Sequence record: PV390658.1
Direction: 5' to 3' (one strand)
Length of the DNA: 64,000 nucleotides
Origin: Escherichia phage vB_EcoM_P54
In this document: piece by piece, positions 1 to 64,000 of the stretch
Layout: every line of letters begins with the position of its first letter
How positions within the stretch are numbered: position 1 is the first letter of the stretch
Made by a program: the position numbers and the translations under genes
The notes under the pieces: generated by a model
Databases searched by the model: none
Told to the model about the DNA's origin: nothing
What the model saw: only the letters and a program-made list of their open reading frames with translations

Positions 1-1851
1 ACCTCTACAGATATGGAAGAATGGCTCTTCTAAGTCCTGCTTCTCAAATGGTGAGATGTCTGCTGCAACATTCATATGGAAACTGTTTGTAAAATATTCC
101 TTATCAGAAACGCCTTTGATAACGCCAAACATATCTCTGAACTGTTTTAGCTGAGTTCCACACAATGACTCTGCTGGAGTGCCATATACTGCATACAGGA
201 AGCCATCTTCATTCTTAAACTCTTCAGTTTTCATGTTAATGTATGCCAGAACATCGTATGCAAAACTAGAACTTCCAACTTCATGAAGTCGTTTACCTTC
301 AGCAAGAACAGATAGTTCATCAAGCGCAGTAACCCCAAAAGAAGCTGTGAAGGACTTCACGATATCCCAACCAACCTTGTCAGTAGGTTTCTTAGTCCCT
401 TTGTACAGACCACCTTGTGTGAATGCAAGAGGGTTAGAACTTGCTGGCATATTAGCAATCATTTCGTAGCGTTTCTTGTGGAAGCTGCGAATCATCTCTA
501 GGTACTTATCAAGCTCTTTCCAGAAATCTAAACCATTCTCTTTAGAATACTGGTAAATCATTGGCAAGTTCAAAGATACAGCACCAATGTTAGCACGTCC
601 AACGTAGAACTCTTCTCCATTCTCGTTAAGATATGGGGATAAGAAAGCTCTGCAACCCATCGGTGAAATTACCTTGCCAGAACGCTCAAAAGCCTCTGCT
701 ACAGCACCATGACCAGATACACTTAAGAAGTCTGGATACATTGCTTTAGAGCAACACTCAATAGCTTTACTGTACAGTTGGCCTTGACAGATATTCTCAT
801 TGTGTCTCTTCTGGTCATGAATATAAACCAGTTTAGGGAATACAACAGGCTTCTTGCTCTTACCTTGTCCATTCATGCGAACATCAAGAATGGTGTTTGC
901 AATCATGTATTGTAGTCGGTTGTCTTCATTAGACATGTCTGAGTCAAGTAAACCAAATGTTAAAGTTGTGAATGCGAAATCACCACGGCTACAAGGTACA
1001 GTGTTTAGCTTCATCTCTAGTGACTGGAAGCCCTGAGTTAATTCAAGCTGTAGCTGCTCCATGACATAATTATGGTAATGTTCTTTAGGAATACCGTAAG
1101 ATGCTGCTTTCTCAGCATGATAGCGTAGAGACTTCTTAGCATACGGTACAAGCACCTTATCAATCTCTGCTAAAGTAAAACCACCAAATTGCTGTGCAGT
1201 TGCTGAAAGAACTACATCACCGATAACTTGTAAGGCTGACAGTACAGACTTCGGTTCACAGTATTCGATGCCAGACATTTCAAAACCACCTTTCAGTACT
1301 TTACCAATGTCAAACAGGCAACAGTTGATACCACCAAAAATTAGGTCTCTTAAGTCATGGATGTAGATAAACCCTTTTTCAATGGCTTCGAGTTCCTCTG
1401 GTGTTAAATGGTATTGTTTAAAGATTTCTTTAGTCAGATAGCCACGAATAATTGAACCTTTTGTAGAAATTAAACTGCTGTCAAAGTTAGCATTTTCACG
1501 GTCACCTAAGAAGAGTGTGTCTTTAGTCTTTTGGTAAAGCTCATCCCAATTTTGAGCAACCTCTTTACGGTAATTTCTATATGTTGAGTAAGACTCATAA
1601 ATCTCGTGATTGACTTCTGCCAAAGCACCCTCAACAATACTGTGAATGTCATTTACCGAGATGAGCAAATTATTCTGCTTAGTGGACTTTACCAGAATCC
1701 TCATAAATGCTGACTCAAGAGCTTGGGTAACATCTGGTGGAAGTTCTTTATACCCAACCCTGTTAGCTGACTTAGTTACTGCTGCTAAAACTTTTTTGAT
1801 ATCAGGTTCTTCAAGTGAGCCATTCTTTTTAATAATCTGTACTTTGTTCAT
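1..1851 (-). CDS. nrdD: anaerobic ribonucleoside-triphosphate reductase NrdD (class III), N-terminal ~617 codons; 3' end lies beyond the window start
   Basis: Minus-strand frame open from ATG at 1851..1849 to the window edge, so absent from the ORF track. My translation starts MNKVQIIKKNGSLEEPDIKKVLAAV (ATP-cone) and near the edge reads YFTNSFHMNVAADISPFEK, matching the T4 NrdD segment WYTNSFHVSVEENITPFEK as I recall it. Confidence 0.8.
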   Translation of the reverse strand, partial: MNKVQIIKKNGSLEEPDIKKVLAAVTKSANRVGYKELPPDVTQALESAFMRILVKSTKQNNLLISVNDIHSIVEGALAEVNHEIYESYSTYRNYRKEVAQNWDELYQKTKDTLFLGDRENANFDSSLISTKGSIIRGYLTKEIFKQYHLTPEELEAIEKGFIYIHDLRDLIFGGINCCLFDIGKVLKGGFEMSGIEYCEPKSVLSALQVIGDVVLSATAQQFGGFTLAEIDKVLVPYAKKSLRYHAEKAASYGIPKEHYHNYVMEQLQLELTQGFQSLEMKLNTVPCSRGDFAFTTLTFGLLDSDMSNEDNRLQYMIANTILDVRMNGQGKSKKPVVFPKLVYIHDQKRHNENICQGQLYSKAIECCSKAMYPDFLSVSGHGAVAEAFERSGKVISPMGCRAFLSPYLNENGEEFYVGRANIGAVSLNLPMIYQYSKENGLDFWKELDKYLEMIRSFHKKRYEMIANMPASSNPLAFTQGGLYKGTKKPTDKVGWDIVKSFTASFGVTALDELSVLAEGKRLHEVGSSSFAYDVLAYINMKTEEFKNEDGFLYAVYGTPAESLCGTQLKQFRDMFGVIKGVSDKEYFTNSFHMNVAADISPFEKQDLEEPFFHICRG

Positions 1852-1870
1852 TATTGCCCCTTTACATGCT

Positions 1871-1891
1871 AAAAAGGTCTCCGAAGAGACC
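1871..1891 (-). terminator. rho-independent terminator
   Basis: GGTCTC-cgaa-GAGACC hairpin followed by a U-run on the minus strand. Confidence 0.55.
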
Positions 1892-1899
1892 CTTTCATT

Positions 1900-2106
1900 T
1901 TAAATCTTTTTAGAAAACTTCGAAAAGAGTTCTCTTAGTTTTTCAGTGATGCCTAACTGTATCTCTAATATTTCAAAGATAACCCATATTAGCATGGCTC
2001 CAAACAATGAACCTTGTTCAAAATCAGCAAATAGGTTAATAACAAGCATACCAATCACAATAACTGGTGCATCAACAACCAAACCTTCCCAAAGGCGTTT
2101 AAGCAT
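1900..2106 (-). CDS. small hydrophobic protein (68 aa), hypothetical
   Basis: ORF track 1900..2106; hydrophobic segment VVDAPVIVIGMLVINLF; sits between NrdH-like gene and nrdD. Confidence 0.35.
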   Translation of the reverse strand: MLKRLWEGLVVDAPVIVIGMLVINLFADFEQGSLFGAMLIWVIFEILEIQLGITEKLRELFSKFSKKI

Positions 2107-2341
2107 TGTTCACCTCTGACATAAAATTCTGTAGCGTTCCAACAGGTTCTAGGTTTTGACCATCAGTTTTCATGATGAGTGGCATCTGACGAACTGGCAT
2201 CTGTGCAATATCCATCAGGTCTGACAGTTCATAATCCTGCCCTAACATTCTCACAACATGGTCAATACCACGAGCTTTTGCAAAATTCTTTGCAGTCTCA
2301 CACTGAGGGCATCCAGTTTTGGAGTAAATTACATAAGTCAT
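2099..2341 (-). CDS. nrdH: glutaredoxin-like redoxin (NrdH/thioredoxin fold)
   Basis: 80 aa; N-terminal YSKTGCPQCETAK with CPxC redox motif; directly downstream of nrdB. Confidence 0.65.
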   Translation of the reverse strand: MTYVIYSKTGCPQCETAKNFAKARGIDHVVRMLGQDYELSDLMDIAQMPVRQMPLIMKTDGQNLEPVGTLQNFMSEVNNA

Positions 2342-3414
2342 TAAGGAACCTCTAAAAATCCACTATTCAAATCATCTACAACAGTATTCAATAAATACGC
2401 ACCGTTCTGTTGCTCCTGATTAGCATTCTGCTCTTTATCAATTTCCATCTTCTTAATCATATACTTCAAAGGTGGTTCTTTAGGAGCTACAAAATCTCTG
2501 GGAATGCCAAACATATCATACAGTGGGGCAGCATTATAGTAAACCCACTCATGAAGAAGCTTTGTATTTAATCCAACTACAGCGCGTCCTTCGGAGAAGA
2601 TATAATACGACCATTTCTCTTCGCTTTCAACTACTTCATCTAAGATTACTTTAATCTCTGGAAGAATTTGTTGGAAAGCTTTTTGCCACTCATCATCTCT
2701 TAAAGTTTCTTTTAAAACTTCAATATCAATTTTAGTGTGAAGGATTTCATCAAGCATAATTTTCTGGACAGCTTGAGCAATACCCTGAAATTTATCTTGA
2801 GCATCAAGTGCAAAAGTACATGCAAAGGATGCCATAAAGGATATACCTTCCAGTGCAGTCACTGCAAATAGACCTTTTAGAATCACTTTATGGAAGTGCA
2901 AAGGGTCTTTATCCAGAAGTGAGTCACGGACATAACTCAGTCGATAGTTTATGCCTTCATCTAGTAATTCTTCAAGAACACGATTCACAGTTTTTAATCG
3001 GTCTTGCACAGCAATATTCTGGTTAATCTCATCTAAGATTGTTTCAGGGTTTTTAATACATTGCCTTACAATCTCCGAGTAAGTGAGGGCATGTAGGTTT
3101 TCAATCTCAGACTGCTTCATAATTGCAGTTGCATAAATGTCATCAGAGATGAATGGTGCAAAGGCAAACGCTAAACTTTTAGCAACTTGAGTATCTGCTT
3201 CCCATTGCCACTTAAGAATCTCAAGCATTACACCTGACATTGATGCTGGTACACTCTCAAAATCAAGACGTGATTGTTCAAAAGGGAACTCATCTTCTGA
3301 CCAGTCTTGTGCTTTTTGTTGTTTATATAGTTCAAAGATTTTTGGGTAGTGTTTATTAAGTGAGTCGAATGTTTTTCTCTCACCACCTAAAAAGATTGGG
3401 TGTTGGTTAATCAT
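2341..3414 (-). CDS. nrdB: ribonucleotide reductase class Ia beta subunit
   Basis: ORF track 2341..3474; diiron-type RNR small-subunit-like sequence; I place the start at ATG 3414 (MINQHPIFLGG) which has an AAGGAG RBS and abuts the upstream ORF stop. Confidence 0.85.
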   Translation of the reverse strand: MINQHPIFLGGERKTFDSLNKHYPKIFELYKQQKAQDWSEDEFPFEQSRLDFESVPASMSGVMLEILKWQWEADTQVAKSLAFAFAPFISDDIYATAIMKQSEIENLHALTYSEIVRQCIKNPETILDEINQNIAVQDRLKTVNRVLEELLDEGINYRLSYVRDSLLDKDPLHFHKVILKGLFAVTALEGISFMASFACTFALDAQDKFQGIAQAVQKIMLDEILHTKIDIEVLKETLRDDEWQKAFQQILPEIKVILDEVVESEEKWSYYIFSEGRAVVGLNTKLLHEWVYYNAAPLYDMFGIPRDFVAPKEPPLKYMIKKMEIDKEQNANQEQQNGAYLLNTVVDDLNSGFLEVP

Positions 3415-3668
3415 AGCGTGATTTCTCCTTTCTTTATCATCTCTAAGGCTTGTTTTCTGTCTAAAACTTCCCAATTTTCTTTGTTAAACATGTCATAAGG
3501 TCTTGCATAGATTTTACCATCTGCTGTAGAGATGTAAGAGACACCAGCGACCCATGAGTCATCATTCTGTTTTATCATCATATCTGTGCTACTCACATAG
3601 TACAGCGTTTTCCGAGGTTTGTGGAGCAAGTATATGGGTCTCTCATGTTTTTCTATTAAGTCTTTCAT
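3411..3668 (-). CDS. hypothetical protein (~86 aa) between nrdA and nrdB
   Basis: ORF track 3411..3752 overlaps nrdA 3' end; internal start MKDLIEKHERP at 3668 has a GGAG RBS. Confidence 0.4.
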   Translation of the reverse strand: MKDLIEKHERPIYLLHKPRKTLYYVSSTDMMIKQNDDSWVAGVSYISTADGKIYARPYDMFNKENWEVLDRKQALEMIKKGEITL

Positions 3669-3723
3669 AGTTTCTCCAAAGTTAATTTTAGAGGGTCTTT
3701 TACGACCCTCGTAGTTATTAAAA

Positions 3724-5958
3724 CTAAACACCACAACCCTCGCAATAAGCATCTTGCAGTGCAGATTTACCTACACCAATGCGGCTGTTGAGATAGTACA
3801 TGGTTTTCATACCTACTGAGTTGGCATAAATCATATACTTCAAAGCTTGAGCCAATGATACCTTCTTAGCTTTTGCGTAGTCAACATAGAAATCTGAAGA
3901 GATAGCTTGACCAGTGAACTTTTGAACAATTGCATAACAATCAATCAGGTCAAAGGTGTCAATATCCCAAGCAATTTCATAGACATACTTCAACTCTTCA
4001 TAATCTGGAACAATAAACAGTACGTTACCAGTTGCAGACTTTTTAGTTAAAATAAAGTCACGAATTGGATACAAGCCATTTGTCGTATTAGTTGCCAGTG
4101 AAGAACTCTCATTAGGCATGTAAGCTTCTAATACAGAGTTACGGATTCCACCATTTTCTTTAATACGTTGTGCTAAGTCATCCCAATCATAACGAAGTTT
4201 TGCATCATGCTTCTCATCAATCTTCCTGTTAGCTGTCTTCGGAGGAACCCAACCTTCAGGATACTTAGTGAACTGCATATACTCAGGTACACCACGTTCT
4301 TTAGCAAGTCTTAAAGAAGCTTCGTGTAAGTAGTAAGAGTGCATTTCAGCAAGCTCATGAAGCTTCGTCTTACCTGCTCTTGAAGAATAGTTCACGTAAT
4401 TTTTTGCAAGGTAATGAGCCACATTTGTAAGGCCAATACCAACAGAACGACGCTTCTGAACATGGTTGCGCATCGACGGATACGGATAATCCATAAGGTC
4501 AATAACGGAGTCAACCATTGCAAGAGCATAATAAGCAACGTCAGCGTATTCATCTTCTGAAATTCTCCCTGCAACCAAACTAGCTAGGAAGCAAAGAGCT
4601 ACCTCACCATCCTCTTTCACAGCATCATCTCTGTAAAGGTCTGTCTCTTTCTCAAAGCCGTACACTGGCAACACAATTTCCATACAAAGATTTGACATCT
4701 TCAAAGGTTCTTTAAATGGTGTATGTGTGTTTGCATTATTTGTGAAGAATGGGTACACACGTCCTGTTGCATAACGCTGCTGGATAAACAGTTTAGCAAT
4801 TTCACGAGCCTTCACCCGTCTGTGCTTCACACCTGAATGCACTGCATGACCAACTGCCATAGCAAACTCATCAGCAGATGCTGTGTAGAACATGTCATAG
4901 AGTTTTGGTGCATCCTTGTAAGAGAATAGCAACCAGTCTGTATCATATTGAACACACTGCCAGAAATAATCATTTGTACCAAATGAGTAGTCCATCTCGT
5001 TAATACGTTTCGAAGGAACCGTTGTAGGGTGCTTCAAACGCAGTAAATCTTCAATCTGCGGGTCTAGAGCGGTGTAGAAGTTGTTAGCTGAACCACCACG
5101 GCTCTTTTGTTTGTTTGCCTCTACAGATGAACGTACAAGCTTGTAATAAGGTAGTTTACCCATATGCTCAATAGTATTTTGACGGATACCATCACCAATA
5201 GTGCGAGTCTCCATCAGCATCCCAATACCAGCTTGCTTTGTAGTCATATCATAAGCAACCTTTGCAGCAATACCTAGAGATTCAGCAGTATCATTCGCCT
5301 TAATCAAACAGCATGACGCATAACCTGATTTAGTAGCTCTTAAACCATTCAGATAAGGCGTAGGAGCATTAATCTTAAGGTCAGATAGGTAAGTGTATAG
5401 CTTGATAACATCTTGCAGTCTACGGTGCTTTGGTTGCTTCTCAAAGGCTTTCATAGCCATACCCATAAACATAAACTGTGGTGACTCAAAAAGTCTTCCC
5501 GTTTTAATATCACGGATACCATACTTGTCTCTGAACTGTTTCAGGACTGCATAACCATAAGAGATATCTTTTGAGTGCACAATGTATCCTTGCAGGTATT
5601 CAAGCTCTTCCTGAGAATAGTCCATCTTCTCCCAAAGTCCTGCTCTCTCCATATTTTTAACGAAGGTAACCAGCGTAGGAACCTTAGTAAAGCCTCCAAA
5701 GGCTTCTTTGTAGATAATCCCTAGAAGTAGCCGTCCAGCCATGTCTGAGTACTCTTGAGTTTGTTTATCAACACAAACATCAATCATAGCTTGGTGCATC
5801 TCTTTTGTAGTGCAACCTTCATAGACACGTTTCATGGCTTCCATAGTGACTTCTGACCAAATAATACCACGCTTATCTGCCCATGATGCCCACTTATTCA
5901 GTCTTTCTGGGTCAAAGCTTACTACTGTACCGTTTGATTTTTTAATTGTCTTAATCAT
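3724..5958 (-). CDS. nrdA: ribonucleotide reductase class Ia alpha subunit
   Basis: 744 aa; N-terminal ATP-cone (IKKSNGTVVSFDPERL), SNLCMEIVLP region, C-terminal redox tail CEGCGV. Confidence 0.9.
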   Translation of the reverse strand: MIKTIKKSNGTVVSFDPERLNKWASWADKRGIIWSEVTMEAMKRVYEGCTTKEMHQAMIDVCVDKQTQEYSDMAGRLLLGIIYKEAFGGFTKVPTLVTFVKNMERAGLWEKMDYSQEELEYLQGYIVHSKDISYGYAVLKQFRDKYGIRDIKTGRLFESPQFMFMGMAMKAFEKQPKHRRLQDVIKLYTYLSDLKINAPTPYLNGLRATKSGYASCCLIKANDTAESLGIAAKVAYDMTTKQAGIGMLMETRTIGDGIRQNTIEHMGKLPYYKLVRSSVEANKQKSRGGSANNFYTALDPQIEDLLRLKHPTTVPSKRINEMDYSFGTNDYFWQCVQYDTDWLLFSYKDAPKLYDMFYTASADEFAMAVGHAVHSGVKHRRVKAREIAKLFIQQRYATGRVYPFFTNNANTHTPFKEPLKMSNLCMEIVLPVYGFEKETDLYRDDAVKEDGEVALCFLASLVAGRISEDEYADVAYYALAMVDSVIDLMDYPYPSMRNHVQKRRSVGIGLTNVAHYLAKNYVNYSSRAGKTKLHELAEMHSYYLHEASLRLAKERGVPEYMQFTKYPEGWVPPKTANRKIDEKHDAKLRYDWDDLAQRIKENGGIRNSVLEAYMPNESSSLATNTTNGLYPIRDFILTKKSATGNVLFIVPDYEELKYVYEIAWDIDTFDLIDCYAIVQKFTGQAISSDFYVDYAKAKKVSLAQALKYMIYANSVGMKTMYYLNSRIGVGKSALQDAYCEGCGV

Positions 5959-5975
5959 TTTTAAATCCTACAGGT

Positions 5976-5999
5976 GAAAAGAGCCTCCGAAGAGGCTCC
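5976..5999 (-). terminator. rho-independent terminator upstream of nrdA
   Basis: GAGCCTC-cgaa-GAGGCTC hairpin then UUUU on the minus strand. Confidence 0.6.
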
Positions 6000-6004
6000 C
6001 TAGT

Positions 6005-6343
6005 TTAAATCTTGAAAATTTGCTCATTCTGCCACATATCGTAAAACTTATCACTTACTTTTGTGACTGAAGAAGTGTGCATACAATTCAGGAAGAACCA
6101 TGATGATGTATTATTCTCCATAAGTGTTTCAAGTTTTTGTGTAACGTTCACATCCATGTCTGCAACAACGTAATTACCTCGCATCTTGCAAACAATTCTT
6201 CCAAACAAGATTGCACTTCTGCCTCTTCGGTCATCACAGTACATAACTGTGTCTCCGTGCTTAACGTCTTGTCCGATACTGTCAACACCTAACTTAGCAC
6301 CTGAGATAATGTCATCATAAGATAACTTTTTTGCTTTAGACAC
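6005..6343 (-). CDS. hypothetical protein (112 aa)
   Basis: ORF track; packed head-to-tail with neighbours; terminator hairpin just downstream. Confidence 0.45.
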   Translation of the reverse strand: MSKAKKLSYDDIISGAKLGVDSIGQDVKHGDTVMYCDDRRGRSAILFGRIVCKMRGNYVVADMDVNVTQKLETLMENNTSSWFFLNCMHTSSVTKVSDKFYDMWQNEQIFKI

Positions 6344-6668
6344 GGTATTTCTCCAAGTTTCTTTTTAGATATAACCAACCATAGTCAGTTCTTTCTACAC
6401 CCATGAAGAGTGGAGCCATCACAACTTTCCCAAAAGTATTTCTGTGTAGGCAGATTTCAAAGGAATACTCTTTCTCGATATCAATCCCATATTTGTACAG
6501 GACTGCTTTTAAAACTTGTTCATTATCCAGAAGTGTATCTGGAGTCTCACCATACTTCTCAAGTAACGGGTCATACATAAACACCGTCATAGAGATATTG
6601 TAGTTTGAGAAGTGGCTCTTCTGAGCCACACCTTCTTTATTAATGTTCTGTGAATCCATTATAACCAA
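6336..6668 (-). CDS. hypothetical protein (110 aa)
   Basis: ORF track; overlaps neighbours by a few nt in operon-like packing. Confidence 0.45.
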   Translation of the reverse strand: MVIMDSQNINKEGVAQKSHFSNYNISMTVFMYDPLLEKYGETPDTLLDNEQVLKAVLYKYGIDIEKEYSFEICLHRNTFGKVVMAPLFMGVERTDYGWLYLKRNLEKYRV

Positions 6669-7395
6669 CCCCTTTTAACCAGCACTTCAGGTTATTAGCA
6701 TCATAATTCAGTTTCGGGTATGAGGTTACATGGAACTGCTCACCATCATAGTAGACAATATCTGCAATCCATAGCCCATTCTCTTTACAGAAATCTTTAT
6801 CTGCTTTAGAGGTAATTGGATTAACTTCTACAAAACCATCTACACCCAAATCCTTTAAGCTACCTACAATACCTTTGCAGATAACGCATGTCTCAGATAC
6901 TACCACAAAAAGTTCTTGGCTTTCAAGCTCTACAATGTATTCACCAAGCTGTACTTTAGGGAGATTTGATTGCTTCATAATCTTCCCATCTGCTGCACGG
7001 ACAATTGCATACCATTCTTTACCATCAACTACTGACATTCTGATGATACACTCTTGACCAGTACGCTTCTCAATATCTGCAAGACGTTTTAAAGCTTCTT
7101 CATAGTCGTCTGTGTACTTTAGGTCATTATTATGGCAAACAGCTTCCATAGCGCCATTGTGGTCATGTTGTGACAGATAAATTAGACCGTCAAGAACATA
7201 TTGCAAATCTGCCTGAGCATCCAGTGTCTCAATGGGGTCTTTCTCTTCAATTGCTTTTACAAGCTCTTTTGCTTCTTCAAGCATACACAGAGACTGGGAT
7301 TTCAAAGATTCCCAATACTCATCACTGTAAGGTTGCTTTTGGGTGTTTCCGCAACGAAGATTCCAGTTTTTTACTGATTCTCTTGAGTTAAACAT
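6640..7395 (-). CDS. MazG-like NTP pyrophosphohydrolase domain protein with extra C-terminal domain
   Basis: 251 aa; N-terminal region EAKELVKAIEEKDPIETLDAQADLQYVLDGL resembles the all-alpha MazG/NTP-PPase fold (from memory); C-terminal ~130 aa unassigned. Confidence 0.45.
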   Translation of the reverse strand: MFNSRESVKNWNLRCGNTQKQPYSDEYWESLKSQSLCMLEEAKELVKAIEEKDPIETLDAQADLQYVLDGLIYLSQHDHNGAMEAVCHNNDLKYTDDYEEALKRLADIEKRTGQECIIRMSVVDGKEWYAIVRAADGKIMKQSNLPKVQLGEYIVELESQELFVVVSETCVICKGIVGSLKDLGVDGFVEVNPITSKADKDFCKENGLWIADIVYYDGEQFHVTSYPKLNYDANNLKCWLKGVGYNGFTEH

Positions 7396-7633
7396 TCGGA
7401 CTCCTTAAAAATCTGTTAACTTTTAGCTCTCGTGTTTCAATATATTCCAGATGCTCACGTAACTCTTGACGTTTAAGCATTAGGTGCTGCATTTGAGATT
7501 CAACAGCTTCAACTTCTTTAATTATTGACTCTCTGGCATTTGCAAGAATGCGCTCAAGTTCTTCAATCTTGCTGTCAACCTTTGCTACATGACTCACAGC
7601 TTTACTTTTGTTAAACATTTTATTCTCTCTCAA
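7388..7633 (-). CDS. hypothetical coiled-coil protein (81 aa)
   Basis: ORF track; heptad-like charged sequence. Confidence 0.4.
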   Translation of the reverse strand: MRENKMFNKSKAVSHVAKVDSKIEELERILANARESIIKEVEAVESQMQHLMLKRQELREHLEYIETRELKVNRFLRSPNV

Positions 7634-7639
7634 TAGTTA

Positions 7640-8137
7640 TCAAGCACAATTTGCTTTCATTACCTTATGGATTCTTTTTTCAGCATCTTCATAAGTTTCT
7701 TTAGTGATAAACTTAATTGCTGCAATATTGGCATTGTAGAAGAGTCTGAGCTTAGAGTCAATCCTTTTTGTCATTACATCGAATTTATGTTGAAGGTTTG
7801 CTTCGCCATAAACTAGACCGCCTTTTGTGTAGTAGGTTTGAATAATGTAAAAGTCAAAAAATTCTTTTCCAAAGCTCTCAATATCTTTTTTAATATACTC
7901 AGAAGAAGTCTCATAAGTCATCCAATCACTCTCCTTAGTGACTACCTTCTTCCGAGTCTTACCAGCAACTTTTCTTTTGGTCACGCTATTAAGCTGTTTC
8001 TTTCCAATATAATATTGTCCGGTTTTCTTACAGTATACTAAATAGACAAAACCAAAATGTTTAGCGGGGTCAACTTCCCCGCATAAAGATATCCAATGAC
8101 CATAGGTAGGACAATTGCCAAATCCTTTAATCTTCAT
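7640..8137 (-). CDS. GIY-YIG family endonuclease-like protein (possible homing endonuclease)
   Basis: 165 aa; FGFVYLVYCKKTGQYYIGKK fits the GIY-(10-11)-YIG spacing. Confidence 0.5.
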   Translation of the reverse strand: MKIKGFGNCPTYGHWISLCGEVDPAKHFGFVYLVYCKKTGQYYIGKKQLNSVTKRKVAGKTRKKVVTKESDWMTYETSSEYIKKDIESFGKEFFDFYIIQTYYTKGGLVYGEANLQHKFDVMTKRIDSKLRLFYNANIAAIKFITKETYEDAEKRIHKVMKANCA

Positions 8138-9167
8138 TCATACACGGCTCCCAATTATATTTCTTAAAAGAGAAATTATCTTTTGGATTTCTCTCTTGAT
8201 ATGCTATCCAGAAATGCTGTTCCATTAACTCTAATGGCGTTTTGGTAACAGTCTGTCCATCCCATGACACATAGGTATAAGAGTCTTTTTTAGCATAGAG
8301 TTCATAGATAGCATCAAGGCACTCTTTATATGTCTCTTTACCATCTAAAGCATTCATTACAGCTACTTTGCCAGCACCTTTAAGGCCGAAGTAGTTGTCT
8401 GCATTATCTCCAGCAACAGCCTGATAACACAAGAATTTAAAACCTACACCAACTGTTTTTGCAGCTTTTGGTTTTGATTTGATAGGACAATCCCAGATAT
8501 CACCAACATTATTGTCAGCAATAAAAATTAGTGGTGACTTTTCATAAGTCATATCAATACAATAAGTCCCTTCAGCTTGTCGAAGGTCTTTGTCAATACT
8601 CATAAGAGCAGCTTTTTTACCCATCTTTTCAGCTTTAGCAATTACGATTGAATCAGCTTCGAATCCACCCTTTAAGAGTTTGAACTCTGGTCTGGATAAA
8701 AGATATTCACGACAAGCGACTAAATGTGTTGGTGTGACAGCATCTTTACGGTTACCTTGATATTGGTGCTCAAGACCTTTAACGTCTTTATGTTTATGTA
8801 CACCTTTCTCTGTTAAGTAACCTACCCAAGTTCTTTCTTTGCCAACAATCTTAAGCCATTCCTGAAGAACCTGCTGAGTAGCCATGATAGCTTCTTTTTC
8901 ACTCTTAGCTTCTTTCCAAGTCTGTCTTTCCCATTCATCTTCATCAAATGCTAGGCCAAGCTCTTCTACAAGGGTTCTCTGGTCTGCTAACCATCTTGCA
9001 GCATCTTTTGCGTTATCAAATGATTCAGATTCTTCTGCTGTGAGCTTATTGACATATTTATATTTTGCTTTCTCAACTACACAAGCACCTTTATAGGCAA
9101 TACTGTCAGAGTCAATAAAGACATGTGTAACTGAATCGGGAAGTTTTTTTAATGTGTACTTCTCCAT
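8127..9167 (-). CDS. 5'-3' exonuclease, FEN-1/RNase H-like
   Basis: 346 aa; N-terminal VFIDSDSIAYKGAC and later SIDKDLRQ acidic clusters resemble the T4 RNase H / T7 gp6 flap-nuclease pattern; GGAGAG RBS. Confidence 0.6.
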   Translation of the reverse strand: MEKYTLKKLPDSVTHVFIDSDSIAYKGACVVEKAKYKYVNKLTAEESESFDNAKDAARWLADQRTLVEELGLAFDEDEWERQTWKEAKSEKEAIMATQQVLQEWLKIVGKERTWVGYLTEKGVHKHKDVKGLEHQYQGNRKDAVTPTHLVACREYLLSRPEFKLLKGGFEADSIVIAKAEKMGKKAALMSIDKDLRQAEGTYCIDMTYEKSPLIFIADNNVGDIWDCPIKSKPKAAKTVGVGFKFLCYQAVAGDNADNYFGLKGAGKVAVMNALDGKETYKECLDAIYELYAKKDSYTYVSWDGQTVTKTPLELMEQHFWIAYQERNPKDNFSFKKYNWEPCMNED

Positions 9168-9229
9168 TGTGACTCTCCATATGAAAAAGCCCCATACTAA
9201 GTACAGGGCTTTAAAGTAACTTTTAGAGA

Positions 9230-10087
9230 TTAGTCTTCTGTATCGAAGTCTTCATCTTCTTCGTCATCTGGGTCTGGCAAGTCTTCATCGTCACCATCAT
9301 CAGAATCATTCGAAGGTTTGTGGTCTTTTGCGTCTTCTTCAGTGATTTCACCATTATCTTCAACACCATCAAGACCAAGCATAGCCAGTTCGTCTTCATC
9401 CAGTTCAGGTTCACCGTTAGCACCGTTACCACCAGTGTAAGGTACAAGGGTGTCAATGATAAACTGTTCCTGAATAGGTTTTGTCAGAACATTGTTCTCA
9501 AAAGTGTAGAAGTGAGTAGAAAGAATCACACTACCAAAAGAACCGTTACCAACTGCAATATCTGGATGAATTACATCATAGTTCTTGTCATCTTCATGTT
9601 TATCGGATGCTTGAGCTTTGATTTTCTTCATCGGCTGTTTAACAGCTACACGTTTACCATTTACTTCTTCAATCAGCATTACAGGGAATGACTGTTTAGC
9701 TGTCCACACAGCACCATCTTTATAAGCTGCTGCACGACTTACTTTCAAGATGTAGTAAGTGTCTGCTTCAAATGGTGGTTTGCAACCAAACTTCTCTTCG
9801 AAGTCATCTGCATCAACCGCTTCAGTAGTAACTTTATCCCAACCTTCTGGGTTTTTCTTAGACTTAGTGAACTCTTTAAACAGTTTGTTACCATCTTCTG
9901 CCAGAATTGAAACACTGTAGTTGCAGTCTTTGCCTGGGAATTTCTTATCAATGGATTTACCTTTTCCCGGACGTGGTGAAGTGTTCAGGTAATAAAACCA
10001 GACATCTTTCAGAAGGTAACGCAGAGTTTGACGTTCAGTACCATTGTACTTCTCTACCGGAGCTTTCATTTTAACAACTTTAGACAT
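9230..10087 (-). CDS. putative ssDNA-binding protein with acidic C-terminal tail (T7 gp2.5-like)
   Basis: 285 aa; C-terminal ~60 aa strongly acidic ending DEDFDTED with a penultimate aromatic, as in T7 gp2.5; lies in the replication module. Assignment rests on the tail and context. Confidence 0.45.
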   Translation of the reverse strand: MSKVVKMKAPVEKYNGTERQTLRYLLKDVWFYYLNTSPRPGKGKSIDKKFPGKDCNYSVSILAEDGNKLFKEFTKSKKNPEGWDKVTTEAVDADDFEEKFGCKPPFEADTYYILKVSRAAAYKDGAVWTAKQSFPVMLIEEVNGKRVAVKQPMKKIKAQASDKHEDDKNYDVIHPDIAVGNGSFGSVILSTHFYTFENNVLTKPIQEQFIIDTLVPYTGGNGANGEPELDEDELAMLGLDGVEDNGEITEEDAKDHKPSNDSDDGDDEDLPDPDDEEDEDFDTED

Positions 10088-10561
10088 TATTTAAACCTCT
10101 ATCTCAATTTATGAAGAGTACCAATTCTAATTTGTTGATACTCTATTGTCAAACATTAATTACTGGAAGTTGTGCTTATCTTTAGAAGCTGCTTTACGTG
10201 CAGTTTTTCCAGTTCTTACACGCTTCTCTTCATAGTATTTTGCTGGTTTTCCAGCAGTGGCTTTTAAGGAATCCCCAAAAACTTTTTCAAATGCTTTAGA
10301 GTGTTTCATGATATTCTCCGATATACTTGATATTCAAACACATTTTCTTTAATTATAAAGAGCCAACCAATATTATGTCGAGGTATAGTAATAGTGACTG
10401 TTATCATACTGTGATGGAACTTTTCTTCTACCTCAACACCTCCATCACATTTCATGTAGAGCATTCTATAGAACCTATCAACCTTTGTCAAACACTCTTC
10501 CTGAAATTCATTTAAACTTTTTTCTTCAAAGAATGGTATGAACCCCTCTCTTTTATAACTA

Positions 10562-12547
10562 TCACTCAGTTTCAAACGGGCAGTCATCTGCATCCTCACT
10601 TAATACAGGTGGAATCGTTGAGCTTTGACGCTGTTCTTCAGTATAGACTTCACCAGTCTCACGGTCAAACACTTCATCCTCATAATGAGGTAAAGAGTCA
10701 TCGTAATGGTCTTCAGCTTCACCAATACCAAACTGTTGACGAATATTTTCTGCTGCACCATCAATGTCAACACCACATCCAGAGGCTTTGATAAGACGTC
10801 CTGTATCTGGATTGTACCAAGTATGACCAGCAATACCTGTTGACTTACCATGACGACGACACTTAGTTAACTTGATTTTTGTCAAGTTTTTCTTAACAGG
10901 GTCTGGGTCAACCTTGTTACGCATTAACAGAATGTTGTTCATGGAAATCTGGAAATACGCACCAGAACCTTTAATGTCCTCTTCAGAGATATCTCCACCT
11001 TCAGAGTTAGCTTTCTGACCACCTGCACTCTTACGAACGTGACATACGTTTACCTGCGCATACTGGTAGCGTTTGCAACGACGCAATAGTTCAGACAAAA
11101 CTTCCTCTTCATCCGTATCGGAACGTGACAGAGCCAATGTAATAGGGTCAAGAATAATAATCTTACAGTCTAAACTGTTAACAAGATAGTCAACAAACTC
11201 CAGCAAATTATCTTGGTCAATTGCCCCTTGATGGTCTACGATATGGATACGACGACCTTTAGATAGCTCTGCGTGTGCTTCCTTCAATTCATCCCAATCA
11301 CGTTCGTCATAAGGAATCTCAGAAATCTGCTTGCTTAGATGAATTGCACAGAGCATCTCCATCAACTCTTCATAGGTATCTTCTACAGGAATTACACCGA
11401 TATTATAATCAGTTTCCTTCCAAGCAGTGTAAATCATTTCACGGGTATATGCTGATTTACCTACTGAAGATGGTGCTGCCAGAGTTGTAATCTCACCTAA
11501 ACCGTAACCACCATAAGTCAACCTGTTCAAATCCCCGAAAGATTCTGGGAAAGGAATCAATGGAATCTGACCACGATTCTTCATTGCCTCAAAACCATCT
11601 GCAAAGTTCTTGATACCAGCAGGGCAGTAACGAGGTGCGTTGTAGATACGCTGCTTAAATCCTTCCAGAACTGTATCTTTCTCTTTATAGAACTTTGTCC
11701 ACCATTCGTTAAGGTCTTTTACACCTTCTGGATACTGGAATAAACGAACCTTCTCAATAGGTAGGATACCAGCAGCCTCTTTGGTAGCTTTAGCACCTGC
11801 TTCATCATTATCAAAGCACAAGTAAATCTCATCAAATGATGTGATGTACTGATAGTTGTCTTTGATAGACTTAATGTTTGCACCTGATGGAACAGATACG
11901 TGGCAGTAATTCTTACGACGAGACTTATCTTTAATCGCCAGAGAAGTCATGTAGATTGCTGTAGCGCATTCCATCTCACCTTCCCAGATGAATAAACGGT
12001 TACCACCTTCTGGAGCAATCCATGAACCGAACATTGCCAGTTCACCTTTAATATCTCCGACACCACCTGAAAAGTCTTTTAGCTTACCACGTAGGTGTTC
12101 TTTTGGATGGTCTTCTGGGTAACGGTGACGAACACGGTAGCCAACATGTTCTAGCTTGCCATCTTCATTACGTTTGTAAGTTGGATAGAAATGTGCATCA
12201 ATTTCACCATCACTATCAATGTCAACCTTGATACCTAAACGTTCAAGGACTTTTGCAGGAATCTTCCTATCTTTCAAGTCCATTGCTTCTAGGTTTTCTT
12301 TTACATCATCTAAATCCATTCCACGGAAAGTACGGTTTTTATTATCTGAACCAGTAGAATAAGTGCTCACGATTTGTCCTTTATCAAAATCCCACTCTGG
12401 GAAACCTTTGTTACAGCTAAAGCAAGTCATCGAATAAGAATCATCGTCATGATGGTAGATTGAACCAGCATCTGATGAACCACAACGTGGACATGCACAA
12501 TGACCAATAAACTGACCAGCCTCTTTCAATTTACGACCTTTAGACAT
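10562..12547 (-). CDS. bifunctional DNA primase-helicase (T7 gp4-like)
   Basis: N-terminal Cys4 zinc ribbon (CACPRCGSSD...CFSCNKG), central TOPRIM-like region, C-terminal DnaB-type P-loop SSVGKSAY; start refined to ATG 12547 with AGAGGTG RBS. Confidence 0.85.
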   Translation of the reverse strand: MSKGRKLKEAGQFIGHCACPRCGSSDAGSIYHHDDDSYSMTCFSCNKGFPEWDFDKGQIVSTYSTGSDNKNRTFRGMDLDDVKENLEAMDLKDRKIPAKVLERLGIKVDIDSDGEIDAHFYPTYKRNEDGKLEHVGYRVRHRYPEDHPKEHLRGKLKDFSGGVGDIKGELAMFGSWIAPEGGNRLFIWEGEMECATAIYMTSLAIKDKSRRKNYCHVSVPSGANIKSIKDNYQYITSFDEIYLCFDNDEAGAKATKEAAGILPIEKVRLFQYPEGVKDLNEWWTKFYKEKDTVLEGFKQRIYNAPRYCPAGIKNFADGFEAMKNRGQIPLIPFPESFGDLNRLTYGGYGLGEITTLAAPSSVGKSAYTREMIYTAWKETDYNIGVIPVEDTYEELMEMLCAIHLSKQISEIPYDERDWDELKEAHAELSKGRRIHIVDHQGAIDQDNLLEFVDYLVNSLDCKIIILDPITLALSRSDTDEEEVLSELLRRCKRYQYAQVNVCHVRKSAGGQKANSEGGDISEEDIKGSGAYFQISMNNILLMRNKVDPDPVKKNLTKIKLTKCRRHGKSTGIAGHTWYNPDTGRLIKASGCGVDIDGAAENIRQQFGIGEAEDHYDDSLPHYEDEVFDRETGEVYTEEQRQSSTIPPVLSEDADDCPFETE

Positions 12548-12740
12548 TAGCACCTCTTCGTTGTAGTTCTGCCTTCAATCCATTTTCAATCTTGTCCAGT
12601 TCATGAATCTCATCTGCAATCTCTTTCCTTCGTGATTCAACTCTCTTAAGACGTTCAATCATTACCTCATTGGAAAGAGATGAGAGTTCCACTAAACGAT
12701 GGTCAATAACCTTAAAATTATCTTTTACTCTCATCTTCAT
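12540..12740 (-). CDS. hypothetical coiled-coil protein (66 aa)
   Basis: ORF track only. Confidence 0.3.
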   Translation of the reverse strand: MKMRVKDNFKVIDHRLVELSSLSNEVMIERLKRVESRRKEIADEIHELDKIENGLKAELQRRGANV

Positions 12741-12748
12741 TCTCTCTT

Positions 12749-13492
12749 TTAAATTTTCAGGATAGCTCTTAGCTTGCTTTCAAGGTCTGCAAGAGTACCA
12801 TTATTATGGATAATGTCACGCGCATATTTAGTAGAAATCCCATTTTCTGAAACATGTGACGAAACCTTATCCACATTGTCTCTTTTTACTTCAATAATCT
12901 GGTGTGCAAATCTACTCAGCCACTCAGCTTCAGAGTCAAACCTTAAGTCACTGATTAAAACAACACCCTCTTGATTCATAAGTGAACAAGATTCAAAGAA
13001 GCGAGCCATTCGTTTTTCAAGGTCTTTAGCCCAGAATTTGTCACCCATAACTTTACGGATTACTTCAGTGCCCCAAATCTGTTGAATTTGTCTTGATGAG
13101 AATTTATACTTCTTGCTAAATCCCAGACGTGTCAATAGAGTTGGCTTAGCAACCTTCTTAAGTTCCATGATTAATCGTCCGGTTAACTCCGACATAAGCT
13201 TAAAGTCCATATGGTAACGTTCATCTCTGAAGGTGAACTCCATAGCTTCCGTAACTTTACCCATAAGTTCAGAGTATGATAAATCAAAAACCTGTGGAGT
13301 CTCTTTAGTTTCACCGTACAGGTCATTCCACGTCAAGTCAAATATCTTTGATGCAGATAGCTTGAGATTGTCTGCATAGGCCATTACTGCAACATTGTAG
13401 CCATACTCATCTTCTAGGATATTCTTAACAATAGAGCATGAGGTATCTTTTCCAGAACGTGCCTTTCCAGTAAATGCGATAATATTACTCAT
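12749..13492 (-). CDS. deoxynucleoside monophosphate kinase
   Basis: 247 aa; N-terminal IAFTGKARSGKDT P-loop resembles T4 gp1 (SGVKRSGKDT, from memory); GGGAGG RBS. Confidence 0.65.
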   Translation of the reverse strand: MSNIIAFTGKARSGKDTSCSIVKNILEDEYGYNVAVMAYADNLKLSASKIFDLTWNDLYGETKETPQVFDLSYSELMGKVTEAMEFTFRDERYHMDFKLMSELTGRLIMELKKVAKPTLLTRLGFSKKYKFSSRQIQQIWGTEVIRKVMGDKFWAKDLEKRMARFFESCSLMNQEGVVLISDLRFDSEAEWLSRFAHQIIEVKRDNVDKVSSHVSENGISTKYARDIIHNNGTLADLESKLRAILKI

Positions 13493-13553
13493 TTTGCCTC
13501 CCTTAATTACTAAAAAGCCCCCAACTAAGGAGGCTTGTAAGATTTATAAAGAC

Positions 13554-14366
13554 TTAGTGCAGTTGGTCACTAGTAATTTGTGAGTGCTCTTTTTCAGCCA
13601 TAGCTGAGATTTGCTTCACAAAATCATCGCCGAAGTTAATGCGAAGCTTCTCTTCAATGATTGAAGCACCGATGCTTACCAAAACATCATTGATTGCTTG
13701 CATACTCACACCACCAGTCATGCTCTCAATGAACTCAATGCTTGTACCCATCATCTGTGAAAGTTGGATTAGTGCAACGATATTCATCATCGTAGAGATA
13801 GCTGGAATCATCAATGCAACTTTCACCTGTAGTGGCTCTACATCAGCTACAGAGTCATCTTTCACAGCTTCTGCTAAAGAGTCTTTAGTTTGCTGGATAA
13901 TCTCTTTGATTCGTGGGTTTAACTCTTCTACACCCCAATCAAGTTTTTCATATCGTGACAGCTTCTCTTCCATTCGCTTCTCAAGAGCAGCCATAACAGC
14001 ACTCGTTGACGAAATTAACAGGTCAACTAGCTCATTATTATCTAAGAGCAGTAGCGAGTCTTTTTCTTCAGGTGTCATGGCAATATAGTCATTTTTCTGC
14101 ATCTCATAAAAAATGAACTCTGCAAGAGCATCAACACCTACAACAATAGATGCTAAGGCAAGCTTTTTGTCACACAGCATCATATTAACCTGTTCTGCAA
14201 AAGCACCGTTATCAGACTTGTCTTTAGGCAAGTTATAGCTTGCAGGCATAAACTGTTCTGTGTAGTTGTTTCCACGAAGAATCATAGCCATGCTTTCTAC
14301 GGCATTGATTAAGAATGCTTCGTCAATACCTTTTTCTTCAAGCATCTGGTCTACAGTAGTGTTCAT
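13554..14366 (-). CDS. hypothetical protein (270 aa)
   Basis: ORF track; no recognisable motif. Confidence 0.5.
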   Translation of the reverse strand: MNTTVDQMLEEKGIDEAFLINAVESMAMILRGNNYTEQFMPASYNLPKDKSDNGAFAEQVNMMLCDKKLALASIVVGVDALAEFIFYEMQKNDYIAMTPEEKDSLLLLDNNELVDLLISSTSAVMAALEKRMEEKLSRYEKLDWGVEELNPRIKEIIQQTKDSLAEAVKDDSVADVEPLQVKVALMIPAISTMMNIVALIQLSQMMGTSIEFIESMTGGVSMQAINDVLVSIGASIIEEKLRINFGDDFVKQISAMAEKEHSQITSDQLH

Positions 14367-14367
14367 A

Positions 14368-14790
14368 TTATTTCTCTCTCAGTTGGTTAAGTTTCTTTCT
14401 AGAACATTTTAAGTTTTCTGATGAAGAAAAGTCAAGTGTCTTTTCAGAACGTGGATAGTAATGTCTATCCCAAGAAGTTTCAACATCGTTAATCAGTGAC
14501 GCTAGATTACACAGGTCTGTACCACTTTGCAACCTCTTTTTAAGAGAATCTAGTAAAGCAACTGTGTCTTTAGCTTTACGTCTCGCTGTAGCAACATCTT
14601 TCATATGCTCAAATACAGAGCATTTTAAGTCATCTTCATAGTTTTCAGACAACTCTATTTCATGTTGTATATCAACCATTCTCCTGTGATGGTGAGCATA
14701 TTCCCGTTGAGCAGCAATGTCAAGTTCTTCCAACTTCTGCAAAGCTCTAACAAAGTCAGCTATGTCTGGGTGAACAAACATTTTCTGCAT
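14368..14790 (-). CDS. hypothetical protein (140 aa)
   Basis: ORF track; first gene of the leftward operon leaving the 14.8-15.0 kb divergent region. Confidence 0.45.
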   Translation of the reverse strand: MQKMFVHPDIADFVRALQKLEELDIAAQREYAHHHRRMVDIQHEIELSENYEDDLKCSVFEHMKDVATARRKAKDTVALLDSLKKRLQSGTDLCNLASLINDVETSWDRHYYPRSEKTLDFSSSENLKCSRKKLNQLREK

Positions 14791-14963
14791 GTAAGCCTCT
14801 TTTAAGTAACTATTAAGTTTTAATCTTTTATCTTAACGTATTCTATACGTTATACTTTAAAGCTTTTTAAAAGCTATTAAATAATCTTTTAAGAGTTTTA
14901 AAGTATCTGTATAGTTAAACTGTTAAGTAACCTTTTAAGTAAAAACCCACTTCGCAAAGATTA

Positions 14964-14990
14964 ACACCTTGTCAAGTACATTGTCAACTT
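14964..14990. promoter_or_regulatory. conserved 25 nt box ACACCTTGTCAAGTNCNTTGTCAAC in the divergent region
   Basis: Near-identical to the box at 57651-57675; contains two TTGACA hexamers on the minus strand. Confidence 0.45.
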
Positions 14991-15047
14991 GCTTTTTATA
15001 ATTTTTTGCAGTAATGTATGAGGTTAATGATTTTAGAGGGAGTAAAA

Positions 15048-17747
15048 ATGGAAAACGTAGATTTTAAAAACTTACATTTAGTTGGTGATACAGAAACTGA
15101 TGGTTTACTCCTTGAGTTCACTAAGGTGCACGTAATGGCTTTCGCAGACTATAAATCTGACGACGAAGAGCCACCTGTATGGGTCTTTACAGATGAACCT
15201 ATCCTCGGTCACAAGTATACCAAGTACATTAAGGGTGGTTTGCGTGAAGGTATTGAGTTTGCGTTAAAGGCAAAACGACTTTGCATCCATAATGGTTTAG
15301 GATATGACTGGTGGGTTTTCAATCACATTGCACCTGATTTGTGGAACTTTGATAATCCAAAGTGTAAGCCGTGGAGTAATTTCTTTCAGGATTCTCTTAT
15401 CCAGTCTCGTGTTCAATGGATGGATAGACCAACTCCAAAAGGCTATAAAGGTGCTCATGGCTTGGCAGCATGGGGTGCTCGTGTTGGTGTCCGTAAACCA
15501 GAGATTGAACATTGGGGTGTGTGGAATGCAGAAATCTTCACTCGTGTTGTGGAAGATATCCGTATTAACGCCAAAACTAAACGTGCACTGGATAATGAAT
15601 ATCTCAAGCTGAAGAAGTGTGGCGTAGATACTTATGAAACCTACATGCGAGCTAAAGAAACATCTTTCTGGATGAGTCAACAAGCTATCAATGGTTGGAA
15701 AGCTGATAAAGAGCTTATGGAGTTCCATGTAAAGGAACTTGACAAGTTGACTAATGAGCTTGCTTCAGAAGTTGAACCACATCTTCCTCCAACTATTAAG
15801 ACCAAAGGTAAAGTCACTGGAGAAGAATTTGCAAAAGCTTGGAATGAGTATGTTGAAGCATTCGGTCATGCAGATGGACTGAAGAGAATTACTAAGTACC
15901 CTAAGACAAAGTATCGTCAGCAGGTACGTAATGGTGAGATGCAGACATATGAAATCAAGCCATTTGGTAAACCAACTACCAAGATTTTTAACATTGAAAA
16001 GCGGAATTGCTATACACCAACCAACTCTGTAACTGGTGAAGAGTACAAGGAAGGCTTTGTAGCAATGAAGGATGCTCGTGCAATTTGCAATGAGTTGAAT
16101 GCAAAGATTGGTAAGAAGTGCAAAGACTGGAAGCCAGTAAAAACAGTTAAAACTGTGAAGTACTATAACAGCCATGTTGTTAACCACTTTGAGCTTGAGT
16201 CAAGTCGCTACACAGGTTTGATTGATGCACCATATACACCAATTGAGTTCGAAGTTTCTCGTATGACTCAGGTAGCAGTTGTTAAAGACTACTTGAAATC
16301 AGTTGGTTGGATTCCAGATGACTGGAACTATAAGAAAGACTCTGATGGTCGTCCTGTTAAGGTTTGTCGCTTCAAAGACAACAAAAAGATGATTACAAAA
16401 CATCCTAAGTGGGATGAGATGGTGGAACGGTGTGGTTTGAGTTATGTTGAACACGAAGGTGTCCAGTACATTGAACATAACTGGTCTGTGAAGAAGTACA
16501 CAGATTTGCTTGAGCCTTGCTTAATCCGTACTTCACCAAAACTTACTGAATCATCTTATGATACAATTGAAGGTGAGCTTGGACAGAAGATTGCGAAATA
16601 CTATACTTTGATGCACCGACGCAGAACTATTGAGAACTCAAAGGATGATGAAAAAGGTTGGTTGAACCAGATTCGTCCTGACGGTCGCCTTAGTGCTGGT
16701 GCAATGGTGTTTGGTACTTCAACTGGACGTATGACACAGTATGGTATTGTAAACGTACCGTCTGGTGCTGCTGTCTATGGGGAACCAATGAGGGCAGTGT
16801 GGATTTGTGAAGAAGGTACTAACGTTGTCTCTGTAGACATGAACTCAGCCCAGCTAGTTCTTCTTTGTAACTTTATGGGTGACAAAGACTTCACTAAAGC
16901 GGTAACGCAAGGTAAAGAAGAGATTGAGTTTATTCGTCAAGAAGATGGACGCTATTACTGCAAACATTTTGATGAGTACCTCAACCCAGAGATTGATAAG
17001 TACCTTCGCTATGACTCTGAGAATGACCTTTACGTTGTCTATTCAGGGACTGATGCACACACACTGAACAGTATTTACTTTAGCTTGAATGATGAGCAGG
17101 ATATCTTGACTTGTCGAGCTACTCAGGATGAGAACCTTCTCCATGAGATTAGCAAAGGTCGTAAGAAAGCTAAGAATGGTATCTATGCACTGCTGTTCGG
17201 TGCAGGTGATGAGAAGTTTGCTAAGACAATTAAGGCTGCAACTACTCAGGAAGGTGCACTGACTAAGCAGACTTACTTTATCCGTTTGCCTAAGATTAAG
17301 AAGCTGCTAGATGACTTGGAAGCTGACTACAAAGCAACTAAGAAGGCACTTGAAGAGGTGTTTGGTAAGACCGCTGCAATCTCTAAAGGGGGTTTTGTAA
17401 AGGTTGCTGGAGCTTGGTTGTGGTGTAAATCTCCACACAAACTGTTGAACTATCTTTTGATGGGTTCAGAGGCTCAGATTCAAAATGAGGCGATTAACCT
17501 TGCTTGTCGTCGTATGATTGACGAAGGTTTGATGAAGTTGAATGGTCGTCAACCAGCTATTGGTGCTCGTTTGCTCTGCGCATATCACGACGAGACGAGT
17601 TGGGAATGTCCAGAGAGTATGACGGCAGATGTGAAAGCAGTTACTGACTGGTATTATGGGCAAGCTTCTAAAAACTTAGGTCTTAAGAAAGAAACGCTTG
17701 TTACAGGCACTGGTAAGGTTGGCAAAAGCTGGCTTGAAGTACACTAA
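15048..17747 (+). CDS. DNA polymerase, family A, with 3'-5' exonuclease domain
   Basis: Exo I motif VGDTETDGL; motif B-like KNGIYALLFGAG; motif C-like YHDETSWECPE; start set at ATG 15048 (MENVDF) behind a GAGGGAG RBS rather than track start 15018. Confidence 0.9.
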   Translation: MENVDFKNLHLVGDTETDGLLLEFTKVHVMAFADYKSDDEEPPVWVFTDEPILGHKYTKYIKGGLREGIEFALKAKRLCIHNGLGYDWWVFNHIAPDLWNFDNPKCKPWSNFFQDSLIQSRVQWMDRPTPKGYKGAHGLAAWGARVGVRKPEIEHWGVWNAEIFTRVVEDIRINAKTKRALDNEYLKLKKCGVDTYETYMRAKETSFWMSQQAINGWKADKELMEFHVKELDKLTNELASEVEPHLPPTIKTKGKVTGEEFAKAWNEYVEAFGHADGLKRITKYPKTKYRQQVRNGEMQTYEIKPFGKPTTKIFNIEKRNCYTPTNSVTGEEYKEGFVAMKDARAICNELNAKIGKKCKDWKPVKTVKTVKYYNSHVVNHFELESSRYTGLIDAPYTPIEFEVSRMTQVAVVKDYLKSVGWIPDDWNYKKDSDGRPVKVCRFKDNKKMITKHPKWDEMVERCGLSYVEHEGVQYIEHNWSVKKYTDLLEPCLIRTSPKLTESSYDTIEGELGQKIAKYYTLMHRRRTIENSKDDEKGWLNQIRPDGRLSAGAMVFGTSTGRMTQYGIVNVPSGAAVYGEPMRAVWICEEGTNVVSVDMNSAQLVLLCNFMGDKDFTKAVTQGKEEIEFIRQEDGRYYCKHFDEYLNPEIDKYLRYDSENDLYVVYSGTDAHTLNSIYFSLNDEQDILTCRATQDENLLHEISKGRKKAKNGIYALLFGAGDEKFAKTIKAATTQEGALTKQTYFIRLPKIKKLLDDLEADYKATKKALEEVFGKTAAISKGGFVKVAGAWLWCKSPHKLLNYLLMGSEAQIQNEAINLACRRMIDEGLMKLNGRQPAIGARLLCAYHDETSWECPESMTADVKAVTDWYYGQASKNLGLKKETLVTGTGKVGKSWLEVH

Positions 17748-17763
17748 TTAGTATTGACAAGGT

Positions 17764-17797
17764 GCTCATGGAAGAGTACCTTATACTATATCTTGTA
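17764..17797 (+). promoter_or_regulatory. putative promoter with TTGACAAGGTG box upstream of the small-gene cluster
   Basis: TTGACAAGGTG at 17764-17774; TATACT 22 nt downstream. Confidence 0.4.
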
Positions 17798-17808
17798 TAG
17801 GAGGTCAC

Positions 17809-18027
17809 ATGACACTTTCAGAGATTGAAGTTCAGTTGCAATGTGCAGGTTATTCTCAAAAAGAGATTGAAGGGATGTTTATTGTTCTTTGCAGTAGCTG
17901 TAGGAATTTGAAGGTAAACCCTGAAGTTCTACGTAGAGTAGATATCTTTATTGCTGGAGATAAAATCGCAAAAGATAAGACAGGCTACTTAAAAGGTGAG
18001 CGTGTAAATATTGAGAGTTTACTATGA
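17809..18027 (+). CDS. small protein, paralog A of a tandem pair (72 aa)
   Basis: GGAGG RBS; shares MTL start and C-terminus DGKIAKDKTGYLKGERVNIESLL with paralog B. Confidence 0.5.
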   Translation: MTLSEIEVQLQCAGYSQKEIEGMFIVLCSSCRNLKVNPEVLRRVDIFIAGDKIAKDKTGYLKGERVNIESLL

Positions 18028-18233
18028 GCCACCGTGGAAGAACCCATGCAGCGATGATGAAAGGTGCTTCAAAGGAAACTATCAAGAACCGTAAGCAGAA
18101 GTTGTTTGAGAGAATGAACAGGTTAATTGACAATTCATCTCTTTCAGGTTCTGAGAAGGTTTTCTTGAAAGGTAATCTGAAAAGCATTGCACAAGAACTT
18201 ATTGATATTGAATATTGGAGACATCAAAAATGA
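18024..18233 (+). CDS. small basic protein (69 aa) between the paralogs
   Basis: ORF track; start overlaps the stop of the upstream gene. Confidence 0.4.
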   Translation: MSHRGRTHAAMMKGASKETIKNRKQKLFERMNRLIDNSSLSGSEKVFLKGNLKSIAQELIDIEYWRHQK

Positions 18234-18448
18234 CACTTGCAGACGTTATTCAGCAACTTCACGATAATTGCTACACTCCTGAGTTGATTCAAGAGATGCT
18301 TATTGTGGTGATGCCTAGTAAGTTCTTAAAAGGTTTTAATCGTGAGGCTTTAAAGGTCGCACATATCCTTATCGTTGACGGTAAGATTGCAAGAGACCGT
18401 ACAGGTGTTCTTAAGGGTGAACGCATTGATATCTTGGAATTGTTATGA
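18230..18448 (+). CDS. small protein, paralog B of a tandem pair (72 aa)
   Basis: Start refined to ATG 18230 (MTLADVIQQL) with GGAGA RBS; C-terminus DGKIARDRTGVLKGERIDILELL. Confidence 0.5.
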   Translation: MTLADVIQQLHDNCYTPELIQEMLIVVMPSKFLKGFNREALKVAHILIVDGKIARDRTGVLKGERIDILELL

Positions 18449-18605
18449 ATAGGTTATATAGTCTCTGGGGAAGGATGGGTAAAGACTCTGATTGGAACCT
18501 ACTAAAAACAAACGTAAAAAGTAATGAGATAGCGTACTACAAAATTCATTACTACAAAACTTTCAGAGAGCTTGAGTATCGTGAACAACAGACAGGAGAA
18601 GTATT

Positions 18606-18842
18606 ATGTGGAAATCAGTAATTGTGCTTGGTGTTATTTTTCTAGCTGGCTGCAACCCTTCTTATGAAGATAAAAATGCTTCTTATAGCCTCCCACCAGA
18701 GATGCAAGATTGCAAAGTCTATAAGTTGCATGGTGATGCCATAAGTAGAGATATTGTTGTTGTCAGATGTCCAAACTCTCAAACAACAACATCTTATAGT
18801 TATGGAAAAAATGGTCAATCACACACTACGGTTATTGAGTGA
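18606..18842 (+). CDS. putative lipoprotein (78 aa)
   Basis: Signal peptide MWKSVIVLGVIFLAGC with lipobox LAGC. Confidence 0.5.
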   Translation: MWKSVIVLGVIFLAGCNPSYEDKNASYSLPPEMQDCKVYKLHGDAISRDIVVVRCPNSQTTTSYSYGKNGQSHTTVIE

Positions 18843-18852
18843 GGTTTTCACG

Positions 18853-19059
18853 ATGGAAGTCCTAGTAAACTATATCTATTGTTATGATGTTGTTCACTCC
18901 ACTACAACCGTAGCTCAACGTAACCCAATTGTCCCACGAGAAGGTGAATTGGTTCGCATTGAGGGTTGGACTTACACTGTGGAAAGTATCATTCATAAGT
19001 TTGATGTTGCTGGTGATGTTCAAGTTATCGACGTAGAGATTGGTGGTAAGAGAAAATGA
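18853..19059 (+). CDS. hypothetical protein (~68 aa)
   Basis: ORF track 18754..19059 overlaps the lipoprotein gene; internal ATG 18853 has a GAGG RBS. Confidence 0.4.
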   Translation: MEVLVNYIYCYDVVHSTTTVAQRNPIVPREGELVRIEGWTYTVESIIHKFDVAGDVQVIDVEIGGKRK

Positions 19060-19215
19060 AACCTAAGCAAACAATGACAGATGCAACCTTCACAGTACAC
19101 AGCTTCGAAAGGTTGCACATCAAAGATACAAAAGATACACCAAAATGCGTTGTACATTTTATTAAAAGGAGTAGTAACATGTCCTATATGAAATCTGACA
19201 AAGGCAATAGCACAA

Positions 19216-19407
19216 ATGAATAAAGAAGACAAGCATAAAAATGCTGTACGGACTCCTGATGGAAAGGTTCAATCCTTCATCCTGACAGTTGGTGGAAAGC
19301 CGTTTCGTTGCCACTGCGGAGCAAACTGTTTTCATAAACCAGATAAAAATGACTTAGAGCTTTACGCATGTAATGCTTGTAATACTTGGTATCACTCAGA
19401 GGAATAA
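19216..19407 (+). CDS. small Cys-rich zinc-ribbon-like protein (63 aa)
   Basis: CHCGANCFH ... CNACNTW cysteine/histidine pairs. Confidence 0.4.
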   Translation: MNKEDKHKNAVRTPDGKVQSFILTVGGKPFRCHCGANCFHKPDKNDLELYACNACNTWYHSEE

Positions 19408-19408
19408 A

Positions 19409-20512
19409 ATGACAATACTGTACAAACAAAATAAAGACGGCTCTTTTAACGTCTGGTCATGCGTTGCTGTAGGTGACAAAGTTATTACAACCTACGGTAA
19501 AGAAAATGGCAAGATGATGTTTGAAGAGTACACAGCAGAACCTAAAAACATCGGTAAAAAGAATGAGCGTAACGCTGAACAGCAAGCTCTCTTTGAAGTT
19601 GCTGCTAAGTATAAAAAGCAGGTTGACCGTAAAGGCTACGCTTACACAAAAGAGTCTGCACAGAATACTGAGAAGGTAGGTGTACAGCTTGCTCATGATG
19701 CTGCAAAGGTTAGTCATGCAAAGTATCTGAAGTTCCCTGCTGATGCTCAACCGAAACTTGATGGTGTCCGTTGTAGGATTTCAAGGCACTTGAGTATTGG
19801 CAGTGTATTTACAGCATATTCTCGTGAGAATACTGTTTACAAAATCCCTACTGAACTAATACCTGACATTATGGCAATGTTAAGGCTCCACAAAGATGTT
19901 GATGAATTTGATGGAGAGATTTATGCTCATGGGTGGGACTTAGAAGATATCGTCTCCATGATTAAAAATGAAGACAATCCTGACAGACACTTGCTCAAGT
20001 TTTACTGGTACGATATCTGTGACAGTACTAAGACGTGGCCTGAGCGTAGAGATATTATTGAGACTTCACCATTGAATGACTTTAGAGATGGCTGTAAAGT
20101 TGTTCCTGTTAAGTCTCGTCGTGTAAATTCTTGGGAAGAGTTTGATGAAGCCCATGATAAGTGGGTTGAAGCTCAGTTTGAAGGTGCAATGTACCGTTCA
20201 ATCTCTGAAGACTCCTTCTATGAGTGTTGTCACCGTTCATACTTCTTGATTAAGCACAAGAAGATGCACACTGAAGAGTTTAAAGTGACTGGTGTAAAGA
20301 CTGATAAGCGTGGTCATGGCAAGTTCGTTGTAGAGACTCTTCCTAACGTCTTTGTAGATGTCTCATGGAAGACTACTCATGAGAAGAAACAGTATCTTGC
20401 TGAGCATCCTGAAGAGTTTATCGGGAAACCTTTAACGGTTCAGTTCCAGAAGATGACTCGTAAGGGGTCTTTACAGTTCCCTGTTGGGCTGGTTATACGA
20501 GATTATGAATAA
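19409..20512 (+). CDS. ATP-dependent DNA ligase
   Basis: Adenylation motif I KLDGVR; size and layout like T7-type ligases; start set at ATG 19409 behind GAGGA. Confidence 0.8.
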   Translation: MTILYKQNKDGSFNVWSCVAVGDKVITTYGKENGKMMFEEYTAEPKNIGKKNERNAEQQALFEVAAKYKKQVDRKGYAYTKESAQNTEKVGVQLAHDAAKVSHAKYLKFPADAQPKLDGVRCRISRHLSIGSVFTAYSRENTVYKIPTELIPDIMAMLRLHKDVDEFDGEIYAHGWDLEDIVSMIKNEDNPDRHLLKFYWYDICDSTKTWPERRDIIETSPLNDFRDGCKVVPVKSRRVNSWEEFDEAHDKWVEAQFEGAMYRSISEDSFYECCHRSYFLIKHKKMHTEEFKVTGVKTDKRGHGKFVVETLPNVFVDVSWKTTHEKKQYLAEHPEEFIGKPLTVQFQKMTRKGSLQFPVGLVIRDYE

Positions 20513-20518
20513 AAGTTG

Positions 20519-20546
20519 TTGACATAGAAAATTTGGTGAGTATACT
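20519..20546 (+). promoter_or_regulatory. sigma70-like promoter (TTGACA-16-TATACT) embedded in an 8 bp inverted repeat
   Basis: TTGACA at 20519-20524, TATACT at 20541-20546; GGTGAGTA (20535-20542) pairs with TACTCACC (20566-20573). Confidence 0.5.
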
Positions 20547-20619
20547 GAGCAGCATAAACCAACGGGTACTCACCAGCATCACTTAAGAGTCTTCTAAGAA
20601 GGTTTTTAAGTGATGCTCG

Positions 20620-20689
20620 GTCAGGTATGGTGCGGTGGTGTAAGGTGGTGTCAGGTGTAGTATGGTGCGGTGATGTGAGGTATGGGTAG
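20620..20689 (+). repeat. pentanucleotide-periodic tract (GGTNN x14)
   Basis: Reads GGTCA GGTAT GGTGC GGTGG TGTAA GGTGG TGTCA GGTGT AGTAT GGTGC GGTGA TGTGA GGTAT GGGTA. Confidence 0.75.
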
Positions 20690-20767
20690 TTAGTCTCAGC
20701 TACATTAAAATGAGACTTACCTTTTTAAAAGGTCTTTAAACAGGGTATTTTAATAAGGTAGTGTCAG

Positions 20768-20829
20768 GTTAGGTTAGGTGCGTTTTGGTAGGGTAGGGTA
20801 AGGTTCGGTAAGGTATGGGTGGATGGTAG
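20768..20829 (+). repeat. pentanucleotide-periodic tract (GGTNN x12)
   Basis: Reads GGTTA GGTTA GGTGC GTTTT GGTAG GGTAG GGTAA GGTTC GGTAA GGTAT GGGTG GATGG. Confidence 0.75.
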
Positions 20830-20908
20830 TAGCCACGTTAAAAATCTACCAAGTTTCTAAAGAGTCTTCTGTTGAGGGTTCTTTACAAACAACTTAACAA
20901 TCAACTAA

Positions 20909-21514
<606 letters not shown>

Positions 21515-21516
21515 TT

Positions 21517-21957
21517 ATGAATACAAAAGCATTAGCAGCAAAGTTTAGTTACGGTGACACTGTATCACATTCTGAGATGGATACCTTCTTAGGTATTGCG
21601 AAGCCAACTTATCAAGGTGACATTGTTAAGTACGAAGATGAAATGAAGGCTTATGCACTTACACGTCTAAACCGACTTGAGAAGTTTATTGAGAAGCTCC
21701 TTAAAGAAGAGAAGATTTATCTGGTTGCTTCAATGGGTGTTGGTTATCGTGTGGTTGAGCCTAAGCATCAAGCAACTATTGCAAAACGCAAAATGTCTGG
21801 TAAGATTGGTCGTGCTTTAAAGCAAGCCACTCAAGCAATTGAGAATGTGAACACTATGGCACTTAGCCATCAAGAACGTTCACGACTGATTGAACAGCAA
21901 AACCATTTAGCTGCTATGAAAGCTAACATTAACAAGCAACGTAGAAAACCTTTCTAA
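21517..21957 (+). CDS. hypothetical protein (146 aa), cassette gene 2
   Basis: ORF track; followed by a terminator hairpin at 21969-21992. Confidence 0.5.
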   Translation: MNTKALAAKFSYGDTVSHSEMDTFLGIAKPTYQGDIVKYEDEMKAYALTRLNRLEKFIEKLLKEEKIYLVASMGVGYRVVEPKHQATIAKRKMSGKIGRALKQATQAIENVNTMALSHQERSRLIEQQNHLAAMKANINKQRRKPF

Positions 21958-21968
21958 GTTGACTAGGT

Positions 21969-21992
21969 AGCCTCTTCGGAGGCTCCTTTTTA
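21969..21992 (+). terminator. rho-independent terminator after cassette gene 2
   Basis: AGCCTC-ttcg-GAGGCT hairpin followed by CCTTTTT. Confidence 0.65.
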
Positions 21993-22020
21993 AAAGGTCT
22001 TTAAGAGGGTCTTTTAATAA

Positions 22021-22090
22021 GGCTCGGCAATGTTCGGCATGGTCTGGTATAGTCCGGTGCTGTTCGGCGTGGTAAGGTGAGGTATGGGTA
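22021..22090 (+). repeat. pentanucleotide-periodic tract (GGYNN x14)
   Basis: Reads GGCTC GGCAA TGTTC GGCAT GGTCT GGTAT AGTCC GGTGC TGTTC GGCGT GGTAA GGTGA GGTAT GGGTA. Confidence 0.75.
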
Positions 22091-22158
22091 GTTAATCGGA
22101 GCTACATTAAAATTCGATTACATCACTTAAGAGTCTTCTAAGAGGATTTTTAAGTGTT

Positions 22159-22218
22159 GTGAGGCGAGGTACGGTCGGGTATGGCTATGTCTGGTATGGT
22201 TTGGTATGGAAGGATGGC
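22159..22218 (+). repeat. pentanucleotide-periodic tract (GYNNG x12)
   Basis: Reads GTGAG GCGAG GTACG GTCGG GTATG GCTAT GTCTG GTATG GTTTG GTATG GAAGG ATGGC. Confidence 0.7.
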
Positions 22219-22260
22219 AGCAGCCTTATAAAAAATCTGCCAAATAAGCTATAAAATCTG

Positions 22261-22295
22261 TTGACAAGTCAGGTGTTATAGCTTATTTTTATACT
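22261..22295 (+). promoter_or_regulatory. putative promoter with TTGACAAG box flanked by an 11 bp inverted repeat
   Basis: TTGACA 22261-22266; candidate -10 TATTTT (17 nt spacer) or TATACT (23 nt spacer); ATAAGCTATAA / TTATAGCTTAT brackets the -35. Confidence 0.4.
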
Positions 22296-22333
22296 CAATG
22301 TAATACAAAATTTAATATAACTTTGAGGTCATT

Positions 22334-22717
22334 ATGAAAAAGATTTTATTAGCTGCTGCAATGGTTATGGCAATGAATTTACCAGTCAATGCAACAGAAC
22401 TCCCAAATGTGGACTTATCAGGTGTTCCAGAAGACACTTGCCAGATTGTTAAAGGTGTTGCTCTAGCTAATGGTGAGCTACTTAAACCAATCTCTGAAGA
22501 ATCTTTGACAGAGATGACTGATAAGGTAACTGACTATCAGTATCGTGTTCTTGCAGAGTATTTCCTGCAATCTGCAAACATTAAAGAGAAACACCGTGAT
22601 GATATTGATGTACAGGCTATGCTCAACCACCGTATCCAGTTTAAAGAAGACTTGATGCAAAAAGCTATGTATGGTGTTGAGTATTTCTTAGAAAACAGAA
22701 GCTGCACAGGTATTTGA
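22334..22717 (+). CDS. putative secreted/periplasmic protein (127 aa)
   Basis: N-terminal signal-peptide-like MKKILLAAAMVMAMNLPVNA; GAGGT RBS. Confidence 0.5.
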   Translation: MKKILLAAAMVMAMNLPVNATELPNVDLSGVPEDTCQIVKGVALANGELLKPISEESLTEMTDKVTDYQYRVLAEYFLQSANIKEKHRDDIDVQAMLNHRIQFKEDLMQKAMYGVEYFLENRSCTGI

Positions 22718-22718
22718 T

Positions 22719-22931
22719 ATGGCTCTTAAAAAGTTACATCCCAGAAGCGGTTATGGTAAGATAATTGACGATACAGACGGCTTTACAGTCTTTACAGTTA
22801 TCTGTCAAGATGATTCACAGATTGAAAAGGCTCTTGATGATTATCTTAACGATGAACGTGAAAAGGTTAGAGCTACAAACATAGATTCATTGATTGACAC
22901 TTCACGCAAACGGAAGAAGAAAGATGAATGA
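22719..22931 (+). CDS. hypothetical protein (70 aa)
   Basis: ORF track. Confidence 0.4.
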   Translation: MALKKLHPRSGYGKIIDDTDGFTVFTVICQDDSQIEKALDDYLNDEREKVRATNIDSLIDTSRKRKKKDE

Positions 22932-23223
22932 GACTTTTGACCCTTATGCTCCACAAGATGATTGGGAGGCTGACAGAGAGGCTGAAATGGAGAGTTATAT
23001 TTGCCCAATGGATGTAGACGAAATGAGAGACTTCGTTGCACATCGTTTTAAGAGAGAGATTAAATCCAGAGGTCTTTCTCAAGAACAAGTTGCTAAAATT
23101 TGTGGTATCTCTCAAGCTCGTGTATCCAACATAATCAACCTCACTGGTAATGTCTCTCTTGAGTTTATGTTGGAAGTATGTGAAAAATTTGGTGTTAACT
23201 TTAATTTAAGGCTGGCAGATTAA
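22924..23223 (+). CDS. helix-turn-helix DNA-binding protein (XRE-like)
   Basis: LSQEQVAKICGISQARVSNIIN is a classic HTH; start set at ATG 22924 overlapping the upstream stop. Confidence 0.5.
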   Translation: MNETFDPYAPQDDWEADREAEMESYICPMDVDEMRDFVAHRFKREIKSRGLSQEQVAKICGISQARVSNIINLTGNVSLEFMLEVCEKFGVNFNLRLAD

Positions 23224-23224
23224 T

Positions 23225-23584
23225 ATGAAACGTGAAAACATTATCCACTCTGAAAACTTCGCATTAGGCTTTTATGGTGTACCTACTCACCTTGAAAAGT
23301 ATTACGGTGTAAAGATTCTTTCCAACCTCATTATGGCTTACAAAGATGGTAAGATTAAGCATACTGAGAAGAAACGTGTCATGGGTTACATGGCTGTAGG
23401 TTCAGCAATCTCAAACATTAAGCTGGAAACAACTAGCAGTAAGATTGTGAAAGACCACTTCATCAAAGAGCTTTACCAGAATCTTGATGGTGTAGATGTT
23501 CAGGCTGTTTGGCTGGATGTTGATGGTCATAACTACACAAGTTTCGTTTTCAAAAACGATGACATCAAGTGTCTGTTCCCATAA
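23225..23584 (+). CDS. hypothetical protein (119 aa)
   Basis: ORF track. Confidence 0.45.
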   Translation: MKRENIIHSENFALGFYGVPTHLEKYYGVKILSNLIMAYKDGKIKHTEKKRVMGYMAVGSAISNIKLETTSSKIVKDHFIKELYQNLDGVDVQAVWLDVDGHNYTSFVFKNDDIKCLFP

Positions 23585-23597
23585 TAGGTGATGAATT

Positions 23598-24113
23598 ATG
23601 ATTGATATCTACTTGCAAGATGCTCATGCAGACTTCCTTAAATTGATGCTTAAAAAGTTTATGGCTTCACAGTATGAGAATGAAGCATCTTTTAAAATAG
23701 TTACATGTGGCGACGAAGCTGGTTTTGTTGAGATTGAACATGAAGGCACTGGAAAGACTGTTTGCAAGTTACCTGATAGCATGTTCTCTAGCACATTCTT
23801 AGCAAAGACTAGCATAAATGTTAAGCTTGTACCTCAGATTGAAACATACTCTGGTACAGATTACCCTAAAGGTTTTAAGTCACTGATGAAGTACTTCTTA
23901 GATGACTTTGTGAGTAATCTTCTGAGAGAGGTAAAAGAAAGCCGTACAGTGTTGACTGTAGAGAATATGGGAGGCACTATAAGGGTTACTTCTGACTGCT
24001 TTGTTATGAGCCTTTTCGACTTCGTTCCTAAGAACTTTGATGGTATTCTGGATGAAGAAGATGACTGCGTAGACTTTATATTGGTTCTTGAACCAGTTTT
24101 TGAGGTTAAATAA
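23598..24113 (+). CDS. hypothetical protein (171 aa)
   Basis: ORF track. Confidence 0.45.
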   Translation: MIDIYLQDAHADFLKLMLKKFMASQYENEASFKIVTCGDEAGFVEIEHEGTGKTVCKLPDSMFSSTFLAKTSINVKLVPQIETYSGTDYPKGFKSLMKYFLDDFVSNLLREVKESRTVLTVENMGGTIRVTSDCFVMSLFDFVPKNFDGILDEEDDCVDFILVLEPVFEVK

Positions 24114-24374
24114 ATGAAAATTGAGCACTGCTATGAGTCTGATGGAACACCTATACGTTGTCCACATTGTGGGTGTACAGACTTGCAAGGTGAAGTTCAT
24201 GTGATTGTTAATGGTCATATAGCTGAAGAAAGTACTACATGTGTTGGTTGTGGTGAGCATCTATCATTCTGGGCTTACGGTTCATACCAACCTACACCGC
24301 ACTTAATCTACCATAGCAATAAAGCTGTGAAGAGTGTTATCAACTGGTTCATTAAGAAAGGATTTACAAAATGA
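24114..24374 (+). CDS. small zinc-ribbon protein (86 aa)
   Basis: CPHCGC ... CVGCGEH Cys pairs. Confidence 0.4.
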   Translation: MKIEHCYESDGTPIRCPHCGCTDLQGEVHVIVNGHIAEESTTCVGCGEHLSFWAYGSYQPTPHLIYHSNKAVKSVINWFIKKGFTK

Positions 24375-24916
24375 TTAAATTAATCTTTGCAAGTGGTGAA
24401 AATGGTGAGTTTGGTACTCCAACTGGTATGCCGTGGCCTCGACATAAACAGGACATGCAAGAGTTTAAGAGACTCACTAAAAATAACTTAGTAGTTATGG
24501 GTAATGAGACTTTTAAGACTCTGGGAAGTAAGCCTTTACCAGAACGTGCAAACCTCATCTTAACAAACTCTGTACCATATTTAGGCATAGATTTTGGCAA
24601 AGATGATGTAATGTATGCTAAGGCCAACAAAGAATCCTTTGGAGCATTTTTGAAGTATCTTGATAGTTCTATTGATGAAGATGTCTTTGTAATTGGTGGT
24701 GCAGGTGTTCTTGTCGATGCTTTGCCGTATGCTGATGTAGTTTTCCATACAGTTTTCCATAAAGTTACTGAAGAGGCCACTGTGTATTTACCTTTTGAAA
24801 ACTTCTTCGATAAACTGTATGATAACCGTGTATTTGCAAAGGTGCAGTCAAGACCCTCAGATGATGGTAAAGCAACCTTTGAAATCTATGTTCCACAAGT
24901 AAAAGGACACTTTTGA
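24371..24916 (+). CDS. frd: dihydrofolate reductase
   Basis: 181 aa; LIFASGENGEFGTPTGMPWP resembles the DHFR N-terminal signature; immediately upstream of thymidylate synthase as in T4 frd-td. Confidence 0.7.
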   Translation: MIKLIFASGENGEFGTPTGMPWPRHKQDMQEFKRLTKNNLVVMGNETFKTLGSKPLPERANLILTNSVPYLGIDFGKDDVMYAKANKESFGAFLKYLDSSIDEDVFVIGGAGVLVDALPYADVVFHTVFHKVTEEATVYLPFENFFDKLYDNRVFAKVQSRPSDDGKATFEIYVPQVKGHF

Positions 24917-24917
24917 T

Positions 24918-25817
24918 ATGTCACAAGCTGATTTGAGTTACAAAAATATCCTGAACCATGTTTTATCCGTTGGTGAACTGCGTACTACACGAACTGGAGA
25001 TGTTATCTCTGCATTTGCTCCACCACAGTTTCGTTTTGATATGAGAACTGGTTTCCCACTCTTAACATCTAAACAGGTGTTTACAAGGCAAGTTATTGGG
25101 GAAGCTTTATGGTTCATGAATGGTGAGAACAGGCTTGGTGAACTCCGTTATCGCACTTGGGGTGAAAATGATGGAGAACGCTGGACTATCTGGTCAGATG
25201 ATTTTAAACGCTGGTTAAGCTCTAACTATTCTTCTGAACAAGATTGGTTAGAAGATGCAGGCGGAAGAATCTATGGAGTTCAGTGGAGAAACTTTGAAGG
25301 TCATAATGGTTGTGTTGTAGACCAGTTAGAAACCTTAGTAACGAAGATGAAGGGTGATATTACAGACCGCTACATGCTTGTTAATGCTTGGAATGCAGCA
25401 GATATTGCAGCTAACTCAATGGCTTTAGCACCTTGTCATGTTCTGTTTCAGGTTTATATCACTAATGAGGGTGAAGTTGACTTGCAATGGTATCAGCGTT
25501 CTGTAGACACCTTTTTAGGACTTCCGTTTAACATTGCATCTTATGGTTTTATTCTGGAAGTTCTTTGTAAGATGACTGGATACACTCCACGGTACTTGAT
25601 AGGTGTCTTTGGAGATACTCAGATTTATCAGAACCATATGAAGCAGGTTTATGAACTGATGAACAATGAAGAGTTTCATGCACCGACTTTTGAGATTGGT
25701 GTCCCACTTAACACTTTAAGTGACTTAAAACATCTCACTGCAAGTGATTTTATCGGTGGTATTAATAATTACCAACATGCAGGAAAGATTGAAGCACCTT
25801 TGTCAGTAGGTAAATAA
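24918..25817 (+). CDS. td: thymidylate synthase
   Basis: 299 aa; active-site region MALAPCHVLFQ (ThyA PCH motif), RTGFPLLTSK. Confidence 0.85.
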   Translation: MSQADLSYKNILNHVLSVGELRTTRTGDVISAFAPPQFRFDMRTGFPLLTSKQVFTRQVIGEALWFMNGENRLGELRYRTWGENDGERWTIWSDDFKRWLSSNYSSEQDWLEDAGGRIYGVQWRNFEGHNGCVVDQLETLVTKMKGDITDRYMLVNAWNAADIAANSMALAPCHVLFQVYITNEGEVDLQWYQRSVDTFLGLPFNIASYGFILEVLCKMTGYTPRYLIGVFGDTQIYQNHMKQVYELMNNEEFHAPTFEIGVPLNTLSDLKHLTASDFIGGINNYQHAGKIEAPLSVGK

Positions 25818-25818
25818 A

Positions 25819-25850
25819 ACAAAAAAGGCTCCCGTAAAAAGGAGCCTTAA
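25819..25850. terminator. bidirectional terminator between td (plus) and the convergent minus-strand gene
   Basis: AGGCTCC-cgtaaaaa-GGAGCCT hairpin flanked by an A-run on the left and T-rich sequence on the right. Confidence 0.6.
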
Positions 25851-25853
25851 ACT

Positions 25854-26225
25854 TTACTTTTCAGTATTCTTTGTGTTCTTTTCAGTAATAGCTTGGAGGG
25901 CTGATACTGATTGAGCCAGATTGTTCACACTATCAGAGAATTTATCAAGAGTCTTAGTAAGTTTTGCGTTCTCACCCTTAACATTCTCTAACTGGACTTT
26001 CTGGTTCTCCATCCCTAGCTGAAGCAGCCTCATATCAGACTGTAAATCACGAATAGCTGAATAATTACTTTTGGAATAATTATCTAACTGCTGTAACTTT
26101 GTTGTGATAGACACTTCTTGCTTACCATCCGAGACTTGCATGGTGGTATACATCCCAATAACACTAAAAATACCAACTACAATTGCACCAATATTATTTT
26201 TAAAAGCTTCCTCTAGCCACTTCAT
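25854..26225 (-). CDS. membrane-anchored coiled-coil protein (123 aa), hypothetical
   Basis: N-terminal TM helix IGAIVVGIFSVIGMY followed by heptad-rich sequence; function unknown. Confidence 0.4.
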   Translation of the reverse strand: MKWLEEAFKNNIGAIVVGIFSVIGMYTTMQVSDGKQEVSITTKLQQLDNYSKSNYSAIRDLQSDMRLLQLGMENQKVQLENVKGENAKLTKTLDKFSDSVNNLAQSVSALQAITEKNTKNTEK

Positions 26226-26419
26226 TTATTCTCCCCCTTAAAAGCTTTTTCTAAGTTATCTACGAACTCATCATCAATAGGTGTGTCTGTTTTACTCGCA
26301 AGGTATCTTGCAAGCCTAAAGAACACTTTCTCAATCATGTATTCACTTAGAAGGGATAAAATGAGTTTCCAGAAGAAGCTACCTAGATTTTTTAGAAGAA
26401 TTGCTAGGATTGTAGGCAT
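26222..26419 (-). CDS. small membrane protein (65 aa), hypothetical
   Basis: Hydrophobic N-terminus ILAILLKNLGSFFWKLILSLL. Confidence 0.35.
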   Translation of the reverse strand: MPTILAILLKNLGSFFWKLILSLLSEYMIEKVFFRLARYLASKTDTPIDDEFVDNLEKAFKGENK

Positions 26420-26497
26420 TTAATCACCTCATCAGCCAAGATGGTGAGAATACCCATAAAAATATTAACACCATCTTAACAATCAGTCAACAAGGGA

Positions 26498-28885
26498 TTA
26501 AGCAGTTCTTACCCAAGCCATTAACTTATAGAACTGGTTAGTAACACTAAATGCTGAACCAGAACCTGTACTACCAGTGTTACCACTAACTGTGTGGCTG
26601 TGAGCACCAATACCTACAGAGTGGGAATGGTCACCAGCACCGCTTGTAGTACCAGACCATGTGTGTGTATGGTTACCAGTTGTGTTAGTGTTAGGGAACT
26701 TGTTATCTCTTCTATCAAGCCAGTCAAGCGTTCTAGGGAGGCTGTTACCAACTGTTGTATATCCGTACAAAGCATCACCACCATTAACCAATAGCAGACC
26801 TAAGTGGTGAGCGTGGTTACCAGCAGCACTTGTTGTACCACTTACAGAGTGAGTATGACCACCAGTACTATTAGTGCCCTTCGTACCATAATCAAAAGAT
26901 GAAGTGGTAGCAGAGAAACTGTGAGTGTGTGATGGTAAGTTACCAACAGCTAACGTCACAGAATCTGAACCACCTGTTGTAGCAACATCTGAACCGTTTG
27001 CTGCTGCGATTCTGATAGTTCTACCAACACCATTGTTCAGGTACGTCCAAGTTAGACCAGGAAGTGCTGTATTAGGGTCAACATTACTGTTAAACCACGT
27101 TACAATACCTACTGGATAGATTTTATTAAGGTCTGTAGAGTCACTAATTGCTGTTGCAATTTTCTGGTCAGTTTCTGCTTTAGTGTATGCACCAATCTCT
27201 GAAGGGGTTGGTCTCTGAGCTTCGGTGTAAACCTTAGACCATACATCCTCAAAACCAAGTGCATCTCTGGCTGTTCTGTACCACATCCCACCATTTTTGT
27301 ACCTAAACTTTAATTGTGCAGATGGTGTAGAGGCTTTCGTATTACAAAACAGGTTTAAGACTAAGAGTTCTGCCCCACCATCACTTGTTGATTCAGTGTA
27401 GATTCCTGAAGGTTGGTTCCAAGCTACACCACCTTCAGTCTCTTTTACCAGACCTCTGGATGCTGACCAGAAATACTTCGAATCAGTTTCTGATTTACCG
27501 TAGTATCTTGCATCAATGTTAGCCCAATCAGAGGGTTGAACTTGACCATTGATTTTCACTGTTTTATTTAGAAAAAAGTCATCTTGCATAAAAATAGTGG
27601 TCCCAGCTTTATCATTGTGGATAATGAGTTTAGATGGGTTTTCTACCTCGCCATTCCCGATGTACCATCTTCTCACATTATCAGCGTTATAACCAGCAAA
27701 GTATAGTGCATTATCCTGAACAGTGTTTCTTAGCTGTAACGATAGGTCATCTTGGAGAATAACTTGTGTAGACCTGAAAATGTTCATGTCACTGAGTTTA
27801 GCAAGATTACTCAAAGTAGCTGCTGGAATGTATCTAGAGTCAATGTTAGTCCAATCAGAAGGTTGAACTTGACCAGTGATTCTCACAGTCTTAGTAGCAC
27901 TAATCACATCTGACAAAGAGATGGTTGTGCTTGTGCTGTAGTTGTGCAGATTAACTACAGAGTCAGAAGTATCAGTCCCTAAGTAGAATTTGCTTGTACC
28001 ATCAGCCTTCACTCCAAGTAGGTATAGTCCGGTTGCATTAGAGGCATTCTTAATAACTAACGCAGCATTATTTCTGGTAATTTTGAACTCACCTACAAAA
28101 TTATTAATACCACTAAAGGTGTTATCACCAGCTAGCTGTGCAAATCTCTGATTAGCTACTGTCTGAGTAAAGTATCTAGCATCTAAGTTAGAGAAGTCAG
28201 AAGGTTGAACTTGACCCATGACTCTTAGTGTCTTGTTAAATGACGCTGTTGCGTCAAGGGTTAACATTGAGCCAGTGGCATGATTGTACAGATAAACATT
28301 AGTGTTGTTTGCATTTCCCTGTCCAACATACCACGTTTGCTGGTTATTAGCATCTCTACCCTGAATATATGAAGCTCCTGCATTCGTTGCTTTCTTAAGG
28401 GTTAACTGCTCACCATCAGTTACAATTGCTTGCCTAATGTTGAAGTTATTTGTTACAGCCAGCCTTGCATATCTTGCATCATTCTCTTCATTAGTTCTCA
28501 TCCCAAGTTCATTAGGGCTTGGTTTATTCAGAGTATGATAAACAGTTGCCGACCTTGAAGCATCTGCAATAGTCAGTTTAAGGCCATTTGCGTTGATTTT
28601 AAAAGTCTTTAAAACATCCCCAATAGTAACCTCAGAAGAGCCTGTTGGGTTAAAGACTACCTTACCACCATAAAGTAACTTAACAATCCCTAAATCACCC
28701 GTCATGGTACTACCAGCAATCTGAACAAACCTTTCAAGTTTAAAAGATGCTAAGAAGTCTTGATAGGTCATTCGACGGTCTTCATCACCCAGCATTTCAG
28801 GTCTCTTTTTAACTCTGACATGAAGAAGGTCATCTGAACGGATTGTGTCGATTGAGTTTAATTCACTCAACTTGTAATCTGCCAT
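26498..28885 (-). CDS. tail fiber protein with internal repeats and His-rich HxH C-terminal domain
   Basis: 795 aa; GQVQPSD(F/W)(S/T/A)N(L/I)D(A/S)RY repeated three times; C-terminus [32 protein letters not shown] resembles T4 gp37/gp12 metal-binding HxH boxes (from memory). Confidence 0.7.
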
Positions 28886-28931
28886 TATAAATTTTCCTCT
28901 TAAAAGGGGCTATAAAGCCCCTGTAAAGAAA

Positions 28932-30119
28932 TTAAGCTGTTCTCTGCCATACATACAGTACGAAGGATGGCTGTTCAATGTTGAAAGCTTGTCCACCACC
29001 AACACTGTTCGTGTTTCCACTATGCGTATGCTCAGAAGAAGAAACTGTCACAGTACCATTGTGCGTATGTGAACCAATACCAACTGTGTGACTGTGAGCA
29101 CCAATACCCACCGTATGGTTGTGGTTACCAGTTGTATTAGTGGTAACGCTAAAAGAGTGGGTGTGTGCACCAGCGACTTCACAGACAACATCTGCTGAGT
29201 ACCATGATTGGTCATTCCTTGAAGACCAGACCATTGCAGGTCTTTCCGATAGACCACCACCCGATTCATAGGTCAATCTGTGGTTGTGAGCACCAGCAGC
29301 ACTTGTTGACCCACTACCAACGTGATTGTGGTTACCAGTTGTGTTAGTAGTCTTTGTTCCATAGTCAAAAGAGTTGGTAGTCTTAGTCCCATAATCAAAA
29401 GCTGAAATTGAAACAGTTGCATTATGAGTATGACCACCACCACTAAGAGATACAGAGTGTGAGTGTTGAGGCATGTTATTAACTGACAAAGTGACAGTTG
29501 AAGCACCAAATACAGAACCTGCTGGCCTTGTATCAGAGTCATAACCAACCAACGCCCTACCTTTTGAAACTAACTCCCAAGTACCTCCACAAATTAAGTA
29601 TGTAGAAGGGTTTGCAGAGTTCATAGAAAGATGGATAGTACCTACTGGATAAGAAGCCTGAACAGCCTTGTACAAGTTATTTACTGCTCTTGCTGTAGCA
29701 TACTTATCTGCATCTTCATTATAAAGGTTAGATGTTGTCCAGTTCTGAACATTACTTAAACCAACCTGTGCCTTAGTTGTATTGTGTGGGTTACTCTTGT
29801 CCTTGATATGTTGCTGGACAAGGTTATTAACCTCTTCTGAAGACATAATCTGTAGATTTGCTCTTGCCTCAGCTACATTAACAATATCTGATAAGTTATT
29901 TGCAGCAACTAACTGAAGAGCATTAATAACATTATCTAAACCAATTTGTGTTTTAGTAACACCATGAGGGTTATTTTTTAGGCTTGCGTGTGGAGCAAGT
30001 AATTGCTCAAGAGTACACCTCTTATCCTCAATACCCTGCTTAAGATGGAAGATATCACTAAGGTCAATTGGTAAGGCTGCTTGAGGCAAGGCACTAATTT
30101 GAATTTCACCTACTGCCAT
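28932..30119 (-). CDS. tail fiber / receptor-binding protein with HxH-rich C-terminus
   Basis: 395 aa; duplicated SAFDYGTKTTN/SFDYGTKTTN; repeated TTGNHNH ... [16 protein letters not shown]. Confidence 0.65.
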   Translation of the reverse strand: MAVGEIQISALPQAALPIDLSDIFHLKQGIEDKRCTLEQLLAPHASLKNNPHGVTKTQIGLDNVINALQLVAANNLSDIVNVAEARANLQIMSSEEVNNLVQQHIKDKSNPHNTTKAQVGLSNVQNWTTSNLYNEDADKYATARAVNNLYKAVQASYPVGTIHLSMNSANPSTYLICGGTWELVSKGRALVGYDSDTRPAGSVFGASTVTLSVNNMPQHSHSVSLSGGGHTHNATVSISAFDYGTKTTNSFDYGTKTTNTTGNHNHVGSGSTSAAGAHNHRLTYESGGGLSERPAMVWSSRNDQSWYSADVVCEVAGAHTHSFSVTTNTTGNHNHTVGIGAHSHTVGIGSHTHNGTVTVSSSEHTHSGNTNSVGGGQAFNIEQPSFVLYVWQRTA

Positions 30120-30121
30120 TA

Positions 30122-38137
<8,016 letters not shown>

Positions 38138-38138
<1 letters not shown>

Positions 38139-38377
38139 TACATTTTTCCTGCTCTTCTAAGTTCGTTGTAAGCAATTTCCTCTTTATACGACCTCTGAAT
38201 TTCAAGAAATTGTCTCAATGATAATAAATCAGAGAATGTCATAGCAAAGAGTTGGTCAAGTGTTTCTTTACACCCTTCCATACCATAAATAGCAAGCACA
38301 AATTTCATCTCGTCTGCTTCTTCATAGGTTGCCTCTACAGCAGCATCAGTCAGTGGTGTCTGTAGAGTGTTACCCAT
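38138..38377 (-). CDS. tail assembly chaperone, -1 frameshift extension ORF
   Basis: 79 aa ORF in the -1 frame relative to the upstream chaperone; reachable via the T_TTT_TTC slippery site at 38416-38422. Confidence 0.5.
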
Positions 38378-38379
38378 GT

Positions 38380-38778
38380 TTACTGAGAAGTTAGGCTTTT
38401 GAAAATGCTTGCTTCGAAAAAACTTCCGAAATTTGCCTCCAGCGCAAATGCTAAGTAATCAATAAATTCACCATAGTTTGCTTGGAAGTATGTATCAATA
38501 TTAAGTGGGAAGTCATCAACAGTTGCCCCTTGAAATAATAGGGTAGCCATTTCTTCAAGGTTAATTTCTTCAATTCTGTCAAAACAAGCTTCAACAAGTT
38601 CTTTAAATGGAACCATTGGAGCTTCTTTCTTATCTTTATCAGTCAGACTTGATAGCATCTGTGCAAAGGTTGGAACAACAATCTTACCCAACTTCATAGA
38701 CATCTTAATACCATCTCTTGCCCCAAGCAGAACGATATTTACTTTCTTACCATTAATTACTCTAGATTCTGTTTTCAT
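38380..38778 (-). CDS. tail assembly chaperone
   Basis: 132 aa; between tail tube and tape measure; contains in-frame slippery heptamer near its 3' end. Confidence 0.55.
   Translation of the reverse strand: MKTESRVINGKKVNIVLLGARDGIKMSMKLGKIVVPTFAQMLSSLTDKDKKEAPMVPFKELVEACFDRIEEINLEEMATLLFQGATVDDFPLNIDTYFQANYGEFIDYLAFALEANFGSFFEASIFKSLTSQ
38416..38422 (-). promoter_or_regulatory. -1 programmed ribosomal frameshift slippery heptamer U_UUU_UUC
   Basis: Minus strand reads ...GGA AGT TTT TTC GAA...; TTT and TTC are zero-frame codons of the chaperone ORF; the -1 frame is open from here into ORF 38377..38138. Confidence 0.55.
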
Positions 38779-38794
38779 TGTGATTCCTTAATAC

Positions 38795-38840
38795 TTTTAA
38801 AAGAAACAAAAAAGGGGAAGACCTTTTAAAGTCTCCCCCT
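38795..38840 (-). terminator. rho-independent terminator after the tail tube gene
   Basis: GGGGGAGAC / GTCTTCCCC imperfect hairpin followed by a T7 run on the minus strand. Confidence 0.5.
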
Positions 38841-38851
38841 TATAGGATTTA

Positions 38852-39298
38852 TTAAACACTTGACGCTGGAATTGTTGAAGTGTAGTCTAGCTTCTCACAA
38901 CCAAAAATCCAAGTTTTAGAGTTCTGGTCACGACCAAGTTCAATCTGTGGTAATTCCTGCAACCAAGCATTAATACCAGTTGCCAGAACAGAGCCTGATG
39001 GGTCGTAGATTACGAAGTTAGAAGAGATATCTTCTTCAAGTTCCATATTGTCTTGTTTAGCTTGAATTGCAGAAAGCATCTGGTTAGAGAGAGAAGTCTG
39101 CATTAGCTCAATCTCAATAGTACCTGTCTTGTCTGCATTTCTTGTCAGAGCAACTTGACCACCTGCACCAACAACTGGTGTGATAAGTGGTGATGTTCTC
39201 TGTAGACGTAAGAATGAATCTGGAGCAAAGCCTTCAATAGCAATGCCGTTCCAGCTACACACAACGTCTTTAGGGGAATATTGCTGATACATAGCCAT
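38852..39298 (-). CDS. tail tube protein
   Basis: 148 aa; immediately downstream of the sheath gene; terminator hairpin follows. Confidence 0.55.
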   Translation of the reverse strand: MAMYQQYSPKDVVCSWNGIAIEGFAPDSFLRLQRTSPLITPVVGAGGQVALTRNADKTGTIEIELMQTSLSNQMLSAIQAKQDNMELEEDISSNFVIYDPSGSVLATGINAWLQELPQIELGRDQNSKTWIFGCEKLDYTSTIPASSV

Positions 39299-39313
39299 TC
39301 CAATTTACCTCTA

Positions 39314-40666
39314 TTATTCGTAAGCCACTGTACCTTTCAAGTCAACATCCAAGATAGCCCCTGCTAAGATACCTGCGAAGGTAACATCTTTCAGGATACG
39401 AGCTTTCTTGTCTGCCAAAGCAACTTGAGAGGCTTTAGGAACATTAACTGTGTAAGATGACAGGAAGTTTCTGTTGACTGCTCTTTGTAGAGAGGTTTCA
39501 ATGACTTGACGAATACGGGTAATACCAGTATCATCATAAGTAATCTTACCACCCTTCTGGTTAATTAGCAAGTCTCTCAGAGAAGTTTTCAGGTCTGATT
39601 CCAACCAGTCAACGCCACGGATGATATCAATCCATTCCCCACCAGAAGTAATCCCTCTACGAACCACTGGAACACCACCATCAAGGTCAATAAAGTTACA
39701 GTGACGTGCATCTAAAGCTGACTTCTGAATACTTGTCAGAGGTCTCTTATTAGCTGGCTGTAGAGAAGCAGCTACACCAGTCAACTGAGCATTACCCCAA
39801 GCAATTGACCCTGCATCGTATGGAGCACCATAAGCAATGTATGCCATCTCTGGATAGTCTTCTGCTGCTGTGTGATGCCACAAGCAAACTGTGCGAGTAT
39901 ACATACTCTTAGCAAGCTGTGCTGGAACATCGTTTGCACTGTTTAATTCTGTACCTTGTAGTGCTGATACATCAGAGTTAGCAGTGAAGAAGATTTTCTT
40001 ACGAGCCTGAATCTCAGAAGCCATTGCTAGGACAAACTGTTGAGTTCTGTCTTCTGCTGCAATGAAATACCAGTCAGTAGAATAAGCTTCAATGGCTGCC
40101 AGAGCAGTTGATGCTGTATCGGCAGTTGTGCTTGCAATAGATACAGTCTGTGCTGTAGTTGTTACTTTCACAAAGTCATTATCACCAGCTTTGGTAATAA
40201 TCATTGTGGCAGAACCATTGCTACCAGTTACGTTCACAGAAACCTTATCTTTGATTGTTGGGTCAGCTTCAATCTGTGTTTTAAACTGTTGCAACACTAC
40301 TTCAGCAGTGTCTGAGTCTTGCGCTGTATACTGGTATGGTTGAGAAATTCCACCGCCAGCAGCTACAGTAATCGAGTAGTCTGTACTTTCGGTAACGGCA
40401 TCAGGAATTGATACAGTGTACTGCATAGCACGTCTACCAATATAAAGCTGAGTTACTTTAGGAGTCTGACTCCAAAGTTGTTTAGCAGCCTTATATGCAG
40501 CAGTATTCTCATCGAAATCTTCAGCAACTTCAGTTAAGGAAGTGTAGCCACGTACTCTTTCTTCAAAGTTATCTGTTGAAGCTAAGAATAGTGGTAAACC
40601 AAAACCTTCTCTTGTAGTTCCTGCGGTGTTCAATGTAATATCTACATTAACAATTGGATTCCACAT
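39314..40666 (-). CDS. contractile tail sheath protein
   Basis: 450 aa; size and position upstream of tube. Confidence 0.6.
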   Translation of the reverse strand: MWNPIVNVDITLNTAGTTREGFGLPLFLASTDNFEERVRGYTSLTEVAEDFDENTAAYKAAKQLWSQTPKVTQLYIGRRAMQYTVSIPDAVTESTDYSITVAAGGGISQPYQYTAQDSDTAEVVLQQFKTQIEADPTIKDKVSVNVTGSNGSATMIITKAGDNDFVKVTTTAQTVSIASTTADTASTALAAIEAYSTDWYFIAAEDRTQQFVLAMASEIQARKKIFFTANSDVSALQGTELNSANDVPAQLAKSMYTRTVCLWHHTAAEDYPEMAYIAYGAPYDAGSIAWGNAQLTGVAASLQPANKRPLTSIQKSALDARHCNFIDLDGGVPVVRRGITSGGEWIDIIRGVDWLESDLKTSLRDLLINQKGGKITYDDTGITRIRQVIETSLQRAVNRNFLSSYTVNVPKASQVALADKKARILKDVTFAGILAGAILDVDLKGTVAYE

Positions 40667-41266
40667 TTATTTTACCCCTTTGGAGTCTACATCTAGATGG
40701 ATAATATATTCTGGTGGCTCTTGTCCTTCTTCATAAACTAACTCACCATCAACAATGACACGCTCGATAATACTTCCACGTTCATCTTTCAGGACTGAGT
40801 TTTTTACAAGAGTTACAACAAGAGGTGCAGAATTTTCGAAATCTGTATTGAGATAAGTGTAATCATTAGGGATTGCTCCAGTGTCTAATACTGTAGCTCC
40901 TGTTTCTTCAAGGATTAAATCTCTGACTGAACTCATCTCTAATCGTTGTTTAAGCTCAAGCATAATACTGTGAGCACCTTTACCATTCACCGTAATTAAT
41001 ACTGGAATCTGAAAAGCAATTCTGTAGCAAACTACATCATCCTCAACAAACTTATCAAGAACCCAACCATAAGGTGTTGCAGCATCTTGACAATATACGG
41101 TAATAAATGGCTGGTCAGGTTTTAAACCTTTGTCATTTGAGTTATCAGAAGGGTAAGCTCTAATTACGTTTGGTCTATTATTCTTATCACGAGCTAGTCT
41201 GTGACCAATAACATCCACTAAGGTTCTAACTAGACCTTTTTCAAGTTCTGCTGTTTCTAACTGCAT
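40667..41266 (-). CDS. head-tail joining / tail completion protein (199 aa)
   Basis: Position between capsid and sheath genes. Confidence 0.4.
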   Translation of the reverse strand: MQLETAELEKGLVRTLVDVIGHRLARDKNNRPNVIRAYPSDNSNDKGLKPDQPFITVYCQDAATPYGWVLDKFVEDDVVCYRIAFQIPVLITVNGKGAHSIMLELKQRLEMSSVRDLILEETGATVLDTGAIPNDYTYLNTDFENSAPLVVTLVKNSVLKDERGSIIERVIVDGELVYEEGQEPPEYIIHLDVDSKGVK

Positions 41267-41642
41267 TCATTTTATCCCTTCTAATAATGATATATTCATA
41301 ATGGGACGTATGGGCTAATTGCTGTGACCAATCCATAGTCATAAATACTTCATACTCATGACCATCAATCATAACAATGTCAGACTCATTCCACTCTACA
41401 TCATCTGAAGTTCTAAGTTTATATGTGGTATACAGGATTCTTGTATCGGTAAGCCTAATACCTTCCGGTAAAGCAATCTGTGTACCGTTCTTTACAGAAC
41501 CTTTGATATATGGCTGGATATTACCTTTACATTTGACCTCTACAATATCTTGTGAAGCTACCCAATCACCATCATCATTATAATAACCATCTTCAGAGAC
41601 TTTACGCTTTACTACAAAGCTGTGTCTGTTTAAGAGCCTCAT
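41241..41642 (-). CDS. head-tail connector protein (133 aa)
   Basis: Position. Confidence 0.4.
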   Translation of the reverse strand: MRLLNRHSFVVKRKVSEDGYYNDDGDWVASQDIVEVKCKGNIQPYIKGSVKNGTQIALPEGIRLTDTRILYTTYKLRTSDDVEWNESDIVMIDGHEYEVFMTMDWSQQLAHTSHYEYIIIRRDKMNAVRNSRT

Positions 41643-42121
41643 TTTTTAATACCCTTCTTAGTAGAAATTTTATAAGCAAGGTTCTCCCTTAAGTCACCTG
41701 TCTCAACAAGAGGTGCGTTAAAGCCTTTTTTCTTGACTGTGGAAGGTGCGTTAGGAGGGAGGATAGCAGAATTACCAAAACCTCTTTTAATTGCCTTTTG
41801 AGCATTCTTTGCAAATGCTTCTAAGGTATTTGAAGGGTCTGTGTTGAGACTGCTAAGTTGCTTATATAGATTCTTCTTAGTCTGCTCTAACAAGGTCTGT
41901 TTGTTTAGCATCATAGTGATTTCAAACAACCTACGATATACTTTACCAGAAGCTGAAGGAACCCCAATAACTTCTTGTAAATACATTAAAGCAGGATAAG
42001 AAAAACCAGAGCTATGTTGACCTTGTTCTTGAAAATACCCAACTTGAGCATTAGCCGTTTGCAAGTTCTTCATAGCCCCGACTAATTTTGCTCTAGCGGG
42101 GTGAATAACCCTTTTAACCAT
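41639..42121 (-). CDS. head-tail connector protein (160 aa)
   Basis: Position. Confidence 0.4.
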   Translation of the reverse strand: MVKRVIHPARAKLVGAMKNLQTANAQVGYFQEQGQHSSGFSYPALMYLQEVIGVPSASGKVYRRLFEITMMLNKQTLLEQTKKNLYKQLSSLNTDPSNTLEAFAKNAQKAIKRGFGNSAILPPNAPSTVKKKGFNAPLVETGDLRENLAYKISTKKGIKK

Positions 42122-42570
42122 TATTCATCTCGCTCGATAATAAATACGCCATTAACACGGTTGCAGTAATCTCTACCTTCGTATCTGGCAGCATCACCAT
42201 ATTCTGTGTATTTCTTGACAGAGCAAGGATTCTGACGACGCATGTCAATATCGCACTGATTAATACCACCTGCATAGGGCAGTCCTGAAACAGAGCTTTT
42301 AACAAGGTCATCATAAACAGCTTTCAGAGATTTGAATCTGGAAGAGTTACGTAAATAAACACCACCAACCTTCTCATCTCCCATCTTGGCTACTTGAAAG
42401 AGTAAATATTTAAGAGCTTTGATGGCTGCTTTCTTTTCATCCTTTCCAGATTCTAGATAGAACCACTCTAGCACAGACTGCTCAATAAGAATTTCATCAT
42501 TATTGGTGTCTGTGCAGAGGATTCTTACTCTATCAAGAGGGTTATTGGCTGGGTCGCCTGTATAACACAT
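42121..42570 (-). CDS. head completion/connector protein (149 aa)
   Basis: Position directly after the capsid gene. Confidence 0.4.
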   Translation of the reverse strand: MCYTGDPANNPLDRVRILCTDTNNDEILIEQSVLEWFYLESGKDEKKAAIKALKYLLFQVAKMGDEKVGGVYLRNSSRFKSLKAVYDDLVKSSVSGLPYAGGINQCDIDMRRQNPCSVKKYTEYGDAARYEGRDYCNRVNGVFIIERDE

Positions 42571-42590
42571 TCATAACCCTCCTAAGTTTA

Positions 42591-43697
42591 TCAGCCACCT
42601 TTGGCGTCAGCGCGAACATCTACCAGCAACTGAGGACGAGTACAGTATGGCAGCATGTAAGAGTGAGCTTCGAAGTCAATACCTTCGTCACGGTCTTTTT
42701 CGTATTCGAATACGTACAGTTCCTGACCAAGTGTATTTGCATAACCCATCTTAGGACATGGACCATATGCCACTTCGAAGATGTTGTTTGCTTCACCCAG
42801 CATAGAGACGTTAGGGAAGGCATGACCAACACCAACAGTGTCTGCTACGCTGTCAATGCTCACCAGAGTGTGAACCTTACCACGCTTGTCTTTGAACTTA
42901 CCATTGTACTGGACAAACTTAACACCACCGTAGTAGAAGGTGTTCATATGAGCCTGAACGCCGTCAGTGCCACCAGTTCTCAGAGAACCAGTAATCTGTT
43001 GCCAAGCCAGTGGAGTCTGCTGTGCAAGATAAGCGTCACGAATCTTAGGATGTTTAACCAGCTTGCTGAAGAATACACGGTCAACAACTACGTGAATTTC
43101 TTCACCGTTGATTACAGTGCCGGTCTTAGCTTCGTCTTCCATGTGCATACGCAGTTCTTCAATAGAAGCGTCGATGTCAGCATTAGGGTTGTCAAGGTCG
43201 AAGTAAATAGTCTTCTTCTCAACGTCGAACTGCTTGTACAGGTCAGCGTACAGAGTACCACGAGCATCAACAACTTTACCCTTCAGAGCTTGCATAAACA
43301 GGAACTCACGAGTAATATCGAACTTGGTACGAATCTTCATCAGCTTCTTAGCACGTACTACAGCTTCAGTAGTAAGCTCGTTTGCAGTGCCTGGCTGACG
43401 TACACCCTGAATTTCATCAGGAGTGATGCTTTCAACTTCTTTGAAGTACATCATTGGGAAGCTGATTTGACGAACACGCTCAGGTGCGCTAGTCTCTGCC
43501 TTACGGCTATCACGGTCTACCGCATCAAGCAAGCTAACATCCCAATCAGTCAAGTCCATAAGGAAAGTAGTTTGGGTGATTGGTGCTGAACGGAACAGAC
43601 CTAAGTTGGAAATATACCCATAAGTATTTGGGATAGACTGGACTTCACCAGTCAGGTCAGCAAGGAAAAATCTGCTTTTTTCAGAGTTAGTCAACAT
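42591..43697 (-). CDS. major capsid protein
   Basis: 368 aa; gene order decoration-capsid after the protease as in lambda-type head modules; strong codon usage. Confidence 0.6.
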   Translation of the reverse strand: MLTNSEKSRFFLADLTGEVQSIPNTYGYISNLGLFRSAPITQTTFLMDLTDWDVSLLDAVDRDSRKAETSAPERVRQISFPMMYFKEVESITPDEIQGVRQPGTANELTTEAVVRAKKLMKIRTKFDITREFLFMQALKGKVVDARGTLYADLYKQFDVEKKTIYFDLDNPNADIDASIEELRMHMEDEAKTGTVINGEEIHVVVDRVFFSKLVKHPKIRDAYLAQQTPLAWQQITGSLRTGGTDGVQAHMNTFYYGGVKFVQYNGKFKDKRGKVHTLVSIDSVADTVGVGHAFPNVSMLGEANNIFEVAYGPCPKMGYANTLGQELYVFEYEKDRDEGIDFEAHSYMLPYCTRPQLLVDVRADAKGG

Positions 43698-43730
43698 TGT
43701 AAAATTCTCCAGAATGTCTTATTATTGTTA

Positions 43731-44108
43731 TTACAGGCCAGTTGGTACGAAATCAATACCTTTAGCAGCCAGAGCCTTCTTGACTTCATCAGCATTAACG
43801 CTTGATTCAAGAGTAAGCATGTCTTTCAGTTCTGCATCGCGGTAAATACCAACAACTTTCAACTGACCGTGATAAGACAGTTGTGAGTCTGCATAAAAGT
43901 TAACGATACATACAGAGTCAGCCTGAGCTTCTTGCCCTGCTGTAACCTTAGTACCATCTGCTTTCAGAACTTCACCTACACGGTATTCTGTTGAAGCAAC
44001 TGGAGTGTACTCTTTACGAGAGTGGCCTGTTGGGGTAACCTGTTCCCAAAGAATGATATCATTCAGAGGTTCTCTTTTACCTAACTTAGTAAAACCTTGA
44101 TATGCCAT
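43731..44108 (-). CDS. head decoration protein (lambda gpD-like)
   Basis: 125 aa; located between protease and capsid genes. Confidence 0.45.
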   Translation of the reverse strand: MAYQGFTKLGKREPLNDIILWEQVTPTGHSRKEYTPVASTEYRVGEVLKADGTKVTAGQEAQADSVCIVNFYADSQLSYHGQLKVVGIYRDAELKDMLTLESSVNADEVKKALAAKGIDFVPTGL

Positions 44109-44119
44109 TATTGTGTTCC

Positions 44120-45466
44120 TTATTTGATAAGAGATTTTAGAGCATTCTGGAGAGCCAGTTTGCGTTGTTCAGCGGTGTCTTCGGAAGCATTCTTAGCTGG
44201 TTCTTTTTCTTCTTCAACTAAATCAGCTTCGCCGTCATTACCCACTTCTTCCATAGCGTTGGAATGTTCAAGAACAGCACCAGCAGTTTCTTTCAGCTTG
44301 GTAATTTCTGATTCTTTTTCTTCCATTGCAGAAGCATGGGACGCGATAGTTTCATTAAGTTTCTGGTTAGCACCTTCCATAGCATTCATAAACAGAACAC
44401 TCAGAGGGTTATCAAGACCAGCACCTAAAATAGTCGTTGCAGCTTCTTTTGCATCAAATCCAAAAGCTTCAGCAGAAGCAGAAATCTTATTAGTCAAATC
44501 TGACAAAGCAGCTTCCTGTTCTTTAGCTTTCATTTGAGCAACCTGAAGACGCAAAGCTTCTAGTTCTTGCTTTTCTTGTTCAGTCATTTCTTCACCTGAA
44601 TTGTTAACGTTTAAACTTACAGGAGCCTCTTCAGAACCTTGTAAGTAATTTAAGAAATCATCTTGAGACATGATTGAGTTAATTAAACCAAGTTCAAGAG
44701 CTTCCTGAGCAGAATAAACATTCGCCTCAGTATTCTTTACAGCTTCTTCAGAGAGATTACGAGATTCAGCTACAAAACCTGTAAAGGTTGCGTAGGTATC
44801 ATTAATTCTCTTTTGAAGTCTTTCTTTGCTTTCTTCTGAAAGTGCTTGGAATGGTGAACCCATACCTTTAAACTCACCAGCTTTGATGACGTTAATTGTT
44901 ACGCCATTCTTTTCAAATGCCTTAGTTAATTCCTGATGAACCATGATTACACCGATAGAACCAACATCTGCATCTGGTGATGCAATAATTTCTTCAGCAG
45001 AAGATGCAAGAGCATATGCAGCGGAACAAGCGAACTCATCTACATAAGCAATAATTTTCTTTTGGCCTCTTGAAGCCATAATGTGACGTGCTAATTCAAA
45101 GCAACCTGAAGCTTCACCACCACCAGAATCAATATGCAGAACAATAGTCTTAATTGACTCATCTGCTAAAGCTTCGTCAAAGCCTCTACGTAAACCTTCA
45201 TAAGAGCTTAGACCACCTGTACACATTGCATCAATGAATGTCATACGATGAGTTAAACCACCCATAATAGGAATAATAGCAATATCATCTTTTACTTTTA
45301 AAAGACTTCTTGCTTCACCTTTGGGTTTATCAAAGTTTACTGCTGCTTGGACATCACCCAGCAATCTGTTATTCACATAAGTTGCTGCTGAGTGAGCTAA
45401 TGATTCAGTGGCTAGTAAAGGTTGGTTGAATAATCTATCAGCAAGTCTGAAGATATTCGAACTCAT
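44120..45466 (-). CDS. prohead protease (S49/ClpP-fold) fused to scaffold-like C-terminal domain
   Basis: N-terminal half has S49-like core (IVLHIDSGGGEASG ... FACSAAYALASSA); C-terminal half is a long helical E/K/A-rich region. Confidence 0.7.
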   Translation of the reverse strand: MSSNIFRLADRLFNQPLLATESLAHSAATYVNNRLLGDVQAAVNFDKPKGEARSLLKVKDDIAIIPIMGGLTHRMTFIDAMCTGGLSSYEGLRRGFDEALADESIKTIVLHIDSGGGEASGCFELARHIMASRGQKKIIAYVDEFACSAAYALASSAEEIIASPDADVGSIGVIMVHQELTKAFEKNGVTINVIKAGEFKGMGSPFQALSEESKERLQKRINDTYATFTGFVAESRNLSEEAVKNTEANVYSAQEALELGLINSIMSQDDFLNYLQGSEEAPVSLNVNNSGEEMTEQEKQELEALRLQVAQMKAKEQEAALSDLTNKISASAEAFGFDAKEAATTILGAGLDNPLSVLFMNAMEGANQKLNETIASHASAMEEKESEITKLKETAGAVLEHSNAMEEVGNDGEADLVEEEKEPAKNASEDTAEQRKLALQNALKSLIK

Positions 45467-45477
45467 TTTTACTCACC

Positions 45478-45810
45478 CTATTTGTTTAAATCTACAGAGA
45501 CTGAAGAGATAACATAGATACCTTCTTCAGCAAAGAATTGAGGTTTGCTAAGAGCACCAGTTGCCACGCATTTATCGTTAGCATCCCACAAGCTATAGTG
45601 TGAGACCGTTGCAGAAGCTGGGACAGTAATGTTAACTGTGTCTTCTGAGGCAATTAAGCCATTATCCGGTTCAGAAAAATAAATAGCCACTGGCTGAGTA
45701 ACCTTATTTGCTGTAGGGTCTGCCGTTGGGTCTACATTGTGTAAAATAATAGTCGTTGGGGTTAGCGTGGCGAGGATTTTATTCTTACCATCAATAGTTA
45801 ATGTTCCCAT
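45478..45810 (-). CDS. hypothetical head-module protein (110 aa)
   Basis: ORF track. Confidence 0.4.
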   Translation of the reverse strand: MGTLTIDGKNKILATLTPTTIILHNVDPTADPTANKVTQPVAIYFSEPDNGLIASEDTVNITVPASATVSHYSLWDANDKCVATGALSKPQFFAEEGIYVISSVSVDLNK

Positions 45811-46310
45811 TAATTAAACCTTACTTTTTGTTTAAGGACTGTTGAATGGTTACCAGATTCATCTACCACATTTACAATCATATCATATACTTTACCTTTG
45901 ACAAGTACTTTGTAATCATTTTGTGAAAAAATGTATTCAAGTCTGTTTGTTTCTTTGTTAACTGTCATTGGGGATTGAAATGCAGTATCGAGGGTAATGA
46001 AAGCGGCTTCAATGCTATTAACATTGATACGTTTATTCTCGCAGTTATATAACTTTACACCCAAAAGGCATGAACTGTCAAATGGAATTTTAACAATTTC
46101 ACTACAATTTCCTGAAATAAACGGTTTTCCACTCATTGGTGCATCAAGTAACCTGCAAATAGTGAAAACGTCAGAGACTCCACCATCACTGACATAACCT
46201 GAAAGGCTGACCCTTGAGCCAGCCTCTACAGATAGTTTATCAGTAATGATAAGGACACCCCTATACGAATGCACTCGTGTAGCATTTGAAATAGAGATAA
46301 CTTCAGCCAT
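45810..46310 (-). CDS. hypothetical head-module protein (166 aa)
   Basis: ORF track. Confidence 0.4.
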   Translation of the reverse strand: MAEVISISNATRVHSYRGVLIITDKLSVEAGSRVSLSGYVSDGGVSDVFTICRLLDAPMSGKPFISGNCSEIVKIPFDSSCLLGVKLYNCENKRINVNSIEAAFITLDTAFQSPMTVNKETNRLEYIFSQNDYKVLVKGKVYDMIVNVVDESGNHSTVLKQKVRFN

Positions 46311-54909: not shown

Positions 54910-54997
54910 TGGTGTGCCGTGTAGGAGTCGAACCTACCGAGTCTCAATGACAAGGGATTTACAGTCCCCACCGCTACCATCTACGGGATAACGACAC
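54910..54997 (-). tRNA. tRNA-Tyr (anticodon GUA), long variable arm
   Basis: 88 nt; anticodon stem GGGA/TCCC with loop CTGTAAA; long extra arm; T-arm GTAGGTTCGACTCCTAC; CCA encoded. Confidence 0.7.
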
Positions 54998-55006
54998 ATT
55001 TAAATT

Positions 55007-55083
55007 TGGCGGTTAGTCAGGGATTCGAACCCTGTGCCATTCGCTTAACAGGCGACCGCACATACCTTATGTGCTTCCTAACC
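55007..55083 (-). tRNA. tRNA-Asn (anticodon GUU)
   Basis: T-arm CAGGGTTCGAATCCCTG, D-stem GCAC/GTGC, anticodon loop CTGTTAA, CCA encoded. Confidence 0.7.
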
Positions 55084-55160
55084 TTAATACATTGCCAGAC
55101 CGTGTTTTTTCTTTTATCCGCAAAAAGTATTTTGTTGCTGAATACGGTCTTCTGCAAAAT

Positions 55161-55237
55161 TGGAGGCGGGTGCAGGAGTCGAACCTGCCGATACCATGCT
55201 AATGAGACATGTGAGACGCCCTTTCTCTATACCCGCA
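55161..55237 (-). tRNA. tRNA with anticodon CAU (second copy; Met, initiator or Ile-lysidine type)
   Basis: T-arm GCAGGTTCGACTCCTGC, anticodon stem CATGT/GCATG with loop CTCATTA, CCA encoded. Confidence 0.6.
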
Positions 55238-55328
55238 ATTCTTAATGACCAGACCAAATCTCTTCTTTGTCCGATTTACCTTCAGATGTATAAGATTAAG
55301 TTTGCTGTAATTGGTCTTCTGTCAAAAC

Positions 55329-55406
55329 TGGCGTTCCAGAAGGGATTTGAACCCTCAGATATCCACTTTGAAAGAGTGGTGACTATACCATTTTGTCTAC
55401 TGGAAC
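55329..55406 (-). tRNA. tRNA-Glu (anticodon UUC)
   Basis: Acceptor GTTCCAG/CTGGAAC, T-loop TTCAAAT, anticodon stem CCACT/AGTGG with loop CTTTCAA, CCA encoded. Confidence 0.75.
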
Positions 55407-55413
55407 ATTAATT

Positions 55414-55490
55414 TGGTCTCTGTTGGAGGACTTGAACCTCCGGCCTTACCGCCCCAAACGGAACGCTCTACCAAGCTGAGCTAAACAGAG
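55414..55490 (-). tRNA. tRNA-Pro (anticodon UGG)
   Basis: Acceptor CTCTGTT/AACAGAG, canonical D-arm GCTC-AGCTTGGTA-GAGC, T-arm GGAGGTTCAAGTCCTCC, anticodon loop TTTGGGG, CCA encoded. Confidence 0.75.
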
Positions 55491-55655
55491 ATAAACTTTT
55501 CAAACTCTATGTAACCACTTTAACATTATTTTTTAGTGGTTGTCAAGAACTTTTTTAAAATATTTTTCAGTATCTTAGAAAAGCTCTCATTTCGTTTCTA
55601 TGTAGAACATATTAAAGGGTATCAAACACATTGTCAATACCCTTTTTAAAACTTT

Positions 55656-57071
55656 TTACCAGATGTAACGGTCAATCATTACTGCTTTGAGCATTACGCT
55701 GATTGGGTCAAACTTCTCACCACCAAGCAGAGCTTTTAAAGTGGCTGGAGAGAACCCTGATACCATTGCTACACCATTATCCTTAACAGACACTTCGCAA
55801 GTGCCATTACGGTTTGCTAAGTACCAGAATACTAGTTGTGGCATTTCGTATCCAGCTTTTTTGTACTTACTCTGAATTGCTTCAAAGTTTGTACGACCAT
55901 TTGCACCATCAACCTGATTGAACTCCATATCAGAGAAGATAATAAGCTTACTTGGCATATCTTTCTGAGTCAAGTTGTTTCGCTTACCTACCTCAAGAAT
56001 ACGGTCAAAAGCTGCTTGTAAGTTAGTTGAACCATACTCAACATGACGCATAACCTGACGATGACGGTTTCGTAAATCACCACTCAGTTCAATGAAATGA
56101 GGGTTTGTTGAATATACCATTAACTCATCTTTAAAGCAACCTGTATTGCGTTCTGCTACATACAAGGCAAGGGATACACCAATATCAAGGGCAGTGATTG
56201 AACCAAGATTCACCCAAGACATTGAACTTGAAACATCAGTCATACATAAGATGTTTTCACCCTCTGCCATCCAGTTTGGAAGTGCTTTCCACTGCTCGTT
56301 AGCGACATCTGCATTACCATACTTAATAGATTTAATCACATCGTATGGGTAAACAGCACCAGCGTTAATCTTAGCCTCACCTTTTGAGAGTGACTCGATG
56401 TAAGCTTTGTAACGTTCCCCATCTTTACGGTTAAAGAGTTTTTGGTAACGTGCAGCAGCGAGTGAAGGAACCTTGCTGTAGTCAATCTTACCAAACTCAT
56501 TAGCAGAGATTTTTTGCTCAACCGTATCAGACAGTGCAGATAACAGTGTGCGATACTCCTTCTCGCTTAAGTTTGCAAACTTACAGAAACGTTTTACAAA
56601 CTGTTTATGGCGTGGTTTTACTCGTGGCAACCACTTAGCTGCTAAACCCGCTGTTGCAGGGTCTAGTAACGCTGCTTCTAAATGTTTGAAGGCATCTGTC
56701 TCAAAGCGAGTACCTACGAAGATTTTGAAGTCATCAAAACGACCAAGTTCTGCAATCTTATCCATAATGCGAAGAACCTGTGTAGGTTCTAAAACCTTAT
56801 CTTCAATCGCTTGAAGTAAAACAGTTCGGAAAGCTTTACGCTCACCCATACCTTCTCGTACATCTCGCATATGCAGTAAAATACGAACTGCAACATCAAC
56901 ATCCTCACGCAAAGCTTTGTAGAACAAGTCTGGTAAGATTTCTACATTGCTACGGCTTGAGCCAGCAGCTTTGTAAAAGTCTACAAGAGCAGACATTGAT
57001 GAAGTATGGTTTACAGCACCATTTTCAGTTCGACCTGCATGAAGGTGCGCATGTTTAAATAACTCGCTCAT
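55656..57071 (-). CDS. vWA (MIDAS) domain protein with helical N-terminal domain; possibly DUF2828/TROVE(Ro60)-like
   Basis: 471 aa; MIDAS-like CMTDVSSSMS followed by hydrophobic strands and LIIFSDMEF; N-terminal ~270 aa helical; immediately upstream of and co-oriented with the tRNA cluster. Family assignment is inference. Confidence 0.55.
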   Translation of the reverse strand: MSELFKHAHLHAGRTENGAVNHTSSMSALVDFYKAAGSSRSNVEILPDLFYKALREDVDVAVRILLHMRDVREGMGERKAFRTVLLQAIEDKVLEPTQVLRIMDKIAELGRFDDFKIFVGTRFETDAFKHLEAALLDPATAGLAAKWLPRVKPRHKQFVKRFCKFANLSEKEYRTLLSALSDTVEQKISANEFGKIDYSKVPSLAAARYQKLFNRKDGERYKAYIESLSKGEAKINAGAVYPYDVIKSIKYGNADVANEQWKALPNWMAEGENILCMTDVSSSMSWVNLGSITALDIGVSLALYVAERNTGCFKDELMVYSTNPHFIELSGDLRNRHRQVMRHVEYGSTNLQAAFDRILEVGKRNNLTQKDMPSKLIIFSDMEFNQVDGANGRTNFEAIQSKYKKAGYEMPQLVFWYLANRNGTCEVSVKDNGVAMVSGFSPATLKALLGGEKFDPISVMLKAVMIDRYIW

Positions 57072-57152
57072 ATTTTACTCTCTTCTCTCATTTGTTGTTT
57101 GATGTGACAGACTTTAGAGCAACTTTGTAGAGTCTGTCAACATCTTTTAAAA

Positions 57153-57524
57153 TTATTTTTTAAGCGTTGCTACAGCAGAGAACGTTGGTTTGTTATCTGT
57201 CTGAGACTGACCACCATTATCAGGAGTCTTCTTAGTGTCTGCTGCAATTGCTTTCATCTCACCTGCTGAGTGGGTCATGATAGTTTTACCAGCTTCCATC
57301 ATTGACTTCAGGTTTACATCGTCAGTCGTCAAACCGAACTCTGCAAGCTTAGCAGCGTCCCTTGTAACAATCGCCTCAAACAACTTTGCAGCAAACTCAG
57401 CAGAATTATCAATGGTCAGTTGAGCTTTTACGAGAGAACTTTTGTTACGAGAGCCTTTTGGTCTTCCAGATGGGTTTCCAGACTGGCCTTTTTTAAACTG
57501 GCCTTTGTTTGTTCTGTTTTTCAT
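57153..57524 (-). CDS. basic protein with AT-hook-like motif (123 aa)
   Basis: N-terminus KKGQSGNPSGRPKGSRNK contains a GRP AT-hook core; first gene after the divergent promoter region at 57.5-57.75 kb. Confidence 0.45.
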   Translation of the reverse strand: MKNRTNKGQFKKGQSGNPSGRPKGSRNKSSLVKAQLTIDNSAEFAAKLFEAIVTRDAAKLAEFGLTTDDVNLKSMMEAGKTIMTHSAGEMKAIAADTKKTPDNGGQSQTDNKPTFSAVATLKK

Positions 57525-57650
57525 TGGTATGCCTCTTATAAGACCTCTTAAAAGGCTTTTAAGATAAAAGATAGATATCCAGAAAGATATCTGTTTAAAT
57601 AGCCTTTTTAGAGGAACCTTTTAAGTAATCTTCTAAGTATTTATAAGCCT

Positions 57651-57675
57651 ACACCTTGTCAAGTCCTTTGTCAAC
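57651..57675. promoter_or_regulatory. conserved 25 nt box ACACCTTGTCAAGTCCTTTGTCAAC in the divergent region
   Basis: Second copy of the box seen at 14964-14990, again between divergently arranged genes. Confidence 0.45.
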
Positions 57676-57773
57676 AACTTTTTTAACTTGCAATAGTTCT
57701 TGACTTGTTGTATGGATTACTGTACCATCTTACTTAAAGCTGTAGGTCTGCCTTGTTCTACAAAGGAGACTTA

Positions 57774-57935
57774 ATGAGAAAATCAAACAACCCGAAGAAA
57801 GGTAAAAATACCAATCACTGTAAGGAATCAAAAAGGGTAGAGTTACTCTACTATTCATCCTCTGAAATTGGTCTGTACCTGTTCTTTCAAAATTACAGAA
57901 GACAAGAGGATTATCTATGTGTAGTTCCCAATTAG
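57774..57935 (+). CDS. small basic protein (~53 aa)
   Basis: ATG 57774 (MRKSNNPKKGK) behind AAAGGAGAC RBS; ORF track lists longer 57753..57935. Confidence 0.3.
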   Translation: MRKSNNPKKGKNTNHCKESKRVELLYYSSSEIGLYLFFQNYRRQEDYLCVVPN

Positions 57936-58150
57936 AAATCGCAGATATTATAGATTTATATAAAACTGCAAAGAGTCATGGCTATATAACCTCAATTGGA
58001 AAGAATAGTCACTACGATGCTTTGACTGGAATGTATTTCAGGGCAATGGCTCAATCTAGTGAACAACACTTAATGGTTTCTTCCAGTGAGTTTACTTCGT
58101 TTCTCTATTGCAGCAAAATCATAAATCGCAGGAGAACTGAAAAATGTTAA
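57917..58150 (+). CDS. hypothetical protein (77 aa)
   Basis: AGAGGA RBS before ATG 57917. Confidence 0.4.
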   Translation: MCSSQLEIADIIDLYKTAKSHGYITSIGKNSHYDALTGMYFRAMAQSSEQHLMVSSSEFTSFLYCSKIINRRRTEKC

Positions 58151-58734
58151 CAGTAAGTTTTAATTATAATAGTGATGGCTCTGTATCAATTAATTCACCA
58201 TATGCAAATGACCTATTGAAAGAGCTAGTTAATCAGTGTGATAGAGGTCTTCACTATGTTCCAAATTCTTTCAAGCAGAAGACTATTGCTAATAACTTGA
58301 TGCGTGTGACGGTTACAACATCAAATCCAAATTATGATATTGATAGTGGAAGTCCTTACTCTTTAGTTGCGCTTGGAGAGAGCAGTCAATTCAAGCTTGT
58401 TTGCCACGACTCAGAAACATTCCTTAAGGTATTTTCCAACCTTATCCATAATAATAAGTACAGCTACGTTGATGGTAGTGTAAACTTCTATCCAGCAAAC
58501 TATACCTGTCTATTGATTGATAATATGAGAAGTAGCAAGCAAGAGCCTACAGAAATTTCATTTGATGTGAACTCTAGTCCAGACGCAGAAACAAGTAATA
58601 ACTTCGATATGAGTTACGCGCTATCACTTAGTAAGAAATCCGAGTTCATTGATTATGTCAATGGATTTGGTTTTAAGTTTGACGAGAGCATGAATCTCAA
58701 AAAACTTAAGAACCTACTTAAGACCAAAGCTTAA
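58144..58734 (+). CDS. hypothetical protein (196 aa)
   Basis: AGGAG RBS. Confidence 0.45.
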   Translation: MLTVSFNYNSDGSVSINSPYANDLLKELVNQCDRGLHYVPNSFKQKTIANNLMRVTVTTSNPNYDIDSGSPYSLVALGESSQFKLVCHDSETFLKVFSNLIHNNKYSYVDGSVNFYPANYTCLLIDNMRSSKQEPTEISFDVNSSPDAETSNNFDMSYALSLSKKSEFIDYVNGFGFKFDESMNLKKLKNLLKTKA

Positions 58735-58925
58735 GTATAAACAGGGGCTAATGCCCCTTTAATTGTTTATAAGTACACGCCATAAGGTAAAAGTGTAAAA
58801 GACTTTATTGCTCCCACAACTACACATCAATTCCGTGAAAATAGTGAAGTGCGTCATTGTTGGTGATGTGTCCCACTACATAAAGTTTATTTGAGATTAA
58901 ACGCACATTTAGAGGATAAAAAGAA

Positions 58926-59810
58926 ATGATTAAAGCAAAGACTTACCCAGACTTCAAAGAGTTTGTAAAAGGTTTTGTTGCAAACGTAAAGGCTGGTAAG
59001 AGATATGATTTTAGAACATATCAAGAGGCTATTTTACCACTTACCTATAGTTCGTATTGGCCTGAAGCTGACATTGCAGAAGTTAAGAAGTTTGACTACA
59101 AACCAGCCTATAAAGTCCCATTTAGTGATGAACTCCTTTACAGTGTTGGTGCACAGATGAGAACTGCTGATTTCTTCATGGATTTACAGTATGCAATCAT
59201 CAACGGTAAAGATGTTGACACAATTTACTGTGAATGGCTGGCAAGAGTTAAACCTTTCTCAATGCTGAATGCTAAGTTGAAAGATGCCATCACACCACCA
59301 TCAATCACTCAGCAGCCAACAAACCAAACAGTCAATGAAGGTGGAACACTTACTCTGAGTGTTATTGCGTCTAACGCCACTGGATATCAGTGGAAGAAGG
59401 ATGGTGATGACATCCCTAGTGCCACTTCTGCAACTTACACAAAACAATCCGTAGCACCTTCTGATGCTGGTTCTTATACTTGTGTTGTGTCTGGAGAGGC
59501 TGGTACAAGCGTTACCTCAGATGCAGCAACAGTTACTGTCAACGCACTACCTGTGATTACACAGCAACCTTCTGGTCAGACTATCAATGAGGGTGGAGAC
59601 ATCAACTTGGTAGTGGCTGCAACAGGTGCAACAGGTTATCAGTGGAAGAAAGATGGCTCTGACATCCCTTCAGCTACAAATGCTACCTATAGCAAGTCTG
59701 GTGCTCTACAAGCAGATACAGGAAGCTACACCTGTGTAGTTACTGGTGCAGGTGGCTCTGTAACATCTAATGCGGCAACAGTTACAGTTAACCCAGCAGG
59801 GGAGGCATAA
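58926..59810 (+). CDS. protein with two tandem Ig-like domains
   Basis: 294 aa; two ~86 aa repeats each with ATGYQWKKDG(D/S)DIPSAT and GSYTCVV, an I-set/Ig-like signature; stop overlaps the endolysin start. Confidence 0.55.
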   Translation: MIKAKTYPDFKEFVKGFVANVKAGKRYDFRTYQEAILPLTYSSYWPEADIAEVKKFDYKPAYKVPFSDELLYSVGAQMRTADFFMDLQYAIINGKDVDTIYCEWLARVKPFSMLNAKLKDAITPPSITQQPTNQTVNEGGTLTLSVIASNATGYQWKKDGDDIPSATSATYTKQSVAPSDAGSYTCVVSGEAGTSVTSDAATVTVNALPVITQQPSGQTINEGGDINLVVAATGATGYQWKKDGSDIPSATNATYSKSGALQADTGSYTCVVTGAGGSVTSNAATVTVNPAGEA

Positions 59811-60274
59811 TGCAACTCTCAAGAAAAGGTTTAGAAGCTATTAAGTTCTTCGAAGGTCTGAAGTTAGAGGCTTACGAAGACTCTGCCGGAATCCCGACAA
59901 TCGGGTATGGTACAATCCGTATTGACGGAAAACCTGTTAAGATGGGTATGAAAATTACTGCTGAACAAGCTGAACAGTATCTTCTTGCAGATGTTGAGAA
60001 GTTTGTTGCAGCAGTGAACAAAGCTATCAAGGTTCCAACTTCTCAGAATGAGTTCGATGCACTTGTAAGTGAAACATACAACATCGGTATCACAGCTATG
60101 CAGGATTCTACATTTATCAAGCGCCACAACGCTGGTAACAAGGTAGGTTGTGCAGAAGCTATGCAGTGGTGGAACAAGGTTACAGTCAAAGGTAAGAAGG
60201 TCACTTCAAACGGCTTGAAAAACAGACGCAGAATGGAAGCTGACATTTATCTTGACAGTGCATACCCAAAGTAA
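59810..60274 (+). CDS. endolysin, GH24 lysozyme family
   Basis: 154 aa; N-terminal LEAIKFFEGLKLEAYEDSAGIPTIGYGT matches the catalytic signature of lambda R / T4 e type lysozymes. Confidence 0.75.
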   Translation: MQLSRKGLEAIKFFEGLKLEAYEDSAGIPTIGYGTIRIDGKPVKMGMKITAEQAEQYLLADVEKFVAAVNKAIKVPTSQNEFDALVSETYNIGITAMQDSTFIKRHNAGNKVGCAEAMQWWNKVTVKGKKVTSNGLKNRRRMEADIYLDSAYPK

Positions 60275-60284
60275 TATCTTCATA

Positions 60285-60309
60285 GGCTCCTTCGGGAGCC
60301 TTTTTATTT
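60285..60309 (+). terminator. rho-independent terminator after the endolysin gene
   Basis: GGCTCC-ttcg-GGAGCC hairpin followed by TTTTTATTTT. Confidence 0.7.
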
Positions 60310-60324
60310 TCTAAGGAGAAAACT

Positions 60325-60723
60325 ATGAAGCTTTGGGCTAGTGACTTTGGGACTTTTAAGTACACTCGTAATGGTTCACTTGTACGCATCATTGGAAGTA
60401 ACATTGTTACAGTTGGTGATAGGGTGCATACAATGTTCACTGTTGAGTTGGTTGAACTCTCACCTATTGAGGCTGCTAATAACGGTTTATTCAAGTTTGA
60501 AACTTATCATGTAAATGAACATGGGCAGTTTAATACTCTAGGTGAAAGTGGTCTCGATATTATTTCAGAGAACCCATTGACAAGAGAGCAGCTTGCAGGT
60601 TACTATAAAACCATTCTTGAAAGAACTTTGGCGACACATGAACATGAAGCCAGATATCACATCGAACGGTGTGAAGTTCTAAAAGCAAAAATCGAACAAG
60701 CAGAGAGAGGTTTTTATGAATAA
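60325..60723 (+). CDS. hypothetical protein (132 aa)
   Basis: AAGGAGA RBS. Confidence 0.45.
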   Translation: MKLWASDFGTFKYTRNGSLVRIIGSNIVTVGDRVHTMFTVELVELSPIEAANNGLFKFETYHVNEHGQFNTLGESGLDIISENPLTREQLAGYYKTILERTLATHEHEARYHIERCEVLKAKIEQAERGFYE

Positions 60724-61123
60724 AGATGTTAGAGATATCCAAGTAAAGGTGGACACATTCGGTCATGATGGTCGAGAAGACATTGGTTTTGCCGACGCAG
60801 TAATATTCAAGTGTAACGGAGATTTATTCCTTCGTTTTACAGGGTCTGGAAGCACCCTTCATAGAATGCGAGATGATGAAGATGGCTGCCCTGTATTTGG
60901 TTGGTTTGACAGGGAGTTCCCTCTCTACGCAATCCACTACCCAGATGGTGGTGAAGACTGGACAACCCAATCAATCTTTGATGAGCTTAATGGTGTCCCA
61001 GTTGAGCAAGAAGAAGAAGAAGAGGAAGAACCTGTTGAACTCACCTTCACTTTTATCAAAGAAGAGAAAGTAGGTGAATTGTCCGTAACTGAAGCAATTC
61101 AAGTCTCACAGGTTATTCGTTAA
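60716..61123 (+). CDS. hypothetical protein (135 aa) with poly-Glu stretch
   Basis: ORF track; EQEEEEEEEP run. Confidence 0.45.
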   Translation: MNKDVRDIQVKVDTFGHDGREDIGFADAVIFKCNGDLFLRFTGSGSTLHRMRDDEDGCPVFGWFDREFPLYAIHYPDGGEDWTTQSIFDELNGVPVEQEEEEEEEPVELTFTFIKEEKVGELSVTEAIQVSQVIR

Positions 61124-61416
61124 TGAGTAAAGTACAGGTTATTTTCCCTATTTGTGACTTCTCACTAGAGCGTGAACTTGACCTGTACGAAGAAATTACT
61201 GACGAAATTATCTGGTCTGTTGTAGAAGAGGCTATCAAGAAACTGTATGGTGGCCTCTTAAATCCATCAAGTAAAAAGCTCAATACTAAACAAGTAGCTG
61301 ATACGTACACTTCATATGATGCCTACAACAAACCTTTTGAGAACACCTGCTTTGACCTTATGGTAGGTAATAACAAAGTCAATTATTTCTTCGTCAGAGA
61401 GTTTAACGATGAGTAA
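61123..61416 (+). CDS. hypothetical protein (97 aa)
   Basis: ORF track. Confidence 0.45.
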   Translation: MSKVQVIFPICDFSLERELDLYEEITDEIIWSVVEEAIKKLYGGLLNPSSKKLNTKQVADTYTSYDAYNKPFENTCFDLMVGNNKVNYFFVREFNDE

Positions 61417-61753
61417 GCTCCATGTCACAGTGTACAAAAACTTCTCAGATATCAAAGAGTCTTTAACCAATAAGCTTGATATGCAACGGAAAAGACTCTT
61501 TTTAATGTACGATATCGACAACTACGACCATCCTAAAGAGTTTAACTACAAAGATGGTACAAAGGTTGTTGAATTTGAAGATTCTGTAACGGTGTATGTC
61601 AAACATGACTTGCCAGCAAAGTATATAGGGATGTTAGAGTACTATATATTCAAACACACAGGTATGCGTGGTGAATCTGTCAAGATATCTTCTATAGAAG
61701 TTTTTGAGAAACCTAACACACAACTTAAAAAGTATTTAATGAGGAAACTGTAA
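61409..61753 (+). CDS. hypothetical protein (114 aa)
   Basis: ORF track. Confidence 0.45.
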   Translation: MSKLHVTVYKNFSDIKESLTNKLDMQRKRLFLMYDIDNYDHPKEFNYKDGTKVVEFEDSVTVYVKHDLPAKYIGMLEYYIFKHTGMRGESVKISSIEVFEKPNTQLKKYLMRKL

Positions 61754-62343
61754 TGTCCGAAGAGCAACAGAGTATCACTCCACAAGTGACATTAGTACAA
61801 CATTTTGGAAACATCGAAGGGTGTATTGCACTTTTTCAACAAAATATCAATTCTCCTGCAAAAGTCTGCAAGTTGACTATGAATGTCAACAACATCAGTG
61901 TTTGTCTTGTTGAGGAAGTCCAGTACTTCAAGTTTAATGACAGAGAAGTTGATGCTGCACTTTTGAAGTATCGAGCAAATCTCGAAAAAGACATTGACCA
62001 TAAAGAGCTTGTAACACTGTTTGGTGACCTTCACAAGCTTCTTGAAAAGGTTATTAAGCGTACATACTACATGAACAATGGTTCCATCGTCACAACTTTG
62101 ATTTCCCCATGTATCTCAGAACCAATTCTGACTGATGAAGGTGGATACTACGTAGTGGCATCAGCAGATTCTGATTGGTGGATGAAAAATACAGCACTTA
62201 AGACGGTTATTGAGGCTATTCGTGAGCACATCCCTTCGTTCAGCCCGTGGAAAGGCAAAGGTGATGACTTTATCGCATTGTTGAGTGAAGAAAGTAGCAA
62301 ACGTAGTGCATTAATGCCTAAGAAATACTCTTGCCGAGTATAA
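61753..62343 (+). CDS. hypothetical protein (196 aa)
   Basis: ORF track. Confidence 0.45.
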   Translation: MSEEQQSITPQVTLVQHFGNIEGCIALFQQNINSPAKVCKLTMNVNNISVCLVEEVQYFKFNDREVDAALLKYRANLEKDIDHKELVTLFGDLHKLLEKVIKRTYYMNNGSIVTTLISPCISEPILTDEGGYYVVASADSDWWMKNTALKTVIEAIREHIPSFSPWKGKGDDFIALLSEESSKRSALMPKKYSCRV

Positions 62344-62405
62344 AATATTAACTATAATGGGAGCTATCGAGAGGTAGTTCCCTTTTTAGTTTCTGGAGAA
62401 TAGAT

Positions 62406-62951
62406 ATGGCTAAAGTAAAAGAACACGATAAAATTATTTTGTATGTTAAACAGAACCCTTCTAAGAGTGTTGAGGCTGTTGTGACATACGTCTCACATAA
62501 TGGTACAGTTTATTTTCGACCACTGAAGAACTTAGACTTTGATACTACACCAAACCACACATTTAGCACTTCTGCAAGACTGTGTGCAGGGACTGTATAC
62601 TCAACTGCTGAGATTGAGTCCTTATCTTTCACAGGTGCTTACAAGAACTTTATTGGGATTGCTTTAAAAGACTCTGAAGAATCTTTTAAATTTTTCATGG
62701 AGACTAATAAAGGATGTTACGCACATATCATGCCAGTTTTTAAGAGGGTTGGTACAGAGCTTACCAGCAAGTGCGAAGAAATTAGCAGTGACCTGAAGGA
62801 ACTTAAAACATCTGTGCAGAATGCTGTTTACATCATTGAAAGGAACCACTTAGAAGTTCTTTTCAGAGATATGCTGAAAGCAGGATTTACTCCAGACGAA
62901 ATTACAAGAGAGACTCAACGTCAGTTCAGAAATGCTATGGTGAAAGAATGA
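62406..62951 (+). CDS. hypothetical protein (181 aa)
   Basis: ORF track. Confidence 0.45.
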   Translation: MAKVKEHDKIILYVKQNPSKSVEAVVTYVSHNGTVYFRPLKNLDFDTTPNHTFSTSARLCAGTVYSTAEIESLSFTGAYKNFIGIALKDSEESFKFFMETNKGCYAHIMPVFKRVGTELTSKCEEISSDLKELKTSVQNAVYIIERNHLEVLFRDMLKAGFTPDEITRETQRQFRNAMVKE

Positions 62952-63166
62952 AAAAGCTAACTACAGTTGAAGATTACTACAAGCTGTCTCTACTAGAACA
63001 GTATCGTAGAAGTCAGAACATCAGAAAATGCTATGGTAGACACGCTGAAGGTGATTTTTACCATTGTTACGATGCGGATTTAAAAGGTGTAACACCTAGA
63101 GGGAAAGTCCTGCAAAGACTTGTTGACCTTGAGTGGAACAAACGATTGAGAGGGGTTGGAAAATGA
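62948..63166 (+). CDS. hypothetical protein (72 aa)
   Basis: ORF track. Confidence 0.4.
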   Translation: MKKLTTVEDYYKLSLLEQYRRSQNIRKCYGRHAEGDFYHCYDADLKGVTPRGKVLQRLVDLEWNKRLRGVGK

Positions 63167-63666
63167 TTTATGAAGAAAGATACAAAATAGACTATCAAGA
63201 TACTCGTCATCACACTTCTTTGAGAGTAACCAAACCAAATGGAGATACCGGTATTATAGCACATTTTGGTGGTGATTATTGGTACGGTACAGGTTGCTTT
63301 GAAGGCTACAATAAAGAATACTTGAAAGCCTTCTACAGAGACTTTACAAATGACTACAACAGGGTTGTTGACGAAAAGAATAAGTGCATTAAGCATGAAC
63401 ACCGTGCCAGAGGTTGTCTAAGTATTGTCATGGTACTGGCATTTTTCCTAGCAACATTACTGGCAGTATCAGCAATCAGTTCCATAGCTCAAGACTTAAC
63501 CATTACACAGATTACTGCAAAGGTATATGATGTTTGGTACTTGTATGCTGTTCCTTTAGTTGGTATCATCATCTCACTAATGAGATTCAGAGTTCATAAG
63601 AAACGACTTAAGGACTCTGAGGTTAAACTTGAAGAGGTAAGTAAAGAATGCAACCTACAATTATAG
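63163..63666 (+). CDS. membrane protein (~167 aa)
   Basis: Two hydrophobic helices (LSIVMVLAFFLATLLAVSAI; YLYAVPLVGIIISL); start set at ATG 63163 overlapping the upstream stop. Confidence 0.45.
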   Translation: MIYEERYKIDYQDTRHHTSLRVTKPNGDTGIIAHFGGDYWYGTGCFEGYNKEYLKAFYRDFTNDYNRVVDEKNKCIKHEHRARGCLSIVMVLAFFLATLLAVSAISSIAQDLTITQITAKVYDVWYLYAVPLVGIIISLMRFRVHKKRLKDSEVKLEEVSKECNLQL

Positions 63667-63742
63667 CTGTATGTGTTCGTTTTGCAATCGCTGAAATGAT
63701 TAATAAGGCAATCTTGAAAGATGCCTATGGAGAAACTAAGTA

Positions 63743-63967
63743 ATGATTAAGACACCTGTACCAATTTTTGGATTCCCTTCTATTGAAGAGTTCAAAGTTT
63801 ATCTTGACAAAAACTTCTACAATGAGCAGCCTGTTACTCTGCTGAAGAGTGACTTATCAGAGCTTCTTGATATGGTTATCAAGGCAACTTCTGAGAAGGA
63901 ACCTGAGCAGAAAGCTGAGAAGAAGACTAGTAAGAAATCTGATAAGAAGACTGAAAAGTCTGAGTAA
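63743..63967 (+). CDS. hypothetical protein (74 aa) with Lys/Glu-rich C-terminus
   Basis: ORF track. Confidence 0.4.
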   Translation: MIKTPVPIFGFPSIEEFKVYLDKNFYNEQPVTLLKSDLSELLDMVIKATSEKEPEQKAEKKTSKKSDKKTEKSE

Positions 63968-64000
63968 TAACTTGAGGGGTTACTTGATAGCCCCTTTGTA

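What the first reader, a model, noticed from the sequence alone, without database searches (positions are those of the whole stretch)
20692..20717. Hairpins with identical loops and compensatory stem changes between the two element copies
H2 has the same 12 nt loop GCTACATTAAAA in both copies but different 7 bp stems (A: AGTCTCA/TGAGACT; B: AATCGGA/TTCGATT, one G-U). H5 shows GGTAG/CTACC in A (20825-20850) versus GGCAG/CTGCC in B (22216-22241) around a similar A-rich loop. Pairing preserved through covarying substitutions is strong evidence that the structure is selected, which points to functional RNA or DNA hairpins (protein-binding operators, processing sites or sRNA) rather than repeat debris.
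Basis: seen in the sequence. Interest (0 to 1): 0.75.

Follow-up and report, generated by a model that had tools for sequence, protein, structure and literature searches.

The report
Guide-RNA tails of a phage VIPR system
The hairpins are real and under selection, but they are the 3' pseudoknot "tails" of four guide RNAs (vrRNAs) of a VIPR system, an RNA-guided DNA-silencing system of Felix O1-like phages that two 2026 preprints already describe.

Summary
Four homologous hairpins (20692-20717, 20825-20850, 22094-22119, 22216-22241) keep their loops while their stems change in a compensating way.

They are not free-standing hairpins. Half of each "loop" pairs with four bases upstream, which makes an H-type pseudoknot. 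Each pseudoknot ends a tract of 10-15 NNGGY pentamers.

Applying that rule, three of the four guides match genes of an E. coli satellite element: 26/26, 22/24 and 21/24 NN bases, with the skipped base at the codon wobble position. Other spacings and shuffled guides reach at most 21.

Verdict: a real, functional RNA structure that is already known. What may be new is small: vrRNAs in phages that lack vipr, and conserved spacer hairpins between the vrRNAs.

The parts
20519..20546 (+). Sigma-70-type promoter (TTGACA, 16 nt spacer, TATACT; 11 of 12 matches) just after the DNA ligase stop codon. It presumably drives the upstream vrRNA pair and vipr-vap1.
   Evidence: The same site is annotated as a promoter in phage AYO145A.
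20575..20617 (+). Leader hairpin IR1, about 20 bp with several G-U pairs. Its 3' arm runs into the first pentamers of vrRNA A1.
   Evidence: (I2). The G-U and U-G pairs are invariant and can pair only in + strand RNA.
20612..20717 (+). vrRNA A1: 15 NNGGY pentamers (20612-20686; the first comes from IR1 and the last is the invariant ATGGG), then an alpha-type pseudoknot tail. Stem 1 is 20686-20689 with 20700-20703; stem 2 is 20692-20698 with 20711-20717. This tail is the finding itself.
   Evidence: The guide matches a satellite tape-measure gene at 26/26 internal NN bases.
20720..20758 (+). Spacer hairpin IR2 between vrRNA A1 and A2 (CCTTTTTAAAAGG...TTTTAATAAGG).
20755..20850 (+). vrRNA A2: 13 pentamers (20755-20819, one of them degenerate, GCGTT), then a gamma-type tail. 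Stem 1 is GTGG 20819-20822 with CCAC 20833-20836; stem 2 is GGTAG 20825-20829 with CTACC 20846-20850.
   Evidence: The guide matches a satellite tape-measure gene at 22/24.
20927..21514 (+). vipr: 195-aa RAMP (Cas7-like) protein that polymerises on the vrRNA, one protomer per pentamer.
21517..21957 (+). vap1: 146-aa VIPR accessory protein.
   Evidence: 144/146 identical to the SUSP1 protein. The function (it enhances restriction) is taken from the preprint.
21969..21984 (+). Intrinsic terminator-like hairpin (AGCCTC TTCG GAGGCT followed by a T run) after vap1.
21986..22023 (+). Spacer hairpin IR2 that precedes vrRNA B1.
22019..22119 (+). vrRNA B1: 14 pentamers (22019-22088), then a beta-type tail. 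Stem 1 is 22088-22091 with 22102-22105; stem 2 is AATCGGA 22094-22100 with TTCGATT 22113-22119.
   Evidence: The guide matches a satellite hypothetical gene at 21/24 on the antisense strand, with the skipped base at wobble.
22120..22160 (+). Spacer hairpin IR1 between vrRNA B1 and B2.
   Evidence: (I4).
22156..22241 (+). vrRNA B2: 11 pentamers (22156-22210), then a delta-type tail. Stem 1 is AAGG 22210-22213 with CCTT 22224-22227; stem 2 is GGCAG 22216-22220 with CTGCC 22237-22241.
   Evidence: No target was found.
22242..22289 (+). AT-rich inverted repeat followed by a T run. It holds the -35 box of the next promoter (TTGACA, 17 nt spacer, TATTTT), which serves the downstream 127-aa gene.
   Evidence: (I3).

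Best explanation
The hairpins are stem 2 of an H-type pseudoknot that forms the constant 3' tail of four vrRNA genes of a type II VIPR system (SUSP1 clade) in a Felix O1-like phage.

Each vrRNA is transcribed from the + strand. It consists of 10-15 NNGGY pentamers followed by a tail of about 35 nt.

Vipr, a Cas7-like RAMP protein encoded between the two vrRNA pairs, binds one GGY per protomer and forms a helical filament. This leaves the NN dinucleotides free to pair with double-stranded DNA while skipping every third target base. [quoted passage not shown] Binding represses transcription of the target.

The targets here are genes of an E. coli chromosomal satellite element that presumably parasitises the phage.

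Shown here: the anatomy, the covariation, the protein identity and fold, and the target matches. Taken from the preprints, which studied SUSP1: expression as RNAs of about 100 nt, co-purification with Vipr, the filament structure, the pseudoknot cap and the repression. Inferred: that this phage's copies behave the same way.
For: (1) The pentamer profile over 61 distinct tracts is G 80% at position 3, G 98% at position 4 and T/C 92% at position 5, with positions 1-2 free. Tracts hold 10-22 pentamers, and tract length changes only in steps of five.

(2) Pseudoknot: stem 1 is GTAG/CTAC, GTGG/CCAC or AAGG/CCTT, 100% paired, with 3 of 4 pairs covarying. Stem 2 is 89% paired, with 6 of 7 pairs covarying. 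Slid controls give 28-39% paired.

(3) Vipr is 192/195 and Vap1 144/146 identical to the SUSP1 proteins. The residues the preprint names as GGY contacts (H17, E71, M72, R138, C173, D177, W178, R179) are all present in the window protein (sequence).

(5) With the one-base-skip rule, guides A1, A2 and B1 match satellite genes at 26/26, 22/24 and 21/24 NN bases, with the skipped base at wobble. Skips of 0, 2 or 3 give at most 18, and 300 order-shuffles give at most 21.

(6) Across 66 guides from 20 phages, 43 reach at least 80% and 25 reach at least 90% under skip 1. No guide reaches 90% under any other skip.

(7) The preprints describe this exact architecture in SUSP1, which is my locus L254 and is syntenic with the window.
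Against: No expression or binding data exist for this particular phage. Guide B2 has no identified target. The covariation rests on only four tail types. A terminator (21969-21984) lies upstream of the B pair, so transcription of B1 and B2 needs read-through or a promoter I did not detect. For the alpha tail, RNAfold prefers a nested extension (GGUA/UACC) over stem 1, although that extension is not conserved in the other three types. Both key papers are preprints.
Confidence: 0.93

Rival explanations
1. The repeated units exist mainly as recombination modules, like the promoter-early stem-loop (PeSL) cassettes of T4-type phages (a resemblance recalled from memory, not tested). Homologous intergenic repeats flanking vipr-vap1 would mediate gain and loss of the cassette, and the hairpins would be incidental.
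For: Felix O1 (FO1a), skuden, UAB_69 and KEP1 lack both genes and have a fused, shorter repeat region at the same site. Only 117 phage records carry a Vipr at 90% identity or more, against 257 records that match the locus. Unit types are shuffled between phages.
Against: Recombination does not explain the strict GGY periodicity, the covarying pseudoknot, or the in-frame matches of the NN code to satellite genes. Recombination between the arrays is best seen as a side effect of their similarity.
Confidence: 0.04
2. The hairpins are ordinary cis-regulatory signals: intrinsic terminators, DNA cruciforms or operators for a phage repressor, or RNase processing sites.
For: The alpha tail is followed by TACCTTTTT. 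TransTermHP-based annotation of phage ASO1B places terminators in this region. A Cro/CI-type regulator gene lies about 1 kb downstream.
Against: Only one terminator-like site was found, and it is not one of the four hairpins. The beta, gamma and delta tails have no T run. The invariant G-U pairs in the neighbouring IR hairpins and the G-U pair in beta stem 2 point to + strand RNA rather than DNA. A loop that pairs with upstream bases is not a feature of terminators or operators.
Confidence: 0.02
3. The units are a decoy or antitoxin RNA, such as a type III toxin-antitoxin ToxI-like pseudoknot repeat placed upstream of a toxin gene.
For: The order promoter, tandem pseudoknot-containing repeats, then an ORF of about 195 aa resembles the toxIN layout as I recall it (not tested). 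The loop contains AAAAU.
Against: The units are about 130 nt, not 34-45 nt. The ORF has a RAMP/Cas7 fold, not a ToxN/AbiQ fold. There are no PADLOC hits. Units also follow the genes and occur in phages that lack them.
Confidence: 0.01

Closest known systems
VIPR type II system of Escherichia phage SUSP1: the vrRNA 3' tail pseudoknot (bioRxiv 10.64898/2026.04.26.720920 and 10.64898/2026.04.26.720927)
   Same: Same locus position (DNA ligase, vrRNA, vipr, vap1, vrRNA array). Vipr is 98% and Vap1 99% identical. Same GGY/NN pentamer tracts, same tail types, same one-base-skip targeting of an E. coli satellite.
   Different: The array layout is 2 + 2 vrRNAs here, against 1 + 3 in SUSP1. The guide (NN) sequences differ, so the individual target sites differ. 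Nothing differs in kind.
Class 1 CRISPR crRNA with its repeat-derived handle, bound by a Cas7 backbone filament
   Same: A variable guide is capped by a constant structured end. A RAMP protein polymerises along the RNA, and its thumb disrupts pairing at a fixed period. The predicted fold matches Csm3 and Cmr4.
   Different: The guide is noncontiguous (two of every five RNA bases read two of every three DNA bases). There is no repeat-spacer array. According to the preprint, VIPR loci typically hold only vipr and vap, and the system is phage-encoded and acts by repression rather than cleavage.
TRAP binding sites (GAG/UAG triplets with 2-3 nt spacers) in Bacillus trp leaders
   Same: A conserved triplet recurs about every 5 nt, with one protein subunit per repeat. 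This was my working analogy before I found the preprint (recalled from memory, not tested).
   Different: TRAP is a closed ring that sequesters RNA for attenuation. The spacer bases carry no information there and no DNA is recognised. I did not search for a TRAP-like protein in the window.
Phage T2/T4 gene 32 mRNA leader pseudoknot
   Same: A compact H-type pseudoknot with a 7-bp stem 2, a 1-2 nt loop 1 and a 7-nt A-rich loop, placed next to an unstructured protein-binding lattice (geometry recalled from memory, not tested).
   Different: That element is a translational autoregulatory site at the 5' end of an mRNA. This one is the 3' cap of a trans-acting guide RNA.

Membership tests
VIPR system, type II (SUSP1 clade) | A vipr gene encoding a minimal RAMP-fold protein (RRM core, glycine-rich loop, thumb). 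Clade membership is set at more than 90% identity to SUSP1 Vipr. | tested here: met
VIPR system, type II (SUSP1 clade) | Residues that hold the GGY motif (H17, R138, D177, W178, R179, C173, E71, M72 in SUSP1). | tested here: met
   All are present at the same positions in the window protein (sequence, residue list). The preprint names T175; both SUSP1 and the window protein have V175 in my translations.
VIPR system, type II (SUSP1 clade) | An adjacent vap accessory gene. | tested here: met
   The 146-aa ORF at 21517-21957 is 144/146 identical to the SUSP1 vap1 product.
VIPR system, type II (SUSP1 clade) | vrRNA genes made of YNNGG tandem repeats (9-16 in the preprint), with GGY conserved and NN hypervariable. 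| tested here: met
   There are four tracts of 11-15 pentamers in the window, and they are the only such runs in 64 kb. Profile: G 80%, G 98%, Y 92%. The NN positions differ almost completely between phages whose locus is 92-96% identical.
VIPR system, type II (SUSP1 clade) | A constant 3' tail of about 40 nt that folds into a pseudoknot. | tested here: met
   Found independently before I read the paper. Stem 1 is 100% paired and stem 2 is 89% paired, with 9 of 11 pairs covarying. Cryo-EM of the SUSP1 tail is reported.
VIPR system, type II (SUSP1 clade) | Guides match natural DNA targets under the one-base-skip rule (at least 80% NN match), typically in a competing mobile element. | tested here: met
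   A1 matches at 26/26, A2 at 22/24 and B1 at 21/24 in satellite genes, with the skipped base at wobble. B2 has no match.
VIPR system, type II (SUSP1 clade) | vrRNAs are expressed as RNAs of about 100 nt, co-purify with Vipr and repress target transcription. | not testable with these tools
   Shown for SUSP1 in the preprints. Here there is only a consensus promoter.
CRISPR array with crRNA | Identical short direct repeats that separate contiguous unique spacers of similar length. | tested here: not met
   The units are about 130 nt, with four different tails and hairpin spacers. The variable information is interleaved with GGY every 5 nt. No Rfam family other than tRNA reaches its gathering threshold.
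Intrinsic (rho-independent) terminator | A G+C-rich hairpin followed directly by a U run. | tested here: not met
   The scan found one site (21969-21984), and it is none of the four hairpins. Three of the four tails have no T run.
Type III toxin-antitoxin (ToxIN-like) | Tandem repeats of 34-45 nt upstream of a ToxN/AbiQ-family endoribonuclease. | tested here: not met
   The unit size is about 130 nt. The ORF has a RAMP fold. No PADLOC match.

The most novel reading that the evidence does not exclude
About half of Felix O1-like phages have lost vipr-vap1 but keep one or two intact vrRNA genes. In KEP1, whose whole genome has no vipr or vap1 homologue, these orphan guides still match satellite genes at 36/40 and 19/20 NN bases. 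The orphans may be functional without a Vipr encoded in cis. They could borrow Vipr from a co-infecting VIPR-positive phage, as the vipr-less satellites must do for their own vrRNA, or they could act as decoys that titrate a competitor's Vipr. Separately, the conserved G-U-rich hairpins between vrRNAs could be the maturation signals, which the preprint text I read does not describe.
Probability: 0.2. Interest if true: 0.5.

Novelty: already known. Interest (0 to 1): 0.3.

Why it matters
VIPR is a newly reported mode of RNA-guided DNA recognition and is proposed to be ancestral to CRISPR. Recognising that this window carries a complete VIPR locus explains the puzzling GGT-rich intergenic repeats of Felix O1-like phages. 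GenBank records currently annotate those repeats as small hypothetical ORFs, terminators, repeat regions or possible StbAB binding sites.

It also predicts which E. coli satellite genes this phage silences. For the finding as submitted, the value is confirmation. Sequence analysis alone recovered the pentamer code, the pseudoknot and the targeting rule, which independently supports the preprints. It does not reveal a new kind of element.

Tried and rejected
Two IMG/VR scans with conserved 14-mers returned mostly chance hits in unrelated contigs and gave no useful homologues.

Rfam gave only tRNAs at gathering thresholds and only noise at E up to 10. Pfam and PADLOC found nothing for Vipr or Vap1, and PHROGs gave only families of unknown function.

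Before I found the preprint I considered several readings of the GGT tracts:
- A TRAP-like ring-protein site.
- A Rho rut site on the ACC-rich minus strand.
- An R-loop-prone origin next to the replication genes.
- A cluster of primase recognition sites.
- Two-tetrad G-quadruplexes.
- RecA- or Chi-like recombination tracts.
- boxA/nut-like antitermination signals (the motif GGTCTTTAA resembles GCTCTTTAA).
- A ToxI-like antitoxin.

None of these explains the combination of an invariant G every 5 nt, free NN positions, length changes only in steps of five, and in-frame matches to satellite genes. I dropped them all.

Literature searches on Felix O1 transcriptomics and repeats found nothing relevant. 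The PhageMaP paper on Bas63 does not discuss this locus in the passages I retrieved.

The search for a target of guide B2 failed, both in four satellite copies and in IMG/VR by exact pattern.

The two IR hairpin alignments are too conserved to show covariation, so their structure is supported only by folding energy and by the strand-specific G-U pairs.

Full report
**What the window is.** The region belongs to a Felix O1-like myophage (Ounavirinae). A 2-kb query around the finding matches 257 phage records, the best at 95.6% identity. The finding lies in the intergenic region after the DNA ligase gene (19373-20512; Pfam hits). A second, related intergenic region lies 1.3 kb downstream. Between them are two ORFs of 195 and 146 aa that Pfam and PADLOC do not recognise and that PHROGs places only in families of unknown function.

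**The observation.** The four hairpins (20692-20717, 20825-20850, 22094-22119, 22216-22241) align with each other without gaps. They are therefore four paralogues of one module. Taken one at a time they are only modestly stable, with z-scores of -0.2 to -2.3 against shuffles. Thermodynamics alone would not make the case.

**Anatomy of the units.** Each intergenic region holds two tandem units. Each unit has three parts: a long AT-rich hairpin with several G-U pairs, a G+T-rich and C-poor tract, and then the hairpin of the finding. I fetched the same locus from 19 other phages.

The tracts proved to be strict pentamer arrays. Over 61 distinct tracts, position 4 is G in 98%, position 3 is G in 80%, and position 5 is T or C in 92%. 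Positions 1-2 are free. Tract length varies only in steps of five, from 10 to 22 pentamers. The free positions differ almost completely between phages whose locus as a whole is 92-96% identical.

**The tails are pseudoknots.** I found 74 tail modules, and they fall into exactly four types. The conserved loop is not a plain loop. Its 5' half pairs with four bases just upstream of the stem, and this pairing covaries between types: GTAG/CTAC in alpha and beta, GTGG/CCAC in gamma, AAGG/CCTT in delta.

On the 22 distinct sequences, stem 1 is 100% paired with 3 of 4 pairs covarying, and stem 2 is 89% paired with 6 of 7 pairs covarying. Sliding the partner column by 1-3 positions drops pairing to 28-39%.

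Variation within a type falls in the loops and junctions. Stems vary in only two places: in beta, a G-U pair becomes G-C in two phages, and one gamma copy in Moogle has a G-to-A change at the base of stem 2. The caveat is that only four independent types exist.

[quoted passage not shown] It describes VIPR systems with three components:
- a RAMP-fold protein, Vipr;
- an accessory protein, Vap;
- vrRNAs made of 9-16 YNNGG repeats plus a constant 3' tail, which forms a pseudoknot in the SUSP1 clade.

Its reference locus is Escherichia phage SUSP1. I had already fetched that phage as L254, and it is syntenic with the window. [quoted passage not shown]

**Membership tests.**
- The 195-aa ORF is 192/195 identical to SUSP1 Vipr, and the 146-aa ORF is 144/146 identical to Vap1.
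- All residues named as GGY contacts are present in the window protein.
- The four NNGGY runs are the only ones in the 64-kb window.

**Targets.** The vrRNA tail sequence matches 152 E. coli chromosomes. It lies in an island of about 12 kb that encodes a serine recombinase, a baseplate protein, a tape-measure protein and small hypothetical proteins. The island is inserted in the DUF72 gene between yecD and yecN, or between tonB and yciI. Related sequence occurs in 547 of 5,426 genomes.

I scanned four copies of this satellite with the published rule, in which the NN dinucleotides are joined by one skipped base:
- Guide A1 matches the tape-measure gene at 26/26 internal NN bases.
- Guide A2 matches the same gene at 22/24. 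Both mismatches sit at its one degenerate pentamer.
- Guide B1 matches a small hypothetical gene at 21/24, on the antisense strand.

In all three cases the skipped base is the codon wobble position. Skips of 0, 2 or 3 reach at most 18. Three hundred shuffles of guide order reach at most 21, and none reaches the observed score of its own guide. Guide B2 has no match.

Over 66 guides from the 20 phages, 43 reach at least 80% and 25 reach at least 90% under skip 1. None reaches 90% under any other skip. This reproduces the preprint's rule from independent data.

**Mechanism.** Shown here are the gene content, the pentamer code, the pseudoknot covariation, the RAMP fold and the satellite targets. 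Taken from the preprints, which studied SUSP1, are these points: the vrRNAs accumulate as RNAs of about 100 nt; Vipr polymerises on them and sequesters each GGY; the NN bases pair with DNA while skipping every third base; the pseudoknot caps the 3' end; and binding represses transcription. Inferred: this phage's four vrRNAs work the same way against its satellite.

The role of the tail beyond capping the RNA is not stated in the passages I read. The cryo-EM work does report that the subunits nearest the pseudoknot (8-12) are resolved in all classes.

**Verdict.** The element is already described, for proteins 98-99% identical, in two 2026 preprints, so I rate it as already known.

**What is left over.**
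- Vipr-less relatives keep vrRNAs: Felix O1/FO1a, skuden, UAB_69 and KEP1. Only KEP1 was checked over its whole genome. KEP1's guides still match the satellite at 36/40 and 19/20.
- The hairpins between vrRNAs are strongly conserved, and their invariant G-U pairs fit + strand RNA only. They could be processing signals.
- Tail types are tied to position. Gamma always lies just before vipr, and delta is always the last unit before the downstream promoter.

Noticed in passing
L249 (FO1a/Felix O1), L250 (skuden), L251 (UAB_69), L252/L263/L264 (KEP1): These phages lack vipr and vap1 at this locus but keep one or two vrRNA genes between the ligase and the 127-aa gene. The whole KEP1 genome has no vipr or vap1 homologue (tblastn E above 1), yet its two guides match satellite genes at 36/40 and 19/20 NN bases. 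The single Felix O1 guide has no match (14/20).
   Followed up: partly
window 20575-20617, 20720-20758, 21986-22023, 22120-22160: Conserved hairpins of 16-20 bp lie before each vrRNA, and their 3' arms overlap the first pentamers. They contain invariant G-U and U-G pairs that would be mismatches on the minus strand. In three phages (L002, L247, L256) the IR1 loop carries an insertion of about 22 nt. They may be maturation signals; the preprint text I read does not mention them.
   Followed up: partly
L259-L262 (E. coli chromosomes), e.g. L261 9033-21082: A satellite-like island of about 12 kb encodes a serine recombinase, a baseplate protein, a tape-measure protein, an HNH endonuclease and small hypothetical proteins. 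It is inserted in the DUF72 gene between yecD and yecN, or between tonB and yciI. Related sequence occurs in 547 of 5,426 complete E. coli genomes, and copies are often riddled with IS elements. L257, L258, L259 and L262 each carry one vrRNA with a gamma-type tail; none was detected in L260 or L261. No annotated gene resembles vipr, but this was not searched directly.
   Followed up: partly
all loci: Tail types are tied to position. Gamma is always the unit just upstream of vipr, and delta is always the last unit before the downstream promoter. Alpha and beta occupy internal positions, and their number varies (two to five vrRNAs per VIPR-positive phage).
   Followed up: no
L001 3206-3216; L241 2040-2270 and 2565-2672; L251 2153-2367; L003 1772-1805 and 3244-3288: Public records annotate the vrRNA region in several other ways: an 11-bp "possible binding site of StbAB" (KhF3), small hypothetical ORFs on either strand (LMP34, UAB_69, VSe11), terminators (ASO1B) or bare repeat_region features (bumzen, garuso). 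These are probably misannotations of vrRNA genes.
   Followed up: no
window 49842-55490, minus strand: A cluster of 23 tRNA genes, as expected for a Felix O1-like phage.
   Followed up: no
window 20780-20784 (pentamer GCGTT in vrRNA A2): The one pentamer in A2 that has lost its GG is also the only position where the guide mismatches its best target (both bases). This suggests that degenerate repeats do not contribute to recognition.
   Followed up: no
(phage collection): Distant Vipr homologues (22-44% identity) occur in Gordonia, Mycobacterium and Pseudomonas (LESphi2) phages and in Listonella phage phiHSIC. The protein search found 520 relatives, all unnamed or hypothetical and without Pfam domains, apart from one JGI label of copper chaperone CopZ.
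   Followed up: no

Follow-up and report, generated by a model that had tools for sequence, protein, structure and literature searches.

Two tail fibres of a Felix O1-like phage with probable gp37-type metal-binding tips and exchangeable cassettes

Two genes of Escherichia phage vB_EcoM_P54 very probably encode the receptor-binding fibres of a Felix O1-like myovirus, with metal-riveted tips of the T4 gp37 type, hypervariable heads, and shaft modules and heads that are swapped at conserved motifs. The DNA analysed was a 64,000-nt window of sequence record PV390658.1 (features in Table 1), which belongs to Felixounavirus, the genus of Felix O1-like myoviruses; many genomes of that genus match it at 90–96% nucleotide identity. 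The initial annotation had recognised two tail-fibre proteins here, and this is borne out by matches to PHROG tail-fibre families (E = 0 and 1e−137), by the Bas63 gene order and by the baseplate genes upstream of both fibre genes. Around the fibres, gene order and gene lengths are identical in the window and in phage Bas63, and the pair lies, like its Bas63 orthologues, with the baseplate wedge/platform genes on one side and the thyA-frd block on the other. The long fibre is 69% identical to Bas63 gp27, and its best full-length match among 5.8 billion proteins reaches 84%; the short fibre is 75% identical to Bas63 gp26 and has a 99% match in public data. The roles given in Table 1 to the long-fibre N-terminus (baseplate binding) and to the gp25 orthologue (platform) come from the Bas63 structure (PMC12609058). 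Two small open reading frames downstream of the long-fibre gene (26222–26419, 65 aa; 25854–26225, 123 aa) gave no informative match in a family search and have no identifiable chaperone signature.

Table 1. Features of the fibre region, in positions of the 64,000-nt window
Feature	Residues (aa)	Position	Strand	Basis
Long tail fibre gene, orthologue of Bas63 gp27	795 aa	26498..28885	-	ORF; PHROG 4277 tail fibre E=0
Long fibre, conserved N-terminal baseplate-binding and proximal region	1-135	28481..28885	-	97-100% conserved, 120 relatives
Long fibre, shaft module 1	139-238	28172..28471	-	Pfam PF20744; module HMM E 1.8e-44; 8 discrete allelic types; ends in a 15-residue junction
Long fibre, shaft module 2	248-352	27830..28144	-	PF20744, module HMM; 11 types; ends in a 15-residue junction
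Long fibre, shaft module 3	361-461	27503..27805	-	PF20744, module HMM; 8 types; ends in a 15-residue junction
Long fibre, knob homologous to Pfam gp37_C and phage Mu fibre protein S	477-584	27134..27457	-	PF12604 E 1e-14; PDB 8JU3 E 8e-20 over aa 477-580
Long fibre, collar domain	585-652	26930..27133	-	Aligned to T4 gp37 collar; weak Pfam Gp10_C match
Long fibre, outward needle strand	653-694	26804..26929	-	3 HxH (653, 677, 691), aligned to T4 His883/885, 915/917, 929/931; one FDYGTK unit
Long fibre, cassette common to Tequatrovirus gp37	~664-762	26601..26896	-	megablast 91.2% nt identity to SHBML-50-1 gp37
Long fibre, head, predicted receptor-contacting tip	695-738	26672..26803	-	His-free, between His boxes, aligned to T4 head
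Long fibre, return needle strand	739-764	26594..26671	-	3 HxH (739, 753, 762), aligned to T4 His966, 980, 989
Short tail fibre gene, orthologue of Bas63 gp26	395 aa	28932..30119	-	ORF; PHROG 2097 E 1e-137
Short fibre, collar domain	146-218	29466..29684	-	Pfam Gp10_C E 1.3e-18; PDB matches gp10 C-terminal domain, 2XGF collar
Short fibre, outward needle strand	219-280	29280..29465	-	4 HxH (219, 230, 264, 278); T4 His883, 915, 929 equivalents and extra at 230
Short fibre, tandem 10-aa repeat AFDYGTKTTN/SFDYGTKTTN	240-259	29343..29402	-	Tandem Repeats Finder: 30-nt period, 2.0 copies, 86% matches
Short fibre, head, predicted receptor-contacting tip	281-318	29166..29279	-	Hypervariable, His-free
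Short fibre, return needle strand	319-366	29022..29165	-	5 HxH (319, 333, 342, 351, 364); T4 His966, 980, 989, 998 equivalents and extra at 364
Long-fibre platform, orthologue of Bas63 gp25	100 aa	30122..30424	-	Bas63 synteny, PHROG 4141

Both fibres are dense in HxH motifs, as the initial annotation had noted, with every string it quoted present and its coordinates exact. The long fibre has 6 such motifs (that at aa 691 reads HAHH), all of them within aa 653–764, and just 5 further His in its other 680 residues; the short fibre has 9. Among 20,000 composition-preserving shuffles, the observed HxH count was attained once for the long fibre and never for the short fibre, and among the other open reading frames of the window that reach 100 aa, none exceeds 2 motifs. 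The spike-tip protein of the window (33172–33795) has an HTH at aa 188–190, resembling the puncturing apex of Bas63.

The motifs lie in regions that align with the T4 gp37 tip (PDB 2XGF). Short-fibre aa 146–367 match it with a phmmer E-value of 5e−26 and a family-profile E-value of 1.7e−27, and long-fibre aa 646–775 with 4e−19 and 1.9e−21, respectively. The T4 iron-ligand sites are His883, 915 and 929 on the outward strand and His966, 980, 989 and 998 on the return strand; the short fibre matches all 7 of these column for column and has 2 extra motifs (aa 230 and aa 364), and the long fibre matches 6 of the 7, with no equivalent of His998. The alignments with 2XGF are collinear to the C-terminus, which reads VRTA or QRTA here and VRLA in T4. 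By these matches and this alignment, the His-rich regions of both fibres are true homologues of the T4 gp37 iron-binding region. The likeness to gp37 His boxes that had been proposed for them thus holds.

By that homology, the HxH motifs of both fibres probably bind metal. Seven irons lie along the T4 gp37 needle, with H929/H931 as iron ligands essential for function (PMC6957217), and HxH sites in phage fibres and spikes usually hold iron (PMC6957217, PMC6116203). It appears unlikely that the sites bind another metal, such as zinc, or none at all, with the His boxes then kept mainly as DNA recombination patches. The metal is not identifiable from sequence alone, T4 gp12 was crystallised with zinc at its HxH site although its native metal is unclear (PMC6116203), and the right breakpoint of an inter-family cassette (see below) falls inside the His boxes; set against these points are the seven irons of the direct homologue and the pattern of conservation. 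The tip His residues are 76–100% conserved among relatives, compared with about 30% for the head between them, figures biased by the choice of relatives for their similarity to the query. They are kept at the amino-acid level in relatives with diverged surrounding sequence, which argues for selection on the protein and not only on the DNA.

We suggest, from the 2XGF homology and from Bas63, that both tips have an out-and-back topology; in the Bas63 fibres the chain runs out along a needle, forms a small head and comes back to the collar (PMC12609058). Each fibre would be a homotrimer anchored to the baseplate via its N-terminus, judging from homology and the Bas63 structure, and its C-terminal 210–250 residues would form a T4-gp37-type tip in which the chain passes through the collar, runs outward as one of the six strands of a thin beta-needle, forms a small head distally and then returns along the needle into the collar. 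Every HxH would face the three-fold axis, where the three chains would together supply six imidazoles to bind one metal ion octahedrally (iron in T4), predicting as many as 9 ions in each trimer of the short fibre and 6 in each trimer of the long fibre. These would serve as internal rivets that stabilise the needle and not as receptor contacts. AlphaFold2 monomer models built from family alignments (mean pLDDT 60.4 for the short fibre and 43.3 for the long fibre) gave no confident needle and were set aside, since a single-chain prediction cannot reproduce three intertwined chains; a Foldseek search of the PDB with the short-fibre model gave weak matches to the gp10 C-terminal domain (E 0.28).

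The fibres had been described in the initial annotation as ending in His boxes. By the 2XGF homology and the description of Bas63 (PMC12609058), these boxes would instead be shaft, and the distal, receptor-contacting part of each fibre is predicted to be the His-free head, in which receptor specificity would reside. Identity of the short-fibre head to relatives is about 0.3, compared with 0.7–0.98 in the rest of the protein, and this head type occurs in Felixounavirus records only, with a megablast search of the short-fibre tip giving no match outside the genus. Conservation of the short-fibre His is 76–100% on the outward strand and 96–100% on the return strand, and the long-fibre collar is 97–100% conserved among 120 relatives.

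The initial annotation had also likened the His boxes to T4 gp12 tips, a claim that found no support. The Bas63 authors suggest that their short fibre may resemble T4 short fibres in function, and the 395-aa protein is short, baseplate-attached and has the collar fold common to gp10, gp11 and gp12 (Pfam Gp10_C); it is nonetheless highly improbable that it is a gp12-type short fibre, homologous to gp12 and binding the LPS core irreversibly, as no T4 gp12 chain is among the PDB matches of the single sequence (E ≤ 0.01) or even of the family profile (E ≤ 1, against 1.7e−27 for the gp37 tip), and it has 9 HxH in a predicted out-and-back needle versus the single site of gp12.

Upstream of its tip, the long fibre is built from repeats. 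The motif GQVQPSD[FW]xN[IL]DxRY, of which three copies had been reported, was found at aa 224, 338 and 447 and marks the conserved ends of repeats of about 100–110 aa, to which Pfam PF20744 gives three matches (E 1.5e−52). A profile HMM of the three modules was run on both fibres, on T4 gp37 and on the C-terminus of T4 gp34 and detected no additional copies. The Bas63 structure has 5 beta-helix repeat domains in the long fibre (PMC12609058), and the two extra domains are thus not detectable by sequence. Module 1 (aa 158–226) has a profile match to the C-terminal region of T7 gp17 (PDB 4A0T; E 1.5e−5). The domain order of the whole fibre, PF20744 three times, PF12604, Gp10_C and Phage_fiber, is the same as in Bas63 gp27. 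In the shaft of the short fibre we also observed NPHxxTKxQ(I/V)GLxNV twice (aa 50–64 and aa 110–124), a repeat absent from the initial annotation.

These repeats, together with the tandem SFDYGTKTTN duplication of the short fibre (found at aa 240–259), had been read as recent duplications in the receptor-binding region. The repeats are real, and the copy number of FDYGTK-type units does vary: relatives of the short fibre have 0 to 4, and the two fibres, Bas63 gp26 and SHBML-50-1 gp37 have 1 to 3. However, that they are recent and are now remodelling the receptor-binding region is an idea to which we give hardly any credence and which is already largely refuted: the three modules are only 33–36% identical to each other in amino acids and 51–56% in nucleotides, with only a 66-nt junction reaching 77–82%; the two tandem units have 25 of their 30 nt in common and 5 that differ, and a diverged tandem, also of two copies and 18 residues long, occurs in T4 gp37; and neither repeat lies within a hypervariable head. 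The comparison of repeat number among relatives that had been proposed found all three modules in 106/120 long-fibre relatives and two tandem copies, the majority state, in 39/72 short-fibre relatives. On these identities and counts, the duplications are ancient and genus-wide.

Modular evolution itself is real, and this part of the earlier claim stands, but in the place of recent internal duplication phages would trade cassettes with each other at conserved junction motifs. Pairwise identities per module are bimodal in the long fibres (30–40% versus 80–100%), and module 2 of the window has a median identity to relatives of 0.35 but is at least 95% identical in 3 of them. The number of types ranges from 8 to 18 per module, the knob being variable with 18, and these occur in 72 combinations in 121 proteins, among which the combination in the window is unique. 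Many pairs of module types pass the four-gamete test, and the modules assort independently among relatives. Exchange seems to extend to T4-like phages. Codon-wise identity to SHBML-50-1 gp37 is 0.89–0.96 within the shared cassette and 0.3–0.45 outside it, and the long-fibre head is 100% identical in amino acids in the T4-like phages SHBML-50-1, AV122 and BYEP01. The conserved motifs (GQVQPSD..N.D.RY junctions, FDYGTK units and His boxes) are structural elements, and we hypothesize that they double as homology patches at which recombination would move modules and heads from one phage to another, also across the divide between Felixounavirus and T4-like phages.

T4 gp37 requires the chaperones gp38 and gp57A. 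With gp38 of T4 and SHBML-50-1 and gp57A of T4 as queries, tblastn searches of the window and the complete Bas63 genome gave nothing better than E 0.5, although short coiled-coil chaperones can escape tblastn. With no detectable homologue of either, assembly must differ from that of T4 in some respect, and dependence on gp38/gp57A is a feature of T4 biology and not of the fold. As a possible rather than a probable reading, we tentatively propose that the fibres are sets of discrete cassettes, four shaft/knob modules and a head, swapped at short junction motifs, and that the same head works in two phage families, one with gp38 and one with no detectable gp38/gp57A. If so, a head found in gp38-needing T4-like phages as well as in these Felixounaviruses would imply either chaperone-free folding of a gp37-type tip or an unrecognised chaperone, and a tip that does fold without gp38/gp57A would be a simpler chassis for making gp37-type receptor-binding proteins. 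The Bas63 study put its ‘unexpected’ shaft variability down to mutation tolerance, host recognition or defence escape and did not consider recombination; cassette swapping at junction motifs would explain it. The PhageMaP preprint on Bas63 contains nothing on fibre function.

The fibre architecture is already published for the genus, and the finding is in this respect correct but ordinary. It mainly confirms the annotation, placing the receptor-binding determinants at two short predicted heads with the His boxes as scaffold. Its practical value is modest: the cassette boundaries (the FDYGTK unit, the His boxes and the GQVQPSD…RY junctions) offer natural places to splice when the host range of Felix O1-like phages is to be engineered. 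That T4-like phages have an identical head suggests a common receptor.

The closest known systems are the Felixounavirus fibres (Bas63 gp26/gp27, Felix O1 gp76/gp77 and VpaE1 gp74/gp75), which are orthologues with the same gene order, again downstream of the genes for wedge and platform, and the same Pfam domain order. A collar/needle/head tip with HxH and homology to gp37 has been published for them (PMC12609058, PMC3185647, PMC4690856), and cryo-EM of Bas63 in 2025 found T4-gp37-like tips of this kind in gp26 and gp27 (PMC12609058). Bas63 gp26 lacks the two distal outward HxH, equivalent to T4 His915 and His929, that are kept here (7 versus 9 motifs); nine is the majority state among short fibres of the genus (51/72). 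The Bas63 heads also differ from those of the window, whose long fibre is a new combination of module types.

T4 gp12 has an HxH metal site and a collar fold in common with gp10, gp11 and gp37 (PMC6957217, PMC6116203), but just one such site, occupied by zinc in the crystal, and no detected sequence homology to the short fibre. In P2 gpV-type spikes and R-pyocin fibres, three HxH on the three-fold axis bind one iron octahedrally (PMC6116203), although these are single sites in unrelated folds as opposed to the multi-site needle predicted here. Mu protein S (8JU3)/gp37_C and T7 gp17 (4A0T) have isolated domains in common with the long fibre, with the rest of those fibres different. The T4 gp37 tip (2XGF) shares homologous collar and needle, HxH at seven iron sites, a head between the strands and a similar end, ...V(R/Q)(L/T)A, with two more sites in the short fibre and one fewer in the long fibre. 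Whereas the T4 fibre consists of four proteins (gp34, gp35, gp36 and gp37) and its shaft has no match to PF20744 or PF12604, the tip here is on single-protein fibres placed directly on the baseplate. The gp37 proteins of SHBML-50-1, AV122 and BYEP01 have longer needles (3+5 HxH and an extra FDYGTK unit), encoded in phages that also encode gp38, and their DNA outside the cassette is unrelated to the long fibre; within it, the head and adjacent needle (~aa 664–753) are 97–100% identical in amino acids and about 91% in nucleotides.

Two adjoining minus-strand ORFs, exactly where the initial annotation had placed two tail-fibre genes, encode the long and short fibres of this phage, and every motif that it had quoted was found in their sequences. 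The 5-kb fibre region is piecewise 90-96% identical at the nucleotide level to ~280 phage records, nearly all Felix O1-like coliphages plus Salmonella or Shigella phages. Each gene has its counterpart, in unchanged order, in Escherichia phage JohannRWettstein (Bas63): wedges 2 and 1 (489 and 285 aa, respectively), a platform protein of 100 aa, the short fibre (75% identity to Bas63 gp26), the long fibre (69% identity to gp27), two small ORFs and, on the opposite strand, thymidylate synthase and dihydrofolate reductase. These last two genes (24371-25817, +) converge on the fibre operon in the same layout as in Bas63, and GC skew switches sign near 26 kb. One of the small ORFs is annotated as a holin in some records; our family search gave no informative match for either. 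Elsewhere, the window carries a cluster of 24 tRNA genes (49839-55490, -) including tRNA-His(GTG), typical of Felix O1-like genomes.

Features of the fibre region
Feature	Position	Strand	Description
Long-fibre gene	26498..28885	-	ORF, 795 aa; PHROG tail-fibre family, E=0
Short-fibre gene	28932..30119	-	ORF, 395 aa; PHROG tail-fibre family, E 1e-137
Small ORF directly downstream of long fibre	26222-26419	-	65 aa; hydrophobic N-terminus
Small ORF downstream of long fibre	25854-26225	-	123 aa; hydrophobic segment, then long helical or coiled-coil-like region
Tandem AFDYGTKTTN/SFDYGTKTTN	29343-29402	-	Short-fibre aa 240-259; two 30-nt copies

In sequence, both fibres are homologous at their C-termini to the receptor-binding tip of T4 gp37, known from the crystal structure 2XGF, matching over aa 146-367 of the short fibre (E 5e-26; family profile 1.7e-27) and aa 646-775 of the long fibre (E 4e-19; family profile 1.9e-21). 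In T4 gp37, three His-X-His (HxH) motifs belong to the outward strand (883, 915, 929) and four to the return strand (966, 980, 989, 998); its needle holds seven irons along its length, and H929/H931 are essential (PMC6957217). The short fibre aligns with all seven sites (aa 219, 264, 278 and 319, 333, 342, 351) and differs in having one additional HxH per strand (aa 230, 364), while the long fibre aligns with six (aa 653, 677, 691 and 739, 753, 762) and lacks the His998 equivalent. The gp37-type His boxes proposed initially are borne out. The six HxH of the long fibre are confined to aa 653-764 and the nine of the short fibre to aa 219-366, counts reached in 1 and 0, respectively, of 20,000 composition-preserving shuffles; no other sizeable ORF of the window has more than two. 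A 207-aa ORF (33172-33795, -) has an HTH at aa 188-190, the position of the HxH (H188/H190) proposed to bind iron in the Bas63 puncturing-apex spike tip, and would give the tail its third HxH metal site.

A likeness of the tips to T4 gp12, also suggested initially, found no support: no gp12 chain was retrieved from the PDB with the short fibre or its family profile at E<=1, and the sole link is a collar fold common with gp10 (Pfam Gp10_C). The gp12 crystal has zinc at a single HxH site, possibly a refolding artefact (PMC6116203). In the short-fibre shaft, aa 69-144 match 9ZD7, a chain of known structure named "short tail fiber gp92" (profile E 3e-14).

The C-terminal ends of the fibres (…WVRTA and …WQRTA) align with T4 …VRLA, which returns to the collar, and by homology the chain would run from the collar along the outward strand to the head and back along the return strand to the collar. 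As sequences the fibres do "end in" His boxes, but the predicted structure does not. AlphaFold2 monomer models were of low confidence and Foldseek was uninformative, so the trimer fold and metal binding are predictions based on homology and the published Bas63 work.

Tip histidines are 76-100% conserved across 49 short-fibre cluster representatives, in which the stretch separating HxH four from HxH five (aa 281-320) shows only ~30% identity to the window. Likewise, the twelve HxH histidines of the long fibre are 97-100% conserved among 120 relatives, where aa 691-738 form one of the variable blocks. By this pattern, the His boxes make up the conserved scaffold, and the His-free head enclosed by them is the variable part, which presumably contacts the receptor. 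The short-fibre head type was found in Felixounavirus only. The long-fibre region at 26601-26896 (aa ~664-762) is ~91% identical in nucleotides to part of gp37 from SHBML-50-1, a T4-like Shigella phage; codon-wise identity is 0.89-0.96 over aa 664-753 and 0.3-0.45 either side. The left edge lies at [11 protein letters not shown], the right edge in [12 protein letters not shown]. The ~91% figure applies to gp37 of the T4-like phages AV122 and BYEP01 as well as SHBML-50-1 (phages of ~167-169 kb), and the flanks are unrelated in all three. At the amino acid level, a head query of 53 aa is matched with 100% identity in these T4-like phages and in some 30 Felixounavirus records. As judged from these alignments, the head of the long fibre, with the neighbouring needle, is a receptor-binding cassette common to Ounavirinae and Straboviridae.

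The internal duplications noted initially are present but not recent. The long-fibre modules (aa 139-238, 248-352, 361-461; three Pfam PF20744 matches), with GQVQPSD[FW]xN[IL]DxRY at aa 224, 338 and 447, share 33-36% amino acid and 51-56% nucleotide identity, conservation being higher (77-82%) only over 66 nt where each module ends. Three modules are kept in 106/120 relatives. The short-fibre tandem copies differ at 5 positions, and two FDYGTK units are the commonest number (39/72 relatives; range 0-4); in T4 gp37 the unit is present as two diverged copies, in SHBML-50-1 gp37 as three units. Both sets are ancient structural repeats belonging to shaft and needle. A second short-fibre shaft repeat, NPHxxTKxQ(I/V)GLxNV, occurs at aa 50-64 and 110-124 (29928-29978, 29748-29798), 60 aa apart with ~71% nucleotide identity.

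Among 5.8 billion proteins searched, the best full-length match to the long fibre is 84%, while each of its segments is matched at 96-100% by one relative or another. Compared pairwise module by module, identities are bimodal (30-40% or 80-100%), and the shaft modules and knob (aa 477-584) fall into 8-18 discrete allelic types per module that assort independently, although type frequencies are biased, the relatives being best matches to this protein clustered at 90%. There are 72 combinations among 121 proteins, that of the window being unique, and all four combinations are seen for many type pairs. The junction segments (aa 226-255, 336-360, 446-465) are conserved, and the pattern is as expected from recombination at such junctions.

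T4 gp37 requires the chaperones gp38 and gp57A (PMC6957217). The T4-like phages that share the long-fibre head encode gp38, whereas neither a gp38 nor a gp57A homologue was detectable in the window, despite its two gp37-type tips, or in the Bas63 genome searched in full. Twenty-five gp38/Tfa matches, sampled across all 348, included no ~87 kb record.

Papers of 2010 and 2015 had already noted that fibres of the Felix O1 type are homologous to T4 gp37 at their C-termini (PMC3185647, PMC4690856). For Bas63, a study by cryo-EM and AlphaFold 3 reports a collar, needle and head architecture with HxH for gp26 and gp27, counting seven HxH in the short fibre and, in the long fibre, six and one extra His, and offers three explanations for shaft variability, recombination not among them (PMC12609058). 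The fibre architecture is thus already described for Felixounavirus, to which this phage adds a new mosaic long-fibre allele.

Follow-up and report, generated by a model that had tools for sequence, protein, structure and literature searches.

A probable programmed -1 ribosomal frameshift in the tail assembly chaperone genes of Escherichia phage vB_EcoM_P54, as already on record for close relatives

Between the tail tube gene and the tape-measure gene of Escherichia phage vB_EcoM_P54 lies a pair of overlapping open reading frames, ORF1 and ORF2, and the locus raises the question of whether these are expressed as two independent genes or as two products of a single start codon. The window, meaning the whole stretch of 64,000 nucleotides analysed (sequence record PV390658.1), belongs to Felixounavirus (Felix O1-like myovirus) and shares 99% DNA identity with several sequenced phages. 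Across 37900-39400 the identity to Shigella phage Z31 and Enterobacteria phage ECP2307 is 99.3%, and a DNA search with this interval matches the locus in 258 phage records. The evidence set out below argues strongly for a programmed -1 ribosomal frameshift of the lambda G/GT and P2 E/E+E' type, which is considered very probable. The frameshift is not new to the group; it is already known, having been annotated and published for close relatives.

The relevant genes are all located on the minus strand, in the order sheath, tube, terminator, chaperone, -1 ORF and tape measure (Table 1), with the ATG of the tape-measure gene overlapping the TAA of the -1 ORF (TAATG). In related loci the tail tube family carries the name Phage_Tube_PhiTE. 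Judged by its family matches, ORF1 is a bona fide tail assembly chaperone, belonging to Pfam PF21822, Phage_TAC_15 (E=1.2e-19; 71.5 bits against a cutoff of 22), and matching the tail assembly chaperone family phrog_1613 (E=7.9e-49) as well as phrog_3840. ORF2, in turn, is matched by phrog_4963 from end to end. A PDB sequence search with the predicted 213-aa fusion of the two returned no relative. The terminator-like hairpin between the tube and chaperone genes is strong and kept in relatives, and the record of phage Meda annotates it as a terminator. With it in place, the chaperone and tape-measure genes would be transcribed less than the sheath and tube genes.

Table 1. Features of the tail chaperone locus, listed from 5' to 3' along the minus strand (window coordinates).
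Feature	Position	Strand	Details
Tail sheath gene, 450 aa	39314-40666	minus	phrog_205 tail sheath, E=2.7e-123; Pfam PF11863
Tail tube gene, 148 aa, directly upstream of the chaperone gene	38852-39298	minus	Pfam PF11681; phrog_280
Intrinsic-terminator-like hairpin and T-run, tube/chaperone intergenic	38812-38841	minus	13-pair stem, then TTTTGTTT
ORF1, G-like tail assembly chaperone, 132 aa, 0-frame product	38380-38778	minus	Pfam and PHROG matches (see text)
Shine-Dalgarno-like GGAGG	38436-38440	minus	13 nt between GGAGG and the heptamer T_TTT_TTC
Second in-frame heptamer A_AAT_TTC, in the overlap	38428-38434	minus	12 nt upstream of T_TTT_TTC, within the open -1 window
Slippery heptamer T_TTT_TTC, proposed -1 shift site	38416-38422	minus	0-frame register of ORF1
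Predicted -1 extension (T part), 92 codons	38138-38416	minus	13-codon linker RSKHFQKPNFSVN followed by the 79-aa ORF2, ending in TAA
ORF2, 79 aa, -1 frame	38138-38377	minus	phrog_4963 'tail assembly chaperone', residues 1-79 of 79, E=2.8e-55
Tape measure protein gene, 742 aa	35910-38138	minus	Pfam TMP_3, E=2.3e-17; phrog_4036, 1532 bits

The proposed shift site is the in-frame heptamer T_TTT_TTC, for which the preliminary description had given the right coordinates, 38416-38422, while leaving the strand unstated; the strand is minus, and the plus strand reads GAAAAAA. In the register agT_TTT_TTC the heptamer takes in the third base of codon 119 and the whole of codons 120 and 121 (codons 119-121 of 132 encode Ser-Phe-Phe), and the coding strand around it runs ...GCG CTG GAG GCA AAT TTC GGA AGT TTT TTC GAA GCA AGC ATT TTC AAA AGC CTA ACT TCT CAG TAA AC ATG GGT.... 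Eleven sense codons lie between the heptamer and the ORF1 stop TAA (38382-38380), and the earlier figure of about 13 codons holds when the count begins at the first T of the heptamer. As had been claimed, the -1 frame is open through the 79-aa ORF: it is open from 38458 onwards, takes in both the heptamer and the ATG at 38377, and closes only with the TAA at 38140-38138. The predicted transframe product is 213 aa in length (...EANFGSFF-RSKHFQKPNFSVN-MGNTLQ..., with base 38416 read twice), and its junction would read ...ANFGSFFR / SKHFQKPNFSVNMGNTLQ.... The ATG of ORF2 is situated 2 nt past the ORF1 stop and is not preceded by a Shine-Dalgarno sequence.

The overlap contains a second in-frame heptamer, A_AAT_TTC, at which a shift would yield a fusion with four residues different. 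It was rejected as a conserved signal, with Meda, ekra, CL1, Moogle and most other relatives having AAC at this position, and on the sequences compared it is specific to the strain of the window.

Close relatives already carry the fusion in their annotation. In Salmonella phage Meda (Felixounavirus), which has 98.3% DNA identity to the window over 38138-38778, the two frames are deposited as a joined CDS under the name 'Tape measure chaperone frameshift product', and Citrobacter phage Moogle (Mooglevirus) has a joined CDS too. Transframe proteins modelled with the shift at T_TTT_TTC are exact matches to the deposited Meda AXY86324.1 and Moogle YP_009145710.1, and Michonne YP_009177317.1 (Mooglevirus) falls into the same cluster as these frameshift products. 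Use of a -1 frameshift is stated in the genome announcements of Moogle and Michonne (PMC4319497, PMC4591319). The Meda, Moogle and Michonne products involve the same genes, heptamer and junction as the window, with no substantive difference; the 213-aa product of the window is three residues from that of Meda and has no database entry of its own. A homologue search with the fusion protein returned only G proteins of 124-136 aa, the deposited fusions being recovered by exact look-up, and most other records of the genus (about 250) present two separate ORFs or 'hypothetical proteins'. For the Felix O1-like phages, the open-access literature (to which subscription journals could add more) contains predictions in genome announcements only, with no paper reporting a detected fusion protein or a measured efficiency.

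Some peculiarities of the deposited records were observed alongside. The product names given to ORF1 and ORF2 vary ('head closure protein', 'Hc1 head closure protein / Tc1 tail completion protein', 'tape-measure protein', 'hypothetical protein') and conflict with the Pfam and PHROG assignments to tail assembly chaperones. Escherichia phage CL1 (OK040806.1; L007:956-962) has seven T at the site, which places G and T in one frame as a single 213-codon 'tape measure chaperone'. The T7 version occurs in 0 contigs of IMG/VR, against 23 with T6, and the seven T of CL1 probably stem from a sequencing error in the homopolymer or else constitute a singleton variant. In addition, a near-identical chaperone is filed under Staphylococcus hyicus (WP_252560994.1) and phage records labelled Campylobacter and Staphylococcus match the locus, labels which probably reflect assembly contamination or mislabelling.

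The weight of the argument is carried by comparison across ten lineages, namely the window, Moogle (Mooglevirus), mistaenkt (Suspvirus), phiEa21-4 (Kolesnikvirus), Hafnia phage SarahDanielle, Yersinia phage P778, Pectobacterium phage Wc4-1 and three metagenomic contigs. Felixounavirus is represented in this set by the window, and its close relative Meda has the same pattern. Protein identity to the window drops to about 41-52% across the lineages. The 11-nt block AG-TTTTTTC-GA is invariant, and with the heptamer unchanged and in frame in every one of the ten lineages the observation goes beyond chance. The heptamer is located 9-17 codons ahead of the G stop, and the -1 extension, of 92-95 codons in each of the ten, ends at or just before the start of the tape-measure gene. 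In the Erwinia phages, sensitive blastn found that the sole DNA still matching the window is 38393-38433, an interval centred on the site. The conserved G/GT-type arrangement that the preliminary description had recognised is thus borne out, with the gene order and the chaperone families in place in the window and the slip site and -1 ORF kept in all relatives examined.

The constraint on the site is evident at the level of individual codons. A codon alignment of the transframe products contains 31 degenerate columns in which the amino acid is invariant, and the codon is also invariant in only 6 of these; four of the six are the consecutive AGT, TTT, TTC and CGA of the slip site. The other five invariant Phe columns mix TTT and TTC in every case. 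On this comparison the heptamer is under selection at the nucleotide level. The -1 frame is likewise under selection at the protein level, by the same comparison, across the junction and upstream of any possible start of ORF2: Arg122 and Pro129 of the linker are invariant in the -1 frame, Pro129 being encoded by three different codons, while the overlapping 0-frame residues vary. Furthermore, six of the ten lineages retain the -1 ORF at full length yet offer no ATG up to 36 codons from the slip site; gene callers and annotators leave a gap of ~240 nt in these ATG-less genomes.

A natural control is provided by Buttiauxella noackiae, of which a 1.88-Mb contig (JPRU01000001.1; L011:3001-3986) carries a chromosomal tail module with a 126-aa chaperone harbouring the ...NFGSFF... 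motif. The G-S-F-F of this chaperone is spelled GGC TCA TTC TTC, which is non-slippery, and the chaperone gene is not followed by a -1 ORF. Instead, a stop/start overlap (TAATG) joins it to a gene for a separate protein of 201 aa. The N-terminus of this protein aligns with the chaperone G (31% identity, E=7e-10), and its residues 64-194 align with residues 81-208 of the window fusion, across the junction (30% identity, E=5e-13). The colinearity of the 201-aa protein with the predicted fusion shows that a protein of the fused architecture really exists. It looks as if the frameshift has been naturally replaced by gene duplication in Buttiauxella, and among the loci compared the sequences place the slippery codons only where the two-frame arrangement is kept. 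No sheath-sized gene was found in the 3 kb upstream of the Buttiauxella module, which may therefore represent a non-contractile prophage tail or tailocin.

Frameshift signals of the dnaX/IS911 type may resemble that of the window in combining a slippery heptamer with a Shine-Dalgarno-like sequence 6-17 nt upstream. Signals of the dnaX/IS911/IS3 group also have a hairpin or pseudoknot 5-9 nt after the heptamer, whereas none was found in the window. The 56 nt after the heptamer fold with -3.4 kcal/mol (z = +0.91) and the 123 nt after it with z = -1.09, neither of which is significant; folding of the 60 nt after the heptamer in the ten lineages gave z-scores from -1.65 to +1.74, again with nothing significant, and RNAalifold found 0 pairs downstream of the heptamer in the 10 sequences. 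An Rfam search of 37900-39000 at a permissive E-value returned two sub-threshold chance hits only. The downstream stimulatory structure envisaged in the preliminary description accordingly did not materialise, as neither the window nor the ten lineages yielded a significant or conserved hairpin or pseudoknot. A hairpin predicted at 38323-38378 on the minus strand, CAUGGGU...(CUCUACAG...CUGUAGAG)...ACCUAUG, holds the ORF2 AUG in its stem; it is not significant (z = -1.09 for the 123-nt stretch), and nothing in it is conserved by RNAalifold.

The upstream element, GGAGG, lies within the spacing given by Sharma et al., by which a Shine-Dalgarno-like sequence stands 6-17 nt upstream of the motif. 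GGAGG or GGAG is present in six of the ten lineages and missing in four, a further point of difference from the dnaX/IS911-type signals, and the Glu codon inside the element varies between GAG and GAA (6:4). The sequence may be an upstream stimulator, with no strong constraint upon it, and would be at most a lineage-specific enhancer. The heptamer seems to constitute the whole signal. Reporter assays in E. coli ranked U_UU.C as the second most shift-prone A-site tetramer, after A_AA.G, and all-pyrimidine heptamers were favoured for shifting; heptamers lacking a stimulator shifted just 2-10 fold over background (Sharma et al., 2014, PMC4066793).

The closest likeness among experimentally studied systems is with phage P2, also a myovirus, in which E/E+E' arises by a -1 shift on six T near the end of a small chaperone gene that is flanked by the tube and tape-measure genes (Christie et al., 2002, as cited in PMC3091744). 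P2, too, has no downstream hairpin. The seventh base is G in P2 (TTTTTTG), placing UUG (Leu) in the A site, but C in the window, with UUC (Phe) in the A site; the P2 products are smaller (91 and 142 aa, against 132 and 213 aa); and the P2 shift was shown experimentally, whereas that of the window is predicted from sequence. The G/GT system of lambda, as outlined in PMC5009743, matches the window in its gene order and in carrying the T domain in the -1 frame, and the expression predicted for the window in making two products from one start. That outline also describes G and GT as made in a fixed ratio and the chaperones as acting on the tape-measure protein (Levin et al., 1993; Xu, Hendrix and Duda, 2004, 2013, 2014, summarised in PMC5009743). 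Lambda is a siphovirus, unlike the myovirus of the window, and no sequence similarity between lambda G/GT and the window was detectable with the tools used. The heptamer of lambda is G_GGA_AAG.

Other explanations of the locus were weighed against the ribosomal frameshift. In one of them, the locus of Felixounavirus genomes, that of the window included, could give three products, namely G, a frameshifted GT and a free 79-aa T made by termination-reinitiation at ATG 38377, or, alternatively, the shift could come about partly by RNA polymerase slippage on T6, or GGAGG could be the sole stimulator. This set of variants is considered unlikely. Translation of ORF2 from ATG 38377 is a possible additional route in Felixounavirus; however, most other Ounavirinae lineages lack an ATG 2 nt past the G stop, which rules out own-start translation of ORF2 as the general mechanism.

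Transcriptional slippage as the whole explanation would have RNA polymerase stutter on T6 and add an extra U to some transcripts, from which ordinary translation would produce the same GT fusion; slippage on homopolymer runs is treated in a review (PMC5009743). The site is indeed such a run, the conservation of which fits either mechanism equally, and one extra T does join the frames, as the T7 and single 213-codon ORF of phage CL1 (OK040806) illustrate. Against this, the run comprises just six T and is short. Efficient slippage by bacterial RNA polymerase normally requires about 7-9 or more consecutive A or T. The seventh base, moreover, is an invariant C, whereas selection for slippage should favour TTT and so lengthen the run, and all lineages retain the exact X_XXY_YYZ register. 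Shifting is ribosomal in the proven analogues, lambda G/GT and P2 E/E+E' (TTTTTTG). Slippage by the polymerase is, on balance, very improbable as the source of the fusion.

Should the two ORFs instead be independent genes, ORF2 would be translated only from ATG 38377 by re-initiation, with no fusion, and the heptamer would be a by-product of a conserved Ser-Phe-Phe. The position of the ATG 2 nt past the ORF1 TAA in the window and in other Felixounavirus genomes agrees with this, as does the annotation of two separate genes in most GenBank records. A used start of ORF2 had been named in the preliminary description as an argument against the frameshift; in the comparison the ATG of the window proves to lack a Shine-Dalgarno sequence and not to be conserved, being absent in 6 of the 10 lineages in spite of a full-length -1 ORF. 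The protein of the -1 frame is, in addition, conserved ahead of the ATG. A Ser-Phe-Phe by-product would not account for codons that are frozen in the heptamer while the same amino acids elsewhere have mixed codons, nor for Buttiauxella, in which GSFF is encoded in non-slippery form exactly where a full-length GT-like gene stands separate. Independent expression without a fusion is therefore hardly to be credited.

As for chance, the background frequency of such motifs can be stated: a count over the 16,460 in-frame positions of the window's 61 long ORFs gave 60 X_XXY_YYZ heptamers in frame (0.36% per codon), and the chance of the efficient AAR/UUY class occurring in the 26-codon overlap is ~3%. 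A functionless co-occurrence of heptamer and open -1 frame is effectively refuted by the comparative data and has next to no probability left: some in-frame heptamer would fall in the overlap with a chance of ~9%, but the heptamer and its synonymous sites are unchanged across lineages at about 41-52% protein identity, and T_TTT_TTC occurs in frame only this once among the long ORFs. Beyond the two heptamers of the chaperone gene, one other has a -1 frame that passes the stop of its gene, namely A_AAG_GGG at 35128. This heptamer (35122-35128, minus strand) stands two codons ahead of the stop of a Dit-like gene (35113-35910) that is followed, in the -1 frame, by the gene at 34772-35113. The heptamer probably serves as the Shine-Dalgarno sequence, or ribosome-binding site, of this following gene at an overlapping junction and is no recoding site.

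Under the programmed ribosomal frameshift, most ribosomes starting at ATG 38778 would stop at 38380 and release the 132-aa G-like chaperone. In a minority, the two tRNA-Phe on UUU (P site) and UUC (A site) of agU_UUU_UUC would slip by one base and re-pair with UUU_UUU, after which these ribosomes would read on in the -1 frame, CGA AGC AAG..., through the 79-codon ORF. The outcome would be a 213-aa GT-like protein having its first 121 residues in common with G. By analogy with lambda, many copies of G and few of GT would coat the tape-measure protein encoded directly downstream, the tube protein would be brought in by the T domain, allowing the tail to polymerise to its measured length, and neither G nor GT would remain in the virion. 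We infer the ribosomal nature of the shift, its efficiency and the assembly roles of both proteins.

The value of the finding is one of annotation: a single start codon with two products, a gene model that is transferable to the window with confidence. The comparative result offers a clear textbook case of selection acting upon a recoding signal and is no discovery. Felix O1-like phages serve in Salmonella typing and in biocontrol, and because of these uses correct models of their tail genes have some applied use.

Follow-up and report, generated by a model that had tools for sequence, protein, structure and literature searches.

The minus-strand gene at positions 55656 to 57071 of the analyzed DNA (a window of 64,000 nucleotides from the Felix O1-type Escherichia phage vB_EcoM_P54, PV390658.1), together with four small-RNA units downstream of it, points to an as yet undescribed form of the Ro60/Y-RNA particle. 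The reading that we consider likely is a ribonucleoprotein of the Ro60/Y-RNA type, in which a Ro60-like protein and four small RNA partners serve tRNA or RNA surveillance; it is carried by the fold of the modeled protein, an RNA family, covariation within that family, and its genomic coupling to the gene. Ro60/Y-RNA particles are the classic case of RNA surveillance and occur in animals, about 5% of bacteria and a few phages. Known systems are Salmonella rsr-yrlBA-rtcBA and Deinococcus Rsr-Yrn1-PNPase ('RYPER'); known phage Ro60s include gp220 of mycobacteriophage Bxz1 and the Ro60 of Thermus phage phiLo, which is accompanied by Yrl1/Yrl2.

The gene product (471 aa, ATG start) is, by its sequence profiles, a full-length member of the DUF2828/DUF7788 family (PHROG 850). 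It matched Pfam PF25043 (DUF7788; E 2e-43, 148.9 bits, cut-off 27.1), PF11443 (DUF2828; E 1e-29, 103.9 bits, cut-off 29) and the PHROG 850 'RNA-binding protein' profile (E 4e-184, residues 1-471); an NCBIfam search with the protein gave nothing. Relatives are present in at least 709 phage records, and a second, sequence-distinct protein family with the Ro60 fold is indicated in as many phage genomes. The family includes well-studied Felix O1-type phages, KVP40-type vibriophages, Listeria Pecentumvirus (WIL-1-type), Campylobacter Eucampyvirinae, Enterococcus Schiekvirus, Mycobacterium phages of 69-77 kb and giant viruses. The literature that we searched on DUF2828/DUF7788 contains neither a description of a partner RNA nor experimental work. 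It should be noted that SEA-PHAGES uses one product name, 'Ro-like RNA binding protein', for both the DUF2828 family and the true TROVE family; the DUF2828 members so named come from the 69-77 kb Mycobacterium phages (family Vilmaviridae).

In the AF2 model of the protein (pLDDT 88), an N-terminal helical ring domain (approximately aa 1-265) is followed by a C-terminal vWA domain (approximately aa 270-455); the predicted secondary structure is all-helical to about residue 263 and alpha/beta between residues 274 and 448. The model thus displays the defining arrangement of Ro60, an antiparallel helical-repeat ring closed by a vWA domain, and Ro60 structures were its top fold matches over the full length, at 12-16% identity. 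Comparison with Ro60 and DUF2828 models had been proposed in the first-pass annotation, and both halves of it turned out positive, the former by fold and the latter by the Pfam match. The Ro60/TROVE likeness suggested there stands for the full-length fold, but not for the Pfam families, and profile homology was seen for the vWA half only. Neither TROVE (PF05731) nor vWA_Ro60 (PF25045) matched the protein at E<=1, while the control, Bxz1 gp220, matched both. Among PDB chains, Ro60 was not found by phmmer with the protein or by profile search with the family profile. The hhalign comparison with a TROVE/Ro60 alignment gave 83-84% probability and E 7-9e-6 for residues 235-443 only (Neff about 3 on both sides), i.e., for the vWA domain and the preceding helix. 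There, the MIDAS motif of the DUF2828 family was aligned to DVSGSM of true Ro60 vWA domains, and the alignment takes in the family-specific stretches VYPYDV/VHPINV and VSGFSP/VSGFDS. The N-terminal ring was not aligned to TROVE by hhalign, even with a widened DUF2828 alignment; because the profile-profile comparison misses the ring, the argument for Ro60 homology of the N-terminal half is one of fold.

The sequence DVSSSMS (residues 279-285) contains the MIDAS motif D279-V-S281-S-S283 of the vWA domain (56223..56237, minus strand). This residue series is accompanied by T349 and D381, and the metal site is complete, because all five residues (D279, S281, S283, T349, D381) are present and invariant in family alignments of 43 and of 24 sequences. 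The earlier description of a DxSxS motif in a vWA-like C-terminal half behind a helical N-terminal half agrees with the predicted secondary structure. The helical half has many invariant Arg/Lys residues in the family alignment. Judged by the model, the protein is ring-shaped and Ro60-like, with a predicted RNA-binding helical-repeat ring closed by a vWA domain whose metal site is intact.

The gene is indeed the last protein gene before the tRNAs of the same strand: it lies on the minus strand, and tRNA-Pro comes next, 165-166 nt from the stop codon. In the intergenic region (55491..55655, minus strand), the stop codon is directly followed by a 12-bp hairpin, and there are two matches to sigma-70-like promoters (55637-55609 and 55546-55517); therefore, the tRNAs may have their own promoters, and co-transcription with the gene, as stated in the first-pass annotation, is a conjecture. 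No ACAGCAA unit is found in this region. The cluster that follows (49839..55490, minus strand; ARAGORN, Rfam) has 24 tRNA genes by the ARAGORN count, not the 26 proposed, with one extra atypical tRNA-like match in Rfam (53805-53883, 31.7 bits). The 'atypical tRNA-like genes' and 'structured spacers' that the first-pass annotation placed in the cluster are real, and correspond to the embedded small-RNA units A-D. The cluster is context rather than an obligatory part of the module. The anticipated co-occurrence of the gene with tRNA clusters across phages is frequent, but not obligatory, as tRNAs are absent at 12 of the 34 loci of the gene family with full flanks. The tRNA distance profile around the gene family is flat over 0-10 kb, and therefore provides no internal control for the tRNA association. 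Weak Rfam matches in the window ('Plastid-ycf2', miRNA, tmRNA_permuted, S15) were rejected as antisense tRNA or noise.

The four units occupy spacers between the first tRNAs, on the minus strand, 0.35-1.0 kb downstream of the gene, and explain part of the 'junk' between phage tRNA genes. In each of them, the 5' and 3' ends pair in a terminal stem, and the motif (U)ACAGCAA (the variant TCAGCAA in unit B) follows the 5' strand of this stem. Unit A (55251..55317, minus strand, 67 nt), in the tRNA-Glu/tRNA-Met spacer, has the stem AGACCAA/TTGGTCT and the motif TTACAGCAA (ACAGCAA at 55302-55308), 2 nt past the 5' strand of the stem; its ends and motif are invariant, with the interior replaced between Felixounavirus subgroups. 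Unit B (55097..55150, minus strand, 54 nt), in the tRNA-Met/tRNA-Asn spacer, has the stem AGACCGT/ACGGTCT; its variant motif lies at 55135-55141, where most relatives have TTTACAGCAA. Unit C (54777..54844, minus strand, 68 nt) shares the stem of unit A and has the motif ATACAGCAA (ACAGCAA at 54829-54835).

Unit D (54633..54757, minus strand) is long, 125 nt, starts 899 nt after the stop codon, and has the topology of a YrlA-like Y RNA, a layout given by the MFE fold. The outer stem AGACCGTT/AACGGTCT is accompanied by the motif TTTACAGCAA (54742-54748) and an inner stem CTTAA/TTAAG, and then by a V hairpin, a T-arm GAAGG-TTCGATT-CCTTC (54690-54706), a closed 7-bp acceptor-like hairpin (54672-54689), U8-N9, and a D-arm GTGT-AATGGTA-GCAC (54655-54669). 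The tRNA invariants U8, A14, G18G19, A21, T54-C56 and G53-C61 are kept. Compared to a canonical tRNA, unit D has the same T-arm, D-arm, 7-bp acceptor-like stem and usual invariants; however, the acceptor stem is closed by a loop and thus has no free CCA end, the order is permuted, with T before D, and a long terminal stem takes the place of the anticodon arm. It was called neither by ARAGORN nor by the Rfam tRNA model, which matched the T-arm only (14.9 bits). A 201-nt stretch that includes unit D folded no more stably than shuffled sequence (z = -0.62), and it is therefore covariation and recurrence, rather than energy, that make the case for this unit. Salmonella phage SP116 has an ordinary tRNA 3' end in place of everything past the T-arm of the long unit; thus, at least one relative does without unit D.

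Covariation was found in both kinds of unit. In the short-unit stem, 4 of the 8 pairs change on both sides, 97% being paired (0 of 500 shuffles). RNAalifold gave 16 pairs for the long units across lineages, 14 of them compensatory, and the AS hairpin of unit D covaries within the genus (ACTCG/CGAGT, ACACG/CGTGT, ACCCTTC/GAAGGGT). The long-unit descriptor matches unit D and had 0 matches in 1.7 Mb of shuffled sequence. A covariance model (R1), built from other lineages only, with no Felixounavirus sequences, recovered unit D at full length (56.9 bits, E 1.9e-8), as well as copies outside its training set, all on the gene strand. By the descriptor and R1, a long unit is located near the gene, on the same strand, in 10+ other lineages. 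Either search also gave weak matches that straddle two adjacent tRNAs (AS of 5 bp, D stems of 3 bp, at most about 39 bits); these were discarded as the known tRNA-dimer artefact.

The first-pass suggestion of a structured-RNA module in the tRNA cluster is borne out by the four stem-plus-motif units, one of the YrlA type, and the same RNA class recurs in unrelated phages. In 63 de-replicated loci, the 500 nt that follow the stop codon contain 54 occurrences of [T/C]ACAGCAA, where the background is 1-2 per bin and the opposite strand has 0-1. A stem-plus-motif unit is located within 1.5 kb, on the gene strand, at 52 of these loci, and the remaining 11 have no unit by the loose descriptor. Unit density is 0.48/kb near the gene, but only 0.07/kb in the distal flanks and, for the opposite strand, 0.06/kb; the real false-positive rate of the loose descriptor is about 0.06/kb. 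Units adjoin the gene in Klebsiella, Listeria, Campylobacter, Staphylococcus, Enterococcus and Mycobacterium phages, and in a clade that has no tRNAs at all; for the second unit of that clade (GGATCGGTACAGCAAAAAGTAC...), a convincing terminal stem was not found. The units form tandem arrays of 2-4, with invariant ends and interiors replaced wholesale. Current annotation has missed this small-RNA class or overwritten it with spurious tiny ORFs; coordinates, motif and covariance model are now available for testing. In Listeria phage WIL-1, 17 tRNAs and three units lie on one side of the gene, and RtcB, NADAR, an RNA ligase and a phosphoesterase on the other; this neighborhood is a hint to the function of the Ro60-like protein.

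The comparison with Ro60 systems revealed a number of similarities and differences. The Y RNA genes of Ro60 systems share the strand of the Ro60 gene and lie no more than 4 kb from it (PMC4201824), and the phage units are similarly placed. YrlA (RF02553) has near-invariant T and D stem-loops with an AS stem-loop between them that is conserved in structure and not in sequence, a V stem-loop upstream of T, and a GNCGAAN0-1G motif near the 5' end (Chen et al. 2014). Unit D has all of these stem-loops in the same order, and its occurrence together with shorter RNAs that lack the permuted V-T-AS-D domain resembles YrlA/YrlB. The phage protein, by its model, shares with Ro60/Rsr a helical-repeat ring closed by a vWA/MIDAS domain; a conserved single-stranded motif beside the 5' strand of the terminal stem is shared with Y RNAs, and RtcB and RNA-ligase neighbors in some DUF2828 genomes with Ro60 systems. 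On the other hand, the sequence families differ (PF11443+PF25043 rather than PF05731+PF25045), the protein is shorter than Ro60 (approximately 500-550 aa), arrays of up to four units are often interleaved with true tRNA genes, and the DUF2828 host range is much wider, giant viruses included. The motif differs as well: none of the 14 long units examined has GNCGAAN0-1G in its 5' region, where (U)ACAGCAA is present instead, and the only GGCGAAGG in the long unit of the window lies at the V/T junction. The Rfam models Y_RNA and YrlA had no match in the window, including none of YrlA on unit D at E<=10. Full-length YrlA matches were found on long units of relatives in Enterococcus (47.8 bits, E 1e-7), Klebsiella (39.6 bits) and Mycobacterium (37.9 bits) phages; all such matches (34-48 bits) are below the gathering score of 69, and the positive control, the YrlA beside the true Ro60 of Bxz1, scored 32.5 bits, no better than these long units.

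We infer that the partners of the Ro60-like protein are the three short RNAs (54-68 nt) and the long one (125 nt), physically bound by it, and that the terminal stem with (U)ACAGCAA is the handle recognized by the protein. The proposed handle occupies the place of the Ro-binding GNCGAA/GGUCCGA motif in YrlA and vertebrate Y RNAs. Like YrlA, the long RNA has a tRNA-like module inserted in permuted order (V, T, closed acceptor, D), and its D-loop/T-loop elbow is intact. If the Ro60/Y-RNA particles known from Deinococcus, Salmonella and Thermus phage phiLo are a guide, the RNA may gate the protein cavity and may tether the protein to tRNA-recognizing or RNA-degrading/repair enzymes, e.g., PNPase or RtcB. 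The phage could then survey, protect or clear damaged or misfolded tRNAs and other structured RNAs during infection. The module is linked with tRNAs, and one lineage also links it with the repair genes for RtcB and RNA ligase; it is relevant to the question of how phages withstand tRNA-targeting host defenses.

Other explanations could account for part of these observations. The units may act in cis, either in the tRNA operon, as signals for processing, stability or termination, or in the gene's own mRNA, as UTR operators, with unit D as a decayed or rearranged tRNA pseudogene. The tRNA spacers that the units occupy in the window agree with this, as do the UTR-like positions directly after a stop codon or before a start codon, and the unit D T-arm that runs on into a normal tRNA 3' end in SP116. 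However, the units are also located at loci free of tRNAs, and their tandem arrays with invariant ends and swapped interiors resemble independent small-RNA genes. In unit D, compensatory changes have preserved the closed acceptor hairpin, the T-AS-D layout recurs in lineages with hosts of different phyla, and the Rfam YrlA model, which describes a bona fide free RNA, recognizes the long units of relatives; moreover, an autoregulatory operator would still be a cognate RNA of the protein. We regard the cis-element explanation as unlikely. A role of the protein as a vWA/MIDAS protein-protein adaptor, e.g., an assembly or packaging cofactor like MoxR-vWA, with a purely structural likeness to Ro60 and unrelated RNAs, appears still less probable. 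The intact MIDAS site and the lack of a sequence-profile link between the N-terminal half and TROVE are in its favor, and so is gene order: in two distant lineages, Felixounavirus and Staphylococcus Sextaecvirus, the gene is flanked by the terminase large gene on one side and by a terminase-small-like gene on the other (DUF5681 in the window, Terminase_4 in the Staphylococcus phage), an order that could hint at an unrelated, packaging-linked role.

Finally, the same fold, the YrlA matches on long units and the shared SEA-PHAGES product name would be expected of an ordinary divergent Rsr/Ro60 orthologue with ordinary YrlA/YrlB, like the mycobacteriophage and phiLo Ro60s. This is very improbable, given the different Pfam families with no TROVE HMM match, the low identity to Ro60 structures, and the ACAGCAA handle in place of GNCGAA; the Bxz1 YrlA has no ACAGCAA unit and was not found by R1. 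In addition, true TROVE proteins are mostly from actinophages, whereas DUF2828 proteins extend to giant viruses and to phages whose hosts belong to many phyla.

The Ro60/Y-RNA-type reading has a possible extension outside phages. Class I RNAs (RF01414) are reported as restricted to Dictyostelia, are about 42-65 nt long, and have the RRM protein Rnp1A as the sole named binding protein (Kjellin et al. 2021, PMC7919456). [quoted passage not shown] The Rfam Class I consensus CCUUACAGCAA equals the motif of the tRNA-less phage clade (GGTTCCTTACAGCAA), in which the full CCTTACAGCAA is present, and contains the phage core UACAGCAA. In contrast to the phage-genome units, Class I RNAs are a eukaryotic family with its own upstream DUSE promoter element. 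The best scores of the Rfam Dicty_Class_I_RNA model on units of the window were 24 bits (unit B, 55096-55149) and 15.3 bits, versus a gathering score of 41.5; neither a scan of eight loci (65 kb) nor a targeted one gave a match to other phage units. It is conceivable, albeit doubtful, that an ancient class of RNPs, made up of DUF2828/DUF7788 proteins and stem+(CCU)UACAGCAA RNAs, exists in parallel with Ro60/Y RNA in phages, giant viruses and eukaryotes, with the abundant Class I RNAs as the eukaryotic members. The missing protein partner of Class I RNAs would then be a DUF2828-family protein, and, if the resemblance is real, the long-open function of these RNAs becomes directly testable.

The open reading frame at 55656..57071 (minus strand, 471 aa, ATG start) agrees exactly with the first-pass annotation, and the MIDAS-type DVSSSMS motif claimed there was found at residues 279-285. 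By sequence, this Ro-like protein belongs to Pfam DUF2828 (PF11443) and DUF7788 (PF25043), and it falls in PHROG 850, labeled "RNA-binding protein". Pfam TROVE and vWA_Ro60 did not match the window protein, and no Ro60 was retrieved from the PDB sequences, either by the window protein or by a 43-sequence family profile; the control, the true mycobacteriophage Ro60 Bxz1 gp220, matches both Pfam models. At the sequence level, the protein is thus a separate family, outside Pfam TROVE.

An AlphaFold2 model based on the 43-sequence family alignment (pLDDT 88, pTM 0.88) is helical up to residue ~263, with an alpha/beta vWA domain at residues 274-448, i.e., the helical N-terminal and vWA C-terminal halves that had been proposed. 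Structure comparison had been suggested as a check on a Ro60/TROVE-like protein, and it bore the proposal out: the twelve top Foldseek matches of the model in the PDB were all Ro60/TROVE proteins (Xenopus and human Ro60, Deinococcus Rsr and the Ro60 of Thermus phage phiLo), with full-length alignments at E 2e-8 and TM values of at most 0.66, and vWA-only proteins ranked next, with TM ~0.2. The modeled protein therefore has the Ro60 architecture. We also compared the DUF2828 alignment, using hhalign, to a TROVE alignment made from relatives of Bxz1 gp220, and obtained 83-84% probability (E 7-9e-6) for the vWA half and the preceding helix only. The outcome was unchanged when the DUF2828 alignment was widened with members from Listeria, Staphylococcus, Campylobacter, Enterococcus and Mycobacterium phages, in which the MIDAS residues D279, S281, S283, T349 and D381 are invariant. 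Very probably, at least the vWA half shares ancestry with Ro60.

The gene is accompanied by small-RNA units in which, in every lineage, the 5' strand of a terminal stem is followed after 0-3 nt by (U/C)ACAGCAA. Among 63 de-replicated loci, this 8-mer has 54 copies in the first 500 nt past the stop codon and 15 in the 500 nt ahead of the start, against a background of 1-2 per bin and 0-1 on the opposite strand. A looser descriptor, which asks for NCAGCRA and a stem of 7 bp or more, located a unit within 1.5 kb of the gene in 52/63 loci, at a density of 0.48/kb, compared to 0.07/kb in the distal flanks and 0.06/kb on the opposite strand. The units fall into two size classes, ~50-69 nt and ~95-138 nt. 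Listeria phage WIL-1 and Campylobacter phage F352 have arrays of units just upstream of the gene; the arrays are just downstream in Staphylococcus phage S-CoN_Ph16, Samty and FBKp34. Tiny "hypothetical protein" ORFs are annotated over units of Samty (gp55, L004 11562-11756) and WIL-1 (gp032-034, L005 6524-6796), and are likely to be spurious gene calls. At the true TROVE locus of Bxz1, a T-AS-D core is present without an ACAGCAA unit, and the motif itself is therefore specific to the DUF2828 family.

A large clade without tRNA genes within 10 kb carries two units immediately past the stop codon, of which the first, 70 nt long, reads GGTTCC-TTACAGCAA-(variable)-GGAACC; in the stem of this RNA, 4/8 pairs change on both sides, with 97% of cells paired; the stem score was reached by 0/500 shuffles, and slid controls collapse. 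The second ACAGCAA unit of this clade (L040-L075), GGATCGGTACAGCAAAAAGTAC...CTATGAT, is highly conserved (e.g., L048 ~2140-2226); no convincing terminal stem could be assigned to it, and its motif may lie inside a GTAC/GTAC hairpin loop.

The window contains four units in tRNA spacers, all on the minus strand: the short units A (55317-55251) and C (54844-54777), with stem and motif, B (55150-55097), with the variant motif TCAGCAA, and the long unit D (54757-54633). They have CAGA-AGACC...GGTCT-GG ends in common. Across the genus, the CAGA-AGACC/GGTCT-GG ends and CAGCAA are invariant, the unit interiors are replaced wholesale, and the paralogue stems differ compensatorily (AGACCAA/TTGGTCT vs AGACCGT/ACGGTCT).

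Unit D occupies part of a 426-nt gap without a tRNA call that holds a perfect tRNA T-arm. From the 5' end, it reads as the outer stem strand AGACCGTT, TTACAGCAA, CTTAA, a small V hairpin, the T-arm GAAGG-TTCGATT-CCTTC (54690-54706), a closed 7-bp hairpin ACTCGGC-AGAT-GTCGAGT, TG, the D-arm GTGT-AATGGTA-GCAC, TTAAG, and the outer stem strand AACGGTCT. The order of the parts is the permuted V-T-AS-D topology by which YrlA Y RNAs are defined (Chen et al., PMC4201824), and the tRNA invariants U8, A14, G18G19, A21, T54-C56 and G53-C61 are present. The T and D arms hardly vary among Felixounaviruses. We ruled out two abutting tRNA halves, because the closed "acceptor" hairpin differs in sequence between these phages and is paired in each version (ACTCG/CGAGT, ACACG/CGTGT, ACCCTTC/GAAGGGT). 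In Salmonella phage SP116 (L001/L016; equivalent of 54633-54706), unit D is kept up to the T-arm and continues as CACTTCTACCA, an ordinary tRNA 3' end that replaces the closed hairpin and the D-arm. This natural variant suggests that the Y-like RNA recombined with a tRNA gene, and it shows that loss of unit D is possible.

To describe the long form in other lineages, we scanned 1.7 Mb, made up of the window plus 89 loci, for a T-arm followed by a closed stem (5 bp or longer) and a D-arm. Shuffled sequence gave zero matches, and the window exactly one. The clean matches have 7-bp stems, do not overlap tRNAs, and adjoin a DUF2828 gene on the same strand: 299 nt downstream of it in Klebsiella phage FBKp34, 170 nt downstream in Mycobacterium phage Samty, two copies in Enterococcus phage EFGrNG, and further cases in six IMG/VR lineages. 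The Rfam YrlA model matches descriptor-found elements over the full length (47.8, 39.6, 37.9 and 34.3 bits; E 1e-7 to 1e-3); all scores of long units are under the curated threshold of 69, and they are no lower than that of the positive control, the element next to the true Bxz1 Ro60 (32.5 bits). All eleven non-Felixounavirus long units (114-137 nt) have a common plan, with an outer stem of 7-10 bp, the motif 0-2 nt later, and the core; RNAalifold recovered the T, AS and D helices from their alignment, with compensatory changes in 14/16 pairs. A covariance model, R1, built from these eleven units only, matched the window at 54632-54757, full-length, with 56.9 bits (E 1.9e-8). The second-best window match, at 26.9 bits, spans the junction of two tRNAs, has a broken AS stem, and was rejected. 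Over 65 loci, R1 found more non-training copies, every one on the gene strand, and did not find the Bxz1 YrlA. EFGrNG has four Y-like units with its Ro-like gene, and the tRNA cluster upstream of them includes a phage tmRNA (L009 3951-4301, 149.7 bits, tag AKNEELLAVA).

The co-occurrence of the gene with tRNA clusters across phages, which the first-pass annotation proposed to check, is real but not obligatory. A tRNA lies within 1 kb of the gene in 16/63 loci and within 10 kb in 33/63, and 12/34 loci with full flanks are without any tRNA. All 376/376 tRNAs lie on the strand of the DUF2828 gene, and their distance profile around it is flat. In Listeria phage WIL-1, 17 tRNAs and three units are upstream of the Ro-like gene, and RtcB, NADAR, an RNA ligase and a metallophosphoesterase are encoded within 6 kb downstream, a neighborhood of gene, units and RtcB that mirrors the bacterial arrangement rsr-yrlBA-rtcBA (PMC7790460).

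The units form a conserved small-RNA family with covariation, which is tightly and strand-specifically coupled to the gene in genomes of phages of Proteobacteria, Firmicutes, Actinobacteria and Campylobacterota. Together with the Ro60 fold, this supports the proposed module of a Ro60-like protein and cognate structured RNAs, which we classify as a variant of the Ro60/Y-RNA RNP. Other readings can be considered. The protein could be a protein-protein vWA adaptor linked to packaging, as its gene lies between terminase-small-like and terminase-large genes in two lineages; the units could be purely cis-acting elements or a tRNA pseudogene; or the protein could be an ordinary Ro60 orthologue. None of these accounts jointly for the full-length Ro60 fold and an RNA family that follows the gene. 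The gene order bears on a neighbor as well. On the minus strand, a DUF5681 protein (57153-57524) with an N-terminal KKGQSGNPSGRPKG motif precedes the Ro-like gene and the tRNA cluster, and in a related annotated genome the terminase large subunit and portal come next. Staphylococcus Sextaecvirus has a Terminase_4 small subunit (L008 7079-7588) at the position of the DUF5681 gene, within the common order TerS(-like), Ro-like gene, small RNAs/tRNA, terminase large, portal; therefore, the DUF5681 protein may be the unannotated small terminase of Felixounaviruses.

An RNP partnership of the Ro-like protein with the units is, in our judgment, likely. The protein would bind a handle formed by the terminal stem and ACAGCAA, and the tRNA-like module of the long RNA, by analogy, might recruit tRNA-recognizing or RNA-degrading/repair enzymes; YrlA and Yrn1 recruit PNPase (PMC4201824), and the Yrl RNAs of Thermus phage phiLo recruit host PNPase (PMC12135203). 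The particle might act in tRNA/RNA surveillance or counter-defense during infection, a specific function that is much less certain than the partnership.

The module is widespread, unannotated and testable at once. The protein family exceeds 3,300 members in a metagenomic search and occurs in 709 phage records, including phages of Klebsiella (Stephanstirmvirinae), Vibrio (Schizotequatrovirus), Aeromonas, Cronobacter, Sinorhizobium, Campylobacter, Synechococcus, Bacillus, Staphylococcus, Enterococcus and Listeria, and Lak phages. Members of this fold family in BFVD come from Pithovirus, Mimiviridae, Cafeteria roenbergensis virus, Marseillevirus and Bodo saltans virus (cf. bioRxiv 10.1101/033464). 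The Ro-like nature of the protein is already annotated in places, and our result is a confirmation: SEA-PHAGES uses "Ro-like RNA binding protein" for the homologues that Mycobacterium phages of 69-77 kb encode (Samty, LilDestine, Rumpelstiltskin), and PHROG-based annotations of homologues read "RNA-binding protein". The literature, as far as it was covered, holds no account of DUF2828 partner RNAs, of an ACAGCAA-type Y-like RNA class, or of YrlA-like RNAs beside DUF2828 genes.

The only Rfam family weakly matching the short units of the window (24 and 15 bits) is Dicty_Class_I_RNA, and the motif of the units recurs at the corresponding position of its consensus, GaUcuCCUUACAGCAA...GagAuC. Class I RNAs are 42-65 nt long, with a short stem joining the ends (AAG/CUGU termini), a conserved 11-nt motif beside the 5' strand and a variable interior; they have many gene copies and an unknown mechanism, and were judged unique to Dictyostelia (Kjellin et al., PMC7919456). 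Their near-invariant U3, C6, C9, A10 and A11 (PMC7919456) are the positions conserved in the phage units. A relationship is favored by the matching motif and architecture, by eukaryotic DUF2828 membership, reported in plant papers, and by DUF2828 in giant viruses of protists; it is weakened because the information content of a stem with a short motif is low, and the Rfam model gave no score on other phage units (65-kb scan and targeted scan). On balance, we consider it unlikely.

Several features of the tRNA cluster should be noted. ARAGORN called 24 tRNA genes between 55490 and 49839, every one of them on the minus strand; with one atypical Rfam match, the count is 24-25, and the 26 given initially was too high. 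With a 12-bp hairpin and two sigma-70-like promoter matches in the 165-nt gap between the gene and the first tRNA, a single transcript of the Ro-like gene and the tRNAs is no more than possible. The atypical element (53805-53883, minus strand) combines an encoded CCA with a 7-bp acceptor stem and a good T-arm, GCGGG-TTCGAGT-CCTGC; its Rfam tRNA score of 31.7 bits exceeds the gathering score, and ARAGORN did not call it, even at a relaxed threshold. On its 3' side, the element overlaps the beginning of an ORF for a 130-aa HNH endonuclease (53439-53831, minus strand; PHROG 2255, E 7e-42), probably a homing endonuclease, and the tRNA content around this gene varies among related phages. The tRNA-free minus-strand spacers at 52358-52452 (95 nt) and 52861-53115 (255 nt) are without the ACAGCAA motif and contain AGACC/GGTCT-type repeats (GAAAGACCGCTGG, CTGAAGACCGTAAC, AAAGACCTATTTAGGTCTTT). 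The window is from a Felixounavirus (Felix O1-type myovirus of Salmonella/E. coli), and a 2.2-kb region is 97-98% identical to many Felixounavirus genomes and present in 252 phage records. On the divergent plus-strand arm, 58926-59810 encodes a protein with two Ig-like repeats, called "tail protein" in the SP116 annotation, and an endolysin gene (59810-60274, plus strand) directly follows it.

Follow-up and report, generated by a model that had tools for sequence, protein, structure and literature searches.

The identity, capsid location and architecture of the protein treated here have been known since 2025 from work on phages Sf14 and Bas63, and its presence in virions has been known since 2010 from phage Felix O1. 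In the capsid of Escherichia phage Bas63 (JohannRWettstein; PDB 9NCF), chain S is Hex-Dec, the product of bas63_0124 (Sci Adv 2025, PMC12609058). [quoted passage not shown] According to the same study, more than 10 kb separate the gene from the structural module, and the number of Ig domains among relatives ranges from one to four (PMC12609058). In the capsid of Shigella phage Sf14, a Mooglevirus, chain S of the structure (PDB 9C2D) is gp20, which was also detected in particles by mass spectrometry (Commun Biol 2025, PMC11821841). [quoted passage not shown] In both phages the Ig domains are flexible and point away from the capsid surface. Felix O1 Gp36, whose gene directly adjoins that of the lysin gp35, was identified by mass spectrometry in CsCl-purified virions (Felix O1 paper, 2010). 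In the same phage, RT-PCR placed the maximum of ORF36 and ORF37 at 60 min, late in infection, and that of the lysin ORF35 at 25 min.

The stretch of DNA analysed here, which we call the window, comprises 64,000 nucleotides of Escherichia phage vB_EcoM_P54 (PV390658.1) and is a Felixounavirus genome (Felix O1-like myophage; Ounavirinae). At the nucleotide level, the 2.7-kb stretch around the gene pair of interest is up to 93% identical to sequences in 251 phage records, almost all from Felixounavirus phages that infect Escherichia, Salmonella, Shigella and Citrobacter. The minus strand carries the head and tail genes at about 26.5–49.4 kb of the window, including the MCP gene at 42591–43697 (minus strand). 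The gene under study is found on the plus strand at 58.9 kb, about 15 kb from the capsid gene and outside the structural module. Between the structural region and this gene lies 55656–57071 (minus strand), which encodes a 471-aa DUF2828/DUF7788 vWA-type protein with the PHROG label 'RNA-binding protein'. It is transcribed divergently from the Hex-Dec/endolysin block, and in relatives a tRNA cluster adjoins it.

The gene itself, at 58926–59810 on the plus strand, starts with ATG and encodes 294 amino acids. The original prediction had seen in this ORF an N-terminal domain plus two Ig-like repeats in front of a GH24 endolysin, and both the ORFs and Pfam agree. Specifically, Pfam finds two Ig stretches over approximately residues 124–290 (Ig_3, E 1.1e-22; Ig_2, 1.3e-16; I-set, 5e-16), the first corresponding to Ig-like domain 1 (residues 124–207, 59295–59546, plus strand; Ig_3/I-set/Ig_2) and the second to Ig-like domain 2 (residues 208–291, 59547–59798, plus strand). 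The end coordinate then given for the protein, 60274, is the end of the endolysin and not of the Ig protein. The two repeats are identical at 57 of 82 amino acids, and at the DNA level they are 74–78% identical in register with a spacing of 249–252 nt, far above chance. Residues 1–123 (58926–59294, plus strand) matched no Pfam family and had been described as a domain of unknown function. That description is superseded: the fold is the CapBD, solved by cryo-EM in the Bas63 and Sf14 homologues.

The evidence for this assignment comes from several comparisons. In a phmmer search against the PDB the best matches were 9NCF_S (E 1e-241) and 9C2D_S (E 2e-157; also 9C3A chain S), aligned from residue 1 and spanning both the CapBD and the Ig domains, and the 294-aa protein also matches PHROG 3995 over its full length. 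It is 92% identical to the Bas63 Hex-Dec over 289 aa, with 115 of 122 CapBD residues identical, and 90.8% identical to Felix O1 Gp36. The two contact arginines of Sf14, R79 and R107, are both kept within the CapBD, and the MCP, which is nearly identical to 9NCF_A (E 3e-248), has D at residue 221 in the alignment to the Bas63 MCP. By every feature that sequence can test, the protein is a member of the Hex-Dec/gp20 family of the Ounavirinae, and it is very probably the Felixounavirus hexamer decoration protein (Hex-Dec, Hoc-like), the neighbour of an independent endolysin in a two-gene arrangement. Identity of about 92–94% and the conserved contacts point to the capsid as its location. An AF2 single-sequence model gave the Ig domains as beta-sandwiches (pLDDT about 90) and the CapBD at low confidence (pLDDT 30–55), and we therefore assign the CapBD fold from identity to the solved structures.

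As a hexamer decoration protein, Hex-Dec would be made late in infection. Its N-terminal CapBD of about 120 aa would bind in monomeric form at the centres of the pentamer-proximal (quasi-3-fold) hexamers of a T=9 capsid, held there by predicted salt bridges that its Arg79 and Arg107 form with Asp221 of the MCP. The two C-terminal Ig-like domains would stick out from the head, forming a short, flexible fibre. Such a fibre would probably let the phage stick weakly to glycans, to host surfaces or to other particles, a speculative role that follows what has been proposed for T4 Hoc.

The likeness to T4 Hoc is one of arrangement, with a monomer at the hexamer centres and an Ig-like string projecting from the head. 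However, Hoc binds the capsid through its C-terminal domain, whereas in Hex-Dec it is the Ig domains that are C-terminal, the order being reversed. The PHROG Hoc-like families match only residues ∼121–292 of Hex-Dec, that is, the Ig region. Compared with Hoc, the Hex-Dec CapBD is larger, pseudo-C2-symmetric and of distinct topology, with minimal sequence similarity (PMC12609058). Hex-Dec is an analogue of T4 Hoc and not a member of the Hoc family. [quoted passage not shown] In searches of the PDB and of phage records, T5-like decoration proteins matched over the Ig region only and none over the CapBD.

Within the subfamily the number of Ig domains varies from one phage to the next: there is one in HMD-P8 (210 aa), two in the window, Felix O1, EF202P1, KPS64 and FGS030 (294 aa), three in Sf14 (372 aa) and BPS17W1 (377 aa), and four in Bas63 (460 aa). 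The Bas63 Hex-Dec is an orthologue whose gene likewise immediately precedes that of the endolysin and meets it in an identical TAATG junction; it differs from the protein of the window in having four Ig-like domains in place of two. Felix O1 Gp36 has the same length, the same two Ig domains and the same overlap with the lysin gp35; its old tail-protein annotation is wrong. Sf14 gp20 shares the homologous CapBD, the Ig string and the conserved R79/R107–D221 contacts, and carries three Ig domains against the two of the window. The order Hex-Dec then endolysin is common to Felix O1, Bas63, BPS17W1, EF202P1, HMD-P8, KPS64 and SunLIRen, and the adjacency is kept in three genera, Felixounavirus, Mooglevirus and Kolesnikvirus. 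In SunLIRen, an Erwinia phage of the genus Kolesnikvirus, a CapBD-like N-terminus with 33% identity (locus L004, 2941–3555) is fused to Big_2 and not to an I-set Ig, which fits a modular decoration protein made of an anchor plus any Ig-like fibre. With its N-terminal anchor and variable Ig number, Hex-Dec is a natural display scaffold.

The second gene of the pair, at 59810–60274 on the plus strand, encodes a GH24 T4-lysozyme-like endolysin of 154 aa (Pfam PF00959, Phage_lysozyme, E 6.6e-41). It shares 98.7% of its residues with Felix O1 gp35 and has the E15/D24/T30 triad. The protein is soluble, no signal or SAR sequence having been found in it. Against LysF1 of phage FAHEc1 (PDB 7M5I) the match has an E-value of 3.8e-98, with about 150 of 154 residues identical (∼97%). 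LysF1 is a monomer in solution and on its own lyses chloroform-permeabilised E. coli. Since LysF1 is active alone as a monomer, the near-identical endolysin of the window should need no accessory protein and would act as an independent soluble GH24 muramidase. The gene pair would be a compact unit between terminators, and its 1-nt overlap ordinary phage gene packing.

The junction between the two genes reads GGGGAGGCATAATGCAA, with the stop codon TAA at 59808–59810 and the start codon ATG at 59810–59812 sharing one base, so the TAATG overlap that had been predicted is there. The further claim, that the genes are translationally coupled, stands only as far as this overlap; coupling was deduced from a feature that is the default junction of this genome. 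In a simple greedy gene set for the window, 15 of 73 same-strand junctions have a 1-nt overlap, which makes it the commonest type, and 30 of 73 have an overlap of 1–11 nt. The endolysin has a Shine–Dalgarno sequence of its own, GGGGAGG, within the last Hex-Dec codons (59799–59805, plus strand) and 4 nt before the ATG, and independent initiation is therefore likely. In the window, and likewise in the five Felixounavirus loci whose junctions were compared, TAATG is preceded by a conserved GGAGG-type motif. Outside this genus the adjacency is conserved across the subfamily, but the overlap and the coupling signal are not. In the Mooglevirus KPS64, whose gp94 (two Ig domains) is 77% identical to Hex-Dec, the overlap is lost and 2 nt lie between the stop and the start of the lysin gene, and in the Kolesnikvirus SunLIRen a 49-nt spacer with a GC-rich stem-loop and a T-run (L004, 3540–3612) lies between the genes.

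Predicted intrinsic terminators were found on both sides of the pair, which suggests a two-gene unit. The upstream one, at about 58743–58768 (plus strand), has a 6-bp GC-rich stem, conserved in relatives, and a T-rich tail; the downstream one, just after the endolysin at about 60284–60311 (plus strand), has a 7-bp stem AGGCTCC/GGAGCCT and TTTTTATTTT. A sigma-70 promoter scan gave nothing between the upstream terminator and the Hex-Dec start codon, and overall it returned fewer sites in the window than in shuffles (5 versus 9.9). Because of this null result upstream and the shortage of sites relative to shuffles, the scan is uninformative on the transcription of the pair.

Alternatively, the decoration protein could belong to a functional 'very late' unit, in which the decoration of expanded, packaged heads is deliberately co-timed with lysis, or in which translation of Hex-Dec gates translation of the lysin and thereby sets the time of lysis. 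The bracketing of the pair by predicted terminators fits this idea, as does the embedding of the lysin Shine–Dalgarno sequence in the Hex-Dec coding sequence, and the synteny is kept in three genera even though about 15 kb and a change of strand separate the pair from the other head genes. However, neither the spacing nor the coupling signal is conserved outside Felixounavirus, overlaps are generic in the window, and the strong Shine–Dalgarno sequence of the lysin makes independent initiation likely. The different RT-PCR maxima of ORF35 and ORF36 in Felix O1 also speak against a common timing. We consider a functional unit of this kind unlikely.

A further idea involves a gene that the window has lost. 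In relatives, a 123-aa gene (Felix O1 ORF37, bas63_0125, phrog_4463) is located directly upstream of Hex-Dec and overlaps its start by 4 nt. The product is a stand-alone CapBD paralogue: it is identical to the Hex-Dec CapBD at about 35% of amino acids, with a reciprocal PHROG cross-match at E 2e-15, and is without Ig domains. Of 252 related records, 233 carry the gene intact. Both Bas63 and Felix O1 keep it, unlike the window, where alignments to EF202P1, BPS17W1 and HMD-P8 reveal only a remnant at 58781–58925 (plus strand); the intact copies used for comparison are at 4683–5054 of locus L002, 5683–6054 of L001 and 8037–8408 of L007. This pseudogene retains ∼65 nt of the 5′ end, with indels and without the start codon, and ∼75 nt of the 3′ end, while ∼225 nt have been deleted. 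The other 19 of the 252 records are without a near-full-length copy, and the three listed, FGS030, EcF-vB and Tf, match only the last 74 nt, like the window. The Felix O1 counterpart, Gp37, is transcribed late and is absent from the virion proteins detected by mass spectrometry (Felix O1 paper), and term searches of the cryo-EM papers on Bas63 and Sf14 gave no mention of the paralogue (PMC12609058, PMC11821841). A stand-alone CapBD could cap hexamer centres or compete for them, and so tune the number of Ig fibres per head. Separately, head decoration might be genuinely linked in time to lysis through the conserved order of Hex-Dec and endolysin. Both readings strike us as decidedly improbable. 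If the paralogue does tune decoration, then the phage of the window would be a natural knockout, and the loss of the gene raises a small question about how ounavirus heads are decorated.

The original prediction also allowed for Hex-Dec being an accessory of the endolysin that targets the cell wall or LPS, produced at a fixed ratio through translational coupling and helping the lysin to find its substrate. Ig-like domains can bind carbohydrate, and this general knowledge is in line with such a role, as are the 1-nt stop/start overlap conserved in all Felixounavirus loci examined and the endolysin adjacency conserved in Mooglevirus and Kolesnikvirus. However, the N-terminal domain is a capsid-binding domain in the cryo-EM density of two relatives (PMC12609058, PMC11821841), and LysF1, the near-twin of this endolysin, acts by itself on chloroform-treated cells. 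Hex-Dec has no signal sequence, and it is a separate ORF with its own stop, not fused to the catalytic domain. The number of Ig domains ranges from one to four beside a near-invariant lysin, the overlap has disappeared in KPS64 and a stem-loop with a T-run separates the genes in SunLIRen, 1-nt overlaps are found throughout the window, and in Felix O1 ORF36 peaks at 60 min against 25 min for the lysin. A role as lysin accessory is thus largely refuted already and very hard to credit; Hex-Dec is not a component of a lysis cassette. The other possibility that had been raised, a decoration protein with no more than an operon in common with the lysin, is the correct one, as has been shown on close homologues by cryo-EM (Bas63 and Sf14) and by mass spectrometry of virions (Sf14 and Felix O1). 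The checks proposed with the original prediction, virion proteomics and structure, exist already for these homologues and reveal a capsid decoration protein. The observation of the gene pair is therefore genuine but commonplace, of little weight as a discovery, and it shows no special link to lysis.

The weakest alternative, to which we give next to no credence, is a tail protein, for instance one that decorates the tail tube or sheath and carries Ig domains in the manner of lambda gpV-C. In its favour, 'tail protein' is the label of many records and of PHROG 3995, the PHROG 'major tail protein' families match the Ig region and the Felix O1 paper named Gp36 the 'major tail protein'. Against it, the matches to tail families are limited to the Ig domains, which are promiscuous, the homologue is seen by cryo-EM on the hexamers of the capsid, the Bas63 authors call the tail annotation, found in most genomes, incorrect (PMC12609058), and in Sf14 genes other than gp20 account for the tail tube and the sheath (Table 1, PMC11821841). 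The practical value of identifying Hex-Dec as a capsid decoration protein lies here, in that most records and PHROG 3995 say tail protein for what should be labelled 'Hoc-like hexamer decoration protein'.

The neighbouring small membrane proteins were scanned as well, and the predicted absence of an adjacent holin-like gene was confirmed. A hydrophobicity scan found no holin beside the endolysin and no transmembrane (TM) segment in family-matching neighbour ORFs within about 2.8 kb, and combined hydrophobicity and lipobox scans gave neither a holin nor a spanin adjacent to the lysin. The Felix O1 paper reports the same absence of an adjacent holin, and Kongari et al. (2018) list Felix O1 with an overlapped two-component spanin. 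The nearest ORFs that have both a predicted TM segment and a phage-family match are at 63133–63666, 51199–51756, 25854–26225 and 1900–2106.

The ORF at 25854–26225 (minus strand, 123 aa) is the counterpart of a gene labelled 'holin' in many relatives and follows the tail-fibre gene at a distance of about 33 kb from the endolysin. The protein has one N-terminal TM segment and then a long helical, predicted coiled-coil-like C-terminal part, a topology that makes it at least as much a candidate i-spanin as a candidate holin. It is preceded by a 65-aa ORF with a hydrophobic N-terminus (26222–26419, minus strand), and a 30-aa ORF with an LLGC lipobox-like motif (26084–26176, minus strand) is embedded in it. 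The region 25854–26419 is possibly a lysis cluster away from the endolysin. Among the small genes downstream of the DNA polymerase, a 78-aa ORF at 18606–18842 (plus strand) has a textbook lipoprotein signal (MWKSVIVLGVIFLAGC...). Its product had no match in Pfam and is a candidate for an o-spanin or for a superinfection-exclusion lipoprotein. The ORF at 1900–2106 (minus strand, 68 aa, phrog_4532), which adjoins the glutaredoxin gene, encodes a protein with a class II holin-like topology: its C-terminus is charged, and two TM segments are predicted in it. In relatives its annotation is only 'membrane protein'.

Downstream of the endolysin, 60716–61123 (plus strand) encodes an acidic protein of 135 aa whose orthologues in several relatives are named 'D-alanyl-D-alanine carboxypeptidase'. 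This label is unsupported, since no Pfam domain is found and PHROG 4348 is without function, and it has probably been propagated from record to record. Because Pfam gives no support for a carboxypeptidase, we rejected this gene as evidence of a lysis cluster.

Finally, one of the records related to this DNA is that of Staphylococcus phage SA1 (GU169904.1, 147 kb), which is 96.7–98.7% identical to this Felixounavirus DNA in two separate regions. It probably contains Felix O1-like sequence through a chimeric or mixed assembly.
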